The position numbers and the translations under genes are program-made. From the NCBI GenBank assembly GCA_050251055.1, contig JBFWNL010000006.1, positions 64,001-128,000 of the forward strand: a stretch of 64,000 nucleotides of DNA. Direction: 5' to 3'. The stretch is from Bacteriovoracia bacterium. GTDB taxonomy: Bacteria; Bdellovibrionota; UBA1018; JBFWNL01. The notes under the pieces are model-generated. The model searched no databases. It had not been told where the DNA came from and saw only the letters and a list, made by a program, of their open reading frames with translations. Below, one piece after another: positions 1 through 64,000 of the stretch (positions are counted from its first letter, which is position 1; each line of letters begins with the position of its first letter).

Positions 1-69
1 CTTCTTGTTGTTGTAGATACGATTGGAGGCGTTCGCCGTTCGGGGATAAGCACTTGGTTTTGCAGCCAT
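1..69 (-). CDS. 5' part of a possible gene running off the window edge (MAAKPSAYPRTANASNRIYNNKK...)
   Basis: ATG at 69 with an open frame to the window edge; TTGTTT-17-TAGGCT promoter-like motif just upstream; too short to identify. Confidence 0.35.
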   Translation of the reverse strand, partial: MAAKPSAYPRTANASNRIYNNKK

Positions 70-171
70 TAGATCTACAGCCTAACTTTTGACCTGAGGC
101 GAAACAAGGACTTTCAGGGACTTAGGAGAGATTCCTTGCGAGAATCCGACCAAAATGGCACAGTGAGCAAA

Positions 172-849
172 ATGAATTCCGGGGTCATCACCTACTGCCA
201 ACGCATGGATGCGAAGGGCTGGGTAGCCAATCACGACGGCAATATCTCTCTGCGTCAAGGTGAAGAGTTTCTCATCACGCCCGGCGCCCGCGCAAAGTTT
301 GATGTGTTGAAGGAAGAAGACCTCGTCGTCGTGGACGCGAAGGGCCAGAAGGTTCGCGGCAAAGGTTCTCCATTTTCAGAGTTCGCTGTCCATCAAAGAA
401 TTTACCAAGCCCGTCCTGACGTGATGGCCGTGGTGCACGCGCACCCGCCGCACGCGATGGCCGTGGGATGCGCCAATCAGGAAATGTTGACGACCGCCGT
501 GCCCGAAGCGGTAGTGAGTATCGGTCCGGGCGTGCCGTTGGTTGGACTGTGTCTCCCCAACTCCGATGCGCTCTGGTCGGAGCTCGACAAGCTCCTGCCC
601 CATTACAATGTCGTGATGGTAGGGGGAAACGGGGTTTTCAGCTGGGGCAAGGATCTGGAGCAAGCGTATTTACGTTTGGAGCTGGTAGAGCACCTGGCTT
701 CAATTCTGCTGAAGTCTTTACCCTTGGGCGGTCCGAAACTTTTGGCGTCGTCCGACGTGGTCACGCTCCTGAAAAAGCGCGAGGCCGCAGGCTTGGCTTT
801 GCCGCCGGATCCGGCACGTCCCCATTGGTTTGGTGCGAACTTAAAGTAA
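172..849 (+). CDS. Class II aldolase/adducin family protein
   Basis: GNIS, PxSE..H..IY..RPD and HAHP motifs; ATG 172 chosen, TTG 136 with an AGGAG SD is an alternative start. Confidence 0.85.
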   Translation: MNSGVITYCQRMDAKGWVANHDGNISLRQGEEFLITPGARAKFDVLKEEDLVVVDAKGQKVRGKGSPFSEFAVHQRIYQARPDVMAVVHAHPPHAMAVGCANQEMLTTAVPEAVVSIGPGVPLVGLCLPNSDALWSELDKLLPHYNVVMVGGNGVFSWGKDLEQAYLRLELVEHLASILLKSLPLGGPKLLASSDVVTLLKKREAAGLALPPDPARPHWFGANLK

Positions 850-859
850 AAAGTGACGC

Positions 860-1831
860 GTGGAATCCCCCCGGCACGTACCGATATTAGCCGATGAAAT
901 CACCGAAAAGCTGGTAGCGGCGTTTACGGCCCTGCCCATCGATGCGCCTCCGCGTGCGCTGCTGGATTGTACTTTTGGTGGCGGAGGCCACACGGGACGT
1001 TTACTCGAGGCATTCGCCAGCGACCCACGCTTGCGGCGGCATGTCGTCGTGGGCGTCGACCAGGATGCACGTGCGATCGAAGCCGGCCGCGCGCGCTTCC
1101 GAGACGCGATCGTCGCCGGACGGATGTACCTCATGCATTCCCGCTTCAGCCAAGCGTTGGAAAAACTCCCCCAGGTTTTGCCCGCGGAATTTCGTATTGC
1201 CGGGGGCGTGCGACTGGGAGGCTTGCTCGCAGACCTAGGGTTTTCCAGCGATCAAATTGATGACCCGACACGCGGGTTGAGCTTCCGCGCGGACGGTCCC
1301 TTGGATATGCGGCTCGACCCCGCGCGCGGGTGGAGCTGTCGGGAATACCTTGCGCAAGTAAGCGAGGCGGAGCTCGAGCGGGTGCTTCGGGAGTTTGGCG
1401 AAGAAAAGTTTTCCAAGCGTATCGCCGCGGGGATTATTCAGTCCCGTCAAAAAAATGACTTGCCGAAAACGACCAAAGCGCTCTCGGATATCGTTATTCG
1501 CGCGATCCCCGCGTCCGCCCGGCACGGGCGGCTGCACGCCGCGACGCGCAGCTTTCAAGCTTTGCGAATTGTCGTTAACGAAGAGTTAGAAGAACTCGAC
1601 GCCTTACTTGAGCATGTTATCCTAGCATTACAGCCAGGAGGGCGCGCCGCCATCATGAGTTTTCATTCTTTGGAAGACCGCCGCGTTAAACATTTTTTTC
1701 AAGCGCAGAGCCGTGGGGACCATCCGCAGCTCGAGTTGCTGAGCAAGAAGCCAATCATCGCCAACCGCGAGGAGTGCCTGCGTAATCCCCGCGCGCGCAG
1801 CGCCAAGTTGAGGGTCGCCGCACGCGTATGA
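860..1831 (+). CDS. rsmH: 16S rRNA m4C1402 methyltransferase RsmH (MraW)
   Basis: HVPIL, DCTFGGGGHT, DLGFSSDQID, PLDMRLD, SFHSLEDR, NPRARSAKLR. Confidence 0.97.
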   Translation: MESPRHVPILADEITEKLVAAFTALPIDAPPRALLDCTFGGGGHTGRLLEAFASDPRLRRHVVVGVDQDARAIEAGRARFRDAIVAGRMYLMHSRFSQALEKLPQVLPAEFRIAGGVRLGGLLADLGFSSDQIDDPTRGLSFRADGPLDMRLDPARGWSCREYLAQVSEAELERVLREFGEEKFSKRIAAGIIQSRQKNDLPKTTKALSDIVIRAIPASARHGRLHAATRSFQALRIVVNEELEELDALLEHVILALQPGGRAAIMSFHSLEDRRVKHFFQAQSRGDHPQLELLSKKPIIANREECLRNPRARSAKLRVAARV

Positions 1832-2136
1832 AGACGGGGAACGGTGGAAATACGGGACGTCGACGCTGGTTGCCTTTTTGGGCGATGCCCGTGTTGATTT
1901 TCATGGCGGTGGGGACGGTCTGGCTGCGGCTTGCGATCGTGCGGACTTCTTACGAGATCGACCAAGCGGAAAAACAGCTGAAGAACCATCGCCTGAATCT
2001 AGAGCGGTTGAACCTTAGCATCGCGAAGCTGCGGGCTCCACATCGCCTGGAGTCGCTCGCGAAGACCAACTTTAAACTCAATCATCCCAGGACGGGACAA
2101 GTCGTGTACATGGAAGACTCGGGGCATGGCAATTGA
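1828..2136 (+). CDS. ftsL: Cell division protein FtsL
   Basis: Single TM plus leucine coiled coil, L.AP.RLE..A motif, lies between rsmH and ftsI. Confidence 0.8.
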   Translation: MKTGNGGNTGRRRWLPFWAMPVLIFMAVGTVWLRLAIVRTSYEIDQAEKQLKNHRLNLERLNLSIAKLRAPHRLESLAKTNFKLNHPRTGQVVYMEDSGHGN

Positions 2137-4222
2137 GTTTCATGACTCCGTCAAGACCCGTCTGATTTGCTTCGCCGCCATGATATCGCTGCTGGCCGCC
2201 GGAGTTTGCGCACGCGCCCTGCATGTGCAAATCATGGGTGATCCTCGGCTTGAGCGCCTCGCCGCGCGCCAGGGTCAGAGCTTCGTTTCCGTGCGGCCCA
2301 AACGGGGCGTGATTATCGACCGCAACGGCAAGCCGCTTGCCGTGAACGTCGAGACGCAAAGCCTGGCTTTCACGGAATCGAAGGAGGCCCGCAATGGACC
2401 TCCGCAAGACCGCGTGGATCGTTACGCGCTCGCGCGCACCTTATCGAAAGCGCTCGGGATGGGGTTTCGTCCCCTCCTCCAAAAGCTGCACGCCGCGAAG
2501 GGTTTCGTCTGGATCCAACGCCACCTGACGGAAGGCCAAATCGAAGCGCTAAAAAAGGCGCGCCTGACGAACGGTTTCGGGGAGATGGCGCCCGGGATCA
2601 CGCTAATTAAGGAAAATAAGCGTGTTTATCCCAATGCGGAGGTCGCCGCACACGTGTTGGGTACGGTCAATATCGACTCGGACGGACTCGAGGGAGCCGA
2701 GCTTTGGTTTAACTCGCGCCTACGGGGAAAAGACAATTCGTTCATGGAGAAGAAAGACGCTTTAGGGCGCCCGACGTTCATCGACGCGGCGGCGGCCGCG
2801 AAGATCAAGGAAGGCGAGCCGCTGCAGCTCACTTTGGATTCGGCCCTGCAGTTCGAGGTTGAAAACGCCTTGCGCGCGGCGGTTCAACGCGCGCGCGCGC
2901 GCAGCGGGTCCGTCATCGTGATGGAAGCAGTCACGGGCGAGGTTCTCGCCCTCGCCAACCAGCCGGCTTTTGATCCCAACACCCGTGGGGTTCCCCCGGC
3001 CAACCGTCGCAACCGCGTTTTCACCGATGGCTTCGAGCCGGGCTCGACGATCAAGCCGCTCATGATGGCGCTTGGCGTGCAGCAAGGGTGGAAGGATACG
3101 GATCGATTCGACGGCGGACAGGGAAAATTCGTGCTTCAAGGGAAGACGATTTCGGAGGCCGAGTCCCACGAGAAATTCGGGTGGATCACCTTGAAGCGAA
3201 TGATCCAAGTCTCGAGCAACGTGGTAGCCGCGAAAGCCGCCTTGAAGCTCGGCGCTCAAAACTACATCCAAGGGCTGCAGCGCCTGGGTTTCGGCGCGAA
3301 GAGTGGTTCCGGGTTTCCCGGAGAGATTTCGGGGTGGCTGCCGGAGGCGAAACGCACCCGGCCGCTCACGGTGGCCAACATGGGCTTCGGCCAGGGGTTG
3401 CTGGTCACGCCCATGCAGATGTTACGGGGATACGCGGCGCTCGCGAACGGGGGCTGGCTCGTGCGGCCGACGCTCGTGAAAGGCCTGGAAACGCAACTTC
3501 CGGAAGCCCCGCCGAAGCGCGTGTTTTCCCGGCACACGGTGGAAACCCTCCAGGAGTCGTTGTTGGGGGTGACCGGCGAGGGGGGAACCGGCGGCAATGC
3601 CAATGTCGAAGGGTATCGCATCGCCGGCAAGACCGGCACCGCGCAGGTGGTGGACCCTGCGACTAAGCGATATTCCACGCATCGGTATATTTCCTCTTTC
3701 ATCGGGTTCGCCGTCGGCGTGGAGCCGAAGATCGTGATCTTTACTTCGATCGATGAGCCGAAGGGCGTGTACTACGCTTCCGAAACGGCGGCGCCGTTGT
3801 TTGCCGAAGTGTACAAAACCGTCGCCACGCGTTTCAGTATTCCCTCAGACCCCAAACTCGTGCTTCCCAAGCTCGCCGATACGTCGGGCAAGCGCGAGAC
3901 ATTGGACCAGATCCGCACGCAGGCGGCCATGCCTTCGCGCACGGTTTCGGATCGCGAGTTCATGCCGAGTCGTAAGCTCGCTTCCGACACCCCGGCCGTA
4001 GTTGCCAGCCAGCCGTCGGCCGAAGGTAAGGCGCCTCCCCCGACCGTTTTGAGAATCCCTTCGCTGAAGGGGCTTTCGCCACGCGAAGTAATGAACGTCT
4101 TTGGCGGGCATTCGGTGAAGTTGCACTTCACGGGATTTGGGTTGGTCGATCGCCAGAATCCGCCGGAAGGCACGGTGCTGCGGCCGGGTATGCCCGTTTA
4201 CGTGCGTCTGGGCGAGCCTTAG
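2126..4222 (+). CDS. ftsI: Class B penicillin-binding protein FtsI/PBP3 with C-terminal PASTA-like domain
   Basis: RG.I.DRNG, R.YP, GLEG.E, SxxK (STIK), SxN (SSN), KTGT; dcw position. Confidence 0.93.
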   Translation: MAIEFHDSVKTRLICFAAMISLLAAGVCARALHVQIMGDPRLERLAARQGQSFVSVRPKRGVIIDRNGKPLAVNVETQSLAFTESKEARNGPPQDRVDRYALARTLSKALGMGFRPLLQKLHAAKGFVWIQRHLTEGQIEALKKARLTNGFGEMAPGITLIKENKRVYPNAEVAAHVLGTVNIDSDGLEGAELWFNSRLRGKDNSFMEKKDALGRPTFIDAAAAAKIKEGEPLQLTLDSALQFEVENALRAAVQRARARSGSVIVMEAVTGEVLALANQPAFDPNTRGVPPANRRNRVFTDGFEPGSTIKPLMMALGVQQGWKDTDRFDGGQGKFVLQGKTISEAESHEKFGWITLKRMIQVSSNVVAAKAALKLGAQNYIQGLQRLGFGAKSGSGFPGEISGWLPEAKRTRPLTVANMGFGQGLLVTPMQMLRGYAALANGGWLVRPTLVKGLETQLPEAPPKRVFSRHTVETLQESLLGVTGEGGTGGNANVEGYRIAGKTGTAQVVDPATKRYSTHRYISSFIGFAVGVEPKIVIFTSIDEPKGVYYASETAAPLFAEVYKTVATRFSIPSDPKLVLPKLADTSGKRETLDQIRTQAAMPSRTVSDREFMPSRKLASDTPAVVASQPSAEGKAPPPTVLRIPSLKGLSPREVMNVFGGHSVKLHFTGFGLVDRQNPPEGTVLRPGMPVYVRLGEP

Positions 4223-4230
4223 CCCCGATG

Positions 4231-5184
4231 TTACCAGTTTAGATTCAAGAACTCGGACACCGCGCGCCGAAAAACCGCGTCGATCGCCGGCACTTCGTTG
4301 TGGATTTCGTGCCGAGCTCCCGCGAGCTGGATGAATTTGAAATGAGGCGCCTGTTTTTTGAGCACTTCTTGCGTGCACTCTGGTTTCACGTAACGGTCGT
4401 CGGCGCCAATCACCACTAGGCCACGGGCCGTGGAGGGAATCGGGGTCGTGCGTAGTTTTTTCGCCGCGGCCACGAGATTCGATGCGAACGCCGGTACCAG
4501 CAACGGCGACCGGGGACGGATCGGGTCGACGTGCGGATTGGCGAGGGCCTTGGCCGCGTAGAGTTCGTGCGCGGAAGTCAGGGTGCGCAGAGTGATCTCG
4601 TTGCCATGCAGGAATCCTTCCCCTACCGAAGTGCGGGGGCAGATCCCCGGAGCGATGAGGATCACCTGCGACGCCCAGCCGCGTGCGGCCATGTCGTACG
4701 CGGCGAGCCCACCGGTCGACCAGCCGATCACTACGGGGGGTTCGTTCTCCTTGGATTGCGGATGCCGGAATTTTTTCCAAACGATCTCCGCAATGGTCGA
4801 GATATGCAAGTTGGGGGTGATCGAATGCGCCACGCGCGTATGGTTCATGGTCCCGGTGGACCCGCCTTGTCCCATGTAATCGAATGCGATCACGCGGTAG
4901 CCGGATCGAGCGAGCGCCTGGAAAAGCGAATCGTGATTCAGCATCGAGTCGCCGAGGCCTTCGAGATAGAGGACATTGCCTCGAAACGGCTGGCTCGGCG
5001 TGATGACGGCGTCGAGGTAACCCGCGCGAATCTTCACCGCGGGCACCAAGAGAGTACGGGCGTCGTAATCCAAATCTTCCAGCATCCAGCCATTCGTCGC
5101 TATGGCAGATGACGCTGGGCCTGAGGAAAACAGCGTCGCCAAGAAGAGCAGAGAGCTAAAAATCGTCCGTGGAGTATTTTTCAT
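4231..5184 (-). CDS. Secreted alpha/beta hydrolase (lysophospholipase/monoglyceride lipase-like)
   Basis: Signal peptide; D..GQG.S, GWSTGG nucleophile elbow, GADD, RHEI.NE; start placed at ATG 5184. Confidence 0.85.
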   Translation of the reverse strand: MKNTPRTIFSSLLFLATLFSSGPASSAIATNGWMLEDLDYDARTLLVPAVKIRAGYLDAVITPSQPFRGNVLYLEGLGDSMLNHDSLFQALARSGYRVIAFDYMGQGGSTGTMNHTRVAHSITPNLHISTIAEIVWKKFRHPQSKENEPPVVIGWSTGGLAAYDMAARGWASQVILIAPGICPRTSVGEGFLHGNEITLRTLTSAHELYAAKALANPHVDPIRPRSPLLVPAFASNLVAAAKKLRTTPIPSTARGLVVIGADDRYVKPECTQEVLKKQAPHFKFIQLAGARHEIHNEVPAIDAVFRRAVSEFLNLNW

Positions 5185-5191
5185 GCGGCGC

Positions 5192-5220
5192 ACTGTAGAT
5201 TTGTTATTGCGAAGTGTCAA
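5192..5220 (-). promoter_or_regulatory. Sigma70-type promoter of the hydrolase gene, probably leaderless
   Basis: TTGACA-17-TACAGT, then 7 nt to ATG 5184; no SD. Confidence 0.7.
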
Positions 5221-5305
5221 ACACTCTGGGGTTGATTTAGGGATCCTTTAATCACGTTATTTCAAGCAGTTGTATTTCCGAGGGGAAGTTTGTAGCCTGG
5301 ATTTC

Positions 5306-6766
5306 GTGAATTTGTTCGAACTATTCCAGGATGTCCCGCGGGATGCGCTCGTGAAGGGAGAAGTCCCCCCCGATCGTCGTTCCTCGCGGGTCCTACACGT
5401 GACTGCGGATTCTCGCCAGGTGAAGGCGGGGACGGTTTTCGTCGCGACGCCTGGGGTGAGCGCGGATGGACACGCGTTTCTGCCGGCCGCCGCGGCCCAG
5501 GGCGCACTTTTGCTAGTGGGTGAGCGATCGCCGCCCTCGGGATTGTCTACTCCGTACCTGCAGGTGACCGATTCCCGCCAAGTGCTAGGACTTCTGGCTT
5601 CCGCATTTTACGGCCACCCCTCCCGCGCGATGAAGCTAATCGGGGTGACGGGCACGAGCGGCAAGACGACGACGACTTATCTCATCGAGTCGATCCTCGC
5701 GGCGGCGGGGGAGCGGCCGGGGCTCATTGGCACGGTGGAGTTCCGCACGCCGAAGGGGGCGCTGCCGTCCACGCACACTACGCCGGGCGCGGTGGAATTG
5801 CAGAAGCTGCTGGCGGAGATGCGCGACGCGGGCTGCCTGTCCGTGGTGATGGAGGTGTCTTCGCACGCGCTGAAGCAGGCGCGAACCTACGGGATCGCGT
5901 TCGATGTGGTGGCTTTCACGAACCTTTCGCCCGAGCATTTGGATTATCACCCGGACATGGAAGACTACTTCCAGTCGAAGGCCCGGCTATTCGGCGAGTA
6001 CATGAACTTTTCGGCCGAAGCGGGCAAACAGCCGCGTGCGGTCGTGAACGCGCGCGACGATTTCGGCGGCCGTCTGCTAAAAATGGCGAAAAATGCGACG
6101 CCCGCGCCGGAAACGGGAGGTTTACGTTTTGATCTGCGCGGCGTGCGCGGAAAGGTCGGCGGCGTCGCGATCGAAAGCCCGCTCCTGGGGGATTTTAACG
6201 CGCAGAACATCGCGGTCGCGGTGGGGGTGGCCCACGCCTTGGCCGTGGCGCCGGCGACGATCGCGGAGGGAGTTCGGCGCCTGTCCGGCGTTCCGGGACG
6301 CTTGGAGCCGGTACCGAACGGGCGCGGCTTCACCGTGCTCGTGGATTACGCGCACAAGCCGGATGCGCTAGAAAAAGTGCTCACGATGCTTCGCACGCTC
6401 AAGGGAAACGGAAAATTGATCACCGTGTTCGGCTGCGGCGGCGACCGCGATCGCCAAAAGCGCCCGCGCATGGGCGAGATCGCCGCCCGGCTCTCCGATC
6501 AGGTTGTCGTCACCTCCGACAATCCGCGCACCGAAGATCCTCTCGTCATCATTCGCGAGATCGAGGGTGGAATCGGTGATGCGGATGCACGGGCGCGCGT
6601 GAAGGTCGAAGCCGATCGTCGCGCGGCGATCACCCAGGCATTGACGGCCGCGAAGGGTGGCGACGTGGTGTTGATTGCGGGCAAGGGACACGAGGATTAT
6701 CAGGTGCTCGGGACGCGAAAAATACACTTTTCTGATCGGGAAGTGGTTTTGGATATTCTCAAGTAA
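5306..6766 (+). CDS. murE: UDP-MurNAc-tripeptide synthetase MurE (meso-DAP type)
   Basis: GVTGTSGKTT, MEVSSH, HLDYH, DYAH, DNPR, GKGHE; start uncertain (GTG 5306 or TTG 5270). Confidence 0.96.
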   Translation: MNLFELFQDVPRDALVKGEVPPDRRSSRVLHVTADSRQVKAGTVFVATPGVSADGHAFLPAAAAQGALLLVGERSPPSGLSTPYLQVTDSRQVLGLLASAFYGHPSRAMKLIGVTGTSGKTTTTYLIESILAAAGERPGLIGTVEFRTPKGALPSTHTTPGAVELQKLLAEMRDAGCLSVVMEVSSHALKQARTYGIAFDVVAFTNLSPEHLDYHPDMEDYFQSKARLFGEYMNFSAEAGKQPRAVVNARDDFGGRLLKMAKNATPAPETGGLRFDLRGVRGKVGGVAIESPLLGDFNAQNIAVAVGVAHALAVAPATIAEGVRRLSGVPGRLEPVPNGRGFTVLVDYAHKPDALEKVLTMLRTLKGNGKLITVFGCGGDRDRQKRPRMGEIAARLSDQVVVTSDNPRTEDPLVIIREIEGGIGDADARARVKVEADRRAAITQALTAAKGGDVVLIAGKGHEDYQVLGTRKIHFSDREVVLDILK

Positions 6767-6790
6767 TTACGAATAGTTACTAAAACCTTC

Positions 6791-6820
6791 TTGACGCCGC
6801 TTTTCAAACCTTTATAGCAT
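6791..6820 (+). promoter_or_regulatory. Internal sigma70-type promoter before mraY, probably leaderless
   Basis: TTGACG-18-TAGCAT, then 6 nt to ATG 6827; no SD. Confidence 0.55.
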
Positions 6821-6826
6821 CCATGC

Positions 6827-7903
6827 ATGCTCTATTACCTGCTCTATCCGCTTCACACGGAGCACTCGTTCTTCAACGTTTTCAAATACATCAGCTTCCG
6901 CACGTTCGGCGCGGCGATCACGGCCGTGCTTCTCTGCATGCTCGCTGGCCCCGCCTTCATCCGCATGCTGCAGCTTAAGCAGATTGGTCAAGAAGTTCGC
7001 AACGACGGCCCGCAGTCCCATTTAACCAAAAAAGGCACGCCCACGATGGGCGGCGTGCTGATCCTTTTCGCGATTTCGATTTCGACTTTGCTCTGGAGCG
7101 ATCTTTCCAACAAGAACGTCTGGATCGCGCTCATCACCACGCTGGCTTTCGGCGTGATCGGCTACATCGACGATTACCGCAAAGTCATCCGCAAGAATTC
7201 CAAGGGCCTTTCGGCGAAGGAAAAGCTTGTGATGCAGACGATCTTCGCCGTGATCGCGGCGGTCGTCATTTACTGGTTCCGCGACAACCCCCCGTTGCTG
7301 AAGTTTCCGTTCTTCAAGGATCTTTCGTTGGATCTCGGTATTCTGTTTATCCCGTTCGCGGTGCTGGTCATTGTAGGATTTTCTAATGCCGTCAATCTCA
7401 CCGATGGGCTCGACGGCTTGGCGGTAGGGCCAACCATTACGACCGCGTGCACGTTTTTGATTCTCGCGTACTGCGCGGGCCACATTAAAATCGCCGAATA
7501 CCTACAGATTCCTTACGTGCCGCGCTCGGGCGAGCTCGCCGTTTTCCTGGGCAGCGTGGCCGCATCCTGCTTGGGCTTCTTGTGGTTCAACACCTATCCG
7601 GCGCAAGTTTTCATGGGTGACGTGGGCGCGCTCGCGCTCGGTGGCGCCCTGGGTACGGTTGCGGTCATCACCAAGAACGAGATTTTGTTGGGCATCTGCG
7701 GAGGCATTTTCGTCATCGAGGCGCTTTCCGTGATGGCCCAGGTGGCGTCATTCAAGATGACGGGAAAACGCGTCTTCAAGATGGCGCCCATCCACCATCA
7801 TTTTGAGCTGAAGGGCTGGGCGGAACCGAAGGTGATCGTGCGGTTTTGGATCATTTCGGTGCTGCTCGCGCTCGTCACGTTGTCGACTTTGAAGTTGAGG
7901 TAA
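6827..7903 (+). CDS. mraY: Phospho-N-acetylmuramoyl-pentapeptide transferase MraY
   Basis: [39 protein letters not shown]. Confidence 0.98.
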
Positions 7904-7916
7904 TCAGGAGCATTGC

Positions 7917-9299
7917 ATGAGTAAGTTCAAGGGTAAGCGGGTATTGGTCGTCGGTTTCGGTTTGTCCGGCGTTTCGGTCGTGAAATACATGGTGAAGCAG
8001 GGCGCGAAGGTCATGGTCACGGACCTGAAGCAGAAAACCGAACTCACCGAGTCGCTCAAGGCGTGCGCTGAGCTGAAGATCGAGTATGACCTCGGCAAGC
8101 ATACCAACAAGAACTTCCACACGGCCGAACTCATCGTCGTGAGCCCTGGCGTGCCCTTGAATATCAAGCCGCTCGAAGAAGCGCGCGAACTCTACGTTCC
8201 CATCACTTCCGAAGCCGATCTCGCCGCGAGCGCCCTGAAGGTGCCGCTCGTCGCGGTTACCGGCACGAACGGCAAGACCACCACGACCACCCTCTTGGGC
8301 GAGCTTTTCAAGGCGGACGGCCGTAAACCCTACGTGGGCGGCAATATCGGTAAGCCGCTGCTCGATTTCGTCACCAACGAAGAGGAAGCCGACGTCGTCG
8401 TCGCCGAACTCTCGAGTTTCCAGCTCGAGCTTGCCGAGAAGCTCGTGCCCGCGGCCGCGGTGTTTACTAATGTCGATCAGGACCATTTGGATCGTTACCC
8501 CAGCATGGATACCTACATCGCGGCCAAAAAACGGCTGCTCAAGGTGTGCGACAAGAACAGCTTCGTGATCCTGAATCACGACGATCCGCATGTTACCAAG
8601 TTCGTGAGCGAAAGCCCGGGCAAGATCTTTCACTTCACCAAGCAGAATCCGATGTCCATCGGCGGCAGCTTTGCCGAGAGCTTCGCGGGCGCTTATTTGC
8701 AGCCCGAGAAGAGCCGGATGATCCTCAAGGTCACCGGGCAGGAAGAAATTTACGACACCACCAACTTCAAGCTCATCGGGGACCATAACAAGGAAAACTT
8801 GATGGCCTCCATCATCGCCGCGCGCGCGATGGGCGTCGGCCCGAAGGCGATCCAGAAGGTGATCGACACCTTCGAGGGAGTCCCGCACCGGCTGGAGTTC
8901 GTGCGTAAGCGCAACGGCGTCTATTTTTTCAATGACTCAAAAGCGACGAACGTGCAGAGCGTGATCAAAAGCCTGCAGGCGTTCAAGCGCAGTCCCGTGA
9001 TCCTTATCGCCGGCGGCAAGGATAAGAATATGGATTTCTTGCCGCTCATCGAGCCCGTGCAGAAGCGTTGCAAGACCCTTATCCTGCTGGGTGAGGCGAA
9101 AGAGAAGATCAACCGTACTTTGGGAGATTTCGCGGAAACTTACCTGGTGGGTACCTTCGAAGAGGCTGTGCTCTTGGCCTACCAGAAGTCCCGTAGTGGC
9201 GATATCGTACTGCTTTCCCCGGGTTGCGCCAGCTACGACATGTTCCGTAACTACGAAGAACGCGGCGATTACTTCAAGAAACTTGTTAGCCAAATCTAA
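7917..9299 (+). CDS. murD: UDP-MurNAc-L-Ala:D-Glu ligase MurD
   Basis: VSPGVP, TGTNGKTT, GGNIG, ELSSFQL, DHLDRY, NDSKATN, SPGCASYDMF. Confidence 0.97.
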   Translation: MSKFKGKRVLVVGFGLSGVSVVKYMVKQGAKVMVTDLKQKTELTESLKACAELKIEYDLGKHTNKNFHTAELIVVSPGVPLNIKPLEEARELYVPITSEADLAASALKVPLVAVTGTNGKTTTTTLLGELFKADGRKPYVGGNIGKPLLDFVTNEEEADVVVAELSSFQLELAEKLVPAAAVFTNVDQDHLDRYPSMDTYIAAKKRLLKVCDKNSFVILNHDDPHVTKFVSESPGKIFHFTKQNPMSIGGSFAESFAGAYLQPEKSRMILKVTGQEEIYDTTNFKLIGDHNKENLMASIIAARAMGVGPKAIQKVIDTFEGVPHRLEFVRKRNGVYFFNDSKATNVQSVIKSLQAFKRSPVILIAGGKDKNMDFLPLIEPVQKRCKTLILLGEAKEKINRTLGDFAETYLVGTFEEAVLLAYQKSRSGDIVLLSPGCASYDMFRNYEERGDYFKKLVSQI

Positions 9300-9303
9300 G
9301 CAG

Positions 9304-10473
9304 TTGGCAAAACCGTTCGCGTTCTCCCTCTTCAAATGGAAAGGGTTGGATCTCTTTTTAATCTCCGTGGTCGGGGCCATGGTCATCTTCGGGTTGATCA
9401 TGGTCTATAGCGCCTCGTTCATGGCGACGTTGGAGCGCACGGGCGACGGTCTCTTTTTCGTGAAAAAGCAGCTTTTGTTCGGGGTGCTGGGCATGGTGGC
9501 GCTCGTGGTGGCGGCGAGCGTGCCTTATCGTTTCTGGATGAAGCACGCCTACTTGATTCTCCTGTTTTCTACGGTGCTTTTGGCTTTGGTGCTGGTGCCC
9601 GGCGTGGGCGTCCAGTCGAAGGGCGCTAGCCGGTGGCTGAACGTCGCGGGATTTCACTTTCAGCCGGCCGAATTCGCCAAGTTTGCCCTCATGCTTTTCG
9701 TGGCCCGCCAGCTCACGACGAAAGGCGATCGTATCCGCCGCTTCGTCCCCGGCGTGCTCTCTAATTTCTTGGCGATCACCCCCGCGCTCCTCTTGCTCTT
9801 GAAGCAGCCCGACTTCGGCTCATGCGTGATCATCGTGGGCGTGGTGTTCGCCCTGATGTTTTTGGGTGGCGTGCCGAAGCGCTATTTGCTCGGTTGCGTG
9901 GGCCTAGCCGGGGCGGCGGGCGCGGCCCTGGTTCTGATTTCGCCTTATCGAATGGCGCGGCTGACTACTTTCTTGAATCCCTGGGAGGATCCTTCGGGCA
10001 AGGGGTTTCAGATTCTCCAGTCGCTCATTGGGCTGAATAACGGAAAGTTTTGGGGAGTAGGTCTGGGGAATAGTAAGGAAAAGCTTTTCTTTTTGCCGGA
10101 GGCGCATAACGATTTCATCTTCGCCATTATTGGCGAGGAGCTGGGGTTTTTGGGCGTGGCCGCGGTGTTGCTGGCTTATTGCTATTTCATCTACCGGGGT
10201 CTGTCCGTAGCTTGGGCGCTTTATAAAAAGACCGGCGACCGTTTCGGTCTCTTGCTTGGTTCGGGCATCACCGCCGCGATCGGATTCCAGGCGTTTGTGA
10301 ACATGTCCGTAGTGATGGGCTTGTTACCGACCAAAGGTTTGAACCTACCGTTCATCAGTTACGGAGGATCGGCGCTGCTCATGAACCTCTTCGCGGTCGG
10401 TATTCTCATGAATATCGCGGCCGAAGCGGGAAAAACGCGGCGGGCGGCCCTTGCGCGAGGAGGCTCTAAGTGA
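9304..10473 (+). CDS. ftsW: SEDS peptidoglycan polymerase FtsW
   Basis: MVYSAS, RW, QPAEFAK, QPDFG, LPEAHNDFIF, PFISYGGS; start set at TTG 9304 just after the murD stop. Confidence 0.95.
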   Translation: MAKPFAFSLFKWKGLDLFLISVVGAMVIFGLIMVYSASFMATLERTGDGLFFVKKQLLFGVLGMVALVVAASVPYRFWMKHAYLILLFSTVLLALVLVPGVGVQSKGASRWLNVAGFHFQPAEFAKFALMLFVARQLTTKGDRIRRFVPGVLSNFLAITPALLLLLKQPDFGSCVIIVGVVFALMFLGGVPKRYLLGCVGLAGAAGAALVLISPYRMARLTTFLNPWEDPSGKGFQILQSLIGLNNGKFWGVGLGNSKEKLFFLPEAHNDFIFAIIGEELGFLGVAAVLLAYCYFIYRGLSVAWALYKKTGDRFGLLLGSGITAAIGFQAFVNMSVVMGLLPTKGLNLPFISYGGSALLMNLFAVGILMNIAAEAGKTRRAALARGGSK

Positions 10474-11573
10474 CGGCGAGCGGTAAGCCGACCTTGCTCG
10501 TCGCCGGCGGAGGCACGGGCGGGCACGTGCTGGCGGGCGTGGCTATCGCGCAGGCTTGGCGCCAAAAATTCGGGGCGGATGCTCCCGTGGTTTTCGTGGG
10601 AGCGCGCGGAAAAATCGAAGAAAAGTTGGTGCCGCGGGAGGGTTTCCCCCTGCGCTTGCTCGATCTGGGCTCCCTGAATCGCGTGAGCGTTTCGCGGAAG
10701 CTGAAGACCTACTTCCAGTTGCCCTGGTCGTTCATCGTATCGTTGCGGGTGCTGCTTTCGGAGCGCCCGTCCGCCGTGATCGGAGTCGGCGGCTACGCTT
10801 CGGGGCCGGTGGTGTTAATGGCAGGCGTGTTTAGCTGGCTCGTCGGCGCGCGAACCGCGTTGTTGGAGCAGAATTCCGTTCCCGGTATGACGAATCGGAT
10901 CCTCGCTCGTTTCGTCCGCACGGTTTTCCTCGCTTTTGATTTGGCGCGCTTGCCCCAAGGGAACCAGTACTTCGCGCCCGAGAAACTGCGGGTGACCGGC
11001 AATCCAATCCGCAACAGCTTGAGTCAGCTGCCGTCTGCGGCACGGGATCCTTTCGTGGTTTTCATTTTCGGCGGCAGTCAGGGCGCCCACGGCATCAACA
11101 CGTTGGTTTTGTCGGCACTCCCGCACCTCAAGGATAAACCCATCCAGTTCATCCATCAGACCGGGGAAAAGGACTTCGATCGCGTCTCGCGCGGTTACCA
11201 GGCGGCGGGCATCGCGAACGCCCGCGTGGAGAAATTCATCTATGAGATGCCGGCGGCATACCGCGCTTCCTCCCTCATTATATGCCGATCGGGTTCTTCG
11301 ACGATGGCGGAGATTGCGGCCGTGGGCCGGGCGGCGATTTTTATCCCGTTGCCGACCGCCGCCGATAATCACCAGGAGTGGAACGCCCGTCTTTTCGCAG
11401 ATGCCGGCGCCGCTCGGCTCGTGCACCAGGAACAGACCTCGGGCGAGGATTTAGCGCGAATGATCGAGGAATTTCGGGCGAATCCGGCGGAAATCTCGCG
11501 CATCGAGCAGAAAGTGCGTGACTACCATAGGCCGGATGCGGCAAGGGACATCGTAGATGCGATCACCACGTGA
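10470..11573 (+). CDS. murG: Lipid II GlcNAc transferase MurG
   Basis: GGGTGGH, GGYAS, EQN, GNPIR, GGSQGA, HQ..NA. Confidence 0.97.
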   Translation: MTASGKPTLLVAGGGTGGHVLAGVAIAQAWRQKFGADAPVVFVGARGKIEEKLVPREGFPLRLLDLGSLNRVSVSRKLKTYFQLPWSFIVSLRVLLSERPSAVIGVGGYASGPVVLMAGVFSWLVGARTALLEQNSVPGMTNRILARFVRTVFLAFDLARLPQGNQYFAPEKLRVTGNPIRNSLSQLPSAARDPFVVFIFGGSQGAHGINTLVLSALPHLKDKPIQFIHQTGEKDFDRVSRGYQAAGIANARVEKFIYEMPAAYRASSLIICRSGSSTMAEIAAVGRAAIFIPLPTAADNHQEWNARLFADAGAARLVHQEQTSGEDLARMIEEFRANPAEISRIEQKVRDYHRPDAARDIVDAITT

Positions 11574-12933
11574 TACCCGTATTCACTTCATAGGCATCGG
11601 CGGCATCGGCATGAGCGGCATCGCCGAGATGTTTCACAACCAGGGCTGCCGCGTGACCGGTTCGGATCTCGTCGAGTCCGACTCAACCAAGCGTCTACAG
11701 AAGCTGGGGATCACCGTGTTCATCGGGCACCGCCGCGAAAATATCGATCAGCCCCAGGTGGTGGTCATCTCTTCGGCCGTGAAGGCCACGAACCCCGAAG
11801 TCGTGCGCGCGAAAGAGCTGCGCATTCCCGTCATTCCACGCGCGGAGATGCTGGGTGAGCTCATGCGGGGCCGCACGGGCATCGCCGTCGCCGGCACCCA
11901 CGGAAAGACAAGCACGACCTCGATGCTGGCCACGGTGCTGATGCACGCCCAGCTCGATCCCACGCTGGTGATCGGCGGCGTCGTGAATTCCCTGGGCGGG
12001 AATGCGAAGCTCGGACAGGGCGAGTACCTGGTCGCCGAAGCCGATGAGAGCGACGGCTCCTTCCTGCACCTCCCGGCGACATACGCGGTCGTGACGAACA
12101 TCGACAACGATCATTTGGATCATTACGGAAGTTTAGAGCAGATCGATCATGCGTTTGTCGAGTTCGTCGGCAAGTTGCCGTTTTATGGGTTGGCCGCGGT
12201 TTGCCTGGACGACCCGGGCGTGCGCCGTTGCCTCTCGCGCTGGACGAAGCCCGTGCGTACTTACGGATTTTCCGAGCAAGCGGAGTTTTTCGCTCGTGAA
12301 GTAAAGCTCAAGCCGCTGGGCTCGGTTTTTAACGTCTATCGGGGCGGCGACAAGCTGGGCGAGGTGGAACTGAACGTCCCCGGCAAGCATAATATCTTGA
12401 ACGCCTTGGCCACGATCGTGATTTCCGTCGCGCTGGACGTGCCGTTCGCGAAGATCGCGGCGGGACTGAAGGAGTATCGCGGCGTGGATCGCCGTTTCGA
12501 GATCATCTGGCAGGACGAAAAATCGCGTCGGGCCATTATCGAAGATTATGGTCATCATCCTTCGGAGATTTCCGCCACATTAGATGCCGCGCGGATTTTT
12601 TGGACGGGCCGGATTATCGCGGTTTTCCAGCCGCATCGTTACAGTCGTACTTTGCACTGCAAAGACGGGTTTTTGTCCGCTTTTCGCCAAAGCGACGTGG
12701 TTTTGGTTTCGGATATATACGGCGCGGGCGAGGATCCGATCGAAGGCGTGACCGCGCAGGGGTTGGTAGAGGAAATGAAGGCGAAGGCCTTGGCCAATCA
12801 AACCTTCGAATACGCGGGCGATCTCGATCGCGCCTGTGAGATGGTGAAAACGCTCGCCCGTCCGGGCGACTTAATTTTGTGCATGGGCGCGGGCTCGATC
12901 ACCAAGCTGCCCCGCCGCCTCATCCCCACCTGA
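11557..12933 (+). CDS. murC: UDP-MurNAc:L-Ala ligase MurC
   Basis: HFIGIGGIGMSG, GTHGKTST, EADESD, DHLDHY, DYGHHP, FQPHRYSR. Confidence 0.97.
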   Translation: MRSPRDTRIHFIGIGGIGMSGIAEMFHNQGCRVTGSDLVESDSTKRLQKLGITVFIGHRRENIDQPQVVVISSAVKATNPEVVRAKELRIPVIPRAEMLGELMRGRTGIAVAGTHGKTSTTSMLATVLMHAQLDPTLVIGGVVNSLGGNAKLGQGEYLVAEADESDGSFLHLPATYAVVTNIDNDHLDHYGSLEQIDHAFVEFVGKLPFYGLAAVCLDDPGVRRCLSRWTKPVRTYGFSEQAEFFAREVKLKPLGSVFNVYRGGDKLGEVELNVPGKHNILNALATIVISVALDVPFAKIAAGLKEYRGVDRRFEIIWQDEKSRRAIIEDYGHHPSEISATLDAARIFWTGRIIAVFQPHRYSRTLHCKDGFLSAFRQSDVVLVSDIYGAGEDPIEGVTAQGLVEEMKAKALANQTFEYAGDLDRACEMVKTLARPGDLILCMGAGSITKLPRRLIPT

Positions 12934-12940
12934 GCCATCG

Positions 12941-13855
12941 ATGTCGTCGCCCAATGAACCGAAGCTTACCGAAATCAAGTTTGATGAGCCGCTCTCCAAA
13001 CACACCTACTATCAGATTGGCGGTCCGGCTCGTCGCCTGGTGATTCCCCGCTCGATCGCCGAGCTGGACACGCTTGGCGCGGAAATCGCCCGCACGGGTG
13101 AGCCTTATTTCATCCTGGGCAAGGGTTCCAACGTGCTCGCGTCGGACCAGGGATTTTCCGGCACGGTCCTCAAGCTCGCCAAGCTCGACATGACCGTCGA
13201 GCCGCGTGATGGTCGCGTGTTCACCGGCGCCAGCGTGCCGATCTCGACCCTGCTTCGGCACGCGGGGGAAAAGGGCTGGGGGGGCTTCGAATTTTTGAGC
13301 GGGATACCGGGATCCGTGGGCGGCGCGGTAGCGATGAACGCGGGCACGCATTTGGGAGAAACAAAAGACCTGGTGGAGCGCGTGCACTACTGGCATGCCG
13401 GCACGTTGCGGGAAGCAACGGGGAGCGAGCTGAAGTTTTCCTACCGCGCGAATCATTTTCTGCCGGCGGGCGCGATCGTCGTGGCGGCGGAGTGGGCGTT
13501 GCGTGCGGACGACCCGGCGCGAGTGCGCAGCGCGATCGATGAAACCTTGCAGCGACGCAAGGGCACGCAGCCGATTGATTTGCCCTCGTGCGGGAGCGTG
13601 TTCAAGAACCCCCGGGAGCATGGGATGCACGCCTGGCAGGTGATCGAAAAGCTGGGACTTCGCGGCCACCGCATCGGGGGCGCTCAGTTCTCGGAGAAAC
13701 ACGCCAACTTCATCGTGAATCAGGGGGGCGCCAAAGCCCAGGATGTTTACCGGCTGATTCAGACCGCAAAAGCTCGCGCGAAAACCGAACTGGGGATCGA
13801 CCTCCAGGAAGAGGTAAAGTACCTAGGTGTTTTTGTAGATAAAAAAAAACAGTAA
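12941..13855 (+). CDS. murB: UDP-N-acetylenolpyruvoylglucosamine reductase MurB
   Basis: IGGPA, GKGSN, GIPGSVGGA..MNAG, GSVFKNP, KHANF. Confidence 0.96.
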   Translation: MSSPNEPKLTEIKFDEPLSKHTYYQIGGPARRLVIPRSIAELDTLGAEIARTGEPYFILGKGSNVLASDQGFSGTVLKLAKLDMTVEPRDGRVFTGASVPISTLLRHAGEKGWGGFEFLSGIPGSVGGAVAMNAGTHLGETKDLVERVHYWHAGTLREATGSELKFSYRANHFLPAGAIVVAAEWALRADDPARVRSAIDETLQRRKGTQPIDLPSCGSVFKNPREHGMHAWQVIEKLGLRGHRIGGAQFSEKHANFIVNQGGAKAQDVYRLIQTAKARAKTELGIDLQEEVKYLGVFVDKKKQ

Positions 13856-14046
13856 TTTCAATGGGGTTAACCCCCATTCAAATATCTATAAAAAAACGTC
13901 CCCAAGATTTGACACAATGCAATGCGGTCTGATACGCCCCGCGTTGAATTAAGGGGTTGCTTCGGCAACATGGTTAGGGCGACGTGGGTTAGGGAAAAAT
14001 CACACAACGCCAAAAATTGAGTCTCGATTGAGAAAGGCTATCTTTC

Positions 14047-14919
14047 ATGATGAAGCTGCGGGCGTTGGCTTGGGTTGGCTTGGGTTTGGCATTTGCGGCG
14101 ACGGCCGTGGCGGGCGAAGAGCCTTCGCGGACGCGCGAAGAGTTTTGCGAAAAGGCCCAGGACTTCGGTTACTTCAAGACGCTGATCGCGGAGCGCCGGA
14201 ATCAGTTGAGCTTCACGAATCCGCCGATCGGTATCGCTAACGGCGGTATTTGCTGGTGGCACTCGCGTATGACCCGCTACGCGACTTACCTCGGTGTTTA
14301 CAAGCCCGAGCTTCCGCGCCCGACCGAGGCCCAGGCCAAGAAGATCATCAAGGCCTTTACCAAAGGCGAAAAACTCGGCAAGCCGAACGTGGTGGAGGTC
14401 CCCGGATACCATAATTTTCATGAGTTCAGCCGTGATTGGGAAGAGCAGATTCAAAAGCGCCTCGAAGAGTGGCAGGTCAATGAAGGTGTGTGGGGTGCCG
14501 ACTGGCTGACGCGTGGGTTACATGGCTCGACCAAGGTGAGCGCGGCCAAGTTGAAGAAGACGATGGACGAGCTGTACGAGCTGGTCGAAGAGAAGAAGGA
14601 AATTACTTACCAGATGCTGCAGATGCCCGGCGTGGTCGCCCACGCGTGGCTGGTGGTGAACATGGCGAAAGTGCCGAACGGATATGACCTCGAAGTCGTG
14701 GATAGTAACTTCTATGGCACCCGCGTGCATAAGTACCGCGAAGGCATGGAAAACTTCGGCTATGCCAACGGCGCCGCTTTCGTGCCGTATACCGATCGGT
14801 TGAAGGAAGTTAAAAACGTCCGCAAGGCGATCGATAACTACTGCAAAAACGGCACGGTCGAGAAGCTCCCCGAGGCGAAGCCCGCGTCGAATAGACGTGA
14901 CTCGTCTTACGGCGACTAA
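14047..14919 (+). CDS. Secreted hypothetical protein with a possible papain-like Cys-His-Asp triad
   Basis: Signal peptide (AVA-G); GICWW, HAWLV and VVDSN motifs; codon usage typical of the host. Confidence 0.7.
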   Translation: MMKLRALAWVGLGLAFAATAVAGEEPSRTREEFCEKAQDFGYFKTLIAERRNQLSFTNPPIGIANGGICWWHSRMTRYATYLGVYKPELPRPTEAQAKKIIKAFTKGEKLGKPNVVEVPGYHNFHEFSRDWEEQIQKRLEEWQVNEGVWGADWLTRGLHGSTKVSAAKLKKTMDELYELVEEKKEITYQMLQMPGVVAHAWLVVNMAKVPNGYDLEVVDSNFYGTRVHKYREGMENFGYANGAAFVPYTDRLKEVKNVRKAIDNYCKNGTVEKLPEAKPASNRRDSSYGD

Positions 14920-14935
14920 TCGCTAAACTGCGGAT

Positions 14936-16288
14936 CTAGTTCGGCCAGCTCTGGAAGTCGACGACCTTGACCGACTGGGCGGGAATCCCGGCGGCGTTCG
15001 CGAGCGGCTCACGGAGTCCCTTCTCCGTGCCTAGCACGGTGATGAATAGGTGCTCCGGCTGGACGAATCGCTTCAAGGCAGCGTTCACCTGGCTTAAGGT
15101 GACCGACGCCATTCGCTCGGCATAGGTTTTCATAAAGCCATGCGGCAAGTTCAGGGTACGCTCAAGCAAGATGTTTTCTACGCGTTTTTTCGGAGTGTTG
15201 TAGCTGAATCCCGCGTTGTTGGTGAGGCTTTGCTTGGCCGAGTTAAACTCCGCTTCCGTAATGCCCTTTTCCTTCAGCTCATTGATGAGCTGCAAGGTCA
15301 GTTTGAGGGCATCCGCCGCATCCTTGCTGGCCGGGAAGAGGTTGAACATCCACGAGCGGGGCTGGGTACCGTGACGGAAGTTACTATAGGCGCCGTAGCT
15401 CCAGCCCTTCTTCACGCGGATTTCCTGCATCAGCCGCGCGAGGAACGATCCGCCGCCAAAGGCGTGGTTGCCGATGTAGAGGGCGAAATAATCCGGATCC
15501 GTCATGCGGACTCCGACCCAGCCCCCGAAAATCTGCGTTTGCGTGCGGTTGGGTTTGTCGATGATCATGAGCTCGCGTTGGGCGAGGTTTTCTGGCTGCG
15601 GTACCGCCGTACGGGTTTGGCCGCCGGCGCGTGACTCCGCCAGCTTACGGCCCCATTCCTTGATGCGCGAAGTGGATGCGTCGCCCGTTCCCACGATCAC
15701 GAGCAGCTGGTCACGCACGATTTCGTCGTAGTGTTTCTGCACGTCCGCCAAGGTGATCTTGTCGAACTCCTTGCCGTTGCCTTCCGGTGGGTTGCCGTAC
15801 GGGTGATTTCGGAATAGGTAGCGTTCGAATTTTTTCTGGGCGGTCGCGCGATCATTCCCTAGCTCTTCCTTGTAGGAGGAGCGTTTCTGGTTGCGCAATT
15901 TAGTCATTTCCACCCGATCGAAACTGGGTTGGGTCAGCACTTCCGCGACCAGCTCCAGGAACTTGTCGAGATTCTTCGCGAGCACCGCGCCCCGCAGGAT
16001 CATGGCTTCGGCGCGTGTTTCCACGCCCAGCGACGCGCCGATCTGGTCGAGGGTCGCGTCGAGCTGTTGTTTCTTGCGCAGCTTGGTACCGCGCAGGAGC
16101 ATCTCCCCCATGAAATCAGTCAGGCCGGATTTTCCCTGAGGGTCGGAAACGGATCCGGTCTTCGCGGCGACGTTGATATAGACGATGGGAAGACGATTGT
16201 CCTCTTCGAACTCCACTTCGAGGGCGAAAGCGGGGGCCGCCGTCGCCATGAGGAGGATGATCAGTGCGGATTTTTTGAAAGTCTTCAT
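14936..16288 (-). CDS. M16 family zinc protease, non-catalytic subunit
   Basis: Signal peptide; HxxEH degenerate (DFMGE); GGGSF..RL...R...G.SY Arg/Tyr motif. Confidence 0.88.
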   Translation of the reverse strand: MKTFKKSALIILLMATAAPAFALEVEFEEDNRLPIVYINVAAKTGSVSDPQGKSGLTDFMGEMLLRGTKLRKKQQLDATLDQIGASLGVETRAEAMILRGAVLAKNLDKFLELVAEVLTQPSFDRVEMTKLRNQKRSSYKEELGNDRATAQKKFERYLFRNHPYGNPPEGNGKEFDKITLADVQKHYDEIVRDQLLVIVGTGDASTSRIKEWGRKLAESRAGGQTRTAVPQPENLAQRELMIIDKPNRTQTQIFGGWVGVRMTDPDYFALYIGNHAFGGGSFLARLMQEIRVKKGWSYGAYSNFRHGTQPRSWMFNLFPASKDAADALKLTLQLINELKEKGITEAEFNSAKQSLTNNAGFSYNTPKKRVENILLERTLNLPHGFMKTYAERMASVTLSQVNAALKRFVQPEHLFITVLGTEKGLREPLANAAGIPAQSVKVVDFQSWPN

Positions 16289-17670
16289 GGGCGTTGTCCT
16301 CCCTTGGGCATTCCGCGGATGATCGTGCGGACGGCCGGTTTGAAATAAGTTTTTACCACGCGTTGGACGTCCTCGGACGTGACGGCGGCGATCTGCTCTT
16401 GAATTTTCAGCCCCCCTCGGAAATCACCCATGACCGTTTCGTACCGGCCCAGGAAATTCGCCTTGGCCGAGTTACTCGTGAGGTTTTGGTAAAAGGTGAA
16501 GTTCATCAGGTTCTTGGCGCGTTCCAGCTCAGCCGCCGGCACCGGCTTCTTCATTAGGTCCGCGAGCGTGGAATTAATGATGGCTTCGGCTTCCGCCGCC
16601 CGACGCTTCTCCTGCAGATTGACGTGGAACACGAAGAGCGTTGGGTCAGCGCCTTGGTAGCTACCGGACTCCACGCCACTAGCCACGCTGGTGTCGACCA
16701 GTTTCAGCGCGAGGCGGCTGCCTTTCCCTTCGGTGAGGATTCCTTGCAGAACTTCGAACGCGGCCGAATCCGGTGAGTTTGCCGGCGGCACGTGGTAGGC
16801 CATGTAGAGTTTTTCGACCTGGACGTCTAAAGGCAAGTTTTTGCGACGGATCGTCGTCTGGGCAGGCTCGACCTCTAGGTTCATTTCCGGTAAGGCGTGC
16901 TTCGGGAGGTGTCCATAGTGTTTTTCGACGGTACGGCTGACCTCCGCTGGATCCACGTCGCCCACCACGACGATGGTGGCGGTGGCTGGGCTATAGTGTT
17001 TTTGATAAAAAGCCACGGCGTCGGCGGCGGCCATGCGGTTCAAATCCGCCTGGTAGCCGATCACGGGCCATTTATAAGGATGCTTTTGGTAAGCGGTTTC
17101 AAAGAGCGTCTGATACATCAGCCCGTCCGGATTGTTCTCCGTGCGGAAGCGGCGTTCGTTTTGCACGACTTCCGTTTCCGTTTTAAATGCCTGCTCGTTC
17201 ACGATCAGGTTGGTCATGCGATCGCTTTCAAGTTCGGCAATCATGGCGAGCTTGTTCTTCGGGAGTTCCTGGATGTAAGCCGTATAGTCGTGGCTGGTAA
17301 AGGCATTTTCGCCTTCGGCGCCCGCCTCTTCCAGGGTGCGGTCGAAGGTACCCTCCGGCCGGGTTTTCGTGGCTTTGAACATCATGTGCTCGAAAAGGTG
17401 CGCGAGGCCCGTGTATTGCGGGACTTCGTTGCGAGACCCGACGCGAAACCAGGTTTGGTACGCGAAGGTAGGAGAGGTGTGGTCTTCCACCACCAGTAGC
17501 TTCAAGCCATTGGGGAAAGTCTTCCGGTAGACTTGGAACTTTCCGATGAAAGGCTGGGTTTCCATGCCGGCGACGGGCCCTCCCGAGCCTCCGGTGGTAG
17601 CGCAGCCAAATATGAATAAAGCGAAGAGGACTCCGCCCAAGCCGGCGAACGAAAGGATTTTATTGTTCAT
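16285..17670 (-). CDS. M16 family zinc protease, catalytic lipoprotein subunit
   Basis: Lipobox IFGC; GLAHLFEHMMF, NAFTS.DYT.Y, E..VV.NE; 4-nt overlap with its partner. Confidence 0.92.
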   Translation of the reverse strand: MNNKILSFAGLGGVLFALFIFGCATTGGSGGPVAGMETQPFIGKFQVYRKTFPNGLKLLVVEDHTSPTFAYQTWFRVGSRNEVPQYTGLAHLFEHMMFKATKTRPEGTFDRTLEEAGAEGENAFTSHDYTAYIQELPKNKLAMIAELESDRMTNLIVNEQAFKTETEVVQNERRFRTENNPDGLMYQTLFETAYQKHPYKWPVIGYQADLNRMAAADAVAFYQKHYSPATATIVVVGDVDPAEVSRTVEKHYGHLPKHALPEMNLEVEPAQTTIRRKNLPLDVQVEKLYMAYHVPPANSPDSAAFEVLQGILTEGKGSRLALKLVDTSVASGVESGSYQGADPTLFVFHVNLQEKRRAAEAEAIINSTLADLMKKPVPAAELERAKNLMNFTFYQNLTSNSAKANFLGRYETVMGDFRGGLKIQEQIAAVTSEDVQRVVKTYFKPAVRTIIRGMPKGGQRP

Positions 17671-17759
17671 AGGTTTCCCAGACTAACCGGCGCGCCCAGA
17701 AATTTCCAGCCGGTAAGAATTTCCAGCGCACTGAAAAAGCGTGTTATTCTTTTTATTGC

Positions 17760-18578
17760 GTGAAACCGCTTCCAGGATGGAAATCATTCGCAGTCATTTC
17801 TTTGTCGATGTTGGCATTGGCCGGCATTTTGGTCGGGATTCAGCAGGCCACCCGGTCGCCGCTCTTTCGCTTAAGCATGGTGGAAGTGGTGCAGGAAGAT
17901 GCGGGAGCCGCGGGGGTCACCGATGCGGCGGTTAAATTACCGATCCAGCTCGACGAAAAATTAGTGCGCGAGCTTTCGGGAGCGCAACTCGGAGTCGACA
18001 ATCTATTCGATTTGGATCTTCGGGCGATCGAGCGACGGATTCTTTCCCAGGTTTGGATCAGAGAGGTCACGCTCGAGAAGAAGTTCCCGCAAACCCTACG
18101 AATTGCCATCAAACTACGTGATCCGGTGGCATTATTCCAGGGCGCCGACGGCAACCTGCATTATCTAGATTCCAATGGCGCGCTCTTTTCCCAGGCGGAC
18201 TCGGGGATCTTGTCCGATCTGCCGGTGGTAACGGGAGTGCCGGAAAGCGACACCGACCTCACGCGCAAAATTCTGTCCTTGCTCTCGTTCTGGAAAACCT
18301 CGGACGTCGCCAAGTTCACCCGCCTTTCGGGCGTGACGTGGGATATCACGCGGGGAGTCCGCGCCGTGGTGCTTTATTTTGGCTCCCCGGATCGGGAAGA
18401 GGGGGGACCCGTCCGCACTTTCGTGAATTTGGGTCAAAATTTTGACGGTGTCGCGCCCTCGGCCCTGCCGCGTTTGGGTAAGGTCTTACAATATCTAGCC
18501 AATCATTCCATCCGTAGCCACCTCATCACTCTCGGTGACGGCAAGAAAATAGTTGTCAAAACCGATCGAGGTTCATAA
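17760..18578 (+). CDS. ftsQ: Cell division protein FtsQ/DivIB
   Basis: N-terminal TM, POTRA-like NLF.LDL...WI..V...K.FP.TL.I, DLPVVTG; directly upstream of ftsA. Confidence 0.85.
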   Translation: MKPLPGWKSFAVISLSMLALAGILVGIQQATRSPLFRLSMVEVVQEDAGAAGVTDAAVKLPIQLDEKLVRELSGAQLGVDNLFDLDLRAIERRILSQVWIREVTLEKKFPQTLRIAIKLRDPVALFQGADGNLHYLDSNGALFSQADSGILSDLPVVTGVPESDTDLTRKILSLLSFWKTSDVAKFTRLSGVTWDITRGVRAVVLYFGSPDREEGGPVRTFVNLGQNFDGVAPSALPRLGKVLQYLANHSIRSHLITLGDGKKIVVKTDRGS

Positions 18579-18632
18579 AATTTCTGAGGTAGCGATTTTT
18601 TGCCTACTGGAGTCCAACGGAGGGATTCGCAT

Positions 18633-19871
18633 ATGTCCAAAAAGGACATCGTTGTCGGTTTAGATATTGGCACCACCAAAATTTGTTGCATCGTAGGCGA
18701 GATCGTCCAAGCTGCGCCGCACCCGATCCTCGATATCATCGGCATCGGCACCGCGCCTTCATCCGGTTTGCGCAAAGGCGTTGTCGTTAACATCGATACC
18801 ACCGTCGAAAGCATCAGCAAGGCCGTGGAAGAAGCGGAGTTGATGGCGGGCGTGGAAGTTTCCACTGTTTATACGGGAATCGCCGGCGGTCATATTAAAT
18901 CTTTCAATTCGTCTGGCGTCGTCGCCATCAAAGACAAAGAGATTAACGAGCAGGACATTCAGCGCGTGATTGATGCGGCGAAGGCGATCGCCATCCCCAT
19001 GGATCGCGAAGTGATTCACATCATCCCGCAGGAATTCATCATTGACGACCAGGACGGCATCCGCGATCCGATCGGGATGAGTGGCGTGCGATTGGAATCG
19101 AAAGTTCACATCGTCACCGGTGCCGTATCTTCGGCGCAGAACATTATCAAGTGCGCGAATAAAGCCGGCCTCAACGTTTCTGAAATCTGCCTCGAGCCCA
19201 TTGCTTCGAGCGAAGCCGTCCTATCGGATGACGAAAAGGAACTGGGCGTAGTGTTGGTCGACATCGGTGGCGGTACGAGCGATATCGCGATCTACCGCGA
19301 AGGCTCGGTCGTATACACCGGGGTACTCGCGGTCGGCGGCCATCATATTACTAATGACATCGCCGTGGGCCTGCGTACGCCGCAACACGAGGCGGAAAAG
19401 CTCAAGATCAAGTACGGGTGCGTACTGGCCTCCACCGTGAAGCCGGACGAAACCATCGAAGTTCCCGGCGTCGGTGGTCGCAAGCCGCGCGTCGTGGCGC
19501 GCCGGCTACTCGCCGAAATTATCGAGCCCCGCGTGGAAGAAATTTTCATGCTCATCCAGCGCGAGGTCATGAAGTCGGGGTTCCAGGACCTGCTCTCAGG
19601 GGGCGTCGTCATCACGGGCGGTTCCACCCTGCTGAACGGCATGCCCGAGCTAGCCGAACATATTTTCGAGATGCCTGTGAAGCGTGGCGTCCCCTACGGA
19701 GTAGGCGGCCTGCGCGACGTAGTCAATTCACCAAAGTTCGCGACCGGCGTGGGTTTGCTTAAGTACGGGTCGCGGAATTTGCTGAGTAAAACCAAGTTCC
19801 CCATCCGGAACAAAAACATGTACGACAAGATTCGCGGGTCCATGCGCACTTGGATCAAAGACTTGTTTTGA
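18633..19871 (+). CDS. ftsA: Cell division protein FtsA
   Basis: GLDIGTTKI, G.RKGVVVNI, DIGGGT, GVVITGG, P.FATGVGL, amphipathic C-terminal helix; GGAGG SD before ATG 18633. Confidence 0.98.
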   Translation: MSKKDIVVGLDIGTTKICCIVGEIVQAAPHPILDIIGIGTAPSSGLRKGVVVNIDTTVESISKAVEEAELMAGVEVSTVYTGIAGGHIKSFNSSGVVAIKDKEINEQDIQRVIDAAKAIAIPMDREVIHIIPQEFIIDDQDGIRDPIGMSGVRLESKVHIVTGAVSSAQNIIKCANKAGLNVSEICLEPIASSEAVLSDDEKELGVVLVDIGGGTSDIAIYREGSVVYTGVLAVGGHHITNDIAVGLRTPQHEAEKLKIKYGCVLASTVKPDETIEVPGVGGRKPRVVARRLLAEIIEPRVEEIFMLIQREVMKSGFQDLLSGGVVITGGSTLLNGMPELAEHIFEMPVKRGVPYGVGGLRDVVNSPKFATGVGLLKYGSRNLLSKTKFPIRNKNMYDKIRGSMRTWIKDLF

Positions 19872-19905
19872 GATTTGTTTTAACGAACTGAAGTAGGAGG
19901 CTGAC

Positions 19906-21381
19906 GTGTTCGAAATAGATACGATTGAAGCTGGCGGAGCAAAAATAAAAGTCATCGGCGTGGGCGGGTCGGGCTGCAACGCCGTGAACACCATGATCCG
20001 GTTAGGACTGACCGGCGTGGAGTTCATCACCGCTAACACCGATAAGCAGGCGCTCGACGCTTCGCTCGCGACCACCAAGGTGCCGATCGGGCAGGAGCTG
20101 ACCAAGGGCCTAGGCGCCGGCGCGAACCCCGAGGTGGGACGCAAGGCGGCGCTAGAAGACTACGCGCACATCGCGGAGCTGCTAGCGGGCGCGGACATGG
20201 TTTTCATCACGGCCGGCATGGGTGGAGGCACCGGTACCGGCGCGGCTCCCGTCATCGCGAAGATCGCGAAGGAAATCGGCGCCCTCACCGTGGGCGTGGT
20301 GACCAAGCCTTTCCAATTCGAGGGAAAAAAGCGCATGAAGCACGCCATCGGCGGGCTGGATGAATTGCGCTCGTCGGTCGACTCGTTGATCACGATCCCA
20401 AACCAGAGATTGCTGGCGATTTCTGGCGCGACGCTTTCGATGGTCGATGCGTTCAAAAAAGCCGACGAAGTGCTCTTGAACGCCGTGCAAGGCATTTCCG
20501 ACCTCATCAACCACACGGGTCTCATCAACAGCGACTTCGCCGACGTGAAGACGATCATGCGTAATAAGGGCCTTGCCCTGATGGGTATTGGCTTTGGTTC
20601 GGGAGAGCACCGCGCGGTAGAGGCGGCGACGAACGCTATCTCGAGCCCGTTGCTCGAGGACGTTTCGATCAACGGCGCCACCGGCATCATCATCAACATC
20701 ACCGGCGGATCCGATCTCAAGATCCACGAGGTCAACGAAGCGACCACCTTGATCATGGAAGCCGCGCATGAAGATGCGGAAATCATTTTCGGCACCGTGA
20801 TCGACGAGAGCTTGAAGGAAAAGGTGAAAGTCACCGTGATTGCTACGGGCCTGGGCGGCAGCGCGGAGATCGCGGCCGACGCCGCCCGCTCCGCCATGGC
20901 GGCCAGCGTAGGTGCCACGGCAGCTCCGGCTGCGGAACTCGCTTCGACGAATCCCGCTTTGAACCAAGCGCTAGATGCCCTGCCGGGCGCGTCGTTGGAA
21001 GATCCGACCTTGTCGATTCCGGCCACCGGCGCTACGGCGGCGGGTCCGCAGATCAACGTATTCAATGGCGAGGGGTTGCAAAGCCTCGATCTGCTAGATG
21101 AAGACATGGACGCCCCGGCGGTCAGCGCCGCTATGCCCGAGTTGGACCAAGAAATGGAGATGGAACAGTCACAGGCTGCCCCGGCCAAGGCCGCGACACC
21201 ACCACCCTCTCCCTACGCCAACGGGCCGACTTCGGCGACGGCTAATCCTGGGAACTCGGGCGGCGGTTCGGAACTTTCGCGCGCGCGGGCGATCGCCCAG
21301 CGGCTCGGGATCACGAACCTGACCGACGATCAGTACGACATTCCCACCTACATGCGTAGGCAACAGGAGCGCGAAGTATAG
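19906..21381 (+). CDS. ftsZ: Cell division protein FtsZ with long C-terminal linker
   Basis: [30 protein letters not shown]-terminal DIPTYMR. Confidence 0.98.
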
Positions 21382-21402
21382 CCGGAGGAGTCCGGCTACT
21401 GA

Positions 21403-22320
21403 TTGCAGGCCCAGATACCGTCGCAGATCCGTTATTGGAATCGTTCCACGCAACGAGAAGAGGTCGAGCGCGTCTATGGCGACGCGCTCGTTCGCTTCAT
21501 TTATAACACCGGCGTCGGCCGCGCTTTGAACGACCTCGTGCTATCCCGTTCTTTGCTCAGCAAAGCGATGGGTAGGTATCAGTCCTCTCGCTTAAGCCGG
21601 AACGCGATCGGCCGTTTCATCGCGGACTTCGGCATCCCAATGGAAGAGTACCAAGACACCCAGTACGGGTCGTTCAACGACTTCTTCATCCGAAAATTCC
21701 GGCCGGGGATGCGATCATTTTCGCAAAGTCCCTCCGACTTCTCCGCGTTCGCCGAAGGCCGTTACCTGGCGTTCGCCTCGATCACGGAAGACCAGACTTT
21801 TCCCGTGAAGGGAGCCGACCTCAGTCCGGAGCAGATTTTAGGTAACGCCGAGCAAGCCAAGTCCTTCGTGGGGGGGCCGCTGATGATCTGCCGGCTTTGC
21901 CCGACCGACTACCATCGGTTTCACTTTCCGGACGATGGCGCGGTGGAGGAAATCTATCGGGTGGCCGGACGCTATCATTCTGTGAATCCGATGGCGCTTC
22001 GGTATAAGAGCGAGATCTTCGCGATCAACGAGCGCCAGGTGAGCATCCTGCGTACCCGCAATTTCGGCAAGGTCGCTTACGTCGAAGTGGGCGCCATGGG
22101 CGTGGGCAAGATTGTGCAGTCCTACAACGGAATTAATTTTAAGCGGGGCGACGAAAAGGGATATTTTCTTTTCGGCGGATCTACCGTCATCGTGTTCGGG
22201 GAGCCGGAAGCGTGGCGTCCGTCCGCCGATTTGCTCGCCAACACCGCCAAGCGGGTGGAGACTTTCGTAAAGCTTGGCGACACCGTGGCCACGGCCATCG
22301 TGGGCAATACGAACGTATGA
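21403..22320 (+). CDS. psd: Phosphatidylserine decarboxylase proenzyme
   Basis: FNDFFIRK, RLCP.DYHRFHFP, HSVNP, NER, EVGA..VG.I, FGGST autocleavage motif. Confidence 0.92.
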   Translation: MQAQIPSQIRYWNRSTQREEVERVYGDALVRFIYNTGVGRALNDLVLSRSLLSKAMGRYQSSRLSRNAIGRFIADFGIPMEEYQDTQYGSFNDFFIRKFRPGMRSFSQSPSDFSAFAEGRYLAFASITEDQTFPVKGADLSPEQILGNAEQAKSFVGGPLMICRLCPTDYHRFHFPDDGAVEEIYRVAGRYHSVNPMALRYKSEIFAINERQVSILRTRNFGKVAYVEVGAMGVGKIVQSYNGINFKRGDEKGYFLFGGSTVIVFGEPEAWRPSADLLANTAKRVETFVKLGDTVATAIVGNTNV

Positions 22321-23525
22321 CAGAAACCGGTCTAGCGGAGCCGGTCGACCGTACCATTGAAAGTATCGTCGCGGCGATTCACCCCCGCGCCCTTTTTCAC
22401 GAACACGTAAAGCTTGTTGGATCGCGCCTTTATTTCGGCGGCGACGTCGTTGAGCTCGTGCACTTTCGTTCGATCTGGGTGATTGGTGCCGGCAAGGCGT
22501 CTGCCGCGATGGCTCAAGCCTTGGAAGGGATTCTGGGAGATCGCATCACCGGAGGCGTGGTGATCGTCAACGAAGGCAATGAAGCTCCCACCCGAAGGGT
22601 CCAGGTGCTCACGGGAACGCACCCGTTTCTTTCGGAGCGCAATCTAGAAGCCTCCCAGGCCTTGATCCAATGTTTACGCGGATCCACGGCGGACGATCTC
22701 GTGATCACGGTTTTTTCCGGAGGCGGATCGGCGCTTTTTGAGGAGCTCGACATCAACGTGGAGCTTGCCGACTATTTGCGGGAAATGGAGCAGCTGTACC
22801 GTACCGGAATCGGAATTCACGCTATCAATCGGTGGCGAAAGCGGGATTCGCTCGTAAAAGGCGGAAAACTTTTGGGACGGTTCCACCCCGCGCTTTGGCT
22901 GAACTTCCTCTTGTCGGACGTGCCGGGCGACGAACTTGGCACGATTGCCTCGGGGCCGACCGTGCCCCGGGAAGGCGAAGCTTCTTCTGAGCCGGTGATC
23001 AGCTACTTGTTAGGGGGACACGAGAGCGCGCTCCGATCCACCTCAGCCGTGTTCCGGGCGCGAGGGTTTTCGGTGGAGGTTGCCCCTTTTGACTTGAACC
23101 TGCCCGTGGAGACGGCGACCGAAAAGTTTGCGGCCTGGATCCGCGAGTTTGGGGATAGGCCAGCCCCCCGCGCCTTGGTGGCGTCGGGCGAGCTTTTGAT
23201 CGATGTGCGGGGACCGGGCCACGGTGGCCGGAATCAGCACTTAGCTCTCAGCGTGCTTCGAGAGTTGCGAGACTTGGATGGAAATTTCGGCTTTCTGGCT
23301 TTGGGAACCGACGGTCGCGACGGGCCTACGGATGCTGCCGGCGGATTAATCACAGGTCGGACGGCGGCGATGGTCCGCGCACGTAGGTTTGACCTCACGG
23401 CCGCGCTCGCGAAGTTCGACGCCTATTCGGCCTTGCAGGAGTTTGGGGCGCTCGTGGTGACGGGACCGACGGGCACGAACGTCGGCGATCTCGCGGTCGC
23501 CTGGGTCTTACCAGCCGACGGTTAA
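22317..23525 (+). CDS. Glycerate 2-kinase (MOFRL/DUF4147 family)
   Basis: GAGKAS, HP, SGGGSAL, SDVPGD..IASGP, GGRNQ, TDG.DGP, TGPTGTNV.D; ATGA overlap with psd. Confidence 0.9.
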   Translation: MTETGLAEPVDRTIESIVAAIHPRALFHEHVKLVGSRLYFGGDVVELVHFRSIWVIGAGKASAAMAQALEGILGDRITGGVVIVNEGNEAPTRRVQVLTGTHPFLSERNLEASQALIQCLRGSTADDLVITVFSGGGSALFEELDINVELADYLREMEQLYRTGIGIHAINRWRKRDSLVKGGKLLGRFHPALWLNFLLSDVPGDELGTIASGPTVPREGEASSEPVISYLLGGHESALRSTSAVFRARGFSVEVAPFDLNLPVETATEKFAAWIREFGDRPAPRALVASGELLIDVRGPGHGGRNQHLALSVLRELRDLDGNFGFLALGTDGRDGPTDAAGGLITGRTAAMVRARRFDLTAALAKFDAYSALQEFGALVVTGPTGTNVGDLAVAWVLPADG

Positions 23526-24269
23526 GCCGCCGTCGAGCTCGATTGTCTGGCCGGTGATATAGGCGGCTTGATCGCTCACCAGGAACGCCACGAGATGCGC
23601 GACGTCCTTCGCGCTGCCCATGCGTTTCAGTGGTATCCGCTGCACGAACTTCTCGCGGATCTCCGCCGGGATCTGCTGGGTGAGGATCGTGTCCATCATG
23701 CCCGGCGCGATCGCATTCACGTTCACGTTATAGCGTGAGAGTTCCAAAGCCCAAGTCCGGGTGAGTCCGACTACGCCGGCTTTGGAGGCGGAATAATTCG
23801 TTTGCCCGATATTTCCATGCCAAGCGACCGAAGAGAGGTTCACGATCTTTCCGGACTTCTTCTCCATCATTATTCTCGCGCAGGCCTGGCCCATGTTGAA
23901 CGGGCCCTTGAGGTTTACGCGGATCACTTCGTCCCATTTCTCTTCCGTCAGTTTATGGAGCATAGAGTCGCGGGTGATGCCGGCATTGTTCACGAGAATG
24001 TCGACTGTCCCGAACTTGGCCTTAACTTCCTCCGCCAAGGCTTGCGCTGCTTTGTAGTCGGAAACATCATGCTGGCTGACGAGGGTTTTGCGACCCAGTG
24101 CTTCAATTTGCTGGGCCACCGCTTGTGCGCCGTCCACACCCAAGTCGTTCACCACGACGTGTGCCCCCCGTTTTGCTAGTTCCAGAGCGGTTTCTGAGCC
24201 AAGGCCTCTACCAGATCCGGTGACGAGGGCGATCTTGTCTTTGAGTTGCAGGGTGTCAGGATAGTTCAT
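23508..24269 (-). CDS. fabG: 3-oxoacyl-ACP reductase (SDR, FabG family)
   Basis: TGSGRGLG, NNAGITRD, GQTNYSASKAG (YxxxK), YITGQ..DGG. Confidence 0.88.
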   Translation of the reverse strand: MNYPDTLQLKDKIALVTGSGRGLGSETALELAKRGAHVVVNDLGVDGAQAVAQQIEALGRKTLVSQHDVSDYKAAQALAEEVKAKFGTVDILVNNAGITRDSMLHKLTEEKWDEVIRVNLKGPFNMGQACARIMMEKKSGKIVNLSSVAWHGNIGQTNYSASKAGVVGLTRTWALELSRYNVNVNAIAPGMMDTILTQQIPAEIREKFVQRIPLKRMGSAKDVAHLVAFLVSDQAAYITGQTIELDGGLTVGW

Positions 24270-24276
24270 GAGAGAA

Positions 24277-24305
24277 AGCTTATCGGGTGGTTTCCCGCCG
24301 TGCAA
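24277..24305 (-). promoter_or_regulatory. Sigma70-type promoter of fabG, probably leaderless
   Basis: TTGCAC-17-TAAGCT, then 7 nt to ATG 24269; no SD. Confidence 0.6.
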
Positions 24306-24407
24306 GGTCTTAGCAAACGTTAAGTTTTTTTCGGCCGTCAAATTTGCAATTTAGAAAAAACTCGTTACACTCGTCGGATCAATTGAATCGCATAAGGGGG
24401 GATTTCC

Positions 24408-25913
24408 ATGCGTATGTTTCAACTTCCAAGGATGGCGCTCGTGCTGGCGGCGATGTTGGTCGCGCCGGCCGCGCTCGCTAACGGTTTCTATAAACCCGGC
24501 GAAGTGATCGTTAAGTACAAGAACAACATCGTGCGCACGAATGCCGTGATGACCGAAATGTATAATGACGTCGGCATTCAGAGCGTGAAGTATTTCAACG
24601 GCATGATGAGCGACTTCGAGCAACTCATCTTAAAGCCAGGCGTCTCCGTGCAAGACGCGGTGAAGAGCCTGGAGCAAACTGGCTTGGTCGAATACGCCCA
24701 GCCGAACTACCTTCTTTTTACCCCCGAAGTGCAAAGCCAGCTGTTGAAAGCCATTCAGCAAGCTAAGAAGAAACAAGAAGCTCCGCCTTGCATCATTCCC
24801 GGCATTCCGTTCCCTCCTGGTTGTGAAGATGGTGGCGGCGGAGGCGGTGGTGATGTTCCTTGCATCATTCCGGGTATCCCATTCCCTCCCGGCTGCGTTG
24901 ACGGCGGCGACGGCGGTGGTGGTGGCGGAGGCAATCCTCCCGCTGAACGCCCGAAGGTAGAAAATCCTCCGGCCGAAGGCAGCCCGGTGGCCGACCCTGA
25001 CAACGCTAAGGCGTGGGGTTTGGAAAAGATTCAAGCGACCTCGGCTTGGAAAGAATTCCCCGGTGACCGCAAGTTCATCGTGGCCGTGATCGATACCGGT
25101 ATCGACTATAACCATAAGGACTTGTCCTTGAACGTGTGGAGAAATCCGAGCCCGACCAACAACGACGTGGTTGGTTTCGACTTCATTCACAATGACGGCC
25201 TCCCGTACGACGACCAAGGTCACGGTACCCACTGCTCGGGTTCTATCGGTGCGGTCGGGGAGAACGGTTTCGGTATCTCGGGCGTGTCCCAGAAGGTGTC
25301 GATCATGGGCTTGAAGTTCCTGTCCTCCTCGGGCCAGGGCTCCACGGCCGATGCCATCAAGGCCATCGACTACGCGATTGCCAAGGGTGCCCGCGTGCTC
25401 TCCAACAGCTGGGGTAGCATTGGCGCCGATCCGGATAACAATGTCCTCGAAGAAGCGATCAACCGCGCGGAAAAAGCCGGCGTGCTCTTCGTGGCGGCGG
25501 CCGGTAACGGCAACCAGTTCGGCATGGGTCAGGACAACGACTCCAGTGCTCAGCGCAGCTATCCCGCTTCCTTCACGACCCCGAACATTATTTCGGTGGC
25601 CGCGACGGACAAGAACGACGGGCTGGCTTCGTTCTCGAACTACGGGAAGAAGTCCGTGCACCTCGGCGCTCCGGGCGTAGGCGTATACAGCGCCGCTCCG
25701 GGCAGCAAGTACGCCACCCACGACGGTACGTCGATGGCGTGTCCGCATGTGGCGGGCGCGGCGGCCTTGCTCTGGTCGAAGCACCCCGACTGGGATTACA
25801 AGAAAGTCAAAGAAGTACTCATAAAGACGACCGATCCGGTGGCGAGCTTGGCAAACAAGTCCGTGTCCGGCGGGCGACTGAATATCCTGAAGGCTATCAG
25901 TTTCAAGGAGTGA
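24408..25913 (+). CDS. Secreted S8 subtilisin-like serine protease
   Basis: Signal peptide and propeptide; VIDTG, HGTH, AAGN, GTSMACPHVAG. Confidence 0.95.
   Translation: MRMFQLPRMALVLAAMLVAPAALANGFYKPGEVIVKYKNNIVRTNAVMTEMYNDVGIQSVKYFNGMMSDFEQLILKPGVSVQDAVKSLEQTGLVEYAQPNYLLFTPEVQSQLLKAIQQAKKKQEAPPCIIPGIPFPPGCEDGGGGGGGDVPCIIPGIPFPPGCVDGGDGGGGGGGNPPAERPKVENPPAEGSPVADPDNAKAWGLEKIQATSAWKEFPGDRKFIVAVIDTGIDYNHKDLSLNVWRNPSPTNNDVVGFDFIHNDGLPYDDQGHGTHCSGSIGAVGENGFGISGVSQKVSIMGLKFLSSSGQGSTADAIKAIDYAIAKGARVLSNSWGSIGADPDNNVLEEAINRAEKAGVLFVAAAGNGNQFGMGQDNDSSAQRSYPASFTTPNIISVAATDKNDGLASFSNYGKKSVHLGAPGVGVYSAAPGSKYATHDGTSMACPHVAGAAALLWSKHPDWDYKKVKEVLIKTTDPVASLANKSVSGGRLNILKAISFKE
24786..24896 (+). repeat. 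Intragenic tandem repeat of PCIIPGIPFPPGC (2 copies) with Gly linkers
   Basis: Copies at 24786-24824 and 24858-24896 encode identical peptides and differ at 7 synonymous codons. Confidence 0.9.
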
Positions 25914-25942
25914 TCCTTCAGGCCAAGGAACTAGGCTAAGTG

Positions 25943-25978
25943 GAAGGGGGAAGCCGCATCCGTGCAGCTTCCCCCTTC
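25943..25978. terminator. Long GC-rich hairpin between the convergent subtilase and dksA units
   Basis: GAAGGGGGAAGC...GCTTCCCCCTTC inverted repeat; on the minus strand it extends to 16 bp around a CGGA loop. Confidence 0.75.
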
Positions 25979-26175
25979 TCGTTTTCGTGCTACCACGACA
26001 CTGACTGCTCGCCGCTGCCTGAACCGGGACCTATCCATGGTGGGTTCAAGTGGGCGATCGGCCATCCTTGGCCAGTACTACGAGTCGGGCACCCCATCCT
26101 TGGTGTCCCCCCATTGAGCCCCGCGACCCCTCGCGTGACCCAAACCCTAATTGCCCCCTAACAAAATCATTGAAC
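25943..26175 (-). ncRNA. Candidate CsrB/RsmZ-like CsrA-binding RNA (sRNA or dksA 3' UTR)
   Basis: Four hairpin-loop motifs on the minus strand: CAAGGATG (26095-26102), CAAGGATG (26063-26070), CATGGATA (26032-26039), CACGGATG (25957-25964); ends uncertain. Confidence 0.55.
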
Positions 26176-26179
26176 TGAC

Positions 26180-26593
26180 TTAAGCGATCCGCAGATTGAT
26201 CTTCTTGCCGATGCTCTTGTGTTTGTGACCGTCGGCATGCACCTGCTCGCGCCGTTCCTGATCTTCCTTGCAGTTCAGGCACAGCGTGGTGGTCGGCCGC
26301 GCTTCCAAGCGTTTAAACTCGATGTCCTCTTCGCAATCCTGGCACAATCCGAACTTGCCCATCCGGATGCGGTTCAGGGCTTCGTCGATCTTCTTGATGA
26401 ACAAAGCTTCCCGGTTGCGCAACCGGATGCGCATGGATTGTTCCAGATCGGAAGAAGTCAGGTCGACTTCATCTTTTAGATCTTCCGTGTGGACCTGGAA
26501 GTTTGCGTCCAGGATTTCCTGCGTGTACAAAAGATCCTTCTTTTGTTTCTCGAAATGATGCTTGAACTTCTCTATCGCGTGAGCGTGAAGCAT
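26180..26593 (-). CDS. dksA: DksA/TraR family transcription factor, copy 1 (tip DEVDLT)
   Basis: RE..I.KI..AL.RI..G.FG.C..C.EDI...RL.ARP...LC..CK zinc finger; AAGGAG SD 7 nt before ATG 26593. Confidence 0.92.
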   Translation of the reverse strand: MLHAHAIEKFKHHFEKQKKDLLYTQEILDANFQVHTEDLKDEVDLTSSDLEQSMRIRLRNREALFIKKIDEALNRIRMGKFGLCQDCEEDIEFKRLEARPTTTLCLNCKEDQERREQVHADGHKHKSIGKKINLRIA

Positions 26594-26627
26594 AGATGTA
26601 CTCCTTCTTCCCCAGGGCAAGCTGGGC

Positions 26628-26670
26628 GACACATCCCGTGTCTCCGCCGGTGACACAGATCCCTCGTGTC
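26628..26670 (-). promoter_or_regulatory. Two repeated GACAC-stem hairpins with GGA loops in the dksA copy 1 leader
   Basis: GACACGAGGGATCTGTGTC (26652-26670) and GACACGGGATGTGTC (26628-26642) on the minus strand. Confidence 0.6.
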
Positions 26671-26722
26671 TTGGCTTGTTGACTTCAGTTGTTTAATGGA
26701 CCGATGGAACGAAAAGAACCGA

Positions 26723-26797
26723 CTAGCGTCGCGTAGCCCAACGGGCTTGCGCGGTTAGTGGTAGGAAACGACGTGGTTGTTGGTCTGAATAACGCAT
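26723..26797 (-). CDS. Candidate leader peptide/uORF MRYSDQQPRRFLPLTAQARWATRR (24 aa)
   Basis: AAGGGGGT SD-like motif before ATG 26797; TAG at 26723-26725; 3' half overlaps a GC hairpin. Confidence 0.4.
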   Translation of the reverse strand: MRYSDQQPRRFLPLTAQARWATRR

Positions 26798-26854
26798 ACT
26801 GACCCCCTTGGAAGGTTGGTGACTCCCCGGTCAACCTTCACGGAAGTAAGATAG

Positions 26855-26871
26855 TGCGAGAGACATGCCAA
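26855..26871 (-). promoter_or_regulatory. Sigma54 (-24/-12) promoter candidate
   Basis: TTGGCATG-TCTC-TCGCA with GG-N10-GC spacing, close to consensus TGGCACG-N4-TTGCW; A/T tract just upstream. Confidence 0.6.
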
Positions 26872-27105
26872 AGGTAGTTACAAAAAAAAACCAAGGAATT
26901 TCAAGGAACGACTGGAAATCATGCCCTAAAACACGCTCTGGACGGGCATTTTCGACGCCACTTTCGGAGGAAAAATGACGAATTTTTTACCACCAGGGCC
27001 AGAGTGAAACTGAAATGCGACAAATTGCGGCGCCGTCCCGGCCGAAGGAGGTCCGAGCTCATTCGGAGAAGAGGCATTCTGCTCCGGTAGCACGGGACGC
27101 AGGTA

Positions 27106-27516
27106 CTATTTGGTGGCCTTCGAGAATGTCTCGCCCAAGCTCTTGTGGCGTTGACCGGCCGCGCTCATGATCTCCATGCGCTCTTCCTCTTCCTTGCAGG
27201 AAACGCAAAGAGTAGCGGTGGGGCGGGCCTGGAGACGGCGGAACTCGATGTCTTCGCCGCAGGACTCACACTCGCCGAAGGTGCCTTCGTCGATTCGGCG
27301 GAGAGCTTCGTCGACTTTCTTGATGTAAAGGGTTTCACGGTTGCGCAGACGCATGCGCATGGATTGCTCGACGTCGGTCGTGGCCTGGTCGAGTTCGTCC
27401 AGACGGTCGTCCGTGTTTACGTTGAAATCATCGCGGATCACGCGATCGTTGTAGAGGAGCTCGCTGCGTTGGGTTTCAAAAATGCGTTGGAACTTCTTGA
27501 GCGTTACTTTGTTCAT
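27106..27516 (-). CDS. dksA: DksA/TraR family transcription factor, copy 2 (tip DELDQA)
   Basis: DxxDxA tip and CxxC...CxxC zinc finger; clearly paralogous to copy 1. Confidence 0.93.
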   Translation of the reverse strand: MNKVTLKKFQRIFETQRSELLYNDRVIRDDFNVNTDDRLDELDQATTDVEQSMRMRLRNRETLYIKKVDEALRRIDEGTFGECESCGEDIEFRRLQARPTATLCVSCKEEEERMEIMSAAGQRHKSLGETFSKATK

Positions 27517-27538
27517 CGTATCCCCCTAATTTCCGTGG

Positions 27539-28123
27539 CTATGTTCTCAAATCACGAATCACTAACTCGCTTACGGCCTGCAAGGTTTCCATCACGCCCA
27601 CGCCTCGACTGGCGATCGCCTCGAAGTGGGGACGTTTCGCGGCGTTAAAGGTGGCTTCCATTTCTTGCACGGAAACCACGCCCTTCACGTCGCGCTTGTT
27701 ATATTGGAAAACCACGGGCAGCCGGTTGATGTCATAACCGTGCCGCTCGAGGCTTTTCTCCAGCAGTTCGTAACTTTCGATATTGGCGCTCATGCGCTCT
27801 TCCTGGCTGTCGGCGACGAAGACGAGGCCGTCGATCCCTTTGAGGATGAAGTCGCGCGCGGATTCGTAAAACGTCTGGCCAGGGATAGAAAAAATGTGGA
27901 AGCGGGTCTCGAAGCCATTCATGACCTCGCCCACGGAAAGGGGCAAGAAATCGAAGAACAGCGTGCGCTCGTTCTCGGTGCTGAGCGAGGTGAGCTTGCC
28001 ATGCTGTTTCGAGTCGGTGTGGTCGTAGATATACTGGACGTTCGTCGTCTTGCCACTGAGGCCGGGACCACAGTAGGCGATCTTCAAAATCAGCTGCTTG
28101 GAGGCGTGGTTGACGAAGCTCAC
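27539..28123 (-). CDS. mglA: MglA-family small Ras-like GTPase
   Basis: KI.Y.GPGLSGKTTN, RTLFFDFLP, PGQ, L.G.DG.VFVADSQ, QYNKRD. Confidence 0.9.
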   Translation of the reverse strand: MSFVNHASKQLILKIAYCGPGLSGKTTNVQYIYDHTDSKQHGKLTSLSTENERTLFFDFLPLSVGEVMNGFETRFHIFSIPGQTFYESARDFILKGIDGLVFVADSQEERMSANIESYELLEKSLERHGYDINRLPVVFQYNKRDVKGVVSVQEMEATFNAAKRPHFEAIASRGVGVMETLQAVSELVIRDLRT

Positions 28124-28133
28124 CGATCGTACC

Positions 28134-28772
28134 TCATTGGCGCATCTCCATGCGATTCTCGATCGCCTTGCCGATCGTTTGGCGATCGGTGTATTCGAGC
28201 TGGCCGCCCACGGGAATGCCGTGCGCGAGCTTGGTGATACGAAGCTGGAGCGGGCCCAAGAGTTTAGAGAGATAAAGCGCGGTGGCGTCGCCCTCCACGC
28301 TAGGATTCATGGCTAAGATGACTTCTTGGATGGGGTCACCTTCTTCCGAACCCATGCGGGCAAGCAATTCCTTGATTTTAAGCTCTTCCGGGCCCACGCC
28401 GTCGAGCGGTGAGAGCACGCCGTGCAAGACATGGTAAACGCCGCGGTAGGTTCCGGTTTTTTCGATCGAAAAGACATCCGAAGGTTTTTCCACCACGCAA
28501 AGCAGGCTGCGGTCGCGCTTACCTTGCGAGGCGTCCCGGCAGATACGACAAGGATCCTGATCGGTGAACGTAAGGCAGTGGCCGCAGAAGCCGGTTTTCA
28601 GCTTGGCCGACTGAATTGCCTGTGACAGGGCCGATGCGTAGCTCGCGTCCTGTCGAAGAATATAATAGGCGAGACGGGTGGCCGTCTTTTCCCCGATGCC
28701 GGGCAGTTTCGAGAGTTCGAAGACGAGCTTCGCTACCGAATCTGGATTGTCGGAAGGTGGCGCGAAGGTCAT
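28134..28772 (-). CDS. recR: Recombination protein RecR
   Basis: LPGIG.KTA.RLA, C4 zinc finger, YHVLHG.LSPLDG.GP, EG.ATA, A.GIP.GG.LEY.D. Confidence 0.97.
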   Translation of the reverse strand: MTFAPPSDNPDSVAKLVFELSKLPGIGEKTATRLAYYILRQDASYASALSQAIQSAKLKTGFCGHCLTFTDQDPCRICRDASQGKRDRSLLCVVEKPSDVFSIEKTGTYRGVYHVLHGVLSPLDGVGPEELKIKELLARMGSEEGDPIQEVILAMNPSVEGDATALYLSKLLGPLQLRITKLAHGIPVGGQLEYTDRQTIGKAIENRMEMRQ

Positions 28773-30628
28773 TGCTTCTTATTCCCCGAGAACTCGATAG
28801 GTCCAAGTTCGCCGCCGAAGAGGGCCTTGGCTTCGCGAATGATGGGGTCCGCGTTCACTTCCGTGCGGCGTTCGTCTTCTACCTTCTTCTGCTCGCGCTC
28901 CTTGCGATGCGCGATGCTTTCGCCCGCGGCTGCATTTAGCGTGCTTTCTACGATCGCGGGTTTTCCGAAATACGTCTGCGCCAGCTGCGAAAGCTGGTTT
29001 TGGGTGTTCCGCGACATCACTTGCTCGTGCTTGTACGATTCTTCAGGCACGAACTGCAGCTTCAGGGTGATCTTCTTGTCGTCCGCGGTCGGCACGACTT
29101 CGGCGTGGCTCGCGTGCTCAAGTAGCGAGGCTAGGAGCGGACGCACCTGGCGGATGGAATCGATAAAGCCCGCCCAGCTGGTGGGGCCGGTCGCCGTCGA
29201 AACGGGGGTGGCCGCAGGCTTGGGTGCCGCATTCGCCGCCACGGAAGCGGGTTTTGCAGGGGCAGGATTATTCATTTGGGCGCTGAGCGAAGCGCGGATC
29301 GCGGCCGCGGGCGAAACCGCGGGGGCGGCCGATGCGCCGAGAGTCATGTTGGGAGTCGCCGACACGGCAGGAGTTGACGTGACCGAAGGTCCTTCTTGAG
29401 CCGGCGAAGAAGGGGCCGCGCTCATTCCGCGCGGTGGCGCCCCTGTCGTAGCCGCAGGGCTTTTGGTGCCAAGACCCGTACCGCCCGGAGAACCGTGGCC
29501 CGTCGCCGCGCCGACTTCCACTAAAGCCTCGGCCGTGGCGCACTTGATGATCAAGATATCCATGACGACCTTGGGCTGCGAACTGCGCGCCACCCACTCG
29601 GCGCCGTGATGCAAGGCCTGGAAGATCAGTTCCATTTCTTCCAGTTCCCGCAATTCCGACAAAGATTTTAGTTCCGCTTGGCGCTCGGGCGTAAAGTCAA
29701 ACCCCGCCGTGGCGAGCGCGTCGATCTTCGCCAGGATCACTTGGTGCACGCCTTCAATTAGGCTGCGCGCGAGCACACGCAAGTCATGGCCTTGTGAATA
29801 AGTGCGTTCTACCTGCGCCAACGCTTCCAGTGGTTTACGCCCTAAAATACCGCGCAAAATACCGAAAACGGTCTGGGTCTCGATGAGGCCGATGCTCTCT
29901 TGTACCGATTCGACGGTAATGTTTTGCCCCGAGAAGGCGATCACCTGATCAAGCAGCGAAAGCGCGTCGCGCATGCTGCCTTCAGCCGCCTGGGCGATCA
30001 TGATTAACGCCGCCGGATCCGCCTTCATTTTTTCGGCGGCCGCGATTTCCGTCAGACGCTTTTGGATCTGCGCGATAGTAATGCGCTTATAATCGAAACG
30101 CTGGCATCGAGATAGAATAGTGGCCGGGATCTTGTGCGACTCGGTGGTGGCAAAAATGAAGATGACGTGCGGGGGCGGCTCCTCAAGCGTTTTTAGAAGC
30201 GCGTTGAACGCCGCCGTGGTGAGCATGTGCACTTCGTCGATGATGTAAATTTTGCGGGAACCCGAGGCGGGCAGGTACTTCACGTTTTCGCGGATCTCGC
30301 GAACGGCGTCGACGCCGTTATTGGAAGCGCCGTCGATTTCAATAACGTCCACGCTGGTGCTGGCGGTGATTTCTTTGCAGTTCGAGCATTCGTCGCAGGA
30401 GCGCAGCCAGCCGTCGACCATCTTGGCGTTCGGACAGCGGATGACCTTGGCGAAGATGCGGGCGATCGAGGTTTTGCCGATGCCGCGGGATCCGGTAAAC
30501 AGGTAAGCCTGATGGATGCGCTCCGCCCGGATGGCATTCATCAAGGTTCGAACGATGTGGCTCTGTCCAACGATGTCGGCAAACTGTGAAGAGCGCCATT
30601 TTCTGGCGAGGACGACGTACGAACTCAA
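28769..30628 (-). CDS. dnaX: DNA polymerase III subunit gamma/tau
   Basis: LARKWR, G.RG.GKTS.AR, EID.ASN, IDEVHML, NALLKTLEEPP, SRC, GSMRDALS. Confidence 0.97.
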   Translation of the reverse strand: MSSYVVLARKWRSSQFADIVGQSHIVRTLMNAIRAERIHQAYLFTGSRGIGKTSIARIFAKVIRCPNAKMVDGWLRSCDECSNCKEITASTSVDVIEIDGASNNGVDAVREIRENVKYLPASGSRKIYIIDEVHMLTTAAFNALLKTLEEPPPHVIFIFATTESHKIPATILSRCQRFDYKRITIAQIQKRLTEIAAAEKMKADPAALIMIAQAAEGSMRDALSLLDQVIAFSGQNITVESVQESIGLIETQTVFGILRGILGRKPLEALAQVERTYSQGHDLRVLARSLIEGVHQVILAKIDALATAGFDFTPERQAELKSLSELRELEEMELIFQALHHGAEWVARSSQPKVVMDILIIKCATAEALVEVGAATGHGSPGGTGLGTKSPAATTGAPPRGMSAAPSSPAQEGPSVTSTPAVSATPNMTLGASAAPAVSPAAAIRASLSAQMNNPAPAKPASVAANAAPKPAATPVSTATGPTSWAGFIDSIRQVRPLLASLLEHASHAEVVPTADDKKITLKLQFVPEESYKHEQVMSRNTQNQLSQLAQTYFGKPAIVESTLNAAAGESIAHRKEREQKKVEDERRTEVNADPIIREAKALFGGELGPIEFSGNKKQ

Positions 30629-30884
30629 CTTCGGTGACCCTTTTTAAACCCTTTTATGTTTTCCGAACCAGTCGGTTTTCTTGCTCCAGTTGCGCCTTTT
30701 CGGCGAAATTGGCGACAGGAATCCCCCCACTCCGGTTCAAAATTGAGCCCGCACCATACAAGGAAAATCCTCCCTAAACAAGCGAAAAGATTGGGTTTTT
30801 ACGCGTTACGCCAGCGCAGCTAGCCAGCGCAACTGGCTGGCGCGCCGCCCACTCCTATGCTAGCGATTAAAGTCAGGCATTCGA

Positions 30885-31472
30885 GTGAATACATTCTATT
30901 TGAATCACAGAATTGCGAAGCTCGCCTTTCAATGGACCCCAGAAGGACGTTTGGGGCAGGTTCATTTTTCCGAGGTGGATAATCCCGCCGCCGTTGAGCA
31001 AAATCCTTCGCTTTCATTTCGGTCGAAAGGTCTTCCGCGCAACATCCTGAAGTTCATCGAGCAGATCTGTGACTATTTCGAGAGCGGTACGCCCATCACC
31101 TGCCTGGATTGGGAATCGTTCGATCAATCGGGCTGGACCGAGTTTCAGCGCAAAGTCTATTTCTCCACGACGCATATTCCTTTGGGAGAAACTCGCAGTT
31201 ACGCGTGGGTGAGTGAAAAACTCGGCATGCCGCTCGCGAGTCGCGCCGTAGGCCAAGCTCTGCGCAAGAACCCAATACCCATTTTGATTCCGTGTCATCG
31301 CGTGATCACGTCGCAAGGTGCGTTGGGAGGGTTCATGGGGAAGAGCCACCCCGATCAGCCGGAGCTGCGCTTAAAGCAGAAGCTTCTGAAGTTGGAACAT
31401 GAGTATATGAATCCGATTTTTCCATTCGTCCTGGCGTCGGAGTTCACTTCCGCCGAGTTGCGGCCGGCATGA
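30885..31472 (+). CDS. ogt: Methylated-DNA-protein-cysteine methyltransferase (Ogt/MGMT family)
   Basis: IP.GET.SY, RAVG.A...NP, IPCHRV active site. Confidence 0.88.
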   Translation: MNTFYLNHRIAKLAFQWTPEGRLGQVHFSEVDNPAAVEQNPSLSFRSKGLPRNILKFIEQICDYFESGTPITCLDWESFDQSGWTEFQRKVYFSTTHIPLGETRSYAWVSEKLGMPLASRAVGQALRKNPIPILIPCHRVITSQGALGGFMGKSHPDQPELRLKQKLLKLEHEYMNPIFPFVLASEFTSAELRPA

Positions 31473-32212
31473 AGGCGGAGTGGTTAGCGGCATTTCGTCG
31501 CCCCCCCAAGCTTGCGAAGCGGGACATCTTGCTTACGCTGGCGCCGATCGTCGGCATCGTCGCCGCGTTTTTGCTGCGACCGGCGATCATGGATTTTCAA
31601 TGCAAGCATACCCCGGAGGAATGCGCACGCGAGTCGGTGAACTGGCTGGATCGCAAGTCGATGGGCGTCGAGAGCCCGCAAGCCGACTTTTGGTCCGACG
31701 TTTCCCAGAACACCGCCGGGATTTTGGCCGCGACGGTACCGTTAGCGTTGCAGCTCGGCCGCGCGGCGGGCGGGGGCGTGTCCCTGGCCGTGGGACTTGC
31801 CTATGCCGGTACTGATATCTTAATCTTCGTGCAGGCCGCGCTTTGGAATTCCTTCGCCAACGAGATCACTCGGCTGGCCGTGCAGCGGCCGCGGCCGTTC
31901 GTCTATCGCGACCCAGTCACTTTTGGTGGTACCGCTTCGGACTACACGTCATTTTATTCGGGTCATACGAGCTTCGCCACGGTCGCCATGCTTTCGCTCG
32001 TATTTTCGTTATTGGGCCGCGGGGTAACGATGCCGTGGTTAACGGGGTGGTCGCTCACCGGGTTGGGGTTCGTGTTTTTTACCGCGCTTACTCGGGTGTT
32101 GGCGGGCCGCCATTTTATGTCCGATGTTGTGGTAGGCATGATTGTGGGAGCGGTCATTACGGTCATTGTCCGCCAACAGATCAGCTTGCGATCTCGAGCT
32201 AATTCTACTTAG
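31469..32212 (+). CDS. PAP2 family membrane phosphatase
   Basis: R.RP, SFYSGH, RV.AG.HF.SDV. Confidence 0.88.
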   Translation: MKAEWLAAFRRPPKLAKRDILLTLAPIVGIVAAFLLRPAIMDFQCKHTPEECARESVNWLDRKSMGVESPQADFWSDVSQNTAGILAATVPLALQLGRAAGGGVSLAVGLAYAGTDILIFVQAALWNSFANEITRLAVQRPRPFVYRDPVTFGGTASDYTSFYSGHTSFATVAMLSLVFSLLGRGVTMPWLTGWSLTGLGFVFFTALTRVLAGRHFMSDVVVGMIVGAVITVIVRQQISLRSRANST

Positions 32213-33266
32213 TTTTTTTTGAAAGATCGCGCCAGCTTTTCCCAGCCCTGGCCGCGGGATTCATCTGGAAAGCGCGGACCGCGCGGGTGTGCTGTTCGAG
32301 CGTTTCACTGAACTGATGAGTCCCGTCGTTTTTAGACACGAAGAAGAGATAGTTGCTCGTCGCGGGATTTAGCGTCGCCTGCAAGGCCGCCTTGCCGGGA
32401 TTCGCGATCGGTCCGGCCGGCAGCGCCGAGATCGCGTACGTATTGTAATCCGTTCTTTGCTGCAAGTGTTCGCGGGTAATGTTGCCTTTGTAGGTTTCCC
32501 AAATACCGTAGATGGTCGTGGGATCGCTTTGCAGTCGCATGCCCTTCCTAAGGCGGTTATAAAAGACGGAGGCGATCAGGGGACGTTCTTGGGGTGCGCC
32601 CGTTTCCTTTTCTACGACGGAAGCCAACGTGACGAGTTCGTGTCGGGTAAGTCCCATTTCTCGGGCTCGAGCTTCGTCTCGATCCGTCCACGTGGCAAAG
32701 AACTTCCCAACCATGATTTTCACCATCTCAGTGGCCGACATCGCCCGGTTAAAAAAGTAAGTTTCTGGAAATAGGTAGCCTTCCAGGGTTCGGGGCAGGG
32801 GAGGCCTGAAGCCGAGTGAGGCGATAAGTTTCGGATCCTTGCAGAGCGAGACAAAGTCAGCCTTTTTGGCGAGCCCCTTTTGGGCGAGCAGATCCGCCAC
32901 CTGGTACATGTTGAGACCTTCGCTGATCGTAATCGGGTGAGCAACGCTAACCCCGGAGCCTAATACCGCGAAGATCTGGAGCGGGGTCTGCGTTGACGAA
33001 ACTTCGTATTCGCCCGCCTTAATGCGCGGCCATTTGCGGGTGATCGTTCCCAAGGTTTGAAAGGACGAGGCGCTTTTGATTACTCCGGAAGTCTCTAATG
33101 TTTTTGCGATCGCACCCGGGCGGTCGCCCTTGCGAATCTCGACTGTCACCGAGTTTGGGCTGCCGGAACTCGCGGGAGTAAACGCGAAAAGGATGATCGG
33201 CAGGACCTGGATGGTCAACACGATCGTCGCGAGCACTATAAAAGTAGCAGTAATTTTCCGGACCAT
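32205..33266 (-). CDS. mltG: Endolytic transglycosylase MltG
   Basis: EGYLFP.TY, ASVVEKET, NRL..GM.LQSDPT, YNTY...LP.GPIANPG. Confidence 0.95.
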   Translation of the reverse strand: MVRKITATFIVLATIVLTIQVLPIILFAFTPASSGSPNSVTVEIRKGDRPGAIAKTLETSGVIKSASSFQTLGTITRKWPRIKAGEYEVSSTQTPLQIFAVLGSGVSVAHPITISEGLNMYQVADLLAQKGLAKKADFVSLCKDPKLIASLGFRPPLPRTLEGYLFPETYFFNRAMSATEMVKIMVGKFFATWTDRDEARAREMGLTRHELVTLASVVEKETGAPQERPLIASVFYNRLRKGMRLQSDPTTIYGIWETYKGNITREHLQQRTDYNTYAISALPAGPIANPGKAALQATLNPATSNYLFFVSKNDGTHQFSETLEQHTRAVRAFQMNPAARAGKSWRDLSKKTK

Positions 33267-33272
33267 TTAGAT

Positions 33273-33301
33273 AGGTTAGTGGGGTTGGGGGTGGGTGCCA
33301 A
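33273..33301 (-). promoter_or_regulatory. Sigma70-type promoter of mltG, probably leaderless
   Basis: TTGGCA-17-TAACCT, then 6 nt to ATG 33266; no SD. Confidence 0.55.
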
Positions 33302-33362
33302 GAGTAATATTGTCTGTAAAATAGTTAACATATGACGGAAAAATGACAGGGAGTTGTAGTGT

Positions 33363-35384
33363 TTAATTTATTTCGGATGAGTACAGACACGGCAGTTCTA
33401 TGCTTACTAACGTCCATGTTTTTCCATCTGATTCAATTGAAATGGTACCACCGTGTCTATCTATCAGTTGGTTTACGTAGTGCAAACCCAGTCCAGTTCC
33501 TTCCTTTTTTCCGTGGGTAAAGCCTTCGGTTCCAATTTTCGGTAAGACATCTTCAGGTATTCCCCTTCCGGTGTCTTTCACTGAGATGGAGAAGTGATTC
33601 TCAGTGTAGGTGGCGGACACTTTGATTTTTCCACCGGCGTCACACGCTTCTATAGCATTATCTAGTATGTTTGATACCGCCCGGCCTAGAGCTGTAAATT
33701 CTATAGTAGTTATAATTTCAGGTGGGTTATTTTTTTTTGTGAACTCTATAGATATGGCTTTTTTTGTAGTGGCCCGTTTTTCCGCTATACAATTTAAAAC
33801 TAGATTTTCGACATTCATTGATCCTTCTGATGTCGAATTTATAGGTTGTATAGACGCTTTGTATTTTTTTAGGAGGTCATTTGAGATTTTTCCGATTCTA
33901 TCAATTGCAGAGAGTATTAGATTTCTAGAGTCTTGGGTTATTGCTTCTTGAGACTGTCCCGCCGCCGCCCTTAAAGCCGATAACGGGGATTTTATGTCAT
34001 GAGCAACTTGTGTTGCTAAGAGCGCTATTGCTTTGTTTTTTTCGTTTTCTAATGCGACTTGCTTAATCTCGAGTTCTCGTTTTACAAGTTTTGTTTTTAA
34101 TAGATCCCTCTCCGGTATTGCTATGGCGAATTCAACCGAAACTATAATCGAAAAAGAAAGGAAAAGTATTAAAGAACTTATTTTAGATAGGATTCCAAAA
34201 GAATTTATGGGGGTCAGGCCGATTAAGAATGCGGAGTGAATTAAGGTAAGGGCTAAGAATAAAAAAAACAAGAACCTTTCAACAGTTTTTCCGACGGTGG
34301 GTATTTCTACGAAGTCTCTTTTAATTAATTTCTTAGCCGAGAAATACAGCCCAAAAACAGAAGAGATCATATGAAGAAGTATTTCTAAATTCTCAATCAC
34401 TTTTAATCTTAATAACGAGTTGCCTAGGTTTTTTGATAAGAAGAAGGCAATCGTAGAGGCGAGTCCTATTCCATATGCGACCATTAGAAAGGGTCGTCTA
34501 TGCTTTGGGTCAATTCTATATAGGGTAAGAATAAAATGTATTAGAACTGATCGAGACCAAATTAATAAAACCTCAGACACGATAGGGGCAATGTCGGACA
34601 ACGCAGTTGGTGAGTACGCAGAGTTTAGTGTTTCAGCCCCCAAGTCTAATGAGCCAGATAATATTAGTAATAGTAGCTCGTTGTATTTATTGAACCGTAG
34701 ATAAACTACGGACAACAGTAGAAGTAAAAATCCTTTCGGGATTATGAACCAAAGATAATAGGAAGTTCTTAGTTCATTAGATCTAAATGCGATTGAGTTT
34801 AGTATAGATTTTGGGCCAAGTAGAAGATCTCTTCGGTTCGCGATACCTTGGTATGCTAAGTTTCCAGGATTAATTTCAAATCCAATGTCGATCGTTTCTT
34901 GATCTTGGAAGATGTTTTCCGGAATTACAACGAACAGCGTTTCAGCACCACCGGAGGTCAATAGCCGGTTATTTATGAATACTTTATAATTCTTTGCCCA
35001 GATAAATATTGAGTATAAAACCAATGGTTCTTTTTGGTTAAGCAAGTATTTTGGAAGTTCTATTTTTGACGACAGGTATATTTTCTGGCCGGGTTGCAGA
35101 TCGCTCAGTGGGAATTCACGAGAAGGGAGTGTGACTTTTTTTGTGACGGTAATCCCATTCTTTTTTCCCACTAAGGCGCACGGGACTTCGCCGCATTGTA
35201 TAGAGTTTCCGTAGTTGGCCTCCCAGCTAAGATTACTTCTTGTTAAATTAAGGACGTTGGGGTTGCTTTCATATGCTTCTTGCCAGTTGAAGTAATGGGA
35301 GATTTGAAAGAAAAAAAACCCTACTATGCATATTGAAATTATTGTGACCAATCCGTAAAAGAAGGTGTTGCTGTCGAATTTCAA
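33363..35384 (-). CDS. Membrane sensor histidine kinase (periplasmic domain, about 7 TM, HisKA, HATPase)
   Basis: H-box QVAHDIKSPL, N-box NILDNAIEA, DTGRGI, GTGLGL; hydrophobic central block. Confidence 0.92.
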   Translation of the reverse strand: MKFDSNTFFYGLVTIISICIVGFFFFQISHYFNWQEAYESNPNVLNLTRSNLSWEANYGNSIQCGEVPCALVGKKNGITVTKKVTLPSREFPLSDLQPGQKIYLSSKIELPKYLLNQKEPLVLYSIFIWAKNYKVFINNRLLTSGGAETLFVVIPENIFQDQETIDIGFEINPGNLAYQGIANRRDLLLGPKSILNSIAFRSNELRTSYYLWFIIPKGFLLLLLSVVYLRFNKYNELLLLILSGSLDLGAETLNSAYSPTALSDIAPIVSEVLLIWSRSVLIHFILTLYRIDPKHRRPFLMVAYGIGLASTIAFFLSKNLGNSLLRLKVIENLEILLHMISSVFGLYFSAKKLIKRDFVEIPTVGKTVERFLFFLFLALTLIHSAFLIGLTPINSFGILSKISSLILFLSFSIIVSVEFAIAIPERDLLKTKLVKRELEIKQVALENEKNKAIALLATQVAHDIKSPLSALRAAAGQSQEAITQDSRNLILSAIDRIGKISNDLLKKYKASIQPINSTSEGSMNVENLVLNCIAEKRATTKKAISIEFTKKNNPPEIITTIEFTALGRAVSNILDNAIEACDAGGKIKVSATYTENHFSISVKDTGRGIPEDVLPKIGTEGFTHGKKEGTGLGLHYVNQLIDRHGGTISIESDGKTWTLVSIELPCLYSSEIN

Positions 35385-35395
35385 GGGAGCGCCTT

Positions 35396-36895
35396 TTAGG
35401 CTTTCTTTGGAAACCGTACGCCCTTAGTGAACAGTTTTGTTATTGGGCTGATCGCCGTGTAAAGGCCGTGCCTAAAGTTAAGCGTGGGGTCGAATTCAAT
35501 GAGTTGATGTTTAATGAGATAAGTTGTTAAGTCTGAATATAATTCGTTCCAGATCGCAGCCGATACCGATTTGCCGGAGATTATCTCAGGTAGGTGCCCC
35601 AATAGTAATTCATGGCGCAAGCCACGGATATCGCCATGTTCAAAGTATACGCCTAATGCTTGGTATCCCAGTTTCTTGTATAGGGGCACGAGCTTCTCTT
35701 CGGCGCTCCCAAGAATCCATTGTCGTTTTGACTGGAGCACTGTCAACGTCATCTGCTTAATTAGTGCGTAGAGTAAGTCACTCCCTCTGTAGGCAGGGTG
35801 TGTGCAAATTCGCGTTACTTCTACAATCTCGTCTTTTCTAGGGATGCTCTCTGGGAGTTTTACAAAGCGCTCGTGTTCCGTCGTGTCTTCCAACTCGTGG
35901 TACATCACCCTTAAGCTTGCGACTAAATCTCCTCTGTGGCGAACGGTCAAGATTCTCGACCTAGAGTCAAATACATCCGCACTATTTTCGACAGCTGAGG
36001 TAGGGACCGCTTTTCCTGCCTTTAAGTATGCCATGTGACGAAGATTTAGCACCTCTTCGTATTCGGAAGCGGTTCTGACGCAACCAAACTCTAATGCGCC
36101 TGATGCCTTTGATACGTCCAGGCCTTCTTTCTTTAGGGCCTCGATTGTGTGCTTTGGTCCAAACTGAAAGACGTATTGGCCAATGGTTTCGTTTATTTTT
36201 GAGTCACTATTGGTGATTTTTGTCCCGACAGATAGATATTCTTTTCCGTCCATTGCGAGAATCCGTGTGTTAAGGAGCTTTAACTTTAGGTTGACATCGC
36301 CAACTACGGGAAAGCTGACCATGCTGTCTAACTCCATTCCCGGGATCAGCCACTTGTTCCTAAGGCTCATAACTAGTTGCATTCCCGATCTCGATATATC
36401 TCGAATTCGAAAATGAATAAAATCATTGAACCTAATCGGATTGGGCGCGATGCCGGTAGGCATAAACTCTGACCCGCACATCCATCGAGTGTTTGAACGT
36501 CGGTCATCAACTGTATGGTCAAAATTCTTTTGTGTGTCGGTTGAGCACCATCTTACACCTATTAGTCTGCGATGTGTTTCGTTGTGAATGCATGCGACAG
36601 CTAAGCCTATAAATGCGCTCTTTGTTTTATTTAAAGAGATGGTCAAATTTAATAAGCAGCCTACATTTATTTTTGAGGCCTTGTCCGCGTCTTCGCCTTT
36701 TAGTATCAATTCGGCTCCGAGAGGGCTAAGGCGCCAGACCACAGCTGAAATTTTAATATCTTGGTCAGGAATATAAACTGTTGCAGATATCGGATCAGAT
36801 TCTCTGACTTCAACCGGGTGAAATGGGCTATGTATAAACTCGATTTCAGTTTCTGGACGCGGTTCAAATTTTCTGAGATGAATTATTTGACTCAT
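35396..36895 (-). CDS. PilZ-PilZ plus GNAT (LuxI/FeeM/OlsB-like) N-acyltransferase fusion
   Basis: RSNTR and DISRSG PilZ motifs; LR..AY, D.FD, EVTR, HP.YRG and LYKKLGY GNAT motifs. Confidence 0.8.
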   Translation of the reverse strand: MSQIIHLRKFEPRPETEIEFIHSPFHPVEVRESDPISATVYIPDQDIKISAVVWRLSPLGAELILKGEDADKASKINVGCLLNLTISLNKTKSAFIGLAVACIHNETHRRLIGVRWCSTDTQKNFDHTVDDRRSNTRWMCGSEFMPTGIAPNPIRFNDFIHFRIRDISRSGMQLVMSLRNKWLIPGMELDSMVSFPVVGDVNLKLKLLNTRILAMDGKEYLSVGTKITNSDSKINETIGQYVFQFGPKHTIEALKKEGLDVSKASGALEFGCVRTASEYEEVLNLRHMAYLKAGKAVPTSAVENSADVFDSRSRILTVRHRGDLVASLRVMYHELEDTTEHERFVKLPESIPRKDEIVEVTRICTHPAYRGSDLLYALIKQMTLTVLQSKRQWILGSAEEKLVPLYKKLGYQALGVYFEHGDIRGLRHELLLGHLPEIISGKSVSAAIWNELYSDLTTYLIKHQLIEFDPTLNFRHGLYTAISPITKLFTKGVRFPKKA

Positions 36896-38298
36896 GCCAC
36901 TCTAAGTAGGGGAGTTATTTCCGTGCTATTTTCTAATGCCAGTAAATTTTTCGGCGTAATTTCTAAAACACCTAGCTGCCGTTCCTCGGGAAAGTCTTTT
37001 ATAGATAGATTGATCTCAGCTAGAGAAATGCTTTTTAACTCTAAGTGTGGCAGAGCCTTTGAAGCGCAAATCGCTGCGGATTCTGTTAGCAAGATCACAT
37101 CCCTTTTGAGAATAGATTTGAAGGTTGCATCTTTTGTTAGCAGATCAATTCTGTTTACAATGTTTGCAGGCTGACCGAGGGCCGTTATCTCTCGAGAGCT
37201 TTCAGTTCCGCCAATATTTCCTGTCACGGCTTCGCCGAATGAGACACAAATAAAACGTTCTGTTTTTTGCTCATCCGAAACTCGTTGATTTGCATCTAGG
37301 GTCTTTTGTGCAATTGCGCACGCCGCCCTTAGGGCATTGATGATGTTTTTTTGTGGATCTACTTGGTCGAAGTAGGCAAATACTAAGTCGCCGATCACTC
37401 TCGGAATTCCGTCGAATTCCTCCACTGTATCCACAGCAGATCTTAAGTTAGGAATGGCTGATTTCCCTAAGAATCCACGTAAATCTTTGGATTTTGTACT
37501 AAATGACCGGATGTCTGTGTAGAGGCATGCGACCGGGCCTACTTTACTTCTTAGGACTTCATTGATGGCTTGGGTTACGGTCTGTTTTTTGTCAGTTATT
37601 AATGTATTTAAACGATTATATATTTCTTTTGGCAAAAACGACCTTATCTGCTCGTTCATTTCTATTTGAAGCTCGATAAGTTTCTTTTGAGTTTCTAGTC
37701 TTTCTTGCTCAAATATAAAGCTAGTTACCTTTAGGTTGAACGTGGACCTGATGGCGACAGTTGCCACAAGGCCGACTATAGCGGCACTTAGTATGTATGA
37801 GTGCTCACCCGTTCTTGCTAAAAAAAATGACAACTGGATGCAGTAAGCTACAAGCAGGTAAGTTGAGCTGAAGAATATCGAATTCGATAGTGTGAGTGTC
37901 GTGATAACTGGAATCAGAATTGAATAAAAATAAGGAACTTCCGGTCTCCACTCCATTGAGAGGCCCTGCATGTAAGAGAAGATCAAACCAGATACCACAA
38001 TAGGTAGACGAAAAAACCGGGTTTGGCTTACAGGTTTATAATAGCTTAACGCTAAACCCGTGAGCGCAACACCCGAACAGAAGAATCTATATTTTGCCCA
38101 AAGCTCGATGGGCTGTTTCCCGAGGGGAATATCAATAAGGTAGTAGTGTGCTACGTAGGCGATTAGAAAAAGCGAAAAGTAGGCGAAAGAAACGGGCCTA
38201 TATCCTAGGCGTTCATTTTGGTCCCACCTGTGTTTCCAGTCTGGACGAATCCTAAGGGTAGGTTGAAAAAAGACAAGTATTGCTTCCAAGACACGCAT
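36892..38298 (-). CDS. Membrane-anchored class III nucleotidyl (adenylate/guanylate-type) cyclase
   Basis: About 6 TM plus coiled coil; YTDIRSFS, RVIGD, GNIG, TALG..AN...R; GTG 38310 is an alternative start. Confidence 0.88.
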   Translation of the reverse strand: MRVLEAILVFFQPTLRIRPDWKHRWDQNERLGYRPVSFAYFSLFLIAYVAHYYLIDIPLGKQPIELWAKYRFFCSGVALTGLALSYYKPVSQTRFFRLPIVVSGLIFSYMQGLSMEWRPEVPYFYSILIPVITTLTLSNSIFFSSTYLLVAYCIQLSFFLARTGEHSYILSAAIVGLVATVAIRSTFNLKVTSFIFEQERLETQKKLIELQIEMNEQIRSFLPKEIYNRLNTLITDKKQTVTQAINEVLRSKVGPVACLYTDIRSFSTKSKDLRGFLGKSAIPNLRSAVDTVEEFDGIPRVIGDLVFAYFDQVDPQKNIINALRAACAIAQKTLDANQRVSDEQKTERFICVSFGEAVTGNIGGTESSREITALGQPANIVNRIDLLTKDATFKSILKRDVILLTESAAICASKALPHLELKSISLAEINLSIKDFPEERQLGVLEITPKNLLALENSTEITPLLRVA

Positions 38299-38385
38299 AG
38301 GGACCCGCACTCCTATGGCATATTAATCGACAGCTATAACAAACGAGTTTAGTTGATAGGCGGGACTGTTATACTTTTGACGGGG

Positions 38386-38946
38386 CTACCCCCCCACCTG
38401 CCCAATAGCCGTCTTGGCGATTTCCCGTATCGCTTCATCTTCATCTGCAAGGAGCTTTTTTAGGGCCGGTAGCGCGGTTTTGGCCGCAGCACCATGGCGC
38501 CCTAGGTTGGAAGCCGCCGCCGCGCGGACGGTTTTGTTGCGGTCGCGGGTGGCTCGGGTCAGGGCATAGATGACGCCGTCCACGGTGGGGTCAGAACGTC
38601 CGAGGCCGGCTACGGCGGCCTGCCGAATGGGGGCGTATTTGTCGCGGACGGCTTCGAATAAAACGGGAATGGCCTCGGGAACTTCACGGGCAATATCACC
38701 TAGGGCGGAGACGGCATTGGCGCGTTGTTCGTCTGGGCGCTCTGATTTCACGATGCGCGTGAGATTGGCCACTAGCGTGCGTTTTGCCTTGGGCGTGAGA
38801 TTCTCCATCTCATTGAGCGCCTCATTATACTCAGGGGCGTTTACGTCGAGCAGGCGCTCGGTCAGGCTCTTTGCGTGTACAGTGAATGAGCCTACCAAGA
38901 GGAAGCCAGCAGCGAATAAAGAAGCGAACAAAATGGGGCGGGCCAT
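38386..38946 (-). CDS. Secreted HEAT/PBS-lyase repeat protein
   Basis: Signal peptide; repeated VR.AA..LG and A.P.L..L.D units. Confidence 0.85.
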   Translation of the reverse strand: MARPILFASLFAAGFLLVGSFTVHAKSLTERLLDVNAPEYNEALNEMENLTPKAKRTLVANLTRIVKSERPDEQRANAVSALGDIAREVPEAIPVLFEAVRDKYAPIRQAAVAGLGRSDPTVDGVIYALTRATRDRNKTVRAAAASNLGRHGAAAKTALPALKKLLADEDEAIREIAKTAIGQVGG

Positions 38947-39174
38947 GCGTCTCAAATCCTCCCTGATTTGATGAAAATGGATCGATGAGACTGTTATTTT
39001 CCAAGTGAATCAACGAAGAGTCAATTTTACAAATTTAATAATTATTTCAACTAGTTAATTTATCATAACCAATCCTCATCTGCTGGATTGACAGGCGGGG
39101 GAGGTTGATTATACGGTGCGTCAAATCTGGATAGGATCCGGTTTTTCGAGAGAGAGTCGAGGAGTATTTTTCAC

Positions 39175-40425
39175 ATGAAAGTTGCGCCGCTGTTTTTGAT
39201 CTTGGCTTTGGCCTTCGGGGAAGTTCGCGCGAACGCGCAGGCGACGCCTCCGGAGCAAAATGCGGCGCCGGCGGCCGTCGTCGTTCAACCCGAGAATAAA
39301 AATACGCTCGCTACGTGGGACCTGGAAGCCAACCAGACCGATGAGCTGGTGATTAAACTCTCGGAAATCAACACGGGCACGGTGGGAACAAATCCAAAAT
39401 TTTTTGTGAATATTGGCGTGAAGATCGAGTATCGGCGTGATGCCAAGCGCACGCGCACGTATACGCGCGAGCTTTTACATTACGTACCGGTTGGTGAAGC
39501 CCCCGCTAACCAATCGAAGTACGTCGACCAGATCTACCGAGTTCGGCTTGGGCGGATTCAACGCGAGCTCGAAGCGAATTTTGAACGCTGGCAAACCGCG
39601 GATATCGTGAATCTCGATCTTTACCTAAACTTCCGTCGGGACCAGGGCTTGGGTTCGACGGACTTGGGAACCTACACCCTGCCGCTAGCGGACGCCTTGG
39701 GCCGGGGTTTTGATTCGGAAGAAGAATTCATGTTCGAGCATGAAGCAAGTGGGTTTTCGGTTGTGGGTGAAGCTTATTCGGAAACGCAAGTAGACATCGC
39801 CATGCGCCGCGCCCAGCGTAAGCGTCTCGAAGCAGGCGAGCTCGAGAAACTGATGCTGGAACTGCGTAGCTCCACGGACGAGCGCATGCGTTCTCTCGAA
39901 GTGTCGAATCAGCGCATGCTCGACAACTTCTCCGAGCTCTTCCAGAAGGTGACCGAGTTGGCGGCGGCTGGGGGCGGCGAAGGGTCGGCGCTCTCCACGA
40001 TGCCGGCGACGATTTTCCTCGTGCGCCACGCGGAAAAAGAAGGGGGAATGGACCCCGATCTTACCCCGGAAGGGCATAAGCGCGCCGAAGCGCTTAAGAA
40101 GATCCTCCAAAAAGTAAAGATCGATGCGGTGTTTGCCACTGAGATGAAGCGGACCCAGCAGACGGTCGCCCCGGTTTGCGAGGCTACGGGCCTCAAGGCC
40201 GAGATCGAACCCTATCACGTGAGCGACGAGCTGGTGCAGAAGCTCAAGAGCAAATACGCGGGGAAAACGGTGCTCGTCGCCACGCACTCGACTTCAATCC
40301 CGGATTTCAGCCGCCAATTGGGATTCACCGAGCCGCTGGATGTCTACGCGTTCGGCGACCTCTTCGTGATCCAATTCGTGGGAAACAAGCCTAAGCTCGT
40401 GGCGAATCTGCATTTCGGGGAATAG
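39175..40425 (+). CDS. Secreted protein: unknown N-terminal domain, coiled coil, histidine phosphatase domain
   Basis: Signal peptide; LVRHAEK, LT.EG..RA, RT.QT, LVATH; TTGACA promoter-like site at 39088. Confidence 0.8.
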   Translation: MKVAPLFLILALAFGEVRANAQATPPEQNAAPAAVVVQPENKNTLATWDLEANQTDELVIKLSEINTGTVGTNPKFFVNIGVKIEYRRDAKRTRTYTRELLHYVPVGEAPANQSKYVDQIYRVRLGRIQRELEANFERWQTADIVNLDLYLNFRRDQGLGSTDLGTYTLPLADALGRGFDSEEEFMFEHEASGFSVVGEAYSETQVDIAMRRAQRKRLEAGELEKLMLELRSSTDERMRSLEVSNQRMLDNFSELFQKVTELAAAGGGEGSALSTMPATIFLVRHAEKEGGMDPDLTPEGHKRAEALKKILQKVKIDAVFATEMKRTQQTVAPVCEATGLKAEIEPYHVSDELVQKLKSKYAGKTVLVATHSTSIPDFSRQLGFTEPLDVYAFGDLFVIQFVGNKPKLVANLHFGE

Positions 40426-40427
40426 CG

Positions 40428-41627
40428 CTAAGGGCGCACGTATATTCCCATCAAAAATTCATCGAAGTAGTCGGCGCTCATATGGAAAAACCCCTCGTCG
40501 CCGGCTCGTTCGCCGTGGCTGTTCTTGATGAGAAATTGAACGGCCTTGCCGTCGGCGTCGGTTCGCACGCCGACGATGTCCACGGCGTGTTTACCGTCGC
40601 CGATTCCGAAAGCCTCACGGTAGCGATAGGCGGGGATGGGTACGCCCTCCGGGCGAAGAAAGCCGTCGATCGTCATGGCGCCCGACGGCTTGTGCATGAA
40701 GGCGGGCACCCACTCGAACGAAGCGGGCACCGATTCGCCACGAGCTAGGCGCGATACGATCTCCGACTTGATTTCGTCCAGGCTTTTGCGTTTTAGAATT
40801 TGGCCACGATCTGGGATGGTGCTGCGACGAGGAAGATTTTCGCCTTCCGCGCGTTTTGCCAGGGCCTGCAATGAATCTGGCAGCGGAGGGCGCGGTGGGG
40901 CTATGTATTCAATCGGCTTGCCGGCCTCGGGTAAAAACTGCTGCTGGAAGGATTTGGCGGTGTACTCGACGCCTTCGTACATGAATTTTTCCGGGGGCGG
41001 ATCTCCCGCGTAGGTTTTGACGATATCGAGGACGTCGGTCCGTGCGCGCTGAAGCAGGGCTTGCTTTACGGCTTCGTCGGTCACGTTGGCGGTTTCGACG
41101 TGGAACTGCGCGATCCGCGCATTGATGAAATAAACGATACGCCGGGCTTGTTCGGGATCCCGAAAATTCACCCGGGGTTTCCACACGGACTCGGGAATCG
41201 CGCCCACGCTGTGGACGATCCAAGCAGCGGCGAGGGTGTTGCCGCCTTCGTAAACGGTTTGTCCCGGCATCTCGAGGGCGTCAAGCGCGCGGAGGCGCAG
41301 GCTCTCCAAGATAATATAGTCTTCGGATAGGTCGATTTTCTTTCCGGTAGATCCCAAGATAAGCGCCTCGTAGTGGGCGAGCGTGCCGTACACCCAGCAT
41401 CCGCCGTAGGCGCACTGATTTTGGATCGGGGTCGTCTTCACGACGTGGGTATAGGTGGTGTCGAGGACGAACCCGGGCCGCAGGCTTGCGAGTTGGGCGG
41501 CATCGGCCATCATCATTTTTAGGCAGATGGAACGGAGGTCGCCCTGGGCGGGATCCTGCGCCCGCGCCCAGAGGGTGGAACTCAGCCCCAGAGCTACCCA
41601 GATCATTATATACAGACGGGCCTTCAC
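40428..41627 (-). CDS. Secreted C1 (papain/aminopeptidase C-like) cysteine peptidase
   Basis: QNQ..GGCW, DLSE.Y, HAV..VG, KNS.G; signal peptide. Confidence 0.88.
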   Translation of the reverse strand: MKARLYIMIWVALGLSSTLWARAQDPAQGDLRSICLKMMMADAAQLASLRPGFVLDTTYTHVVKTTPIQNQCAYGGCWVYGTLAHYEALILGSTGKKIDLSEDYIILESLRLRALDALEMPGQTVYEGGNTLAAAWIVHSVGAIPESVWKPRVNFRDPEQARRIVYFINARIAQFHVETANVTDEAVKQALLQRARTDVLDIVKTYAGDPPPEKFMYEGVEYTAKSFQQQFLPEAGKPIEYIAPPRPPLPDSLQALAKRAEGENLPRRSTIPDRGQILKRKSLDEIKSEIVSRLARGESVPASFEWVPAFMHKPSGAMTIDGFLRPEGVPIPAYRYREAFGIGDGKHAVDIVGVRTDADGKAVQFLIKNSHGERAGDEGFFHMSADYFDEFLMGIYVRP

Positions 41628-41745
41628 CCCCGACTTATCGGCTTTTTTTCAATATTTCCGCCCCCTATTGCGATTCATAACGCATTGAGTTACTACAGCC
41701 GGAACTTTTATAGCGATATCTGCCGCTATTTTGGAGGACGGGTTA

Positions 41746-42801
41746 ATGGATCTCGGGCGTGTTTCGTATGTTACGGCTATTACATCGTTTTTATTATCGG
41801 CTTCGGCCGTCGCGGGTGGTCCGCTGGGTCCGGTGGGCCAGGTTAACCTGCAGGTTCACCAGCCGGGATTGTATCGCGACCTCATGGTTCCGAACCCCAA
41901 CCCGATTCGCAACGAAGATTATCGCCGCTGGACGCCCATGGGTGGCCAATACGGTTGGCGCAGCACGCTTCAGCCGAAGACGATTCAAGATTTTCGTCAG
42001 CGCACCTATGAGTTCCGGCCGCACTATCCCGGCGAGTGGACGCACGGAATGGATGGCCGCCGCAGCCAGGGTGGCAACTCGTATTACATGTTCCCCAACA
42101 AGTGGGGGATTTATCCTCAGCGCGACGAACTGCAACCGCTGCCGACGATTCAGGATCGCCTCAACTATGATCGCCAGTTTTGGAATTCAAATCAGCTGAA
42201 GCATCAGACCGACACAACGTACGTTGCACCGACGCGCTCTCCGTTTGGTCCGACGCCTCCTCCTCCGGGCCCGCCGAGTGGCGCGAATCGCGTGACGTCG
42301 ACGAGTGTCGCGCCTGCACGTGTGAATACCGCGGTCACTCCGCAGCGAGTGGATACGCGCGTGGACAGTCGTTTGCCGAGCAATCGCGTGTCGAGTCAAC
42401 CCGTCATCACGCAACGCTCGGGTACGACGGCCGTGGGTGGTGGAGCGCCGTCGCCGAAGAGTAAGGCGGCCGCCGAGCTGGAAGCCCGCATCTATAAAGA
42501 TATCCCCGAGCTGCGAGCGAACCTTTCGCCGTTAGCGAAGGAGATCCTGATCCTGCAATTCGAAGTGCGCCAAATCATGCAAGACCTGCGTCCGAAATAC
42601 TTGGGCGAGCGCCTGACGGACGAGCAGATTGTAGCGAAGCTCAAGGAACGCGTGGCGCGCGCGGGCGAGCTCTACGAAGGGTTGCATGACGATTACAAGA
42701 TCAGCCGTGAAGAAGCGGAAACCACCCATGACCTCAGCCTGGGAGGGCTGGAAAAACTGGTGCGTGATTGCGAAGCCAAGCTAGGTGTGGGTAAGCCCTA
42801 G
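41746..42801 (+). CDS. Secreted hypothetical protein with low-complexity middle
   Basis: GGAGGA SD, signal peptide, Pro/Ser/Thr-rich linker, helical C-terminus. Confidence 0.7.
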   Translation: MDLGRVSYVTAITSFLLSASAVAGGPLGPVGQVNLQVHQPGLYRDLMVPNPNPIRNEDYRRWTPMGGQYGWRSTLQPKTIQDFRQRTYEFRPHYPGEWTHGMDGRRSQGGNSYYMFPNKWGIYPQRDELQPLPTIQDRLNYDRQFWNSNQLKHQTDTTYVAPTRSPFGPTPPPPGPPSGANRVTSTSVAPARVNTAVTPQRVDTRVDSRLPSNRVSSQPVITQRSGTTAVGGGAPSPKSKAAAELEARIYKDIPELRANLSPLAKEILILQFEVRQIMQDLRPKYLGERLTDEQIVAKLKERVARAGELYEGLHDDYKISREEAETTHDLSLGGLEKLVRDCEAKLGVGKP

Positions 42802-43054
42802 TATTGGAGCGCTTGGCTCCGTTTGGGCTGGGTAAAAAGTCGCGGCACCGTAGGCTTTTGTGCGCTGTGCGGCGCGGTGTTTGGTGGCCATTACCAGACA
42901 TAATATGTCGGAATAAATTTGCTTTACTCAACTTCTTAGGTTTGTTACCCGATAGATCAATCACAAGCCTGATTTTTACATCCACTCACCATCATTTTCA
43001 CTCAGTCGCGATGTAAATCCCTTTCAAAATTTTAGGAGAGAAGGAAATCGGCCT

Positions 43055-44302
43055 ATGCACCTGAAGGAACTCAAAGAGCAGAAGATCGGCTCGCTCGTCG
43101 ACATGGCGAAGAAAATGGGCGTCGAGAACGCCGGGAACCTGCGCAAGCAGGACCTGATCTTCAGCATCCTGCAATCGAAAGCGGAGAAAGACGAACACAT
43201 CTACGCGGACGGCGTCTTGGAATGCCTCCCCGACGGCTTCGGCTTCCTGCGCGCTCCCGACTACAACTATCTGCCGGGTCCGGACGACGTTTACGTCTCC
43301 CCATCGCAGATCCGCCGCTTCGGTCTCCGCACCGGCGACACGGTCAGCGGTTCGGTCCGCGCGCCGAAGGAAGGCGAGCGCTACTTCGCTCTGCTGAAGG
43401 TCGAGCAGGTCAACTTTCAGGCGCCCGAAGGCAACTCCGAAAAGGTTTTCTTCGACAACCTGACGCCGCTCTATCCGAAGCAGAAGATTAACCTGGAATT
43501 CCAGCCGACCAACATGAGCACGCGCATTATCGACATGCTCGTTCCGCTCGGCATGGGCCAACGCTGCCTGATCGTCGCGCCTCCGCGCGCCGGTAAAACC
43601 GTGCTCATGCAGGACATCGCCAACGCGATCAGCACGAACCATCCGGAAGTGAAGCTGATCGTGCTTTTGATCGACGAACGCCCGGAAGAAGTCACCGATA
43701 TGCAACGCTCGGTGAAGGGCGAAGTTGTTAGCTCCACCTTCGACGAACAAGCTTCCCGCCACGTGCAGGTCGCCGAAATGGTCATCGAAAAGGCGAAGCG
43801 CCTGGTGGAAAACAAGTATCACGTCGTGATCCTGCTCGACTCGATCACGCGTCTGGCGCGCGCGTACAACGCGGTGGTGCCGCCTTCCGGCAAGATCCTG
43901 TCCGGCGGGGTCGATTCCAACGCGCTCCATAAGCCGAAGCGCTTCTTCGGCGCGGCCCGTAACGTGGAAGAAGGCGGCTCGCTCACGATCGTGGCCACCG
44001 CGCTTGTCGACACGGGTTCCCGCATGGATGAAGTGATTTTCGAAGAGTTCAAAGGTACGGGTAACTCTGAAATCCACCTCGATCGCAAGCTGATGGAAAA
44101 GCGCGTGTTCCCGTGCTTGGACATCAACAAGTCCGCCACGCGTCGCGAAGAGCTGCTCGTCGAGAAGAGCCTGCTTAATCGCATCCTGATCCTGCGCCGC
44201 GTGTTGCACCCCATGAACGTGCTCGACGCCATGGAGTTCCTGCTCGACAAGATCAAGGATTCCAAGACGAACGAAGCGTTCATCAAGTCCATGGGCGGCT
44301 AG
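43055..44302 (+). CDS. rho: Transcription termination factor Rho
   Basis: [51 protein letters not shown]. Confidence 0.99.
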
Positions 44303-44311
44303 CCTAGGGAT

Positions 44312-45337
44312 TTGCGCTTGAGATTGATCTTCCGAGGTGCGGTGTGGTTTTGCCTGATCGCCGCTTCGGCTTGTTCCGCGCGGTGGCATCATGCCGTACT
44401 TTCTCGAGATTACGTTTTTTTCTACGGCAGCGGGGTGACGGTTTACTCGTTGGATCCGCATTCGGGCGGTCTTTCGCGGGTTGGCTCTTCGACGACTTCC
44501 ATCGACTTCGTTCATCGCTTGGGTTTTCTCTATAGCTCCGGCAAACCTCTGCTTCGGACGGATGGCTTGACGGGGGCGCTCACGGAGATTAGCCAAGGCT
44601 TCGCGGCTTCGTTGGTAGCTTCCGAGAGCCATCCGACCGCCGATTTTTCCTATGCCCATGCGGGGAGTTTTTACGCTTTGTCGATGGATAGCTCGAATGG
44701 CGATCATATTTCTTCGAAGCAGGTGAATACCCGCATATATTCAGGTAATTCTCCGGCGGCGATTCAAGCGCAGGCCCCCTATCTGGCGCTGATCCGCAAT
44801 GGAATCACCGGCGTGGATTGGTTCGATATCGCGCAGGGGGATGCTCCGGTATTGTTGGGAGCCATCACGGAGAGCGTGTTTATTCTATCGATCGCTTTCC
44901 ATCCCACCATCGATATCTTGTGGGCGGGGACGAACGCCCCAGATATACGGGCATATCAGCGGGGCACGGACGGGAGCTTACCCCGAGTCTATTCCGTCGG
45001 GGTGTCGGGGAGTAACTCGGTGACTTCGCTCGCGGTCCACCCGGATGGCAGGATGCTAGTGGCTGCGGCGAATCAGGCACTATTCGTGTACTCGATCGAT
45101 TTAGTGACGCATGAGTTGTCGCTAATGCAAACGGTCGCCTTATCCAATTCTACGGCTGGGTTAGAATTTAATTCTGCGGGAACGTTTCTTTATCTATGCG
45201 ATATCGCCACGAAGTCGGTGACCGTATACGGCGTGGATGAGGAGAGTCATACTCTAGGTAGCGGGCGTGATATCTTTGTTGGCCAAACGTTCAGTTACCC
45301 CTTGAAGATAGTCCGTTTTTTAAATCAATTGAGGTAG
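44312..45337 (+). CDS. Beta-propeller protein (lactonase/Pgl-like), possible lipoprotein
   Basis: Blade repeats (AFHP, AVHPDG, FNSAGTFLY, VY.ID...L); N-terminal ASAC. Confidence 0.65.
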   Translation: MRLRLIFRGAVWFCLIAASACSARWHHAVLSRDYVFFYGSGVTVYSLDPHSGGLSRVGSSTTSIDFVHRLGFLYSSGKPLLRTDGLTGALTEISQGFAASLVASESHPTADFSYAHAGSFYALSMDSSNGDHISSKQVNTRIYSGNSPAAIQAQAPYLALIRNGITGVDWFDIAQGDAPVLLGAITESVFILSIAFHPTIDILWAGTNAPDIRAYQRGTDGSLPRVYSVGVSGSNSVTSLAVHPDGRMLVAAANQALFVYSIDLVTHELSLMQTVALSNSTAGLEFNSAGTFLYLCDIATKSVTVYGVDEESHTLGSGRDIFVGQTFSYPLKIVRFLNQLR

Positions 45338-45349
45338 ATTGTTCAGTCT

Positions 45350-45997
45350 ATGGTGAGAGTGATCGCAATTGTGTCGTTGGTGTGGGGGTTAGGCGAGATC
45401 GCGCAAGCAGCGCCGCGTGAGTTCAAGTGCGAGCAGGATCGGTGGCAAGCTTGCGCCGCCGAAACCACCTGGCAGACGAAGAAGTTTCGCACGGCTAAAG
45501 GAAAACCGTTCACGGTCCGTTATCTGAAGAGCTCCCCCGCCGCGTGTGGCAACGAATCTTATCCTAGCATCGAAGTGAACGCGCCTAGCGCCATGCAGTG
45601 GATACAGATAATCGAGACGAATAGCTTTTCACTAAAGGACGCCGGCGCACCGGGTCTTGAGGTGGAGTTACCGAAGATCGGGAAAGTATACGTGGATACT
45701 TCCGGATCTCATGCGGCCAAAGGCCTGCCGTTTTACACCGATGCGCCGCAGACGATGATGGCGGATTCGCCTTGTTTCGAAAAATTAGGGGAAGCAGCTT
45801 TGAATTGGCAGGCTTTCGTTTTTGCGTTGGAAGAGCGTCACGGACGCCTAGCCCCGGTCTTCGCCGGCAGCTGGGGCTACGCTTGGGATTCCACCTCTGG
45901 GCAGATCAAGCCGATGGACTTCAAGCGGGTAAGTCTCAATAAGTGGAAAAACTACCGCGGATTGATGCGCGAAAAATTTCCCGCGCTAAAGTGGTAA
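45350..45997 (+). CDS. Secreted hypothetical protein
   Basis: Signal peptide (AQA-A); 215-aa ORF following in the same direction. Confidence 0.65.
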   Translation: MVRVIAIVSLVWGLGEIAQAAPREFKCEQDRWQACAAETTWQTKKFRTAKGKPFTVRYLKSSPAACGNESYPSIEVNAPSAMQWIQIIETNSFSLKDAGAPGLEVELPKIGKVYVDTSGSHAAKGLPFYTDAPQTMMADSPCFEKLGEAALNWQAFVFALEERHGRLAPVFAGSWGYAWDSTSGQIKPMDFKRVSLNKWKNYRGLMREKFPALKW

Positions 45998-46013
45998 ACC
46001 GTTCGCGAGTAGC

Positions 46014-46523
46014 CTACCGTGGCCGTTTGCGATCCGACCAGCCGTCGTGACTGCCCAGCTTTGGCTCGGGATGCCCTTCCCAGTAGAATCCGCGAGTTTT
46101 CATTTCTTCGTTTCGCTTAGGATGCTTGGGGTAGTAGATTTTATCGCCCGCGGGATCACGCTCTCCCACCACGATTAGTTTCACGATCTCTTTGTCGTTA
46201 TTGATGATGCAATGGGCTTGCCCGGTTCCTGGAGGAAAGCTGACGCAATCGCCCGGGCCGAGATCGTAGATCTCACCGTCGATCCAAGCCTGGGGTCTGC
46301 CTTCGAGCACGAAAACGAATTCTTCCTCGACACTGTGGGCGTGGGGCCAAGATGTGCGATCACCCGGTTGAAGGACCTCATAGTTCACCGCGATCCGCTG
46401 CATGCCCATTTTTCGGGCGAGTGCGGCTCCCGTTCCAAAAGTCTCGGGGTCGCCGGGATAGGAGAAGGTCTGCGACGTGTGCAGCTCGTCGCAATGCTTG
46501 ATGCAATCCGGACGTGTTTTCAT
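46014..46523 (-). CDS. Cupin domain protein
   Basis: PG..SW.HAH..EEEFV.VLEG, GD...FP.GTG.AH...N; ATGA overlap with the grx stop. Confidence 0.88.
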   Translation of the reverse strand: MKTRPDCIKHCDELHTSQTFSYPGDPETFGTGAALARKMGMQRIAVNYEVLQPGDRTSWPHAHSVEEEFVFVLEGRPQAWIDGEIYDLGPGDCVSFPPGTGQAHCIINNDKEIVKLIVVGERDPAGDKIYYPKHPKRNEEMKTRGFYWEGHPEPKLGSHDGWSDRKRPR

Positions 46524-46771
46524 CGGAGCGATTTCAGCTGGTCCTGGCGGTCGAGATCGGCCAACTGTTCGTAACCGCCAATGAGCTGGTCCCCCGCGAA
46601 TATCTGCGGAAAAGTGCGCATTCCCGAGCGCGCGAGCAGCGCTTCGCGTTTCTCGTCGTCGTTGCGGTCGACCCAAATTTCCTCGAAGGCGATGCCGCGT
46701 TGGGTGAGCAAGCTCTTTGCGCTCGTGCAATAAGGGCAGGGGGTGATGGTGTAAACCACGACTTTCTTCAT
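46520..46771 (-). CDS. grxC: Glutaredoxin 3
   Basis: CPYC, TFPQIF, IGG. Confidence 0.92.
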   Translation of the reverse strand: MKKVVVYTITPCPYCTSAKSLLTQRGIAFEEIWVDRNDDEKREALLARSGMRTFPQIFAGDQLIGGYEQLADLDRQDQLKSLR

Positions 46772-46951
46772 GATTTCCTTTCTAACATCCGGAGGCGGGA
46801 ATGCGGCGGAAATCTCGTACGCTTCGTTTTAGTTTGGTCCTGCTGTCTAAGAACTAGTCAGCTGTAAACTGCGCAAACGCCGCGGAAAAGCCGGGATTTT
46901 TTGATTGTCATCCGGGCAAAAAAAGTTTATTTATGCAGCGCATCAAATTTT

Positions 46952-47812
46952 ATGTATGGAGTGAACCCTGTGCTAACTCGTTCAATCTTAGTCTTGGCCC
47001 TTTGTTTGTCATCCTTCGCCTGTAGCCGCAATGTGGAAGTAACCCGTCCCGCCGCCGGGGGTGGCCAACCGCAAGCGCCGGGGTCCGCGGAACCAGCGCC
47101 GGCGCCCGCGCCGGAACCGCCGAAGGCTGAACCAACCGCCGCCGAGAAGTGCGATCAGCGCCGTCAGTTTCTGAAGGACGAGTTTCTGGGCACGGTGGAT
47201 GTTCAGGCGGCGGGTGAGTCGCTCTATCGTTTTGTTGAAAGCCTCGACGGCAAGATGCGCCGCGATTTTAAAAATTTCCACGAAGCCGCGACGGCGCCGA
47301 ACGTATCGGTGGGAGACGCGCTGATCGCGCGCACTAAGTTCAATGGCGCCGCGCTGCGGGCGTTTGGCCGTTTGGAGCGCCTGCATGAGCGTGACTCACG
47401 CCGTGATCACTTCGCGCTGGTGGACATTTCCCACGAAGGCTTCTTCCTCACCCAGCGCTACCTGGTGAACGATATGCGCATGGCGCTGATCGCGAGCGAT
47501 ACCCGCAGCCGGGTGGAACCCACGCGACTGGACCGCACCCGCCTGCTCTGGTTGCCGAGTCAACCGAAGTTCGCCCGCGTGACTTGGATGGCTTCGACCA
47601 TTCGGGCTAACGAAAGACTCGAAGAGCTCACCTATCGCCCAAATTTAGCGTTGGATCGCGGCGAAGAGCAAAGCTTGTGGAAGGTTGTCGAGGCTCAAGT
47701 GGATACGGGCTGTAAAGGCCTGACCGCCCTGACGCTGGACGAAATCGAAAAGTTTGATTGGGTGGAAATTTCCCGCTTCAAACCGGCGCCGGCTGAGCAA
47801 CCCACCGAATAA
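46952..47812 (+). CDS. Hypothetical lipoprotein
   Basis: Lipobox SFAC followed by a Pro/Ala linker; start uncertain. Confidence 0.7.
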   Translation: MYGVNPVLTRSILVLALCLSSFACSRNVEVTRPAAGGGQPQAPGSAEPAPAPAPEPPKAEPTAAEKCDQRRQFLKDEFLGTVDVQAAGESLYRFVESLDGKMRRDFKNFHEAATAPNVSVGDALIARTKFNGAALRAFGRLERLHERDSRRDHFALVDISHEGFFLTQRYLVNDMRMALIASDTRSRVEPTRLDRTRLLWLPSQPKFARVTWMASTIRANERLEELTYRPNLALDRGEEQSLWKVVEAQVDTGCKGLTALTLDEIEKFDWVEISRFKPAPAEQPTE

Positions 47813-47824
47813 ATTTTAGGAGTC

Positions 47825-48952
47825 ATGAAGATGAAAAACGTGAACGTACTTTCGGCGATTTCGGCATTAGCCCTGCTGGTGGGCGCGCCCGCCCCCGCTC
47901 TAGCCCAAGATCTTGCGCAATCGGCCGCCACCGCGCAACGTGGATTGGCTCCTGGTTGGTGGCTCTATGCCTCCCTGGCCGGTGGTTACGCTGGCGTGGA
48001 CGGAGGCGAGTTTTCGGTTCACCCGAATGGCTCGCAATTTCAATTCAGTGGGCTTGCGTCCCATCTGAGCCGAAGCTGGGTCGTGGATTTGGGCGTCGGC
48101 TATTCTACCTCCAGTGTGAATGGCGCCGTGCCGGGTACATCCAACGTGAAGATTTCCCATCGTACCGGTTTTGGTGAAGTGAGTGCGCGTTATCGCCTCG
48201 ATGCCAACTGGCAGCTGGGACCGGTGGTTGAGTCGCATTTCGGGGCCGAAAGCAGCTTCGCGGCGGTCGATACCGGCAAGACCTTTTCCACCTTGATCGG
48301 CGGTAAGCTCGCCTACCAGATCCCGATGGACAACTGGGCGATGCGCGCCTTCGTGAAGGTCGTCACCGATCTGGACATCGAAAACCGCCAAGCTACCGTG
48401 GCTTCGATCGGCTTGCAGATCGGTCTGCCGGTGAGCCCGTCACCAGTGGTCGTAGCATCGAGCGAGTCGTCGTCTTCATCCCAGGAGGAGTCATACGAAA
48501 GTACCGAGATCACCACCACGACCCGCGACACGGTCGTGACCACGGTTTCCGCGCCGGTACGTGAAAGTATCCCGATCACGCGCCTGCACTTCAACACCGC
48601 CTCCACGCAGGTTTCAAATTCCTCCCAGGTGAAGCTGAAGAAACTCGCCGATCTGATCGGTACGAATTTCTCGGTTGAAATCATCGGCCACGCTGACTCC
48701 CGCGGACCGGAACCGCTCAATTTCAAGCTCTCCGAGCGCCGTGCGGAAACCGTGCGGGAAGCCCTGCTGAAAGGTGGCCTTACCGAAAAAGGCATCGTTG
48801 CTTACGGCCGCGGTGAATCCGAGCCGCTGGACCCGCGGAATAACTCCGAAGCCTGGGCTAAGAATCGCCGCATCGAGCTGATCCTCACGCCGACCGCTTC
48901 CGCCACGCCGGAAATGGCGAGCGAAGTGTCGCGGTTCGTACGCGGCTTCTAG
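47825..48952 (+). CDS. OmpA family outer membrane protein
   Basis: Signal peptide, beta-barrel-like N-terminal half, GHAD..G...N..LS.RRA and NRRIE. Confidence 0.9.
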   Translation: MKMKNVNVLSAISALALLVGAPAPALAQDLAQSAATAQRGLAPGWWLYASLAGGYAGVDGGEFSVHPNGSQFQFSGLASHLSRSWVVDLGVGYSTSSVNGAVPGTSNVKISHRTGFGEVSARYRLDANWQLGPVVESHFGAESSFAAVDTGKTFSTLIGGKLAYQIPMDNWAMRAFVKVVTDLDIENRQATVASIGLQIGLPVSPSPVVVASSESSSSSQEESYESTEITTTTRDTVVTTVSAPVRESIPITRLHFNTASTQVSNSSQVKLKKLADLIGTNFSVEIIGHADSRGPEPLNFKLSERRAETVREALLKGGLTEKGIVAYGRGESEPLDPRNNSEAWAKNRRIELILTPTASATPEMASEVSRFVRGF

Positions 48953-49064
48953 GCTTATTTAGAATACGGCCAGAATACAAAATCCCCCGGTTAGCTAAGG
49001 CCGGGATGGAGTTCCTCCCCCGCTTGCCGCTATCCTGAAAGGGCACCAAACGGGGGGGATAAGC

Positions 49065-49385
49065 ATGAAAAAGACGATTGGATTCGTGTTTGGCCTATGT
49101 TTACTGATCGCCCCAGGCGCTCAGGCTCAGTGGCCGTGGCCTGGACTAACTCCGGAAGGATACTGCATGGCTATAGCGGATGTGGCGGTGCAGGAATGCC
49201 TGCGTCGCGTGGGTGGCGCCGGGTATAATGAAGAGGCGATTGCCTGCGCGGACCTCTACTATAAAAAGTACGACGAGTGCATGCGCAAGATACGGGGCCC
49301 GTACCGGCCTCCGTCGCGCCGAAACGTCAAACTCGAAGACCTCGAAGAAGGCGTCGGGGTGGTCGAAGAAAGCTCGGCTAACTAA
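49065..49385 (+). CDS. Small secreted protein with four Cys in the mature part
   Basis: GGGGGA SD, signal peptide (AQA-Q), C-x9-C ... C-x10-C pattern. Confidence 0.65.
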   Translation: MKKTIGFVFGLCLLIAPGAQAQWPWPGLTPEGYCMAIADVAVQECLRRVGGAGYNEEAIACADLYYKKYDECMRKIRGPYRPPSRRNVKLEDLEEGVGVVEESSAN

Positions 49386-51043
49386 AACCCGTCGTAAGGC
49401 GTCATCTCGACTTGCAGCCAGCATAGCTTGGTGCCGTCGAGTTGATGCTGCTTGATCCACTGATCGAGTTTCCCGCGGATGCGCTGGCGATCTGGGGTGC
49501 CCCCGTCTTTGCTGGCGACGATTTCGTTTTCAAATAGCTCCCACCCGGTCGGGACGCGGCCGGTGTAACCGTTCAGCGTAGGCACTCCGGTCTCGATCGA
49601 AGCCCATTGCGCCTGCATGTGGTACTCGACCGGACTGGCGGGACCGTGCACCCGGTGCACGGGTGAATAGTAGAAATAGTCACAAGCCCGGCGTCCCTGT
49701 TCCGCGCGCAACGCCCCTTTGATGGCTTCAATGCGCTCGCGGCTGGCATAGGAGTCGAACGAAAAGGGCGTACGTCCCTGTTCCAGCACGCAAAACAGCG
49801 CGAGCGCCACGACGCCGGCTTGCCGCACGCGTCGGGTCGGAAACTTCAAGCGATCCCAAAAGAGCGCGAACCCCAATGCGGCGGGCAAGAGCGCGAGGAT
49901 CGCAATGCGGTTCACGCCACGCACGGCGTTCGCGCCCGGAACGTACTGGTACACGTAATACCAGATAGGTCGGTCGACGTGCGGGGGTTTTAAGCTCAAT
50001 AAAAATAGACTGAGATATAAAAGCCCGGCCAAGCGGAAGCCCAGCTGCTTTCGGCGGCGTACGTACTCAGAGATCACGATGAAGATCGTGACTAATCCGA
50101 TGCCGATGGATTGTTCTCCCCGGATGGGGATCATGGCCCAGAGTTTAATGCGCACGAGCCACGAATAGATCCAGCTATTGTCCCCCATGAAGAACCACGA
50201 CTGCGCCATGGGCTGCAGCCAAAACGCTTCTTCGTAGCTGCGGTAGCCGGAGGCGTCGCGTGCGGCCAGGTAATGTTGGACGAGTGGCGTGAGCGCAAGC
50301 GCGCTTAAGAAGGCTCCCACTAGGATCGCGGGGGCGTACTCGCGCGCGAGCATGAAGAGTCGCTCGCGCGTGAATGAAAAGCAAAGCGCCCAGAGCGTAA
50401 GCAGGATGAGGCCGATCCCAAGGAACCATCCCAGGTAGAAGCAGCCGTAGAGCTGACCCACGATGCCCACGAAAAATACCGCGATCCACTTTTGGGCCTC
50501 TACTTTTTCCGGAGGTCGCGCCCGGAAGAGTACGGTGATCGCCCACGCGATCCAGACTGTATAGAAATGAATCATGAATTGTTGGTGACCCAGACGTGCA
50601 CTTCGGGCGGCGGCGAAGGCGAAGAGAAACGCGCCCATCCCGGCCGCGAGCGTTCGCACGCCGACGCCGCGTCGGAGCCAAAGATAGGCAAACCAAAAGT
50701 TCAGCGACATCACGGTCAGCATCCAGAGCTTGAAGGCGTTATAAGGAGTGAGCCCTACACCTCGAAAAACCCAAAACACGGGTGCCCCGCCCAAGAGGAC
50801 CTCGGTATAGGCCGAAAGGTTCTTCACGGGATAAAAGAAGATCGGGTCCCAAAATCCATGGGCCGTTCGACCCAGGAGGGACTGAAAGCTATTTTCTAAA
50901 ATATAGGCGACGAGCAGGCTGTCACCTGGGTCGGTGACCATCATTTTAAAGCCGCTCAGCAGCATAGTGTGAAAAACGACAATGATTCCGATCACCCATA
51001 AGGTGACTAAAATAGTCTTATTATACCAAAGCCCTTCTTTCAC
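49382..51043 (-). CDS. Polytopic membrane protein, GT-C/YfhO-like glycosyltransferase candidate
   Basis: D.GD loop after TM1, FYP, many TMs, PG...R...R, P.LNGYTG..P; start set at GTG 51043. Confidence 0.65.
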   Translation of the reverse strand: MKEGLWYNKTILVTLWVIGIIVVFHTMLLSGFKMMVTDPGDSLLVAYILENSFQSLLGRTAHGFWDPIFFYPVKNLSAYTEVLLGGAPVFWVFRGVGLTPYNAFKLWMLTVMSLNFWFAYLWLRRGVGVRTLAAGMGAFLFAFAAARSARLGHQQFMIHFYTVWIAWAITVLFRARPPEKVEAQKWIAVFFVGIVGQLYGCFYLGWFLGIGLILLTLWALCFSFTRERLFMLAREYAPAILVGAFLSALALTPLVQHYLAARDASGYRSYEEAFWLQPMAQSWFFMGDNSWIYSWLVRIKLWAMIPIRGEQSIGIGLVTIFIVISEYVRRRKQLGFRLAGLLYLSLFLLSLKPPHVDRPIWYYVYQYVPGANAVRGVNRIAILALLPAALGFALFWDRLKFPTRRVRQAGVVALALFCVLEQGRTPFSFDSYASRERIEAIKGALRAEQGRRACDYFYYSPVHRVHGPASPVEYHMQAQWASIETGVPTLNGYTGRVPTGWELFENEIVASKDGGTPDRQRIRGKLDQWIKQHQLDGTKLCWLQVEMTPYDGF

Positions 51044-51145
51044 GGTCTTTCTTCTGTGCCTGAAGTCCGAGAGTAATTCACCAGAAAAGTCTGGCTTGAC
51101 CACCCCCGGCGGCCTCTGGTAAGTCCGCTGTTTACTGAGGATTTT

Positions 51146-51349
51146 ATGAAACAAGGCATTCATCCAGTTTACACGGAAACGACGGTCACTTGCGTATGCG
51201 GCAACGTTTTCAACACCCGGGCGACCCGCGATAACATCCGTGTGGAAATTTGTTCGAACTGCCATCCGTTCTTCACCGGCAAGCACAAGCTCATGGATAC
51301 CGAAGGACGCGTGGAGCGGTTCCTCAATAAGTACAAGAAGAAGAAGTAG
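51146..51349 (+). CDS. rpmE: 50S ribosomal protein L31 (Zn-binding type)
   Basis: [28 protein letters not shown]. Confidence 0.97.
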
Positions 51350-51408
51350 TTTTTCCTAACGCCGTTTTCCCGTCCGCGCCGGAAAACCAGGAAGGATCGC
51401 GCTCGCCT

Positions 51409-52449
51409 ATGAAACCAGGCAGTACTTCGTTCACCAGCATTGGTGGCCAAGCGATCATAGAGGGCGTGATGATGCGTTCGCCGCGTTTTTTGGCGATCGC
51501 CGTCCGCCGTCCCGACCAAAAAATCGTCCTGCGTAGCTTCGGCTACCAATCCATTTTGAAACGGTTCCCGATATTAGCGAAGCCCGTGTTTCGCGGCATC
51601 GTCGGTATCATCGAGTCGCTGATGCAGGGGATCGACGCCTTGAGTTTTTCGGCCCAGGTGCTGGCCGAGTCCGAGGACGAAGGAAAGCCGCTTTCAGCGG
51701 GCGCGGTGGCGGTTTCCATTATCTCGGCGATTGCTTTGGGTCTGACCCTCTTCGTGGTGATCCCGCACGTCGTGACGGCTTTGCTCCTGTCGGGCGAACC
51801 GACGGCGAGCTCGACTCGCAGCCCGATCTTCCACCTGGTCGACGGCGGCATCAAGCTCGGTATCTTATTGCTTTATATTTATGCGATCACGCTGATGAAG
51901 GACATCTACCGCGTGTTTCAGTATCACGGCGCAGAACATAAATCGATTTACACCTTCGAGGCGGGTGAAGACCTGACGGTGGAGAATGCCCGCAAGCATT
52001 CTCGTCTCCATCCGCGGTGCGGAACGAGCTTCCTGCTCGCGCTCGTGATGGTGAGTATCTTGGTGTTTAGTGTGGTGTTCCCGGTTTTTCATCTCGACGC
52101 GGTTTCCGAACGGGCTTGGGTAGGGCACGTGCTCGTGGTGCTGGTGAAGATTTTATTGATGCTGCCGATTGGTGGGTTGGCTTACGAAGCCTTGAAGTGG
52201 TCGGCGGCTAGGATGGGCAATCCCTTGCTGCGGGCGGTGGTTTGGCCGGGGCTTCAGCTCCAGAACCTCACCACGCGCGAGCCGGATGATGAGCAGCTGG
52301 AGGTAGCGCTGATTTCGCTGCGCCAGGTGCTACGTCGGGAAAAGATGGGCGAAGTCAGCGTAATTGACGGCGAAATGGAACAAGAATTGGCGCATTTGTC
52401 GGAACTGGGCGCCGTGAAAGCCACGGTGTCCGAGTTTCCGGAGCTGTAG
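51409..52449 (+). CDS. DUF1385 domain membrane protein
   Basis: GGQA.IEGVMMR, FQYHGAEHK, HPRCGTSF, Q.LTTREP. Confidence 0.92.
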   Translation: MKPGSTSFTSIGGQAIIEGVMMRSPRFLAIAVRRPDQKIVLRSFGYQSILKRFPILAKPVFRGIVGIIESLMQGIDALSFSAQVLAESEDEGKPLSAGAVAVSIISAIALGLTLFVVIPHVVTALLLSGEPTASSTRSPIFHLVDGGIKLGILLLYIYAITLMKDIYRVFQYHGAEHKSIYTFEAGEDLTVENARKHSRLHPRCGTSFLLALVMVSILVFSVVFPVFHLDAVSERAWVGHVLVVLVKILLMLPIGGLAYEALKWSAARMGNPLLRAVVWPGLQLQNLTTREPDDEQLEVALISLRQVLRREKMGEVSVIDGEMEQELAHLSELGAVKATVSEFPEL

Positions 52450-52463
52450 GGAACTGAACACCG

Positions 52464-53537
52464 ATGTTCGATAAACTGAACTCCGTAGAGCAGCGTTTTG
52501 AAGAGGTGGAGAGCCGCCTGGCCGATCCTTCGCTCGCGAGCAACCCGATCGAGTTCCGCCGTCTTTCGCTCGAGCATTCCACCTTACAGGAAATCGTCGA
52601 CGAGTTCCGGAATTACAAAAAAATGAACGACGAGTTCGTCTCGAATAAGGAGCTGCTGGGCGAGAAGGACGAGGAGATCGCGGAACTCGCCAAGGAAGAG
52701 CTCAAACGCCTGGAACCCGCGATCGAGGAAAGTAAGCAGAAGTTGCGTTTGCTGCTGCTGCCCCAGGATCCCAACGACGCGAAAAACGTGATCTTTGAAA
52801 TCCGCGCGGGCGCGGGCGGCGAGGAAGCCGCACTCTTTGTGGCCGCCCTCTTTCGTATGTACCAGCGCTACGCCGAACGCCAGGGCTGGCGCGTGGAAAT
52901 CATGTCGTCTAACCCCACGGGTTTGGGCGGGTTGAGGGAAATTATCGCCATGATTTCGGGTGCGCGCGTGTTTAGCCGCCTGAAGTGGGAAGGGGGCGTG
53001 CATCGCGTGCAGCGCGTGCCGGAAACCGAGGCCCAGGGCCGCATCCATACATCCACCGTCACGGTCGCGGTATTGCCCGAAGCCGAGGAAGTCGACGTGA
53101 ATATTAATCCGGCGGATCTGCGTATCGATGTTTTCCGTTCCGGCGGTGCCGGCGGCCAGGGCGTGAACACGACCGACTCCGCCGTGCGTATCACGCACAT
53201 CCCGTCGGGCCTGGTCGTGGTTTGCCAGGACGAGCGTTCCCAGCACAAAAACAAAGACAAGGCGATGAAGATCCTACGCTCCCGTCTGCTCGAGCAGGAA
53301 ATGGAAAAGGCGGCGAAGTCCGAGTCCGACGCCCGTCGCAGCATGGTGGGCACGGGCGATCGCAGCGAGCGCATCCGCACTTATAATTTCCCACAGGGGC
53401 GCCTCACCGACCATCGCATCGGATTGACGATTTATGAACTCCCGCAGGTCATGGAAGGCAAGATCGACGAAGTGATCGCCCGCCTGCAGGCGAACTATCA
53501 GATGGAAGCCCTGAAGGCCCAAGGAGTGACCGAATGA
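52464..53537 (+). CDS. prfA: Peptide chain release factor 1
   Basis: EIRAGAGGEEA, VQRVPETE (PxT), GGQ, RSERIRTYNFPQGR. Confidence 0.98.
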   Translation: MFDKLNSVEQRFEEVESRLADPSLASNPIEFRRLSLEHSTLQEIVDEFRNYKKMNDEFVSNKELLGEKDEEIAELAKEELKRLEPAIEESKQKLRLLLLPQDPNDAKNVIFEIRAGAGGEEAALFVAALFRMYQRYAERQGWRVEIMSSNPTGLGGLREIIAMISGARVFSRLKWEGGVHRVQRVPETEAQGRIHTSTVTVAVLPEAEEVDVNINPADLRIDVFRSGGAGGQGVNTTDSAVRITHIPSGLVVVCQDERSQHKNKDKAMKILRSRLLEQEMEKAAKSESDARRSMVGTGDRSERIRTYNFPQGRLTDHRIGLTIYELPQVMEGKIDEVIARLQANYQMEALKAQGVTE

Positions 53538-54433
53538 GCGAGTTTCTGCGCGTGCCCGATGTTTTAGGCGAAGTGTCCGCCGTCCTCGGTGGGAACACGG
53601 TCGAATCCGAACGCATCCTGCTCGCCAGCCTCGAGCGGGACCTGGGCATGCAGGTGGGCCGGGCCCGCATGTACCTGGAGTTTCGCGAGCATTTGAGCCC
53701 GGAAACCCGCGACCGCGCGTTGGGGATCGCGCGTGAGCGCGCCCGTGGCGCTTCCTTGCAGTACTTGTTGGGAGTCCAGGACTTTTTGGATCACGAGTAC
53801 GAAGTGAACCCGAACGTGCTGATCCCAAGGCCCGAGACCGAAATCCTGGTGCGGGAAGTGCTCCGTACCTACAAAGACCGTCGGCCCGAGGGGGGCCTGC
53901 GGGGCGCCGAGATTGGGTTAGGTAGTGGCGTGATCTCCATCGAGCTTTTAGCGAATCGTCCGGATTTGCGCATGACGGCCACCGAGGTGTGCGCCGAGGC
54001 TCGCTCGCTCGCGCTTCGCAATGTCGACCGCGTGCTGGGTGATCGCGATCGCCTGGAGATTTTGGCGCCCGATTCGGCGTCGGACGTCGTGAAAACCCTG
54101 AGCTGGTATTTGGAAGCGGGCCTGGGGCCGTTGGATTTTTTGGTGAGTAACCCGCCTTACCTCAGTCCCGAAGAGGCCGAAGCGGAAGTCGTGCGCAACG
54201 AGCCTCATGGCGCGCTTTTCCCCGCGGGTGGGGATCTTCTGCTTTTTTACCGTGAGATCGCGGCGAACGCCGGGGGTTTTCTGCGCCCCGATGGATTGGT
54301 TTTCTTGGAGATTCCGCACGAACGCGCCGACGAGATCCAGGCCCTCTTCACGCGCGAAGGTTGGGACGCTTGGATTCAATCGGACCTGACCTTGCGCGAT
54401 CGGGTTCTGGTCGCGAAACGGGTGCAGCAGTAA
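53534..54433 (+). CDS. prmC: Release factor glutamine methyltransferase PrmC
   Basis: LIPRPETE, G.GSG, SNPPY; follows prfA. Confidence 0.93.
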   Translation: MSEFLRVPDVLGEVSAVLGGNTVESERILLASLERDLGMQVGRARMYLEFREHLSPETRDRALGIARERARGASLQYLLGVQDFLDHEYEVNPNVLIPRPETEILVREVLRTYKDRRPEGGLRGAEIGLGSGVISIELLANRPDLRMTATEVCAEARSLALRNVDRVLGDRDRLEILAPDSASDVVKTLSWYLEAGLGPLDFLVSNPPYLSPEEAEAEVVRNEPHGALFPAGGDLLLFYREIAANAGGFLRPDGLVFLEIPHERADEIQALFTREGWDAWIQSDLTLRDRVLVAKRVQQ

Positions 54434-55683
54434 TGGATAAGCTCAGGATTCGCGGCGGGAAAAAACTTTTGGGCACGGTCCAGGTCGGCGGCGCCAAGAA
54501 CGCCGCCCTGCCGATCTTGTTCTCGAGCCTGCTCACCGACGAGACTTGCACCTACGAGCAGATGCCGGAGCTGCAGGACATCGAGTCGACGGTCGCGCTG
54601 CTGGAGCATCTCGGTGCGCAGGTGAAGCGCGAGGATCACGTGGCGCACGTCAAATCGGGCGTGAAGCTCGGCACCCATGCGCCCTACGATCTGGTTCGTA
54701 AGATGCGGGCTTCGGTGTTGACGTTAGGGCCTTTGCTCGCGCGTTACGGCCAAGCCGAGGTCAGCCTACCGGGAGGTTGCGCGATCGGCGCGCGGCCCAT
54801 CAATTTGCACCTGGCCGGCATGGAAAAGCTCGGGGCCAAGATCGAGCTCGAGCAAGGTTATGTACGTGCGCAGGCCAAGGCGCTCGTGGGGAATCGAGTC
54901 ACCTTTGAGATGCCGAGCGTGGGCGCCACCGAAAACGTGCTGATGGCCGCGGTGCTCGCCAAAGGCGAGAGCGTGCTGGAGAACTGCGCGCGCGAGCCTG
55001 AGATTGTGGATCTCGCCCAAGCTTTGCGCGCGATGGGCGCGAAAATCGAAGGCGAAGGATCCGAGCAGATTCGGGTTCAAGGCGTGAGCGCGCTCAAGGG
55101 CTGTCGCTATCGGGTGATGGGGGATCGGATCGAAGCGGGTACCTATCTTGCCGCTGGTTTCATCACGCGCGGGAAGGTGCGCGTGAACGGTTTGGATTAC
55201 CAGAACTACGAAGCCGTGCTGGAGCGCTTCGAAGCCGCGGGCGCGAAGATCCAGCGGCACGCGGACGGCGTGGAGCTCGATGGGAGCGGCCGCGCCCAGG
55301 GCGTGGACGTGACGACTTTGCCGTACCCCGGATTTCCGACCGACATGCAGGCGCAGTTCATGGCGGTGATGTGCACGGCGGACGGCGCCTCGATGATCAC
55401 CGAGACTATTTTTGAAAACCGCTTCATGCACGTGCCCGAGTTGCAGCGCTTGGGCGCGGACATCACCATTCGGGGGAAGAGCGCGCTCGTTCGTGGTAAA
55501 GAAAAGTTAATCGGCGCGCCTCTCATGGCCACCGACCTTCGCGCGAGCGCGAGCCTAGTCCTGGGCGGGCTGTGCGCCGAGGGAGAAACCGTGGTTAACC
55601 GCGTCTACCACTTGGATCGCGGTTACGAGCGCATGGAAGAGAAGCTTCGAAGCCTCGGCGCCGACGTGGTGCGTATTCAATAA
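54433..55683 (+). CDS. murA: UDP-GlcNAc enolpyruvyl transferase MurA
   Basis: GAKNAALP, MRAS, LPGGCAIGARP, PGFPTDMQ, DLRA, DRGYE; TAATG overlap with prmC. Confidence 0.98.
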   Translation: MDKLRIRGGKKLLGTVQVGGAKNAALPILFSSLLTDETCTYEQMPELQDIESTVALLEHLGAQVKREDHVAHVKSGVKLGTHAPYDLVRKMRASVLTLGPLLARYGQAEVSLPGGCAIGARPINLHLAGMEKLGAKIELEQGYVRAQAKALVGNRVTFEMPSVGATENVLMAAVLAKGESVLENCAREPEIVDLAQALRAMGAKIEGEGSEQIRVQGVSALKGCRYRVMGDRIEAGTYLAAGFITRGKVRVNGLDYQNYEAVLERFEAAGAKIQRHADGVELDGSGRAQGVDVTTLPYPGFPTDMQAQFMAVMCTADGASMITETIFENRFMHVPELQRLGADITIRGKSALVRGKEKLIGAPLMATDLRASASLVLGGLCAEGETVVNRVYHLDRGYERMEEKLRSLGADVVRIQ

Positions 55684-55733
55684 AAGACAAATCCATTGAC
55701 GCGCATGGAACGGGAGTTTATTGATTTCCCGGG

Positions 55734-56111
55734 ATGGGAAACGAGCAAGCTACCGATAACAACTGCATTTTTTGCAAAATCATCCGCGGTGAAATTCCAT
55801 CGCAGAAGCTCTTGGATGATGAGCATTTCATCGCTTTTCGCGATATCCAGCCGCAGGCAAAGACCCATTTGCTGGTGGTGCCGAAGCGTCACGTCGCTTC
55901 CGTGGCCGATGCGTTCGCGCCGGGCGTCCCAGGTGGGCGTGATCTGATGGGCCAGCTTTACGAGCGTGCCGCCGCGCTGGCGCAGGCTCAAGGGCTTTGG
56001 CCCGGAGGCTATCGGTGCGTGATCAACACCGGGGCGCACGGGGGACAGACCGTGTTCCACTTGCATTTGCACGTGCTGGGCGGAGAGCCGCTCACGGGGA
56101 AGTTCGCCTAG
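55734..56111 (+). CDS. hinT: Histidine triad nucleotide-binding protein
   Basis: CIFCKI, F.DI.P, GQTVFHLHLHVLGG. Confidence 0.93.
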   Translation: MGNEQATDNNCIFCKIIRGEIPSQKLLDDEHFIAFRDIQPQAKTHLLVVPKRHVASVADAFAPGVPGGRDLMGQLYERAAALAQAQGLWPGGYRCVINTGAHGGQTVFHLHLHVLGGEPLTGKFA

Positions 56112-56136
56112 TGCCAGTCCACGCGAGAGGCATTCG

Positions 56137-57042
56137 ATGAAAATTCTCCTGACGGGCGCCACGGGTTTCGTAGGCCGCCCCCTCTGCGAATACCTGAAGG
56201 CGCGCGGCCACGATTTAGTCGTGCTGACCCGCTCGGGCAAGGCGGCGATTGGTCGCGCGGTTCGCTGGGATTACACGCGTGGCCCGGTGCCGGCGGAAGC
56301 CCTGCGCGATGTGGACGCCGTTATTCATCTGGCGGGTGAGTCCGTCGCCAGTCGCTGGACCGATAAGCAGAAGAAGTTGATTCGGGATTCTCGGGTGCTC
56401 ACGACTCAATCGCTCCTGGATTCGTTGAAGCGGTCCCACGAACATCGTTGCAAGGTGTTCGTGTCGGCGTCCGCGATCGGCATTTACGGTAATCGCGCCG
56501 ATCAGATGCTGACGGAGATTTCTCCTCCCGGAAACGGGTTCCTCGCGGATGTCTGCAAGGAGTGGGAGTCCACGCTCTTTGCCGACGCCGAAACCGGGGG
56601 TATGCGTAAGGTCGCGCTTCGCTTCGGTATGGTTCTGGGCGAAGGCGGAGGCGCGCTGCCTAAGATGTTGCCGATTTTTCGCGCCGGGCTGGGTGGCCCG
56701 CTGGGATCGGGCCGTCAGTACATGAGCTGGATCCACATCGCCGACCTGGTCCATCTGGTGGATTCCTGTTTGACCTCGTCCGAGTTTCAGGGACCCATTA
56801 ACGCGGTGGCCCCCAATCCGGTCACCAACCGCGAGTTTTCCCGGGTGTTGGGCAAGGTACTGCGGCGTCCGACTTTTTTAAAAGCGCCGGCCTTCGCGAT
56901 TAAGGCGGCGTTGGGGGAGATGTCGGAAGTGCTATTGGATAGCCAGCGGGTGTTTCCGGAACGGGCGATAAAAGCTGGATTTTCTTGTACATTCGAGCGC
57001 ATCGAAGATGCCCTGGTGGATATTCTGTCGGAGCCAGTATAA
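56137..57042 (+). CDS. TIGR01777 family NAD-dependent epimerase/oxidoreductase (YfcH-like)
   Basis: TGATGFVG, HLAGE, SASAIG.YG, FLA.VC..WE, G.Q.MSWIH..D. Confidence 0.9.
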   Translation: MKILLTGATGFVGRPLCEYLKARGHDLVVLTRSGKAAIGRAVRWDYTRGPVPAEALRDVDAVIHLAGESVASRWTDKQKKLIRDSRVLTTQSLLDSLKRSHEHRCKVFVSASAIGIYGNRADQMLTEISPPGNGFLADVCKEWESTLFADAETGGMRKVALRFGMVLGEGGGALPKMLPIFRAGLGGPLGSGRQYMSWIHIADLVHLVDSCLTSSEFQGPINAVAPNPVTNREFSRVLGKVLRRPTFLKAPAFAIKAALGEMSEVLLDSQRVFPERAIKAGFSCTFERIEDALVDILSEPV

Positions 57043-57064
57043 GCCAGTGTATAAGGAAACAATC

Positions 57065-57775
57065 ATGAGGCAATTGATTACGGTCATTTTCGGGCTCCTG
57101 CTGAGCTTGTCCTCCAGCCAAGGCGCGGCGGACACCGACATCGCCGCCAAGTTTCGCGCGGAGCTCGCCAAGCTCCCCCAGACGGAAAAAAACGAGAAGG
57201 TCCGCCTCGTGAAAGAAGCGAACCTGCTTTTCTTTCTCGCCAAGGAAATCGACAACGAGGAGCAGAAAGAAAAAATGTTCGAGAGCGGCCGCGACAAGGC
57301 GCTCGAGGTGTTGAAGCAAGACCCCAAGAATCCGGGCGCCTTGCTTTGGTCGGCGGTAAATGACGGTGGCTTGGCCGAGATCCACAAGAACCTGGCTGGC
57401 TTGCGCACGATTTCGCGTATGCAGGAAACCATGTTCAAACTCAAGGAAATCGACCCGGATTACGAATACGCGGCGGCCGATCGCACCTTGGCCAAGCTTT
57501 ACCAGGAAGCCCCGGGCTTCATCTCGATCGGTTCTTCGTCGCAGGCCCGCAAGCATTTTCTGCTCGCGGTGAAGCGGTTCCCCGATTATCCGGCGAACCA
57601 GCTCCTTTACGCCCAATTCCTTTACGATAAGGAAGAGTACGAAGAGGCGAAGAAGTTGGTCGAAGCGATGCTCAAGGGCAAGGAGATGGCCAAGCATCCG
57701 CTTTATCAGGCGCGCTGGCAAATCGACGGCAAGGAAACGCTGGCGAAAATCGAAGCCAAATTAAAGAAGAAATGA
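57065..57775 (+). CDS. Secreted TPR/TatT-like helical protein
   Basis: Signal peptide; DP.Y..A...R.L..LY..APG..S.G pattern; ATGA overlap with crtY. Confidence 0.7.
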   Translation: MRQLITVIFGLLLSLSSSQGAADTDIAAKFRAELAKLPQTEKNEKVRLVKEANLLFFLAKEIDNEEQKEKMFESGRDKALEVLKQDPKNPGALLWSAVNDGGLAEIHKNLAGLRTISRMQETMFKLKEIDPDYEYAAADRTLAKLYQEAPGFISIGSSSQARKHFLLAVKRFPDYPANQLLYAQFLYDKEEYEEAKKLVEAMLKGKEMAKHPLYQARWQIDGKETLAKIEAKLKKK

Positions 57776-58938
57776 GTGGAAAAGTGACGGCGACGCGTAG
57801 CCAATACGACCTGATTTTCGTGGGGGGCGGGCTGGCCGCGGGGTTGGCCGCGGATCGTATCTTGGCGCAGTGGCCACGCACCCGGATGTTGATGCTCGAG
57901 AAGGGCGCGCAGCTCGGGGGCAATCATACCTGGTCGTTTCACACGACCGATCTCACCGCCGCTCAGTACGATTGGGTGAGGCCATACGTTTCGAAAACCT
58001 GGAAGGGCTACGACGTTTGGTTTCCGCGATACGAGCGGACGCTCCAATCTGATTACAATTCCATTCAATCCGAAAAATTCCACGAAGTGCTCCTGGCTAA
58101 ACTCGGCGATCGCGTCCGTTTGAACGCGGACGTGCGAAGCCTCACTCCGCATCGGGTGACGCTGGCCGACGGCGAGCAGCTCGAGGCCGCTTGCGTGATC
58201 GACGCGCGCGGGTTCGCCGACATCGTGCCGGGTTCGGTCGCGTACCAGAAGTTCGTCGGCATCGATCTGCAGCTTTCCGTCCCGCATGGGCTCACGCGTC
58301 CGACCATCATGGACGTGACCTGCGAGCAGCGTGACGGCTTTCGTTTTTTCTATCTCCTCCCCTGGAGCGAAACCTCGCTGCTGATTGAAGACACGCGCTA
58401 TTCGGCCACGCCGGATGTCGACTTCAAGGAGTACGAAAGCGAGATCCTCGATTACGCCCATCGCCACGGCTGGAAGGTTCAGCATCAGATCCGCCACGAG
58501 ATCGGCATCCTGCCGATTCCGCTTCGCCAGGAGATTTTCGTCCGCGATGCCTCCTTCGTGGTCGGGGTGCCGATTATTGGAAGCCGCGCGTCATTTTTTC
58601 ATTCGACGACGGGATACTCCCTACCCGAAGCCGTGCAGTTGGCCGAAGAGCTCGCGAGCCTGACTCCCTTGACCTCCGAAAACCTCCTGAATTTCTTGGA
58701 GAAATACGAACAGAAGCAATTCCGTAAGGAAGGCTATTACCGCCTGCTGAACCGCATGCTTTTCTTTGCGGCTGACCCCCAAATCCGCTATAAGATTTTC
58801 GAGCGTTTTTATCGATTGTCCGAGGGGTTAATTCAGCGTTTCTACGCTGGAAAGATGACCCTCGCGGATCGCGTGCGGTTGCTGAGTGGCAAACCGCCGG
58901 TGCCGATTTCTCGCGCTCTGGGTTGTCTCTTTGAGTGA
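57772..58938 (+). CDS. crtY: Lycopene beta-cyclase CrtY
   Basis: GGGLA, GGNHTWSF, QKFVG, P.IMD, LIEDT.YS, E.G.LP, TTGYSLP, RFYRL...I.RFYA, GKPPVP. Confidence 0.95.
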   Translation: MSGKVTATRSQYDLIFVGGGLAAGLAADRILAQWPRTRMLMLEKGAQLGGNHTWSFHTTDLTAAQYDWVRPYVSKTWKGYDVWFPRYERTLQSDYNSIQSEKFHEVLLAKLGDRVRLNADVRSLTPHRVTLADGEQLEAACVIDARGFADIVPGSVAYQKFVGIDLQLSVPHGLTRPTIMDVTCEQRDGFRFFYLLPWSETSLLIEDTRYSATPDVDFKEYESEILDYAHRHGWKVQHQIRHEIGILPIPLRQEIFVRDASFVVGVPIIGSRASFFHSTTGYSLPEAVQLAEELASLTPLTSENLLNFLEKYEQKQFRKEGYYRLLNRMLFFAADPQIRYKIFERFYRLSEGLIQRFYAGKMTLADRVRLLSGKPPVPISRALGCLFE

Positions 58939-58967
58939 ACTCAAAACACTGAATTGGGGAAGTTAGT

Positions 58968-60020
58968 TTGAGCCAAGCCGAAACGACGCAGACGGGTTTC
59001 CCGGCGGGGAAGAAACTCGAGAAGCTTTTGGAGCTTCGCACGTCCGGAAATATTTCCGAACTTTTGTCCTCCGTGCTTTACGAACCGATCGAAGATCTGT
59101 TCCAACGTCCGCGCAAGGAGTTCCGCGGGCAGATGGTGGAGCTGGGTTTCGCGTTGGCCGACGGCCCGGGCTCGCATCTCAAGCTCACCGCCGAAGAAAA
59201 AAAACTCTGCGCCTGCGGCGCGAAGATCTTGGAATCCCTGCACGCGGGCTCGCTCGTGGTGGACGATATCCAGGACAACAGCAAGGTTCGTCGCGGTAAA
59301 GAGACCCTGCACCTGCGCTACGGGCTTCCGATGGCGCTGAATGCGGGCAACTGGCTTTATTTCTGGCCCATGCAGATCATCCGCGAAGCCGGCCTCAGCG
59401 CCGAGATTGAGTTACAGCTTTACCAGCTTTGCCACCGTACCTTGATCCGCGCCCATTACGGTCAGGCGCTTGACGTGGGTATTCCGGTCGATACGCTGCC
59501 GCAGAAAAAAATTCCGTCCGTTTGCATGGCTTCGCTTGAGCTCAAGAGCGGCGCCCTCATGGCGCTCGCGCTCACCATTGGTGCGACGCTGGGTAAGGCT
59601 TCGGCCGAGCGCATCGATGCGCTCGACGAGTTCGGTCACCGCTTCGGCATCGCGCTGCAGATGTTCGATGACCTGGGCAACCTGAAGGCGCGCCCCACGA
59701 AAAGCCCCGAGGCGCTCAAGCAGTTCGAAGATCTCTACCTGCGCCGCCCCTCCTGGGTGTGGGTCGTGGCCGCCGAAAACTTCCCGGCGCCCGTTTTCAA
59801 GGCTTTCCTGCACGCCGTTCAGCAATTACCGGACGAGTCGTACCTCGCGGAATGGCTCAAGGCCAATCCGCTGCGCGACATCGGTAAACGCAAGGCGAAG
59901 GACTTCCTGATGCAGTCCTTCAGGAAGCTGGAAGAACATTTCGAGATGGAACCCGAGTTCCACGCGGCGCTCAAGATTCTCAAAGAACAAGTGGAAAGGC
60001 TGATTGGTGCATATGAGTAA
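58968..60020 (+). CDS. crtE: Polyprenyl (GGPP-type) synthase
   Basis: H.GSL.VDDIQD.S..RRG, GQALD, KSG, LQMFDD; lies within the crt operon. Confidence 0.82.
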   Translation: MSQAETTQTGFPAGKKLEKLLELRTSGNISELLSSVLYEPIEDLFQRPRKEFRGQMVELGFALADGPGSHLKLTAEEKKLCACGAKILESLHAGSLVVDDIQDNSKVRRGKETLHLRYGLPMALNAGNWLYFWPMQIIREAGLSAEIELQLYQLCHRTLIRAHYGQALDVGIPVDTLPQKKIPSVCMASLELKSGALMALALTIGATLGKASAERIDALDEFGHRFGIALQMFDDLGNLKARPTKSPEALKQFEDLYLRRPSWVWVVAAENFPAPVFKAFLHAVQQLPDESYLAEWLKANPLRDIGKRKAKDFLMQSFRKLEEHFEMEPEFHAALKILKEQVERLIGAYE

Positions 60021-61587
60021 GAAAGCAGCGGTAATTGGCAGCGGTTTTGGTGGGTTGAGCGTGGCGATTCGCCTGCAGGCGGCCGGCTTCAAAACCACCA
60101 TTTTTGAAAAGCGCGATCTGCCCGGCGGCCGCGCCTACGTCTTCAAACAGGACGGTTTTTCGTTCGACGCCGGTCCGACCGTGATCACGGCGCCCGAGTG
60201 CATCGACGAGCTTTTTAATATCGCCGGCAAGGACCAGAGCAAGTACGTGAAGATGGTCCCGGTGATGCCGTTCTACCGGTTGCTTTTCGATGACGGCTAT
60301 AAGTTCGATTATTCCAACGACGACGAACAGCTCTTTTCGCAAATCGGCGCGAAGAACCAGCGCGACGTGGAAGGTTACAAGCGCTTCTTGAAGTATTCGG
60401 AGGAAGTCTTCGAACAAGGCTATACGAACCTCGTCCACGTGCCCTTCCTGAACTGGTGGAGCATGATCCGGGTCGCGCCGCAGCTCATGCGCTTGCAGTC
60501 GCCACGTTCGGTGTTCTCGATGGTCGCGAAGTTTATTAAGGACCCGCATCTGCGTACGGCGTTCAGCTTCCACACCCTGCTCGTGGGCGGCAACCCGTTC
60601 ACGACCTCGTCGATCTACACGTTGATCCATTTCCTCGAGCGCAACTGGGGCGTGCACTTCCCGATCGGCGGCACGAGCGCGCTGGTGAACGCTTTGGTGA
60701 AGCTGTTCCAAGACATCGGTGGCACCGTGAAGTTCAACGCCGAGATCGACGAGATCACGACCGCGAATGGCGCCGTGACGGGCGTGAAGCTGAAGGACGG
60801 TACGATCGAAAAATTCGACGCCGTGGTTTCTAACGGTGAGATCATGCACACTTATAAAGATCTCCTGCGTAAGGAGCCGAAGCTCGATTCCACGCGCCGC
60901 TCGCTCGCGCGCAAGGATTACACGATGTCGTTGTTCCTGATTTACTTCGGCACCGACCGCAATTGGGACAATCTTTCGCATCATAATATCATCTTCGGGC
61001 CTCGCTATAAGGAGCTATTGAAGGACATCTTCGTGAACAAGAAGTTGGCCGATGACTTCTCGCTTTACCTGCATAATCCGACCGTCACCGACCCCTCGCT
61101 CGCGCCTGCGGGCAAGCACGCCTATTACGTGCTCGCGCCGGTACCGAACCTGGGCGATTGCGATGTCGACTGGGACCAGGAAGCGCCGAAATATGCCGAT
61201 CGCATCCTGACGTATCTGGAAAGCAAGTACATGCCGGGCTTGAAGAAGAGCATCGTCAGCCAGCGCATTGTCACCCCGAAGTACTTCGAGAAGGACCTCA
61301 ACTCGCACTTGGGTGCGGCCTTTTCGCTCACGCCGAACCTATTGCAGAGCGCTTTCTTCCGTGCGCATAACCGCGACGACAAGATCAAGGGCATGTACGT
61401 GGCGGGCGCGGGTACCCACCCGGGCGCCGGCGTGCCGGGCGTGATCAACTCCGGCAAGGCCACGGCGGGCCTCGTGATCGAGGACTTCGCGGGCCACTTG
61501 GGTAAGGCTTCGGGCGCCACGCACGCGGGCCCGGCGCATACTCGCCGTCCAGTCGAGACCGGCCGCTCTCCCGAGGCGATGCAGTGA
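60013..61587 (+). CDS. crtI: Phytoene desaturase CrtI
   Basis: IGSGFGGL, PGGRA, FDAGPTVIT, LLVGGNPF, GAGTHPGAGVPGV. Confidence 0.97.
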   Translation: MSKKAAVIGSGFGGLSVAIRLQAAGFKTTIFEKRDLPGGRAYVFKQDGFSFDAGPTVITAPECIDELFNIAGKDQSKYVKMVPVMPFYRLLFDDGYKFDYSNDDEQLFSQIGAKNQRDVEGYKRFLKYSEEVFEQGYTNLVHVPFLNWWSMIRVAPQLMRLQSPRSVFSMVAKFIKDPHLRTAFSFHTLLVGGNPFTTSSIYTLIHFLERNWGVHFPIGGTSALVNALVKLFQDIGGTVKFNAEIDEITTANGAVTGVKLKDGTIEKFDAVVSNGEIMHTYKDLLRKEPKLDSTRRSLARKDYTMSLFLIYFGTDRNWDNLSHHNIIFGPRYKELLKDIFVNKKLADDFSLYLHNPTVTDPSLAPAGKHAYYVLAPVPNLGDCDVDWDQEAPKYADRILTYLESKYMPGLKKSIVSQRIVTPKYFEKDLNSHLGAAFSLTPNLLQSAFFRAHNRDDKIKGMYVAGAGTHPGAGVPGVINSGKATAGLVIEDFAGHLGKASGATHAGPAHTRRPVETGRSPEAMQ

Positions 61588-62669
61588 ATTTAGAACCGGG
61601 CCTCCACCGCGACAGCTCAACCCGCGAGAACTCGACTTCGTCTCGCGTGGCGACCACGCTTGGGGGCCACGATGCCCGGCGCGTGGCCGATGTCTCGTCG
61701 CGGGAGGTCTCGGTTTCGGCGCTCACGATCACTCCGGAAATCCAGCAGACCGCGCAGGAAATTATCTCCGCCGGCTCGAAGAGTTTCGCCACGGCGGCGA
61801 AGATCTTCGGCACGAACGTGAAGTATGGCGCGTTTTTTCTCTACGGCTGGTGCCGCTACTGCGATGATGCCACCGACAACGTCGATCAGATCGTCGGGCT
61901 ACGCGCCGACGAAGCCATGCGCATGAAGGCCCAACGCGTGGCCGAGCTCGTGCGCAAGACGAACTCCGCATTCGACGGTGAGCCACAAACGGAATCCGTG
62001 TTTCACGCCTTCCAGTACGCGGTCACGCGCTTCGGCGTGCCTCGCCAGTACGCACTGGATCTATTGAAGGGCATGGATTTGGACGTGCACCGCGCGACCT
62101 ATCAAACTTTCGATGACCTTCGACTTTATTGCTACTATGTGGCCGGCACGGTGGGGTTGATGATGGCCCACATTATGGGCGTGAGCGATCCGCGCGCGCT
62201 CGACAACGCCGCCGCCATGGGCATGGCCATGCAGCTCACGAACATAGCCCGCGACATCCGGGAAGACCACGAAATGGGCCGGATCTACCTGCCGCTCGAT
62301 TGGTTAAAGGAATTCGGAGTGGAACGCTCGGAGCTGATGGACCCCAAGAATCGCGACCAGGTTGTCCAGATGGTCGCCCGTCTCTTGGATGAGGCGGACC
62401 GCTGCTACGCCAAAGGCAAAAGTGGGCTAAAATATCTCCCGCTCCGTTCGGGATGGGCCATTTCGTCCGCCTGTGAGATTTATTCGTATATCGGCAGAGT
62501 CGTGCGCGGCCGCGGTGGACAAGCTTGGGATCGCCGCGCATTTACATCTTTCCCTCGTAAAATTTGGCTAGTAACATATGGGACGTTCAGGGTCTTAAAG
62601 CTGGTGCCCGGGCGGATTTTCAAGCGATGGGCGCCGGTTTCCATCGATGGCATTTGGAGGTTTTCATGA
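61584..62669 (+). CDS. crtB: Phytoene synthase CrtB
   Basis: GSKSF, Y.WCR..DD..D, YCYYVAG.VG, AMQLTNIARDI.ED, GRIYLP; true start may be downstream. Confidence 0.95.
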   Translation: MNLEPGLHRDSSTRENSTSSRVATTLGGHDARRVADVSSREVSVSALTITPEIQQTAQEIISAGSKSFATAAKIFGTNVKYGAFFLYGWCRYCDDATDNVDQIVGLRADEAMRMKAQRVAELVRKTNSAFDGEPQTESVFHAFQYAVTRFGVPRQYALDLLKGMDLDVHRATYQTFDDLRLYCYYVAGTVGLMMAHIMGVSDPRALDNAAAMGMAMQLTNIARDIREDHEMGRIYLPLDWLKEFGVERSELMDPKNRDQVVQMVARLLDEADRCYAKGKSGLKYLPLRSGWAISSACEIYSYIGRVVRGRGGQAWDRRAFTSFPRKIWLVTYGTFRVLKLVPGRIFKRWAPVSIDGIWRFS

Positions 62670-63364
62670 ATACCACCACGACGACTTCGCCTTCGGGCAC
62701 GGGTTCGGGGAAAAAAATGAATTTCACCCGCGGTACGGGCGCCACGAGCGGCCGTCCTTATATTCGCACTGAAGAAGACAAGCTGATGGGGCAGAACTAC
62801 CTGCGCGACATCGTGATCTACGCCAGTCGCTTCAAGTACTTCGAGCGCGAAGACTGGTACGTTTACTTCGCTTGGGTGGGCCTCATGAGCGGCCTGATTT
62901 TCTCGATCTTGGGCTTCATGATGGTGGGTTTCGTGAATAACGTGCAGTATCCCGCCTACGCGTGGAACGTGCCGATCGGCACCGCGATCTTCATCCTGTC
63001 GATCTCGTTCGATACGATCGGCCACCGTTCGGCATACAAGGAAGCCTTGAAATCCGGCGAAGCCTTGGTTCACCACATCACGATTTTTATGGGCATCACG
63101 AGCTGCGTTCTGCTTTGCCTCGCGTACACCCATCGCGCTTTCTTTGCGGTCCCGGCGCTCGTTTTCACGGGTCTCTCGGTCATGTACAGCGTCATCGACG
63201 AAGCCATGCACTGGAAGCGCTACGCCGAAGGAAATTCCGACCGCGTGGAAATGTGGGCGCACTCGGGCATCTTTATCGGTCACTCGATCATGATGGCCGC
63301 GTGGGTCTACTGGTTCTATGAAGGCTACCCTGGCGTGGCCGAAACCCTGCAGTATCTGAAATAA
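62666..63364 (+). CDS. Uncharacterised membrane protein with repeated Asp/Glu-His motifs
   Basis: About 5 TM; DTIGH, EALVHH, DEAMH, EMWAH; ATGA overlap with crtB. Confidence 0.8.
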   Translation: MNTTTTTSPSGTGSGKKMNFTRGTGATSGRPYIRTEEDKLMGQNYLRDIVIYASRFKYFEREDWYVYFAWVGLMSGLIFSILGFMMVGFVNNVQYPAYAWNVPIGTAIFILSISFDTIGHRSAYKEALKSGEALVHHITIFMGITSCVLLCLAYTHRAFFAVPALVFTGLSVMYSVIDEAMHWKRYAEGNSDRVEMWAHSGIFIGHSIMMAAWVYWFYEGYPGVAETLQYLK

Positions 63365-63380
63365 CAATAAGGAGAGTGTT

Positions 63381-63773
63381 ATGAAGGTTGTTCTCAGCGC
63401 AGTATTAGGCTTGGCTTTGATGAATGGCGTCGCTTTGGCGAATACGGATTGCTCGGATGCGTCGAATTTCGGCGAAGTCACGAAGGCCGAACTGACTCAG
63501 ATGGTGGAAAAGAAATCCGCGTTCATCGTCGACGTGAACAGCGCCGACAGCTACAAGAAAAATCACGTTCCCGGCGCCATCCACTTCGCCGCCAACGAGA
63601 AGAATTTCTCCAAGATGCTCCCGGCCGACAAGGGCACGATGATCGTCGCTTACTGCGGTGGTCCGGCTTGCACGGCTTGGGAAAGGGCCGCCACGGCCGC
63701 CTGCAAGGAAGGCTACACCAACATCCGTCACTTTAAAGGCGGCATCTCCGGCTGGACGAAGAAGTCGTCCTAA
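63381..63773 (+). CDS. Exported rhodanese-like domain protein
   Basis: Signal peptide; IVDV, HVPGAI, YCGGP.C, GGI.GW. Confidence 0.88.
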   Translation: MKVVLSAVLGLALMNGVALANTDCSDASNFGEVTKAELTQMVEKKSAFIVDVNSADSYKKNHVPGAIHFAANEKNFSKMLPADKGTMIVAYCGGPACTAWERAATAACKEGYTNIRHFKGGISGWTKKSS

Positions 63774-63807
63774 CGAGCAGTTTTTTTCCGGGTGACTGGA
63801 AAGCGAG

Positions 63808-63840
63808 AACGGCCAGGTGAAAGCCTGGCCGTTTTTTTTT
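63808..63840 (+). terminator. Rho-independent terminator
   Basis: AACGGCCAGG-TGAAAG-CCTGGCCGTT followed by a T run. Confidence 0.88.
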
Positions 63841-63849
63841 GGCCAAACG

Positions 63850-64000
63850 TTATCCGATTTTTTCGTCGAGCATAGTGCCCTTACGGACCTTGCCCGCGCG
63901 CTTCTGGCGCTTGGCCGCGGTTTGGTAAGTGTGGGCGCCGACCCAGCGGGAGATCTTCCCGCGCTGTTCTTTGAGTTTATTGAAGAGCTGAATGAAGGCG
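63850..64000 (-). CDS. 3' end of a gene entering from the right edge (...AFIQLFNKLKEQRGKISRWVGAHTYQTAAKRQKRAGKVRKGTMLDEKIG)
   Basis: Open frame from the window edge to TAA at 63850-63852, converging on the terminator. Confidence 0.5.
   Translation of the reverse strand, partial: AFIQLFNKLKEQRGKISRWVGAHTYQTAAKRQKRAGKVRKGTMLDEKIG

Follow-up and report, generated by a model that had tools for sequence, protein, structure and literature searches.

A predicted CsrA-binding array of GGA-loop hairpins behind a dksA paralogue in a FliW-encoding order of Bdellovibrionota

The high-affinity consensus of CsrA is A-N-GGA-U-G displayed in the loop of a hairpin, and one CsrA dimer is able to bridge a pair of sites located tens of nucleotides apart. 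The sponge RNA CsrB presents many such CsrA-binding sites. In the available extracts of PMC7652899, the RNA antagonists of CsrA are assigned to the Gammaproteobacteria and FliW to other motile bacteria; FliW is stated to be absent from the Gammaproteobacteria, and fliW to be anti-correlated with BarA-UvrY, the driver of the sponge RNAs. The same extracts describe the action of FliW on CsrA as allosteric and non-competitive, which means that FliW and RNA inputs on CsrA need not compete. A circuit composed of CsrA, FliW and flagellin is described for Bacillus subtilis and Campylobacter jejuni, and the flaA mRNA is reported to titrate CsrA (extracts of PMC4894983 and PMC7652899).

Decoys of CsrA or RsmA that derive from mRNAs are also on record, such as FimR2 in E. 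coli (PMC9723502), RsmU in Xanthomonas (PMC7694677) and RsmW in P. aeruginosa (PMC4950607), as far as the extracts of these sources go. In the phylum Bdellovibrionota, the accessible part of a study of Bdellovibrio bacteriovorus HD100 presents eight unexplained attack-phase sRNAs, with APsRNA1-7, which are abundant and structured, three of them having FliA promoters (Karunker et al. 2013, PMC3627812), and the dksA gene Bd3519 of this bacterium is given as expressed in the attack phase in the extract of Lambert et al. (2010, PMC2797640). That APsRNA7 is located near Bd3519 is a guess from the locus-tag numbering only. In the literature searched, no description was found of a CsrA-binding RNA in the Bdellovibrionota or of a hairpin array in the tail of a dksA gene.

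The locus compared here with these systems is found in a stretch of 64,000 nucleotides from a Bacteriovoracia bacterium (the window, i.e., the whole of the DNA that was analysed), in which the minus strand encodes a tandem pair of dksA paralogues, both with the DksA_N and zf-dksA_traR domains of Pfam. The genes of a small Ras-like GTPase and recR also lie upstream of the downstream copy, hereafter dksA#2, on the same strand (Table 1). The stop codon of dksA#2 occupies 26182-26180, and an intergenic gap of 266 nt (25914-26179) separates this gene from a convergent subtilase gene. Given that the ORF list has no gene on the minus strand downstream of the gap, and that the next gene is convergent, a minus-strand RNA of the gap is the 3' tail of dksA#2 rather than a leader, so that an origin in a 3' UTR fits, as had been suggested in the first-pass annotation, which was made from the sequence of the window. 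The small ORFs of the gap, which measure 44, 73 and 51 aa, match no family of Pfam. The AUG contained in the GGAUG motifs gives rise to spurious ORF starts in the gap, and GC-rich shadow frames are long in this genome.

Table 1. Features of the dksA#2 locus, in positions of the window
Feature	Position	Strand	Details	Basis
Upstream dksA copy of the tandem pair	27106-27516	-		ORF list
Sigma-54-type promoter motif	26855..26870	-	GG-N10-GC spacing; 277 nt before the ATG of dksA#2	Pattern match
Leader of dksA#2, long	26594..26854	-		Sequence
Two leader hairpins	26670-26652, 26642-26628	-	5-bp stems, candidate GGGA loops	Sequence
Shine-Dalgarno sequence of dksA#2	26604-26601	-	GGAG	Sequence
dksA#2, downstream copy of the tandem pair	26180..26593	-	137 aa + stop	ORF list
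Hairpin without GGA	26122..26135	-	5-bp stem, GGGG loop; between the stop codon and H1	Folds
H1	26090..26105	-	4-bp stem; motif AAGGAUG; GGA 26099-26097; P(unpaired) 1.00	Fold
H2	26060..26073	-	5-bp stem, AGGA loop; motif AAGGAUG; GGA 26067-26065; P(unpaired) 0.87	
H3	26021..26047	-	Two-tier, 5-bp outer and 3-bp inner stem; loop AUGGAUA; GGA 26036-26034; P(unpaired) 0.99	
Hairpin without GGA	25985..25998	-	5-bp stem, GUAG loop	Folds
H4, terminal	25943..25978	-	16-bp stem, loop CGGA; motif ACGGAUG; GGA 25961-25959	Folds
Convergent subtilase (S8) gene	24408..25913	+		ORF list, Pfam

The array begins 75 nt past the stop codon of dksA#2 and spans 163 nt. On the minus strand of this segment (25943-26105), four of the seven hairpin loops predicted in the MFE structure hold GGA, against none of six on the plus strand, and the four hairpins named in the first-pass annotation were all recovered at their places, both in the sequence and in the folds. 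All four sites match ANGGAU(G/A), as AAGGAUG (twice), AUGGAUA and ACGGAUG; their GGA triplets are spaced by 32, 31 and 75 nt along the tail and are unpaired with probabilities of 0.87-1.00 in the predicted ensemble. The stem of H1 is weak (3-4 bp), and in the MFE of the full region this hairpin takes the form of an AGGA loop on a 3-bp inner stem, surrounded by outer pairs.

The terminal hairpin H4 contains a U-G pair (25966 with 25955) that had been taken from the start as a mark of the minus strand, and on the plus strand it does turn into a C-A mismatch, which is open in the fold. The tail that follows H4 has no U tract on the minus strand, while the plus-strand tail has a run of only four U, and the terminator scan returned no terminator-like site in the array region on either strand, which sets the array apart from a plain intrinsic terminator. 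H4 is probably the 3' end of the RNA formed by the dksA#2 tail, and on the plus strand it is probably also the terminator of the convergent protease gene, a role for which it may mainly exist. Given the lack of a U tract after H4 on the minus strand, the transcription of dksA#2 might run antisense into the protease gene.

In comparison with CsrB, CsrC, RsmX, RsmY and RsmZ, the dksA#2 tail is alike in having several GGA loops, CsrA-type flanks, a strong terminal hairpin and a cognate CsrA, and the terminal hairpin of the relatives' arrays described below is a Rho-independent terminator, as a further point of comparison with the sponges of the CsrB/RsmZ type. The initial description of the array as CsrB/RsmZ-like thus holds for the architecture and fails for membership of the family, given that neither a sequence nor a covariance-model match links the tail to these RNAs or to PrrB. 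The Rfam search of 25000-27600, with E up to 10, produced three chance matches only and no Csr/Rsm match, and no Csr/Rsm match was obtained either at 19 of the relatives' loci with E up to 1. The region matches no Rfam family and no account of it was found in the literature searched, in line with the proposal that the RNA is undescribed. The tail also differs from the sponges of the CsrB/Rsm type in that it is probably part of an mRNA instead of a free-standing gene, in the motif upstream of it, which is of the sigma-54 type and not a GacA/UvrY box, and in having only four sites when compared with CsrB.

A further parallel is offered by FimR2, RsmU and RsmW, in which, as predicted for the dksA#2 tail, the CsrA- or RsmA-binding RNA comes from part of an mRNA and not from a gene of its own, although these RNAs are gammaproteobacterial, unrelated to the tail in sequence and, in the extracts of their sources, none of them lies behind dksA. 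Like the 3' UTR decoys of the FimR2 type, the dksA#2 tail is found directly behind a stop codon and on the coding strand, with no gene downstream on that strand.

Taken alone, the array of this genome is suggestive rather than compelling. Loose GGA hairpins, defined by a stem of at least 4 bp and a loop of 4-9 nt, number 33,824 genome-wide (4.5 per kb per strand), and at least four of them fall within 170 nt from 2,034 starting points in the genome, so that the counting of hairpins is unconvincing by itself. When the array region was shuffled with its dinucleotides preserved, four GGA loops were reached in one of 400 shuffles, and 222 of the 400 had no such loop. The motif ANGGAU(G/A), which was defined after the data had been seen, has 2,420 sites in the 3.77-Mb genome when both strands are counted, and a single cluster of at least four sites within 170 nt is found genome-wide, which is the dksA#2 tail. 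Eleven other motif clusters of the genome (eight with three ANGGAU(G/A) sites and three obtained with the looser (A/C)NGGAU(G/A)) were folded and have 0-2 GGA loops apiece. The folding energy of the array has z = -3.0 on the minus strand and z = -3.5 on the plus strand, by which the strand is not discriminated.

An interpretation of the array as a repeat was also considered and rejected, since the 10-mer common to H1 and H2 is not enriched in the window (3 matches against 3.77 expected). This 10-mer has only 13 occurrences in the genome, in which there is no second copy of the 266-nt region. Among 60 same-order genomes, all of them from outside the host's own family and genus, this region has no DNA homologue apart from one chance match of 22 nt.

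What tips the balance is the comparison with relatives. Orthologues of DksA#2 are present in all 61 same-order genomes, the host genome included, and the search for DksA#2 in genome and metagenome contigs returned only relatives with at most 51% identity, which do not enter into the counts below. In the first 300 nt past the best orthologue at 29 loci, a set which includes the host locus and from which one locus that was too short had been dropped, GGA is found in 74 of 206 sense loops and in 7 of 214 antisense loops, and shuffles of these regions have 0.0-1.15 GGA loops per locus on average. A held-out set of 19 loci, which had no part in the forming of the hypothesis, behaves in the same manner (55 of 140 sense loops against 12 of 141 antisense loops), and when the two sets are added up, GGA is present in 129 of 346 loops of the sense strand and in 19 of 355 of the antisense strand. 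As the relatives are not independent and such counts overstate the significance, these results are given as counts and not as probabilities.

The arrays are tied to one copy of the tandem pair. At nine loci with tandem dksA genes on the same strand, GGA occupies 2 of 59 loops behind the upstream copy, and 32 of 77 loops behind the downstream one; at the host locus, folds of 300 nt have 1 of 8 and 3 of 8 loops with GGA, respectively, the latter figure for the dksA#2 tail being 4 of 7 when the exact region is folded. At least two GGA loops are present at 37 of the 47 relatives' loci, distributed by family as 16 of 16 loci in f11, 18 of 20 in f4, the single locus in f3, one of two in f6, one of six in f2, and neither of the single loci of f12 and f8. 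The loci of f2, f8 and f12, which belong to the same order, are mostly without arrays despite the presence of csrA.

In 30 genomes of family f14, from another class of the phylum, GGA was found in 8 of 179 sense loops and 5 of 180 antisense loops after the best DksA-like matches, a control in which the regions are more AU-rich, with a lower baseline, and the orthology is doubtful (33-50% DksA identity). The likeness of the predicted dksA#2 tail to the APsRNAs of HD100 is one of phylum and of structured RNAs, as far as the extract describes the latter, while the DksA-like genes of f14 have no arrays (8 of 179 loops).

In the relatives, the array starts 18-60 nt past the dksA stop codon and may reach up to seven GGA loops, followed by a strong terminator. 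In the logo of the 129 GGA loop sites of all loci, position -2 is A or C at 95% of the sites, position +3 is U at 58% and position +4 is G at 72%, and by these frequencies the logo is CANGGAUG-like, the pattern named in the first-pass annotation as the high-affinity CsrA site. The array of the host cannot be aligned in sequence with most of the relatives, and its homology therefore rests on the position, the architecture and one hairpin core, which is that of H4, given that it can be aligned to the terminal hairpins at two GC-rich loci of family f6 (L029 and L023) in which the outer stems differ. These terminal hairpins of f6, like H4, have no clear U tract. The array of the host and those of the relatives agree in position and strand, in how many loops they have and of what type, in ending with a GGA hairpin and in the promoter motif upstream, and there is little doubt that the array is a real and conserved feature.

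Evidence of a different kind comes from the genus g11, for which nine sequences with 56-93% identity were aligned and RNAalifold returned eight helices. The structure has 50 pairs, with 97.2% of the cells paired, and the GGA of five loops never changes whereas the stems do, with 17 of the 50 pairs altered on both sides. The observed percentage of paired cells, the counts of double changes and the covariation score were reached by none of 500 shuffles. The observed number of further pair types, which 367 of 500 shuffles reach, does not stand out from them. In a control in which the partners were slid by 1-3 columns, there were at most six pairs with double changes. Several conserved U-G pairs fit only the sense strand of dksA. 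The last helix of the array has 15 bp and a conserved GGA loop, and is followed by a U-rich tail. As read from this alignment, the structure of the array is under selection in the relatives. The first-pass annotation had named the orthologous regions as a place in which its reading could be checked, and these regions do hold strand-specific arrays of GGA loops, with covariation, in the same order. The contigs of two DNA sequencing runs that may be the source are identical to the DNA studied, with zero variants, and offer no covariation at the level of the population.

The protein that such an array would bind is encoded in the genome. There is one CsrA, of 74 aa (90.9 bits against the Pfam CsrA family), with the usual N-terminal and HREE motifs, and its gene adjoins fliW in a flagellar operon of the order flgK-flgL-csrA-fliW, so that both of the genes that were to be looked for according to the first-pass annotation are present, side by side. 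As far as they can be run on sequence, the checks listed in that annotation all favour its reading. As csrA is nearly universal in the order (59 of 61 genomes, the host included, the two misses being genomes that are 64% and 75% complete), a phyletic test of the array against csrA is uninformative. In four of the six flagellin leaders of the genome, a hairpin with GGA in its loop precedes a GGAG Shine-Dalgarno sequence, which corresponds to the classical layout of a CsrA target, and the CsrA circuit looks intact. The locus thus resembles the CsrA-FliW-flagellin circuit, as the extracts portray it, in the FliW-type CsrA of the flagellar operon, the GGA hairpins of the flagellin leaders and the predicted use of an mRNA as the partner. 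It differs from that circuit in that the RNA partner there is the leader of the target, whereas here it would be a multi-site array in the 3' tail of a non-flagellar regulator.

With regard to the transcription of dksA#2, the promoter scan of 25500-27000 returned no sigma-70-like site, and the sigma-54-type motif is the predicted promoter, i.e., the putative start of the dksA#2 transcription unit. The genome encodes rpoN and has 116 matches to a looser form of the sigma-54-type pattern and 43 to a stricter form, many of the 43 being located 30-130 nt before ORF starts. With the looser pattern, the motif is found upstream of the array-bearing dksA in the sense orientation at 14 of 30 same-order loci, against none of 30 in the antisense orientation, and all 14 of these loci carry arrays. 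A promoter inside the coding region of dksA#2 is possible. As for the leader, its MFE favours an alternative pairing of the inner arms of the two candidate hairpins, so that the GGGA loops are uncertain. The leaders of the orthologues have GGA in 28 of 125 loops of the sense strand, a count that is inflated by the Shine-Dalgarno sequences, and in 1 of 123 loops of the antisense strand.

Given that the relatives carry similar dksA tails at the same place, the tail is probably a CsrA-capturing RNA, and the binding of CsrA by the dksA#2 tail is predicted with fairly good confidence. A more specific reading, which we hold to be about evenly balanced, is that this tail is a CsrA-binding decoy, predicted from the sequence as the minus-strand 3' tail of a dksA#2 mRNA that is likely driven by sigma-54. 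The unit would be made up of the sigma-54 promoter, with a start at 26870-26855, the long leader, dksA#2 and the GGA tail, and processing of the latter may leave a stable RNA with a length of approximately 170-240 nt. Four of its seven predicted hairpins would display ANGGAU(G/A), a shape and a sequence that are bound by CsrA proteins, and the spacing of the GGA triplets, given the bridging of sites by a dimer, would leave room for about two CsrA dimers. Upon induction of this unit, CsrA would be soaked up by the tail and the targets of CsrA would be relieved. The flagellin mRNAs are likely targets because their leaders carry similar hairpins, and the decoy would act beside FliW and independently of it. 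As there are four sites only, titration would need a high abundance of the RNA. The link between Csr and DksA has a precedent in E. coli, where, according to the extracts of PMC7652899, CsrA represses dksA post-transcriptionally and DksA, together with ppGpp, activates csrB/C.

The main rival to the decoy, with which it is compatible, is control in cis, in which the binding of CsrA to the tail, and perhaps to the leader, would alter the stability, the 3'-end formation or the translation of the dksA#2 mRNA, and the pool of CsrA would not be meaningfully titrated. The control exerted by CsrA in cis is known mainly at leaders and start sites and not at 3' tails, and the arrays of the relatives, with their many GGA loops and strong terminator, look like a stable RNA with multiple sites, which makes control in cis an unlikely reading, even though the array is physically within the predicted dksA#2 transcript, close behind the stop codon as in the relatives, four sites make a small sponge, the leader also has candidate GGA hairpins, and dksA is itself repressed by CsrA in E. 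coli (extracts of PMC7652899). The array might also be a structured 3' end that works without CsrA, by protecting the RNA from exonucleases, by terminating both of the convergent genes or by binding some other protein that recognises GGA loops. H4 would suit such a role, as the 16-bp stem followed by four U makes it a good terminator on the plus strand, and both strands fold better than their shuffles. Neither protection nor termination, on the other hand, needs GGA in the loops, which remains invariant in five loops of g11 while the stems co-vary and has flanks that reproduce the CsrA-type consensus; the enrichment, moreover, is specific to one strand and absent after the neighbouring dksA paralogue, so that a function free of CsrA is improbable.

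The two other readings concern the array itself and the strand on which it works. A GC-rich spacer with fortuitous GGA hairpins, or a repeat similar to REP, would be in keeping with the frequency of loose GGA hairpins in the genome, but the rarity of four GGA loops among the shuffles, the uniqueness of the motif cluster, the scarcity of the 10-mer of H1 and H2, the lack of another copy in the genome and the recurrence of the architecture at the equivalent position at most of the relatives' loci have largely refuted this explanation, which is now very improbable. Similarly, the plus strand might be the functional one, and the 3' UTR of the protease mRNA would then have UCC loops, given that this strand folds well and has the U-rich tail of H4. 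This would be at odds with the C-A mismatch that replaces the U-G pair of H4, with the U-G pairs of g11, which exist only in the sense of dksA, and with the enrichment in the relatives, which follows the strand of dksA, and is hardly to be credited.

Returning to the CsrA-binding decoy, it would be a GGA-hairpin RNA of the CsrA-titrating type, attached as a 3' tail to a dksA paralogue of a lineage with FliW, and such a function is plausible from the sequence evidence. The broader claim, that an order of the Bdellovibrionota possesses a second, RNA-based antagonist of a FliW-type CsrA in the form of a multi-hairpin decoy carried by the mRNA tail of a dksA paralogue under the control of sigma-54, is put forward tentatively, as somewhat short of an even chance. 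If true, this would be one of the first RNA decoys of CsrA outside the Gammaproteobacteria and would co-exist with FliW, and one transcript would deliver both a factor of the stringent-response type and relief from CsrA. A conserved and co-varying GGA array in a lineage with FliW would show that the RNA and protein modes may co-exist, and RNA decoys for CsrA would have arisen more than once. The fusion with a dksA mRNA recalls the Csr-DksA circuit of E. coli, with the link hard-wired here in a single transcript, and the dksA#2 tail would be a concrete entry point to the control exerted by CsrA in predatory bacteria.

Finally, the spacer between flgI and flgJ in the same genome contains three hairpins that present GGA in the loop, as well as a long terminal hairpin, and may be a second candidate decoy of CsrA.

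The spacer between flgI and flgJ is predicted to fold into three GGA-loop hairpins followed by a long GC-rich hairpin, and one of the three contains many G-U pairs that would form only in the sense RNA. Judging from this modelled fold, the spacer is a candidate for a second CsrA-binding RNA in the genome, in addition to the putative decoy array in the 3' tail of dksA#2, the downstream copy of the tandem dksA pair. In four of the six flagellin leaders, a GGA-loop hairpin also precedes a GGAG Shine-Dalgarno sequence by 20-50 nt, which is the same layout as that of CsrA-repressed flagellin mRNAs.

The leader of dksA#2 itself has arms that could pair into two hairpins with GGGA in their loops, while its minimum free energy fold presents one central hairpin instead, which hides these loops. 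Given these predicted pairings, a CsrA-sensitive alternative fold may possibly exist directly upstream of the Shine-Dalgarno sequence.

Features discussed (G000, the genome under study; C4, C7 and C14, its contigs; L, loci fetched for comparison)
Feature	Location	Strand	Description
flgI-flgJ spacer	L107:1166-1494 = G000:C14 about 59790-60118	-	~330 nt, RNA fold
Flagellin genes	L100-L105, on G000:C4 and C7		n = 6
dksA#2 leader repeat-arm segment	window 26628-26670	-	four copies of one 5-nt arm
Nine-T run	window 26871-26891	-	~12 nt upstream of sigma-54-type motif
Tandem dksA paralogues	window 26180-27516	-	also L038, L026, L030, L040, L041, L047

A strict sigma-54 promoter pattern, searched for throughout the genome, returned 43 matches, and, as many of these lie 30-130 nt upstream of ORFs for signal-peptide-bearing proteins, the sigma-54 regulon may well be large. 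At the nine-T run preceding the sigma-54-type motif of dksA#2, a weak PreQ1 riboswitch match on the plus strand (E = 1.7; 18 bits, where the cut-off is 39) was rejected as a chance product of this A/T run.

The tandem dksA paralogues are ~52-54% identical, and the pair is kept across the order. A third, convergent dksA-like gene is present in the genus g11 of this order, so that the array is flanked there by two facing dksA-type genes. In the convergent subtilase gene of the window, a Cys- and Pro-rich segment is directly repeated within the pro-region (about 24750-24960, plus strand), before the S8 domain, and a glycine run follows both copies.

What the first reader, a model, noticed from the sequence alone, without database searches (positions are those of the whole stretch)
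25943..26890. Candidate integrated module: sigma54 promoter, uORF leader, variant DksA, CsrA sponge
Seen in order on one strand: -24/-12 motif; 5' hairpin with a TGAC-CGGGGA-GTCA sub-stem; 24-aa uORF; two GGA hairpins and an AAGGAG SD; dksA with DxxDxT; four GGA hairpins; terminal stem. That is about eight GGA sites on one 0.9-kb transcript. Inference: an mRNA repressed by CsrA that also titrates CsrA gives a threshold or positive-feedback switch linking enhancer-binding-protein signalling, Csr control and the stringent response, plausibly for a life-cycle transition. I know of no described equivalent.
Basis: inference. Interest (0 to 1): 0.85.

Follow-up and report, generated by a model that had tools for sequence, protein, structure and literature searches.

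The report
Sigma-54 DksA paralogue with CsrA-type hairpins
An uncultured Bdellovibrionota bacterium carries a conserved gene unit in which a variant of the RNA-polymerase regulator DksA is preceded by a sigma-54 promoter and followed by an array of RNA hairpins of the kind bound by the translational regulator CsrA, which may link two global control systems on one RNA.

Summary
The gene at 26593-26180 (-) is a second, tandem DksA paralogue (B-type) whose tip reads DxxDxT. Its Thr aligns with Ala76 of E. coli DksA.

- **Promoter:** the -24/-12 motif means nothing alone in this genome. It recurs, sense strand only, before 21 of 22 B-type genes in related genomes and 0 of 20 canonical A-type genes. 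In a separate metagenome set it precedes 18 of 25 versus 0 of 36.
- **Trailer:** GGA-in-loop hairpins number 88 sense versus 13 antisense in B-type trailers. The metagenome set repeats this at 88 versus 25. A-type trailers show no bias.
- **Structure:** in one genus four such hairpins are kept through compensatory changes.
- **CsrA context:** the genome has one FliW-type csrA, and its flagellin leaders carry the same hairpins.
- **Prior description:** no Rfam family matched, and none of seven literature searches returned a paper describing it.

CsrA binding, titration and co-transcription remain inferred, because no RNA data exist. The own trailer is not significant on counts alone. Leader hairpins are weakly conserved. 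Precedents exist: RsmW, C. jejuni flaA mRNA, and E. coli CsrA repressing dksA.

Verdict: a real, conserved module and a new variant of a known kind.

The parts
26855..26870 (-). Sigma-54 type -24/-12 promoter, TGGCATGTCTCTCGCA; predicted start near 26844
   Evidence: Sequence. Alone it is at chance level in this genome. The same motif lies sense-strand upstream of 21 of 22 B-type dksA genes in relatives and 0 of 20 A-type genes. In metagenome loci it precedes 18 of 25 versus 0 of 36. It is the only part of the leader that aligns with relatives by blastn. rpoN is present in the genome.
26811..26839 (-). 5'-proximal hairpin with inner stem TGAC/GTCA and loop CGGGGA
   Evidence: Eight loci of genus g11 have a 5'-terminal hairpin at the same place, 6 of 8 with a CAGGA(U/A)G loop and with differing stems.
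26723..26797 (-). 24-aa upstream ORF (MRYSDQQPRRFLPLTAQARWATRR) with AAGGGGG at 26809-26803
   Evidence: Fourteen other long-leader loci have a small ORF preceded by a Shine-Dalgarno-like stretch just after the promoter, rich in Trp, Arg and Ala. Translation is not shown, and no database homologue was found for the L006 ORF.
26652..26670 (-). Leader hairpin 1, gacacg-AGGGAUC-uguguc
   Evidence: Forms a direct repeat with hairpin 2 (D3).
26628..26642 (-). Leader hairpin 2, gacac-GGGAU-guguc
26601..26606 (-). Shine-Dalgarno AAGGAG, which contains GGA, 7 nt before the ATG
   Evidence: Sequence.
26180..26593 (-). B-type DksA paralogue, 137 aa, C4 zinc finger, tip DEVDLT
   Evidence: Pfam. Alignment to E. 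coli DksA 1tjl puts T46 at A76. The A and B types separate in alignment. Among the 120 best homologues that position is T 85, S 17, A 13, C 4, M 1.
26087..26109 (-). Trailer hairpin 1, loop AAGGAUGG
   Evidence: Contains the 10-mer CCAAGGATGG, which is repeated 32 nt downstream.
26059..26074 (-). Trailer hairpin 2, uggcca-AGGA-uggccg
   Evidence: A near-identical hairpin, uggccg-AGGAU-uggccg, lies in the leader of a flagellin gene of this genome.
26021..26048 (-). Trailer hairpin 3, apical loop AUGGAUA on a bulged stem
   Evidence: RNAfold minimum-energy and centroid structures. It has only 3 apical pairs, so my 4-pair scan missed it.
25943..25978 (-). Terminal 16-bp hairpin with loop CGGA. 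It has no U-run on this strand; a T-rich run follows it on the + strand, after the convergent subtilase gene.
   Evidence: (I1), and the sequence. GGA-loop terminal hairpins recur in relatives' trailers.

Best explanation
This is one conserved transcription unit of an order of uncultured Bdellovibrionota. I give separate odds for each step.

1. A sigma-54 promoter drives a second DksA paralogue whose coiled-coil tip carries Thr where canonical DksA has the functionally critical Ala76. In some lineages, this one included, a small basic upstream ORF comes first. This step is shown by comparison (about 0.85).
2. The A/N-GGA-U hairpin loops are binding sites for the genome's single FliW-type CsrA. 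They lie in the 5' leader and, above all, in the 3' trailer, including the loop of the terminal hairpin. This step is inferred (about 0.65).
3. CsrA bound at the two leader hairpins and the GGA-containing Shine-Dalgarno sequence represses translation of the paralogue, as at flagellin leaders. The trailer's paired sites, 32 nt apart, hold further CsrA dimers. The RNA would then be both controlled by CsrA and a sink for it, either as the whole mRNA or as a processed 3' fragment. This step is inferred (about 0.35-0.4).
4. By analogy with the A82T mutant of R. sphaeroides DksA, the paralogue may bind the RNA polymerase secondary channel without the canonical inhibitory activity. This step is speculative.
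For: Promoter:
- The motif lies on the sense strand before 21 of 22 B-type genes. Twenty fit strict TGGCA, L073 has CGGCA, and L010 has none.
- It lies before 0 of 20 A-type genes and never on the antisense strand.
- It was replicated in 79 metagenome loci. Eighteen of 25 tip-non-Ala genes with at least 600 nt upstream carry it, and 3 more carry it at -927 to -978. None of 36 tip-Ala genes does.

Trailer:
- GGA-in-loop hairpins number 88 sense versus 13 antisense over 22 loci.
- For the first 17 loci, dinucleotide shuffles gave 30.9 +/- 5.2 against 70 observed, with a maximum of 44 in 200 shuffles.
- A-type trailers give 27 versus 27 over 20 loci.
- The metagenome set gives 88 versus 25, with sense exceeding antisense in 23 loci and the reverse in 3. 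Tip-Ala classes give 27/21 and 25/38.
- The commonest loop word is AGGAU; U follows GGA in 45 of 78 hairpins.
- In 7 species of one genus, 4 hairpins each keep a GGA loop, and 19 of 34 pairs show compensatory changes.

CsrA:
- There is one csrA next to fliW, and it aligns without gaps to E. coli CsrA.
- csrA is present in 40 of 41 genomes of the order; the one without is 64% complete.
- Own flagellin leaders carry the same hairpin plus a Shine-Dalgarno hairpin.
- B. bacteriovorus CsrA represses a GGA-hairpin hag leader (PMC13443453, passages).

Tip variant:
- T46 aligns with A76.
- The A82T change in R. sphaeroides DksA cuts inhibition of rrnB P1 from 70-75% to 10-25% (PMC4010833, passages).
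Against: - No transcript data exist, so one transcript, its ends and its abundance are all unshown.
- The own trailer's hairpin count is not above shuffles (3 versus 2.06).
- Genome-wide hairpin density does not single the locus out.
- The covariance model built from genus g11 trailers does not find the own trailer at E up to 10. The own locus therefore resembles the others in architecture, not in alignable sequence.
- Leader hairpins are only weakly strand-biased across loci, 29 versus 24, and the own leader is not unusually structured.
- The terminal hairpin lacks a U-run on the dksA strand and could simply be the terminator of the convergent subtilase gene.
- Three to seven sites per RNA is few for a sponge.
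- csrA is present throughout the order, whether or not a B-type gene was found, so co-occurrence does not discriminate.
- Two genome loci (L006, L011) and three metagenome loci have more antisense than sense hairpins.
Confidence: 0.5

Rival explanations
1. The trailer binds CsrA, or another factor, but acts only in cis. It would set the stability, 3'-end formation or translation of the dksA-paralogue mRNA, for example by bridging leader and trailer or by protecting the 3' end. It would not sequester CsrA to any meaningful degree.
For: There are only 3-7 GGA hairpins per trailer. The hairpins include the terminal hairpin's own loop. Linkage to the B-type gene is strict over 22 genome loci and persists after the inversion of gene order in genus g11. 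FliW is already the dedicated CsrA antagonist in such systems (PMC7652899, passages).
Against: C. jejuni flaA mRNA titrates CsrA with just two GGA loops in a FliW-bearing organism (PMC4894983, passages). Sigma-54 promoters can be strongly induced, which is general knowledge and was not tested here. No data here separate cis from trans action.
Confidence: 0.25
2. The trailer is a separate small-RNA gene with its own promoter that merely sits after the dksA paralogue. The promoter, leader and gene are then not one module with it.
For: RsmW raised the same question (PMC4950607, passages). Nothing here maps transcript ends.
Against: No sigma-70-like promoter was found in 25500-27700. No terminator-like site lies between the stop codon and the hairpins. 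The first GGA hairpin starts within about 17-80 nt of the stop codon in most loci. Adjacency and orientation hold in 22 of 22 genome loci from nine families.
Confidence: 0.12
3. In this window the hairpins are chance structures. The terminal stem is the subtilase terminator, and the sigma-54 motif is a chance match with transcription reading through from the upstream dksA.
For: Own-genome statistics are at chance level. The T-run follows the terminal hairpin on the + strand. Only a weak terminator-like site follows the upstream dksA. Model R1 misses the own trailer.
Against: The promoter aligns with those of relatives over 24-33 nt. The layout recurs in two independent sets of loci and is absent from A-type controls. 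The trailer folds with z -3.65. The 10-mer CCAAGGATGG is duplicated 32 nt apart.
Confidence: 0.08

Closest known systems
RsmW of Pseudomonas aeruginosa (RsmA-binding RNA from the 3' UTR of PA4570)
   Same: It is a GGA-hairpin RNA lying directly after a small protein gene, with no terminator between them. It is thought to be co-transcribed and processed, and it binds the CsrA-family protein (PMC4950607, passages).
   Different: It belongs to a different phylum and has no sequence or Rfam relation. The upstream gene there is a possible RsmA-like protein, not a DksA paralogue. It has no sigma-54 promoter and the system has no FliW partner. RsmW binding is measured; binding here is not.
flaA mRNA of Campylobacter jejuni (dual-function flagellin mRNA)
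   Same: The organism has a FliW-type CsrA and no known sponge sRNAs. The mRNA is both repressed by CsrA and titrates it (PMC4894983, abstract and passages).
   Different: There the sites are two loops in the 5' leader of a very abundant flagellin mRNA. Here most sites are in a 3' trailer of a regulator's mRNA.
Csr-stringent response circuit of E. coli
   Same: CsrA represses dksA and relA after transcription, and ppGpp/DksA activates the genes for the sponge RNAs CsrB/C (PMC7652899, passages). The two systems are already known to be wired together.
   Different: In E. coli the parts are separate genes and RNAs. Here the putative CsrA sites and a DksA paralogue share one RNA, the promoter is sigma-54 type, and the DksA is a tip variant.
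Canonical DksA (E. coli DksA; R. sphaeroides RSP2654; P. aeruginosa DksA1 and DksA2)
   Same: It shares the coiled coil plus C4 zinc finger and aligns to 1tjl and 4ijj. Both Asp residues of the tip are kept.
   Different: It has Thr at the Ala76 position, the very change (A82T) that largely abolishes rrnB P1 inhibition in RSP2654 (PMC4010833). The residue before it is hydrophobic (Leu or Met) instead of Gln or Arg.

Membership tests
DksA/TraR family | C4 zinc finger and N-terminal coiled-coil domain | tested here: met
   PF01258 at 48 bits (cut-off 24.9) and PF21157 at 33.5 bits (cut-off 27). PDB hits 4ijj at 1.6e-16 and 1tjl at 1.8e-14.
Canonical, functionally DksA-like proteins | Intact DxxDxA tip motif | tested here: not met
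   The tip is DEVDLT, and T46 aligns with A76 of 1tjl without gaps. The motif is said to mark DksA-like function (PMC4010833, passages).
Canonical, functionally DksA-like proteins | Inhibits rRNA promoters through the RNA polymerase secondary channel | not testable with these tools
   Needs in vitro transcription.
Sigma-54 dependent promoters | GG at -24 and GC at -12 with fixed spacing, in a genome with rpoN | tested here: met
   TGGCATG-N4-TCGCA. rpoN found at 219.5 bits.
Sigma-54 dependent promoters | Conserved in position and strand before orthologous genes | tested here: met
   21 of 22 B-type versus 0 of 20 A-type genes. In metagenome loci, 18 of 25 versus 0 of 36.
Sigma-54 dependent promoters | Enhancer-binding protein and upstream activator site; dependence on rpoN | not tested
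   In six loci I listed ORFs of 110 aa or more and recognised no activator among them by eye; no family search was run on them. A recurrent upstream element in genus g11 was seen by eye only.
Csr/Rsm sponge RNAs (CsrB/C, RsmX/Y/Z/W) | Several GGA motifs displayed in hairpin loops | tested here: met
   Own trailer: four GGA motifs in loops. Relatives: 88 sense versus 13 antisense. Covariation in genus g11.
Csr/Rsm sponge RNAs (CsrB/C, RsmX/Y/Z/W) | Match to a described RNA family | tested here: not met
   No Csr/Rsm family matched at E up to 10 in window 25000-28000, nor at E up to 0.1 in 20 relatives' loci.
Csr/Rsm sponge RNAs (CsrB/C, RsmX/Y/Z/W) | Binds and titrates CsrA; accumulates to high level | not testable with these tools
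   No RNA run holds the stretch.
CsrA-repressed mRNA leaders (hag / flaA type) | GGA hairpin(s) upstream plus a GGA overlapping the Shine-Dalgarno sequence | tested here: met
   Hairpins at 26670-26652 and 26642-26628, and AAGGAG at 26606-26601. The same layout occurs at an own flagellin leader.
CsrA-repressed mRNA leaders (hag / flaA type) | Leader hairpins conserved in orthologues | tested here: inconclusive
   29 sense versus 24 antisense over 19 leaders; shuffles gave 17.4 +/- 4.1. A 5'-terminal GGA-loop hairpin is kept in 6 of 8 g11 loci.
Trailer RNA of genus g11 (model R1, made here) | Own trailer scores against the covariance model | tested here: not met
   No hit on the own trailer at E up to 10. 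L008 scored 2.9e-14, L006 0.0018 and L005 0.017.

The most novel reading that the evidence does not exclude
An order of Bdellovibrionota has fused three global regulators on one RNA. The RNA is sigma-54 induced. It encodes a natural 'A76T-type' DksA that may compete with the canonical DksA for the RNA polymerase secondary channel. Its 3' trailer would be the first RNA antagonist of a FliW-type CsrA found outside the flagellin mRNA itself. Together these would couple enhancer-binding-protein signalling, flagellar and translational control, and stringent-type transcription. A Trp/Arg-rich leader ORF in many lineages might add a further sensing step.
Probability: 0.3. Interest if true: 0.8.

Novelty: new variant of a known kind. 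Interest (0 to 1): 0.68.

Why it matters
RNA antagonists of CsrA are described as a trait of Gammaproteobacteria, and other lineages are thought to rely on the protein FliW (PMC7652899). [quoted passage not shown]

This locus offers three things:
- A conserved array of CsrA-type hairpins on a regulator's mRNA gives a concrete, testable candidate in that gap.
- The paired gene is a natural variant at the one tip residue whose mutation disables canonical DksA. It could show what secondary-channel paralogues do.
- The sigma-54 link, together with sigma-54 motifs before stress genes in this genome, hints at how a lineage of likely predators organises its non-growing state.

All of this rests on comparative sequence evidence from uncultured organisms.

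Tried and rejected
- **RNA evidence:** no RNA holder was listed for window 25900-27000. The only holders are two DNA runs of one landfill-metagenome study that may be the source of the assembly.
- **Genome-wide hairpin scans:** neither the loose scan nor the strict scan singles the locus out. The word CAAGGATG and its relatives are not enriched in the genome. A search for GGCC-xGGAx-GGCC gave 51 hits, mostly in what look like coding regions, and was not informative.
- **The search for related loci in genome contigs** returned only two distant DksA genes.
- **The protein atlas** returned only generic DksA clusters.
- **Model R1** did not reach the own trailer. Its hit in L084 lies inside the coding sequence and is taken as spurious.
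- **uORF homologues:** a search with the L006 small ORF found no homologue.
- **uORF coding test:** comparing L006 with L091 was inconclusive, with 5 synonymous and 9 non-synonymous codon differences in 237 nt.
- **Trp-richness as a by-product of GGA motifs:** rejected, because only 13 of 54 Trp codons are followed by A.
- **Repeat element:** rejected, because leader and trailer are single-copy.
- **Adjacent enhancer-binding protein:** in six loci I recognised none by eye among ORFs of 110 aa or more; no family search was run on them.
- **First metagenome classification:** my first tip-motif reading was out of register, and an identity-based class wrongly mixed in a third paralogue type, DxxDLA. 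The counts I quote are from the alignment-based, de-duplicated tally, 88 rows reduced to 83.
- **Literature:** Their listings, and the passages I read from seven papers, showed no paper describing this module. Supplementary files were not seen. The transcriptome paper on B. bacteriovorus (PMC3627812) was seen only as a search listing.
Full report
**What is there.** On the minus strand the window carries dnaX, recR, an MglA-like small GTPase and a DksA gene at 27516-27106. A 512-nt gap follows, then a second DksA gene at 26593-26180, a 240-nt trailer, and a convergent subtilase gene that ends at 25913. One correction applies. The trailer has three GGA-loop hairpins plus a terminal 16-bp hairpin whose own loop holds the fourth GGA.

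**Organism.** The window is contig 6 of a 3.77-Mb assembly in 21 contigs.
- The only runs that hold the stretch are two DNA runs of a landfill metagenome.
- Named homologues of the protein come from Bdellovibrionota, Bdellovibrionales or Oligoflexia metagenome bins, and the nearest is 65% identical.
- The genome has six flagellin genes, rpoN, and one csrA next to fliW.
- That CsrA aligns without gaps to E. coli CsrA. Its best solved relative is entry 5dmb.

**The own locus, taken alone, is weak evidence.**
- The relaxed sigma-54 pattern occurs 53 times in the genome against roughly 60 expected from base composition. The clear promoters of this genome read TGGCAC-N5-TTGCT, not TCGCA.
- Hairpins of at least 4 pairs with GGA in a loop of 4-8 nt occur at 5.2 per kb per strand.
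- The own trailer has 3 such hairpins against 2.06 in shuffles.
- The leader is no more stable than shuffles, z +0.8.
- In its favour, the trailer folds with z -3.65.
- CCAAGGATGG occurs twice 32 nt apart out of 13 copies in 7.5 Mb of both strands.
- Neither the leader nor the trailer is repeated elsewhere in the genome.

**Two paralogue types.** Alignment of the DksA genes from 30 loci of 40 related genomes separates two types.
- The A type has tip DE(V/L/I)DQA and is the upstream gene here.
- The B type has tip DxxD followed by a hydrophobic residue and then Thr, Ser or Cys, and is the gene in question.
- T46 of the B protein aligns with A76 of E. coli DksA.
- Among the 120 best database homologues that position is T 85, S 17, A 13, C 4, M 1.
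- Proteins of this A/B family at E up to 1e-45 were found in 21 of 151 sampled genomes of the phylum (the window's own genome among them). All lie in the window's order except one in the same class.
- The passages I read of PMC4010833 say the DxxDxA motif is essential for DksA function. They also report that A82T in the R. sphaeroides protein lowers inhibition of rrnB P1 from 70-75% to 10-25%.
- The B type is thus a natural variant at a critical residue. What it does is not known.

**The promoter is conserved.**
- In the first 17 B-type loci, TGGCA-N6-T.GC. lies on the sense strand within 700 nt upstream in 16. It never lies on the antisense strand.
- Five more B-type loci from other families were added, giving 21 of 22. 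Twenty fit the strict pattern, L073 has CGGCA, and L010 has none.
- None of 20 A-type genes has the motif.
- The 22 loci come from nine families of the order, by the coded labels.
- As a replication I fetched 79 metagenome loci and classed the genes by the aligned tip residue after removing duplicates. Of 25 tip-non-Ala genes with at least 600 nt upstream, 18 have the motif, and 3 more have it 927-978 nt upstream. Of 36 tip-Ala genes, none has it.
- The promoter is also the only part of the own leader that aligns with relatives, over 24-33 nt at 82-95% identity.

**The trailer hairpins are conserved as a class.**
- In the 260 nt after the stop codon, GGA-in-loop hairpins number 70 sense versus 13 antisense in the first 17 loci. 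Shuffles gave 30.9 +/- 5.2, with a maximum of 44 in 200.
- With the five added loci the count is 88 versus 13.
- Sense exceeds antisense in 20 of 22 loci; L006 and L011 are the exceptions.
- A-type trailers give 27 versus 27 over 20 loci.
- The metagenome set gives 88 versus 25 for tip-non-Ala genes. It gives 27 versus 21 and 25 versus 38 for the two tip-Ala classes.
- The commonest loop word is AGGAU; U follows GGA in 45 of 78 hairpins.
- In seven species of genus g11 the consensus fold has four hairpins, each with GGA in the loop. Nineteen of 34 pairs show compensatory changes.
- A covariance model of that alignment finds the eighth species at 2.9e-14. It finds two other families' trailers at 0.0018 and 0.017. 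It does not find the own trailer.
- Kin are not independent, so these totals overstate the statistics. The pattern nevertheless holds family by family and in a second data set.

**The link to CsrA is by resemblance.**
- The loops fit the A(N)GGA-in-a-loop rule for CsrA, which I quote from the abstracts and passages of PMC13443453 and PMC4894983.
- The own flagellin leaders show the same hairpins. One is almost the same sequence as trailer hairpin 2 and is followed by a hairpin holding the Shine-Dalgarno sequence. Flagellin leaders are the ancestral CsrA targets in FliW-bearing bacteria.
- csrA is present in 40 of 41 genomes of the order. This is consistent but does not discriminate.
- No Rfam family matches the window region or 20 relatives' loci.

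**The leader is less clear.**
- Over 19 leaders the hairpin count is 29 sense versus 24 antisense.
- Genus g11 keeps a 5'-terminal hairpin with a CAGGA(U/A)G loop in 6 of 8 loci. The own RNA would begin with a comparable hairpin.

**The upstream ORF.**
- Loci with leaders of roughly 260-630 nt, the own one included, have a small ORF soon after the promoter, preceded by a Shine-Dalgarno-like stretch. Most loci with leaders under about 250 nt do not.
- Fifteen such ORFs are 7.5% Trp (54 of 722 residues) and 2.4% Asp plus Glu. The Trp codons are mostly not part of GGA motifs.
- The own 24-aa peptide is the shortest and has one Trp.
- Translation is not shown.

**Mechanism, with what is shown and what is inferred.**
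- Shown by comparison: a sigma-54 type promoter, a tip-variant DksA paralogue and a strand-specific array of GGA-loop hairpins travel together.
- Inferred: CsrA binds these loops, represses translation at the leader, and is held by the trailer.
- Speculative: the RNA acts as a sponge or a switch, and the protein antagonises the canonical DksA.
- The main rivals are purely cis action of the trailer, and a separate small-RNA gene.

**Comparison with what is known.** The idea has precedents: RsmW, the C. jejuni flaA mRNA, and the E. coli circuit in which CsrA represses dksA while ppGpp/DksA activates csrB/C. Four things are new:
- the physical union on one RNA;
- the sigma-54 promoter;
- the tip variant;
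- the lineage, for which RNA partners of CsrA are undescribed in the papers I could search.

I file it as a new variant of a known kind.

Noticed in passing
G000 contigs C8:166743, C9:5731, C5:164182, C1:23289, C3:341688 (outside the window): Other sigma-54 type motifs of this genome sit just upstream of genes for Hsp20, OsmC, a hemerythrin-domain protein, Fe/Mn superoxide dismutase and a GH43 glycosidase. Many others precede proteins that, by eye, start with a signal-peptide-like stretch. Sigma-54 may drive a stress or stationary-phase type regulon here.
   Followed up: partly
window 26723-26797 (-); L005, L006, L007, L009, L011, L032, L087, L089, L090, L093, L103, L105, L108, L109: The small ORFs between the sigma-54 promoter and the B-type dksA gene are strikingly rich in Trp (7.5%), Arg and Ala and nearly free of acidic residues. 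Some have 7-11 Trp in about 50 residues. It is unknown whether they are small proteins or regulatory leader peptides.
   Followed up: partly
G000:C4:157806-157860 and the other flagellin leaders (C4:159.1k, C4:160.4k): The genome has six flagellin genes. Several leaders have GGA-loop hairpins followed by a hairpin holding the Shine-Dalgarno sequence, the classic CsrA layout.
   Followed up: partly
window 25943-25978: The terminal hairpin is followed by a T-rich run on the + strand, 27 nt after the stop of the convergent subtilase gene. It probably also serves as that gene's terminator. The subtilase neighbour is shared with locus L032.
   Followed up: no
L017, L018, L019, L020, L025, L026, L028 (about 100-250 nt upstream of the promoter): A recurrent element of the form CGGTGC(A/G)-N4-5-(T)GACAC lies upstream of the promoter in genus g11. 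It was seen by eye in the output and is a candidate activator site.
   Followed up: no
metagenome loci L117-L158; G000:C15:15747-16106: A third class of DksA-like genes has tip DxxDLA. It has no sigma-54 motif and no strand bias of GGA hairpins in its trailers. Whether the third DksA-like gene of this genome belongs to that class was not checked.
   Followed up: no
window 24408-25913 (+): The subtilase has an internal duplicated stretch, PCIIPGIPFPPGC, followed each time by a run of Gly, between the prodomain and the catalytic domain.
   Followed up: no
G000:C8:95221 (-) and C4:169990-170189 (-): These are other places in the genome with two or more neat GGA-loop hairpins close together. They might be further CsrA targets.
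   Followed up: no
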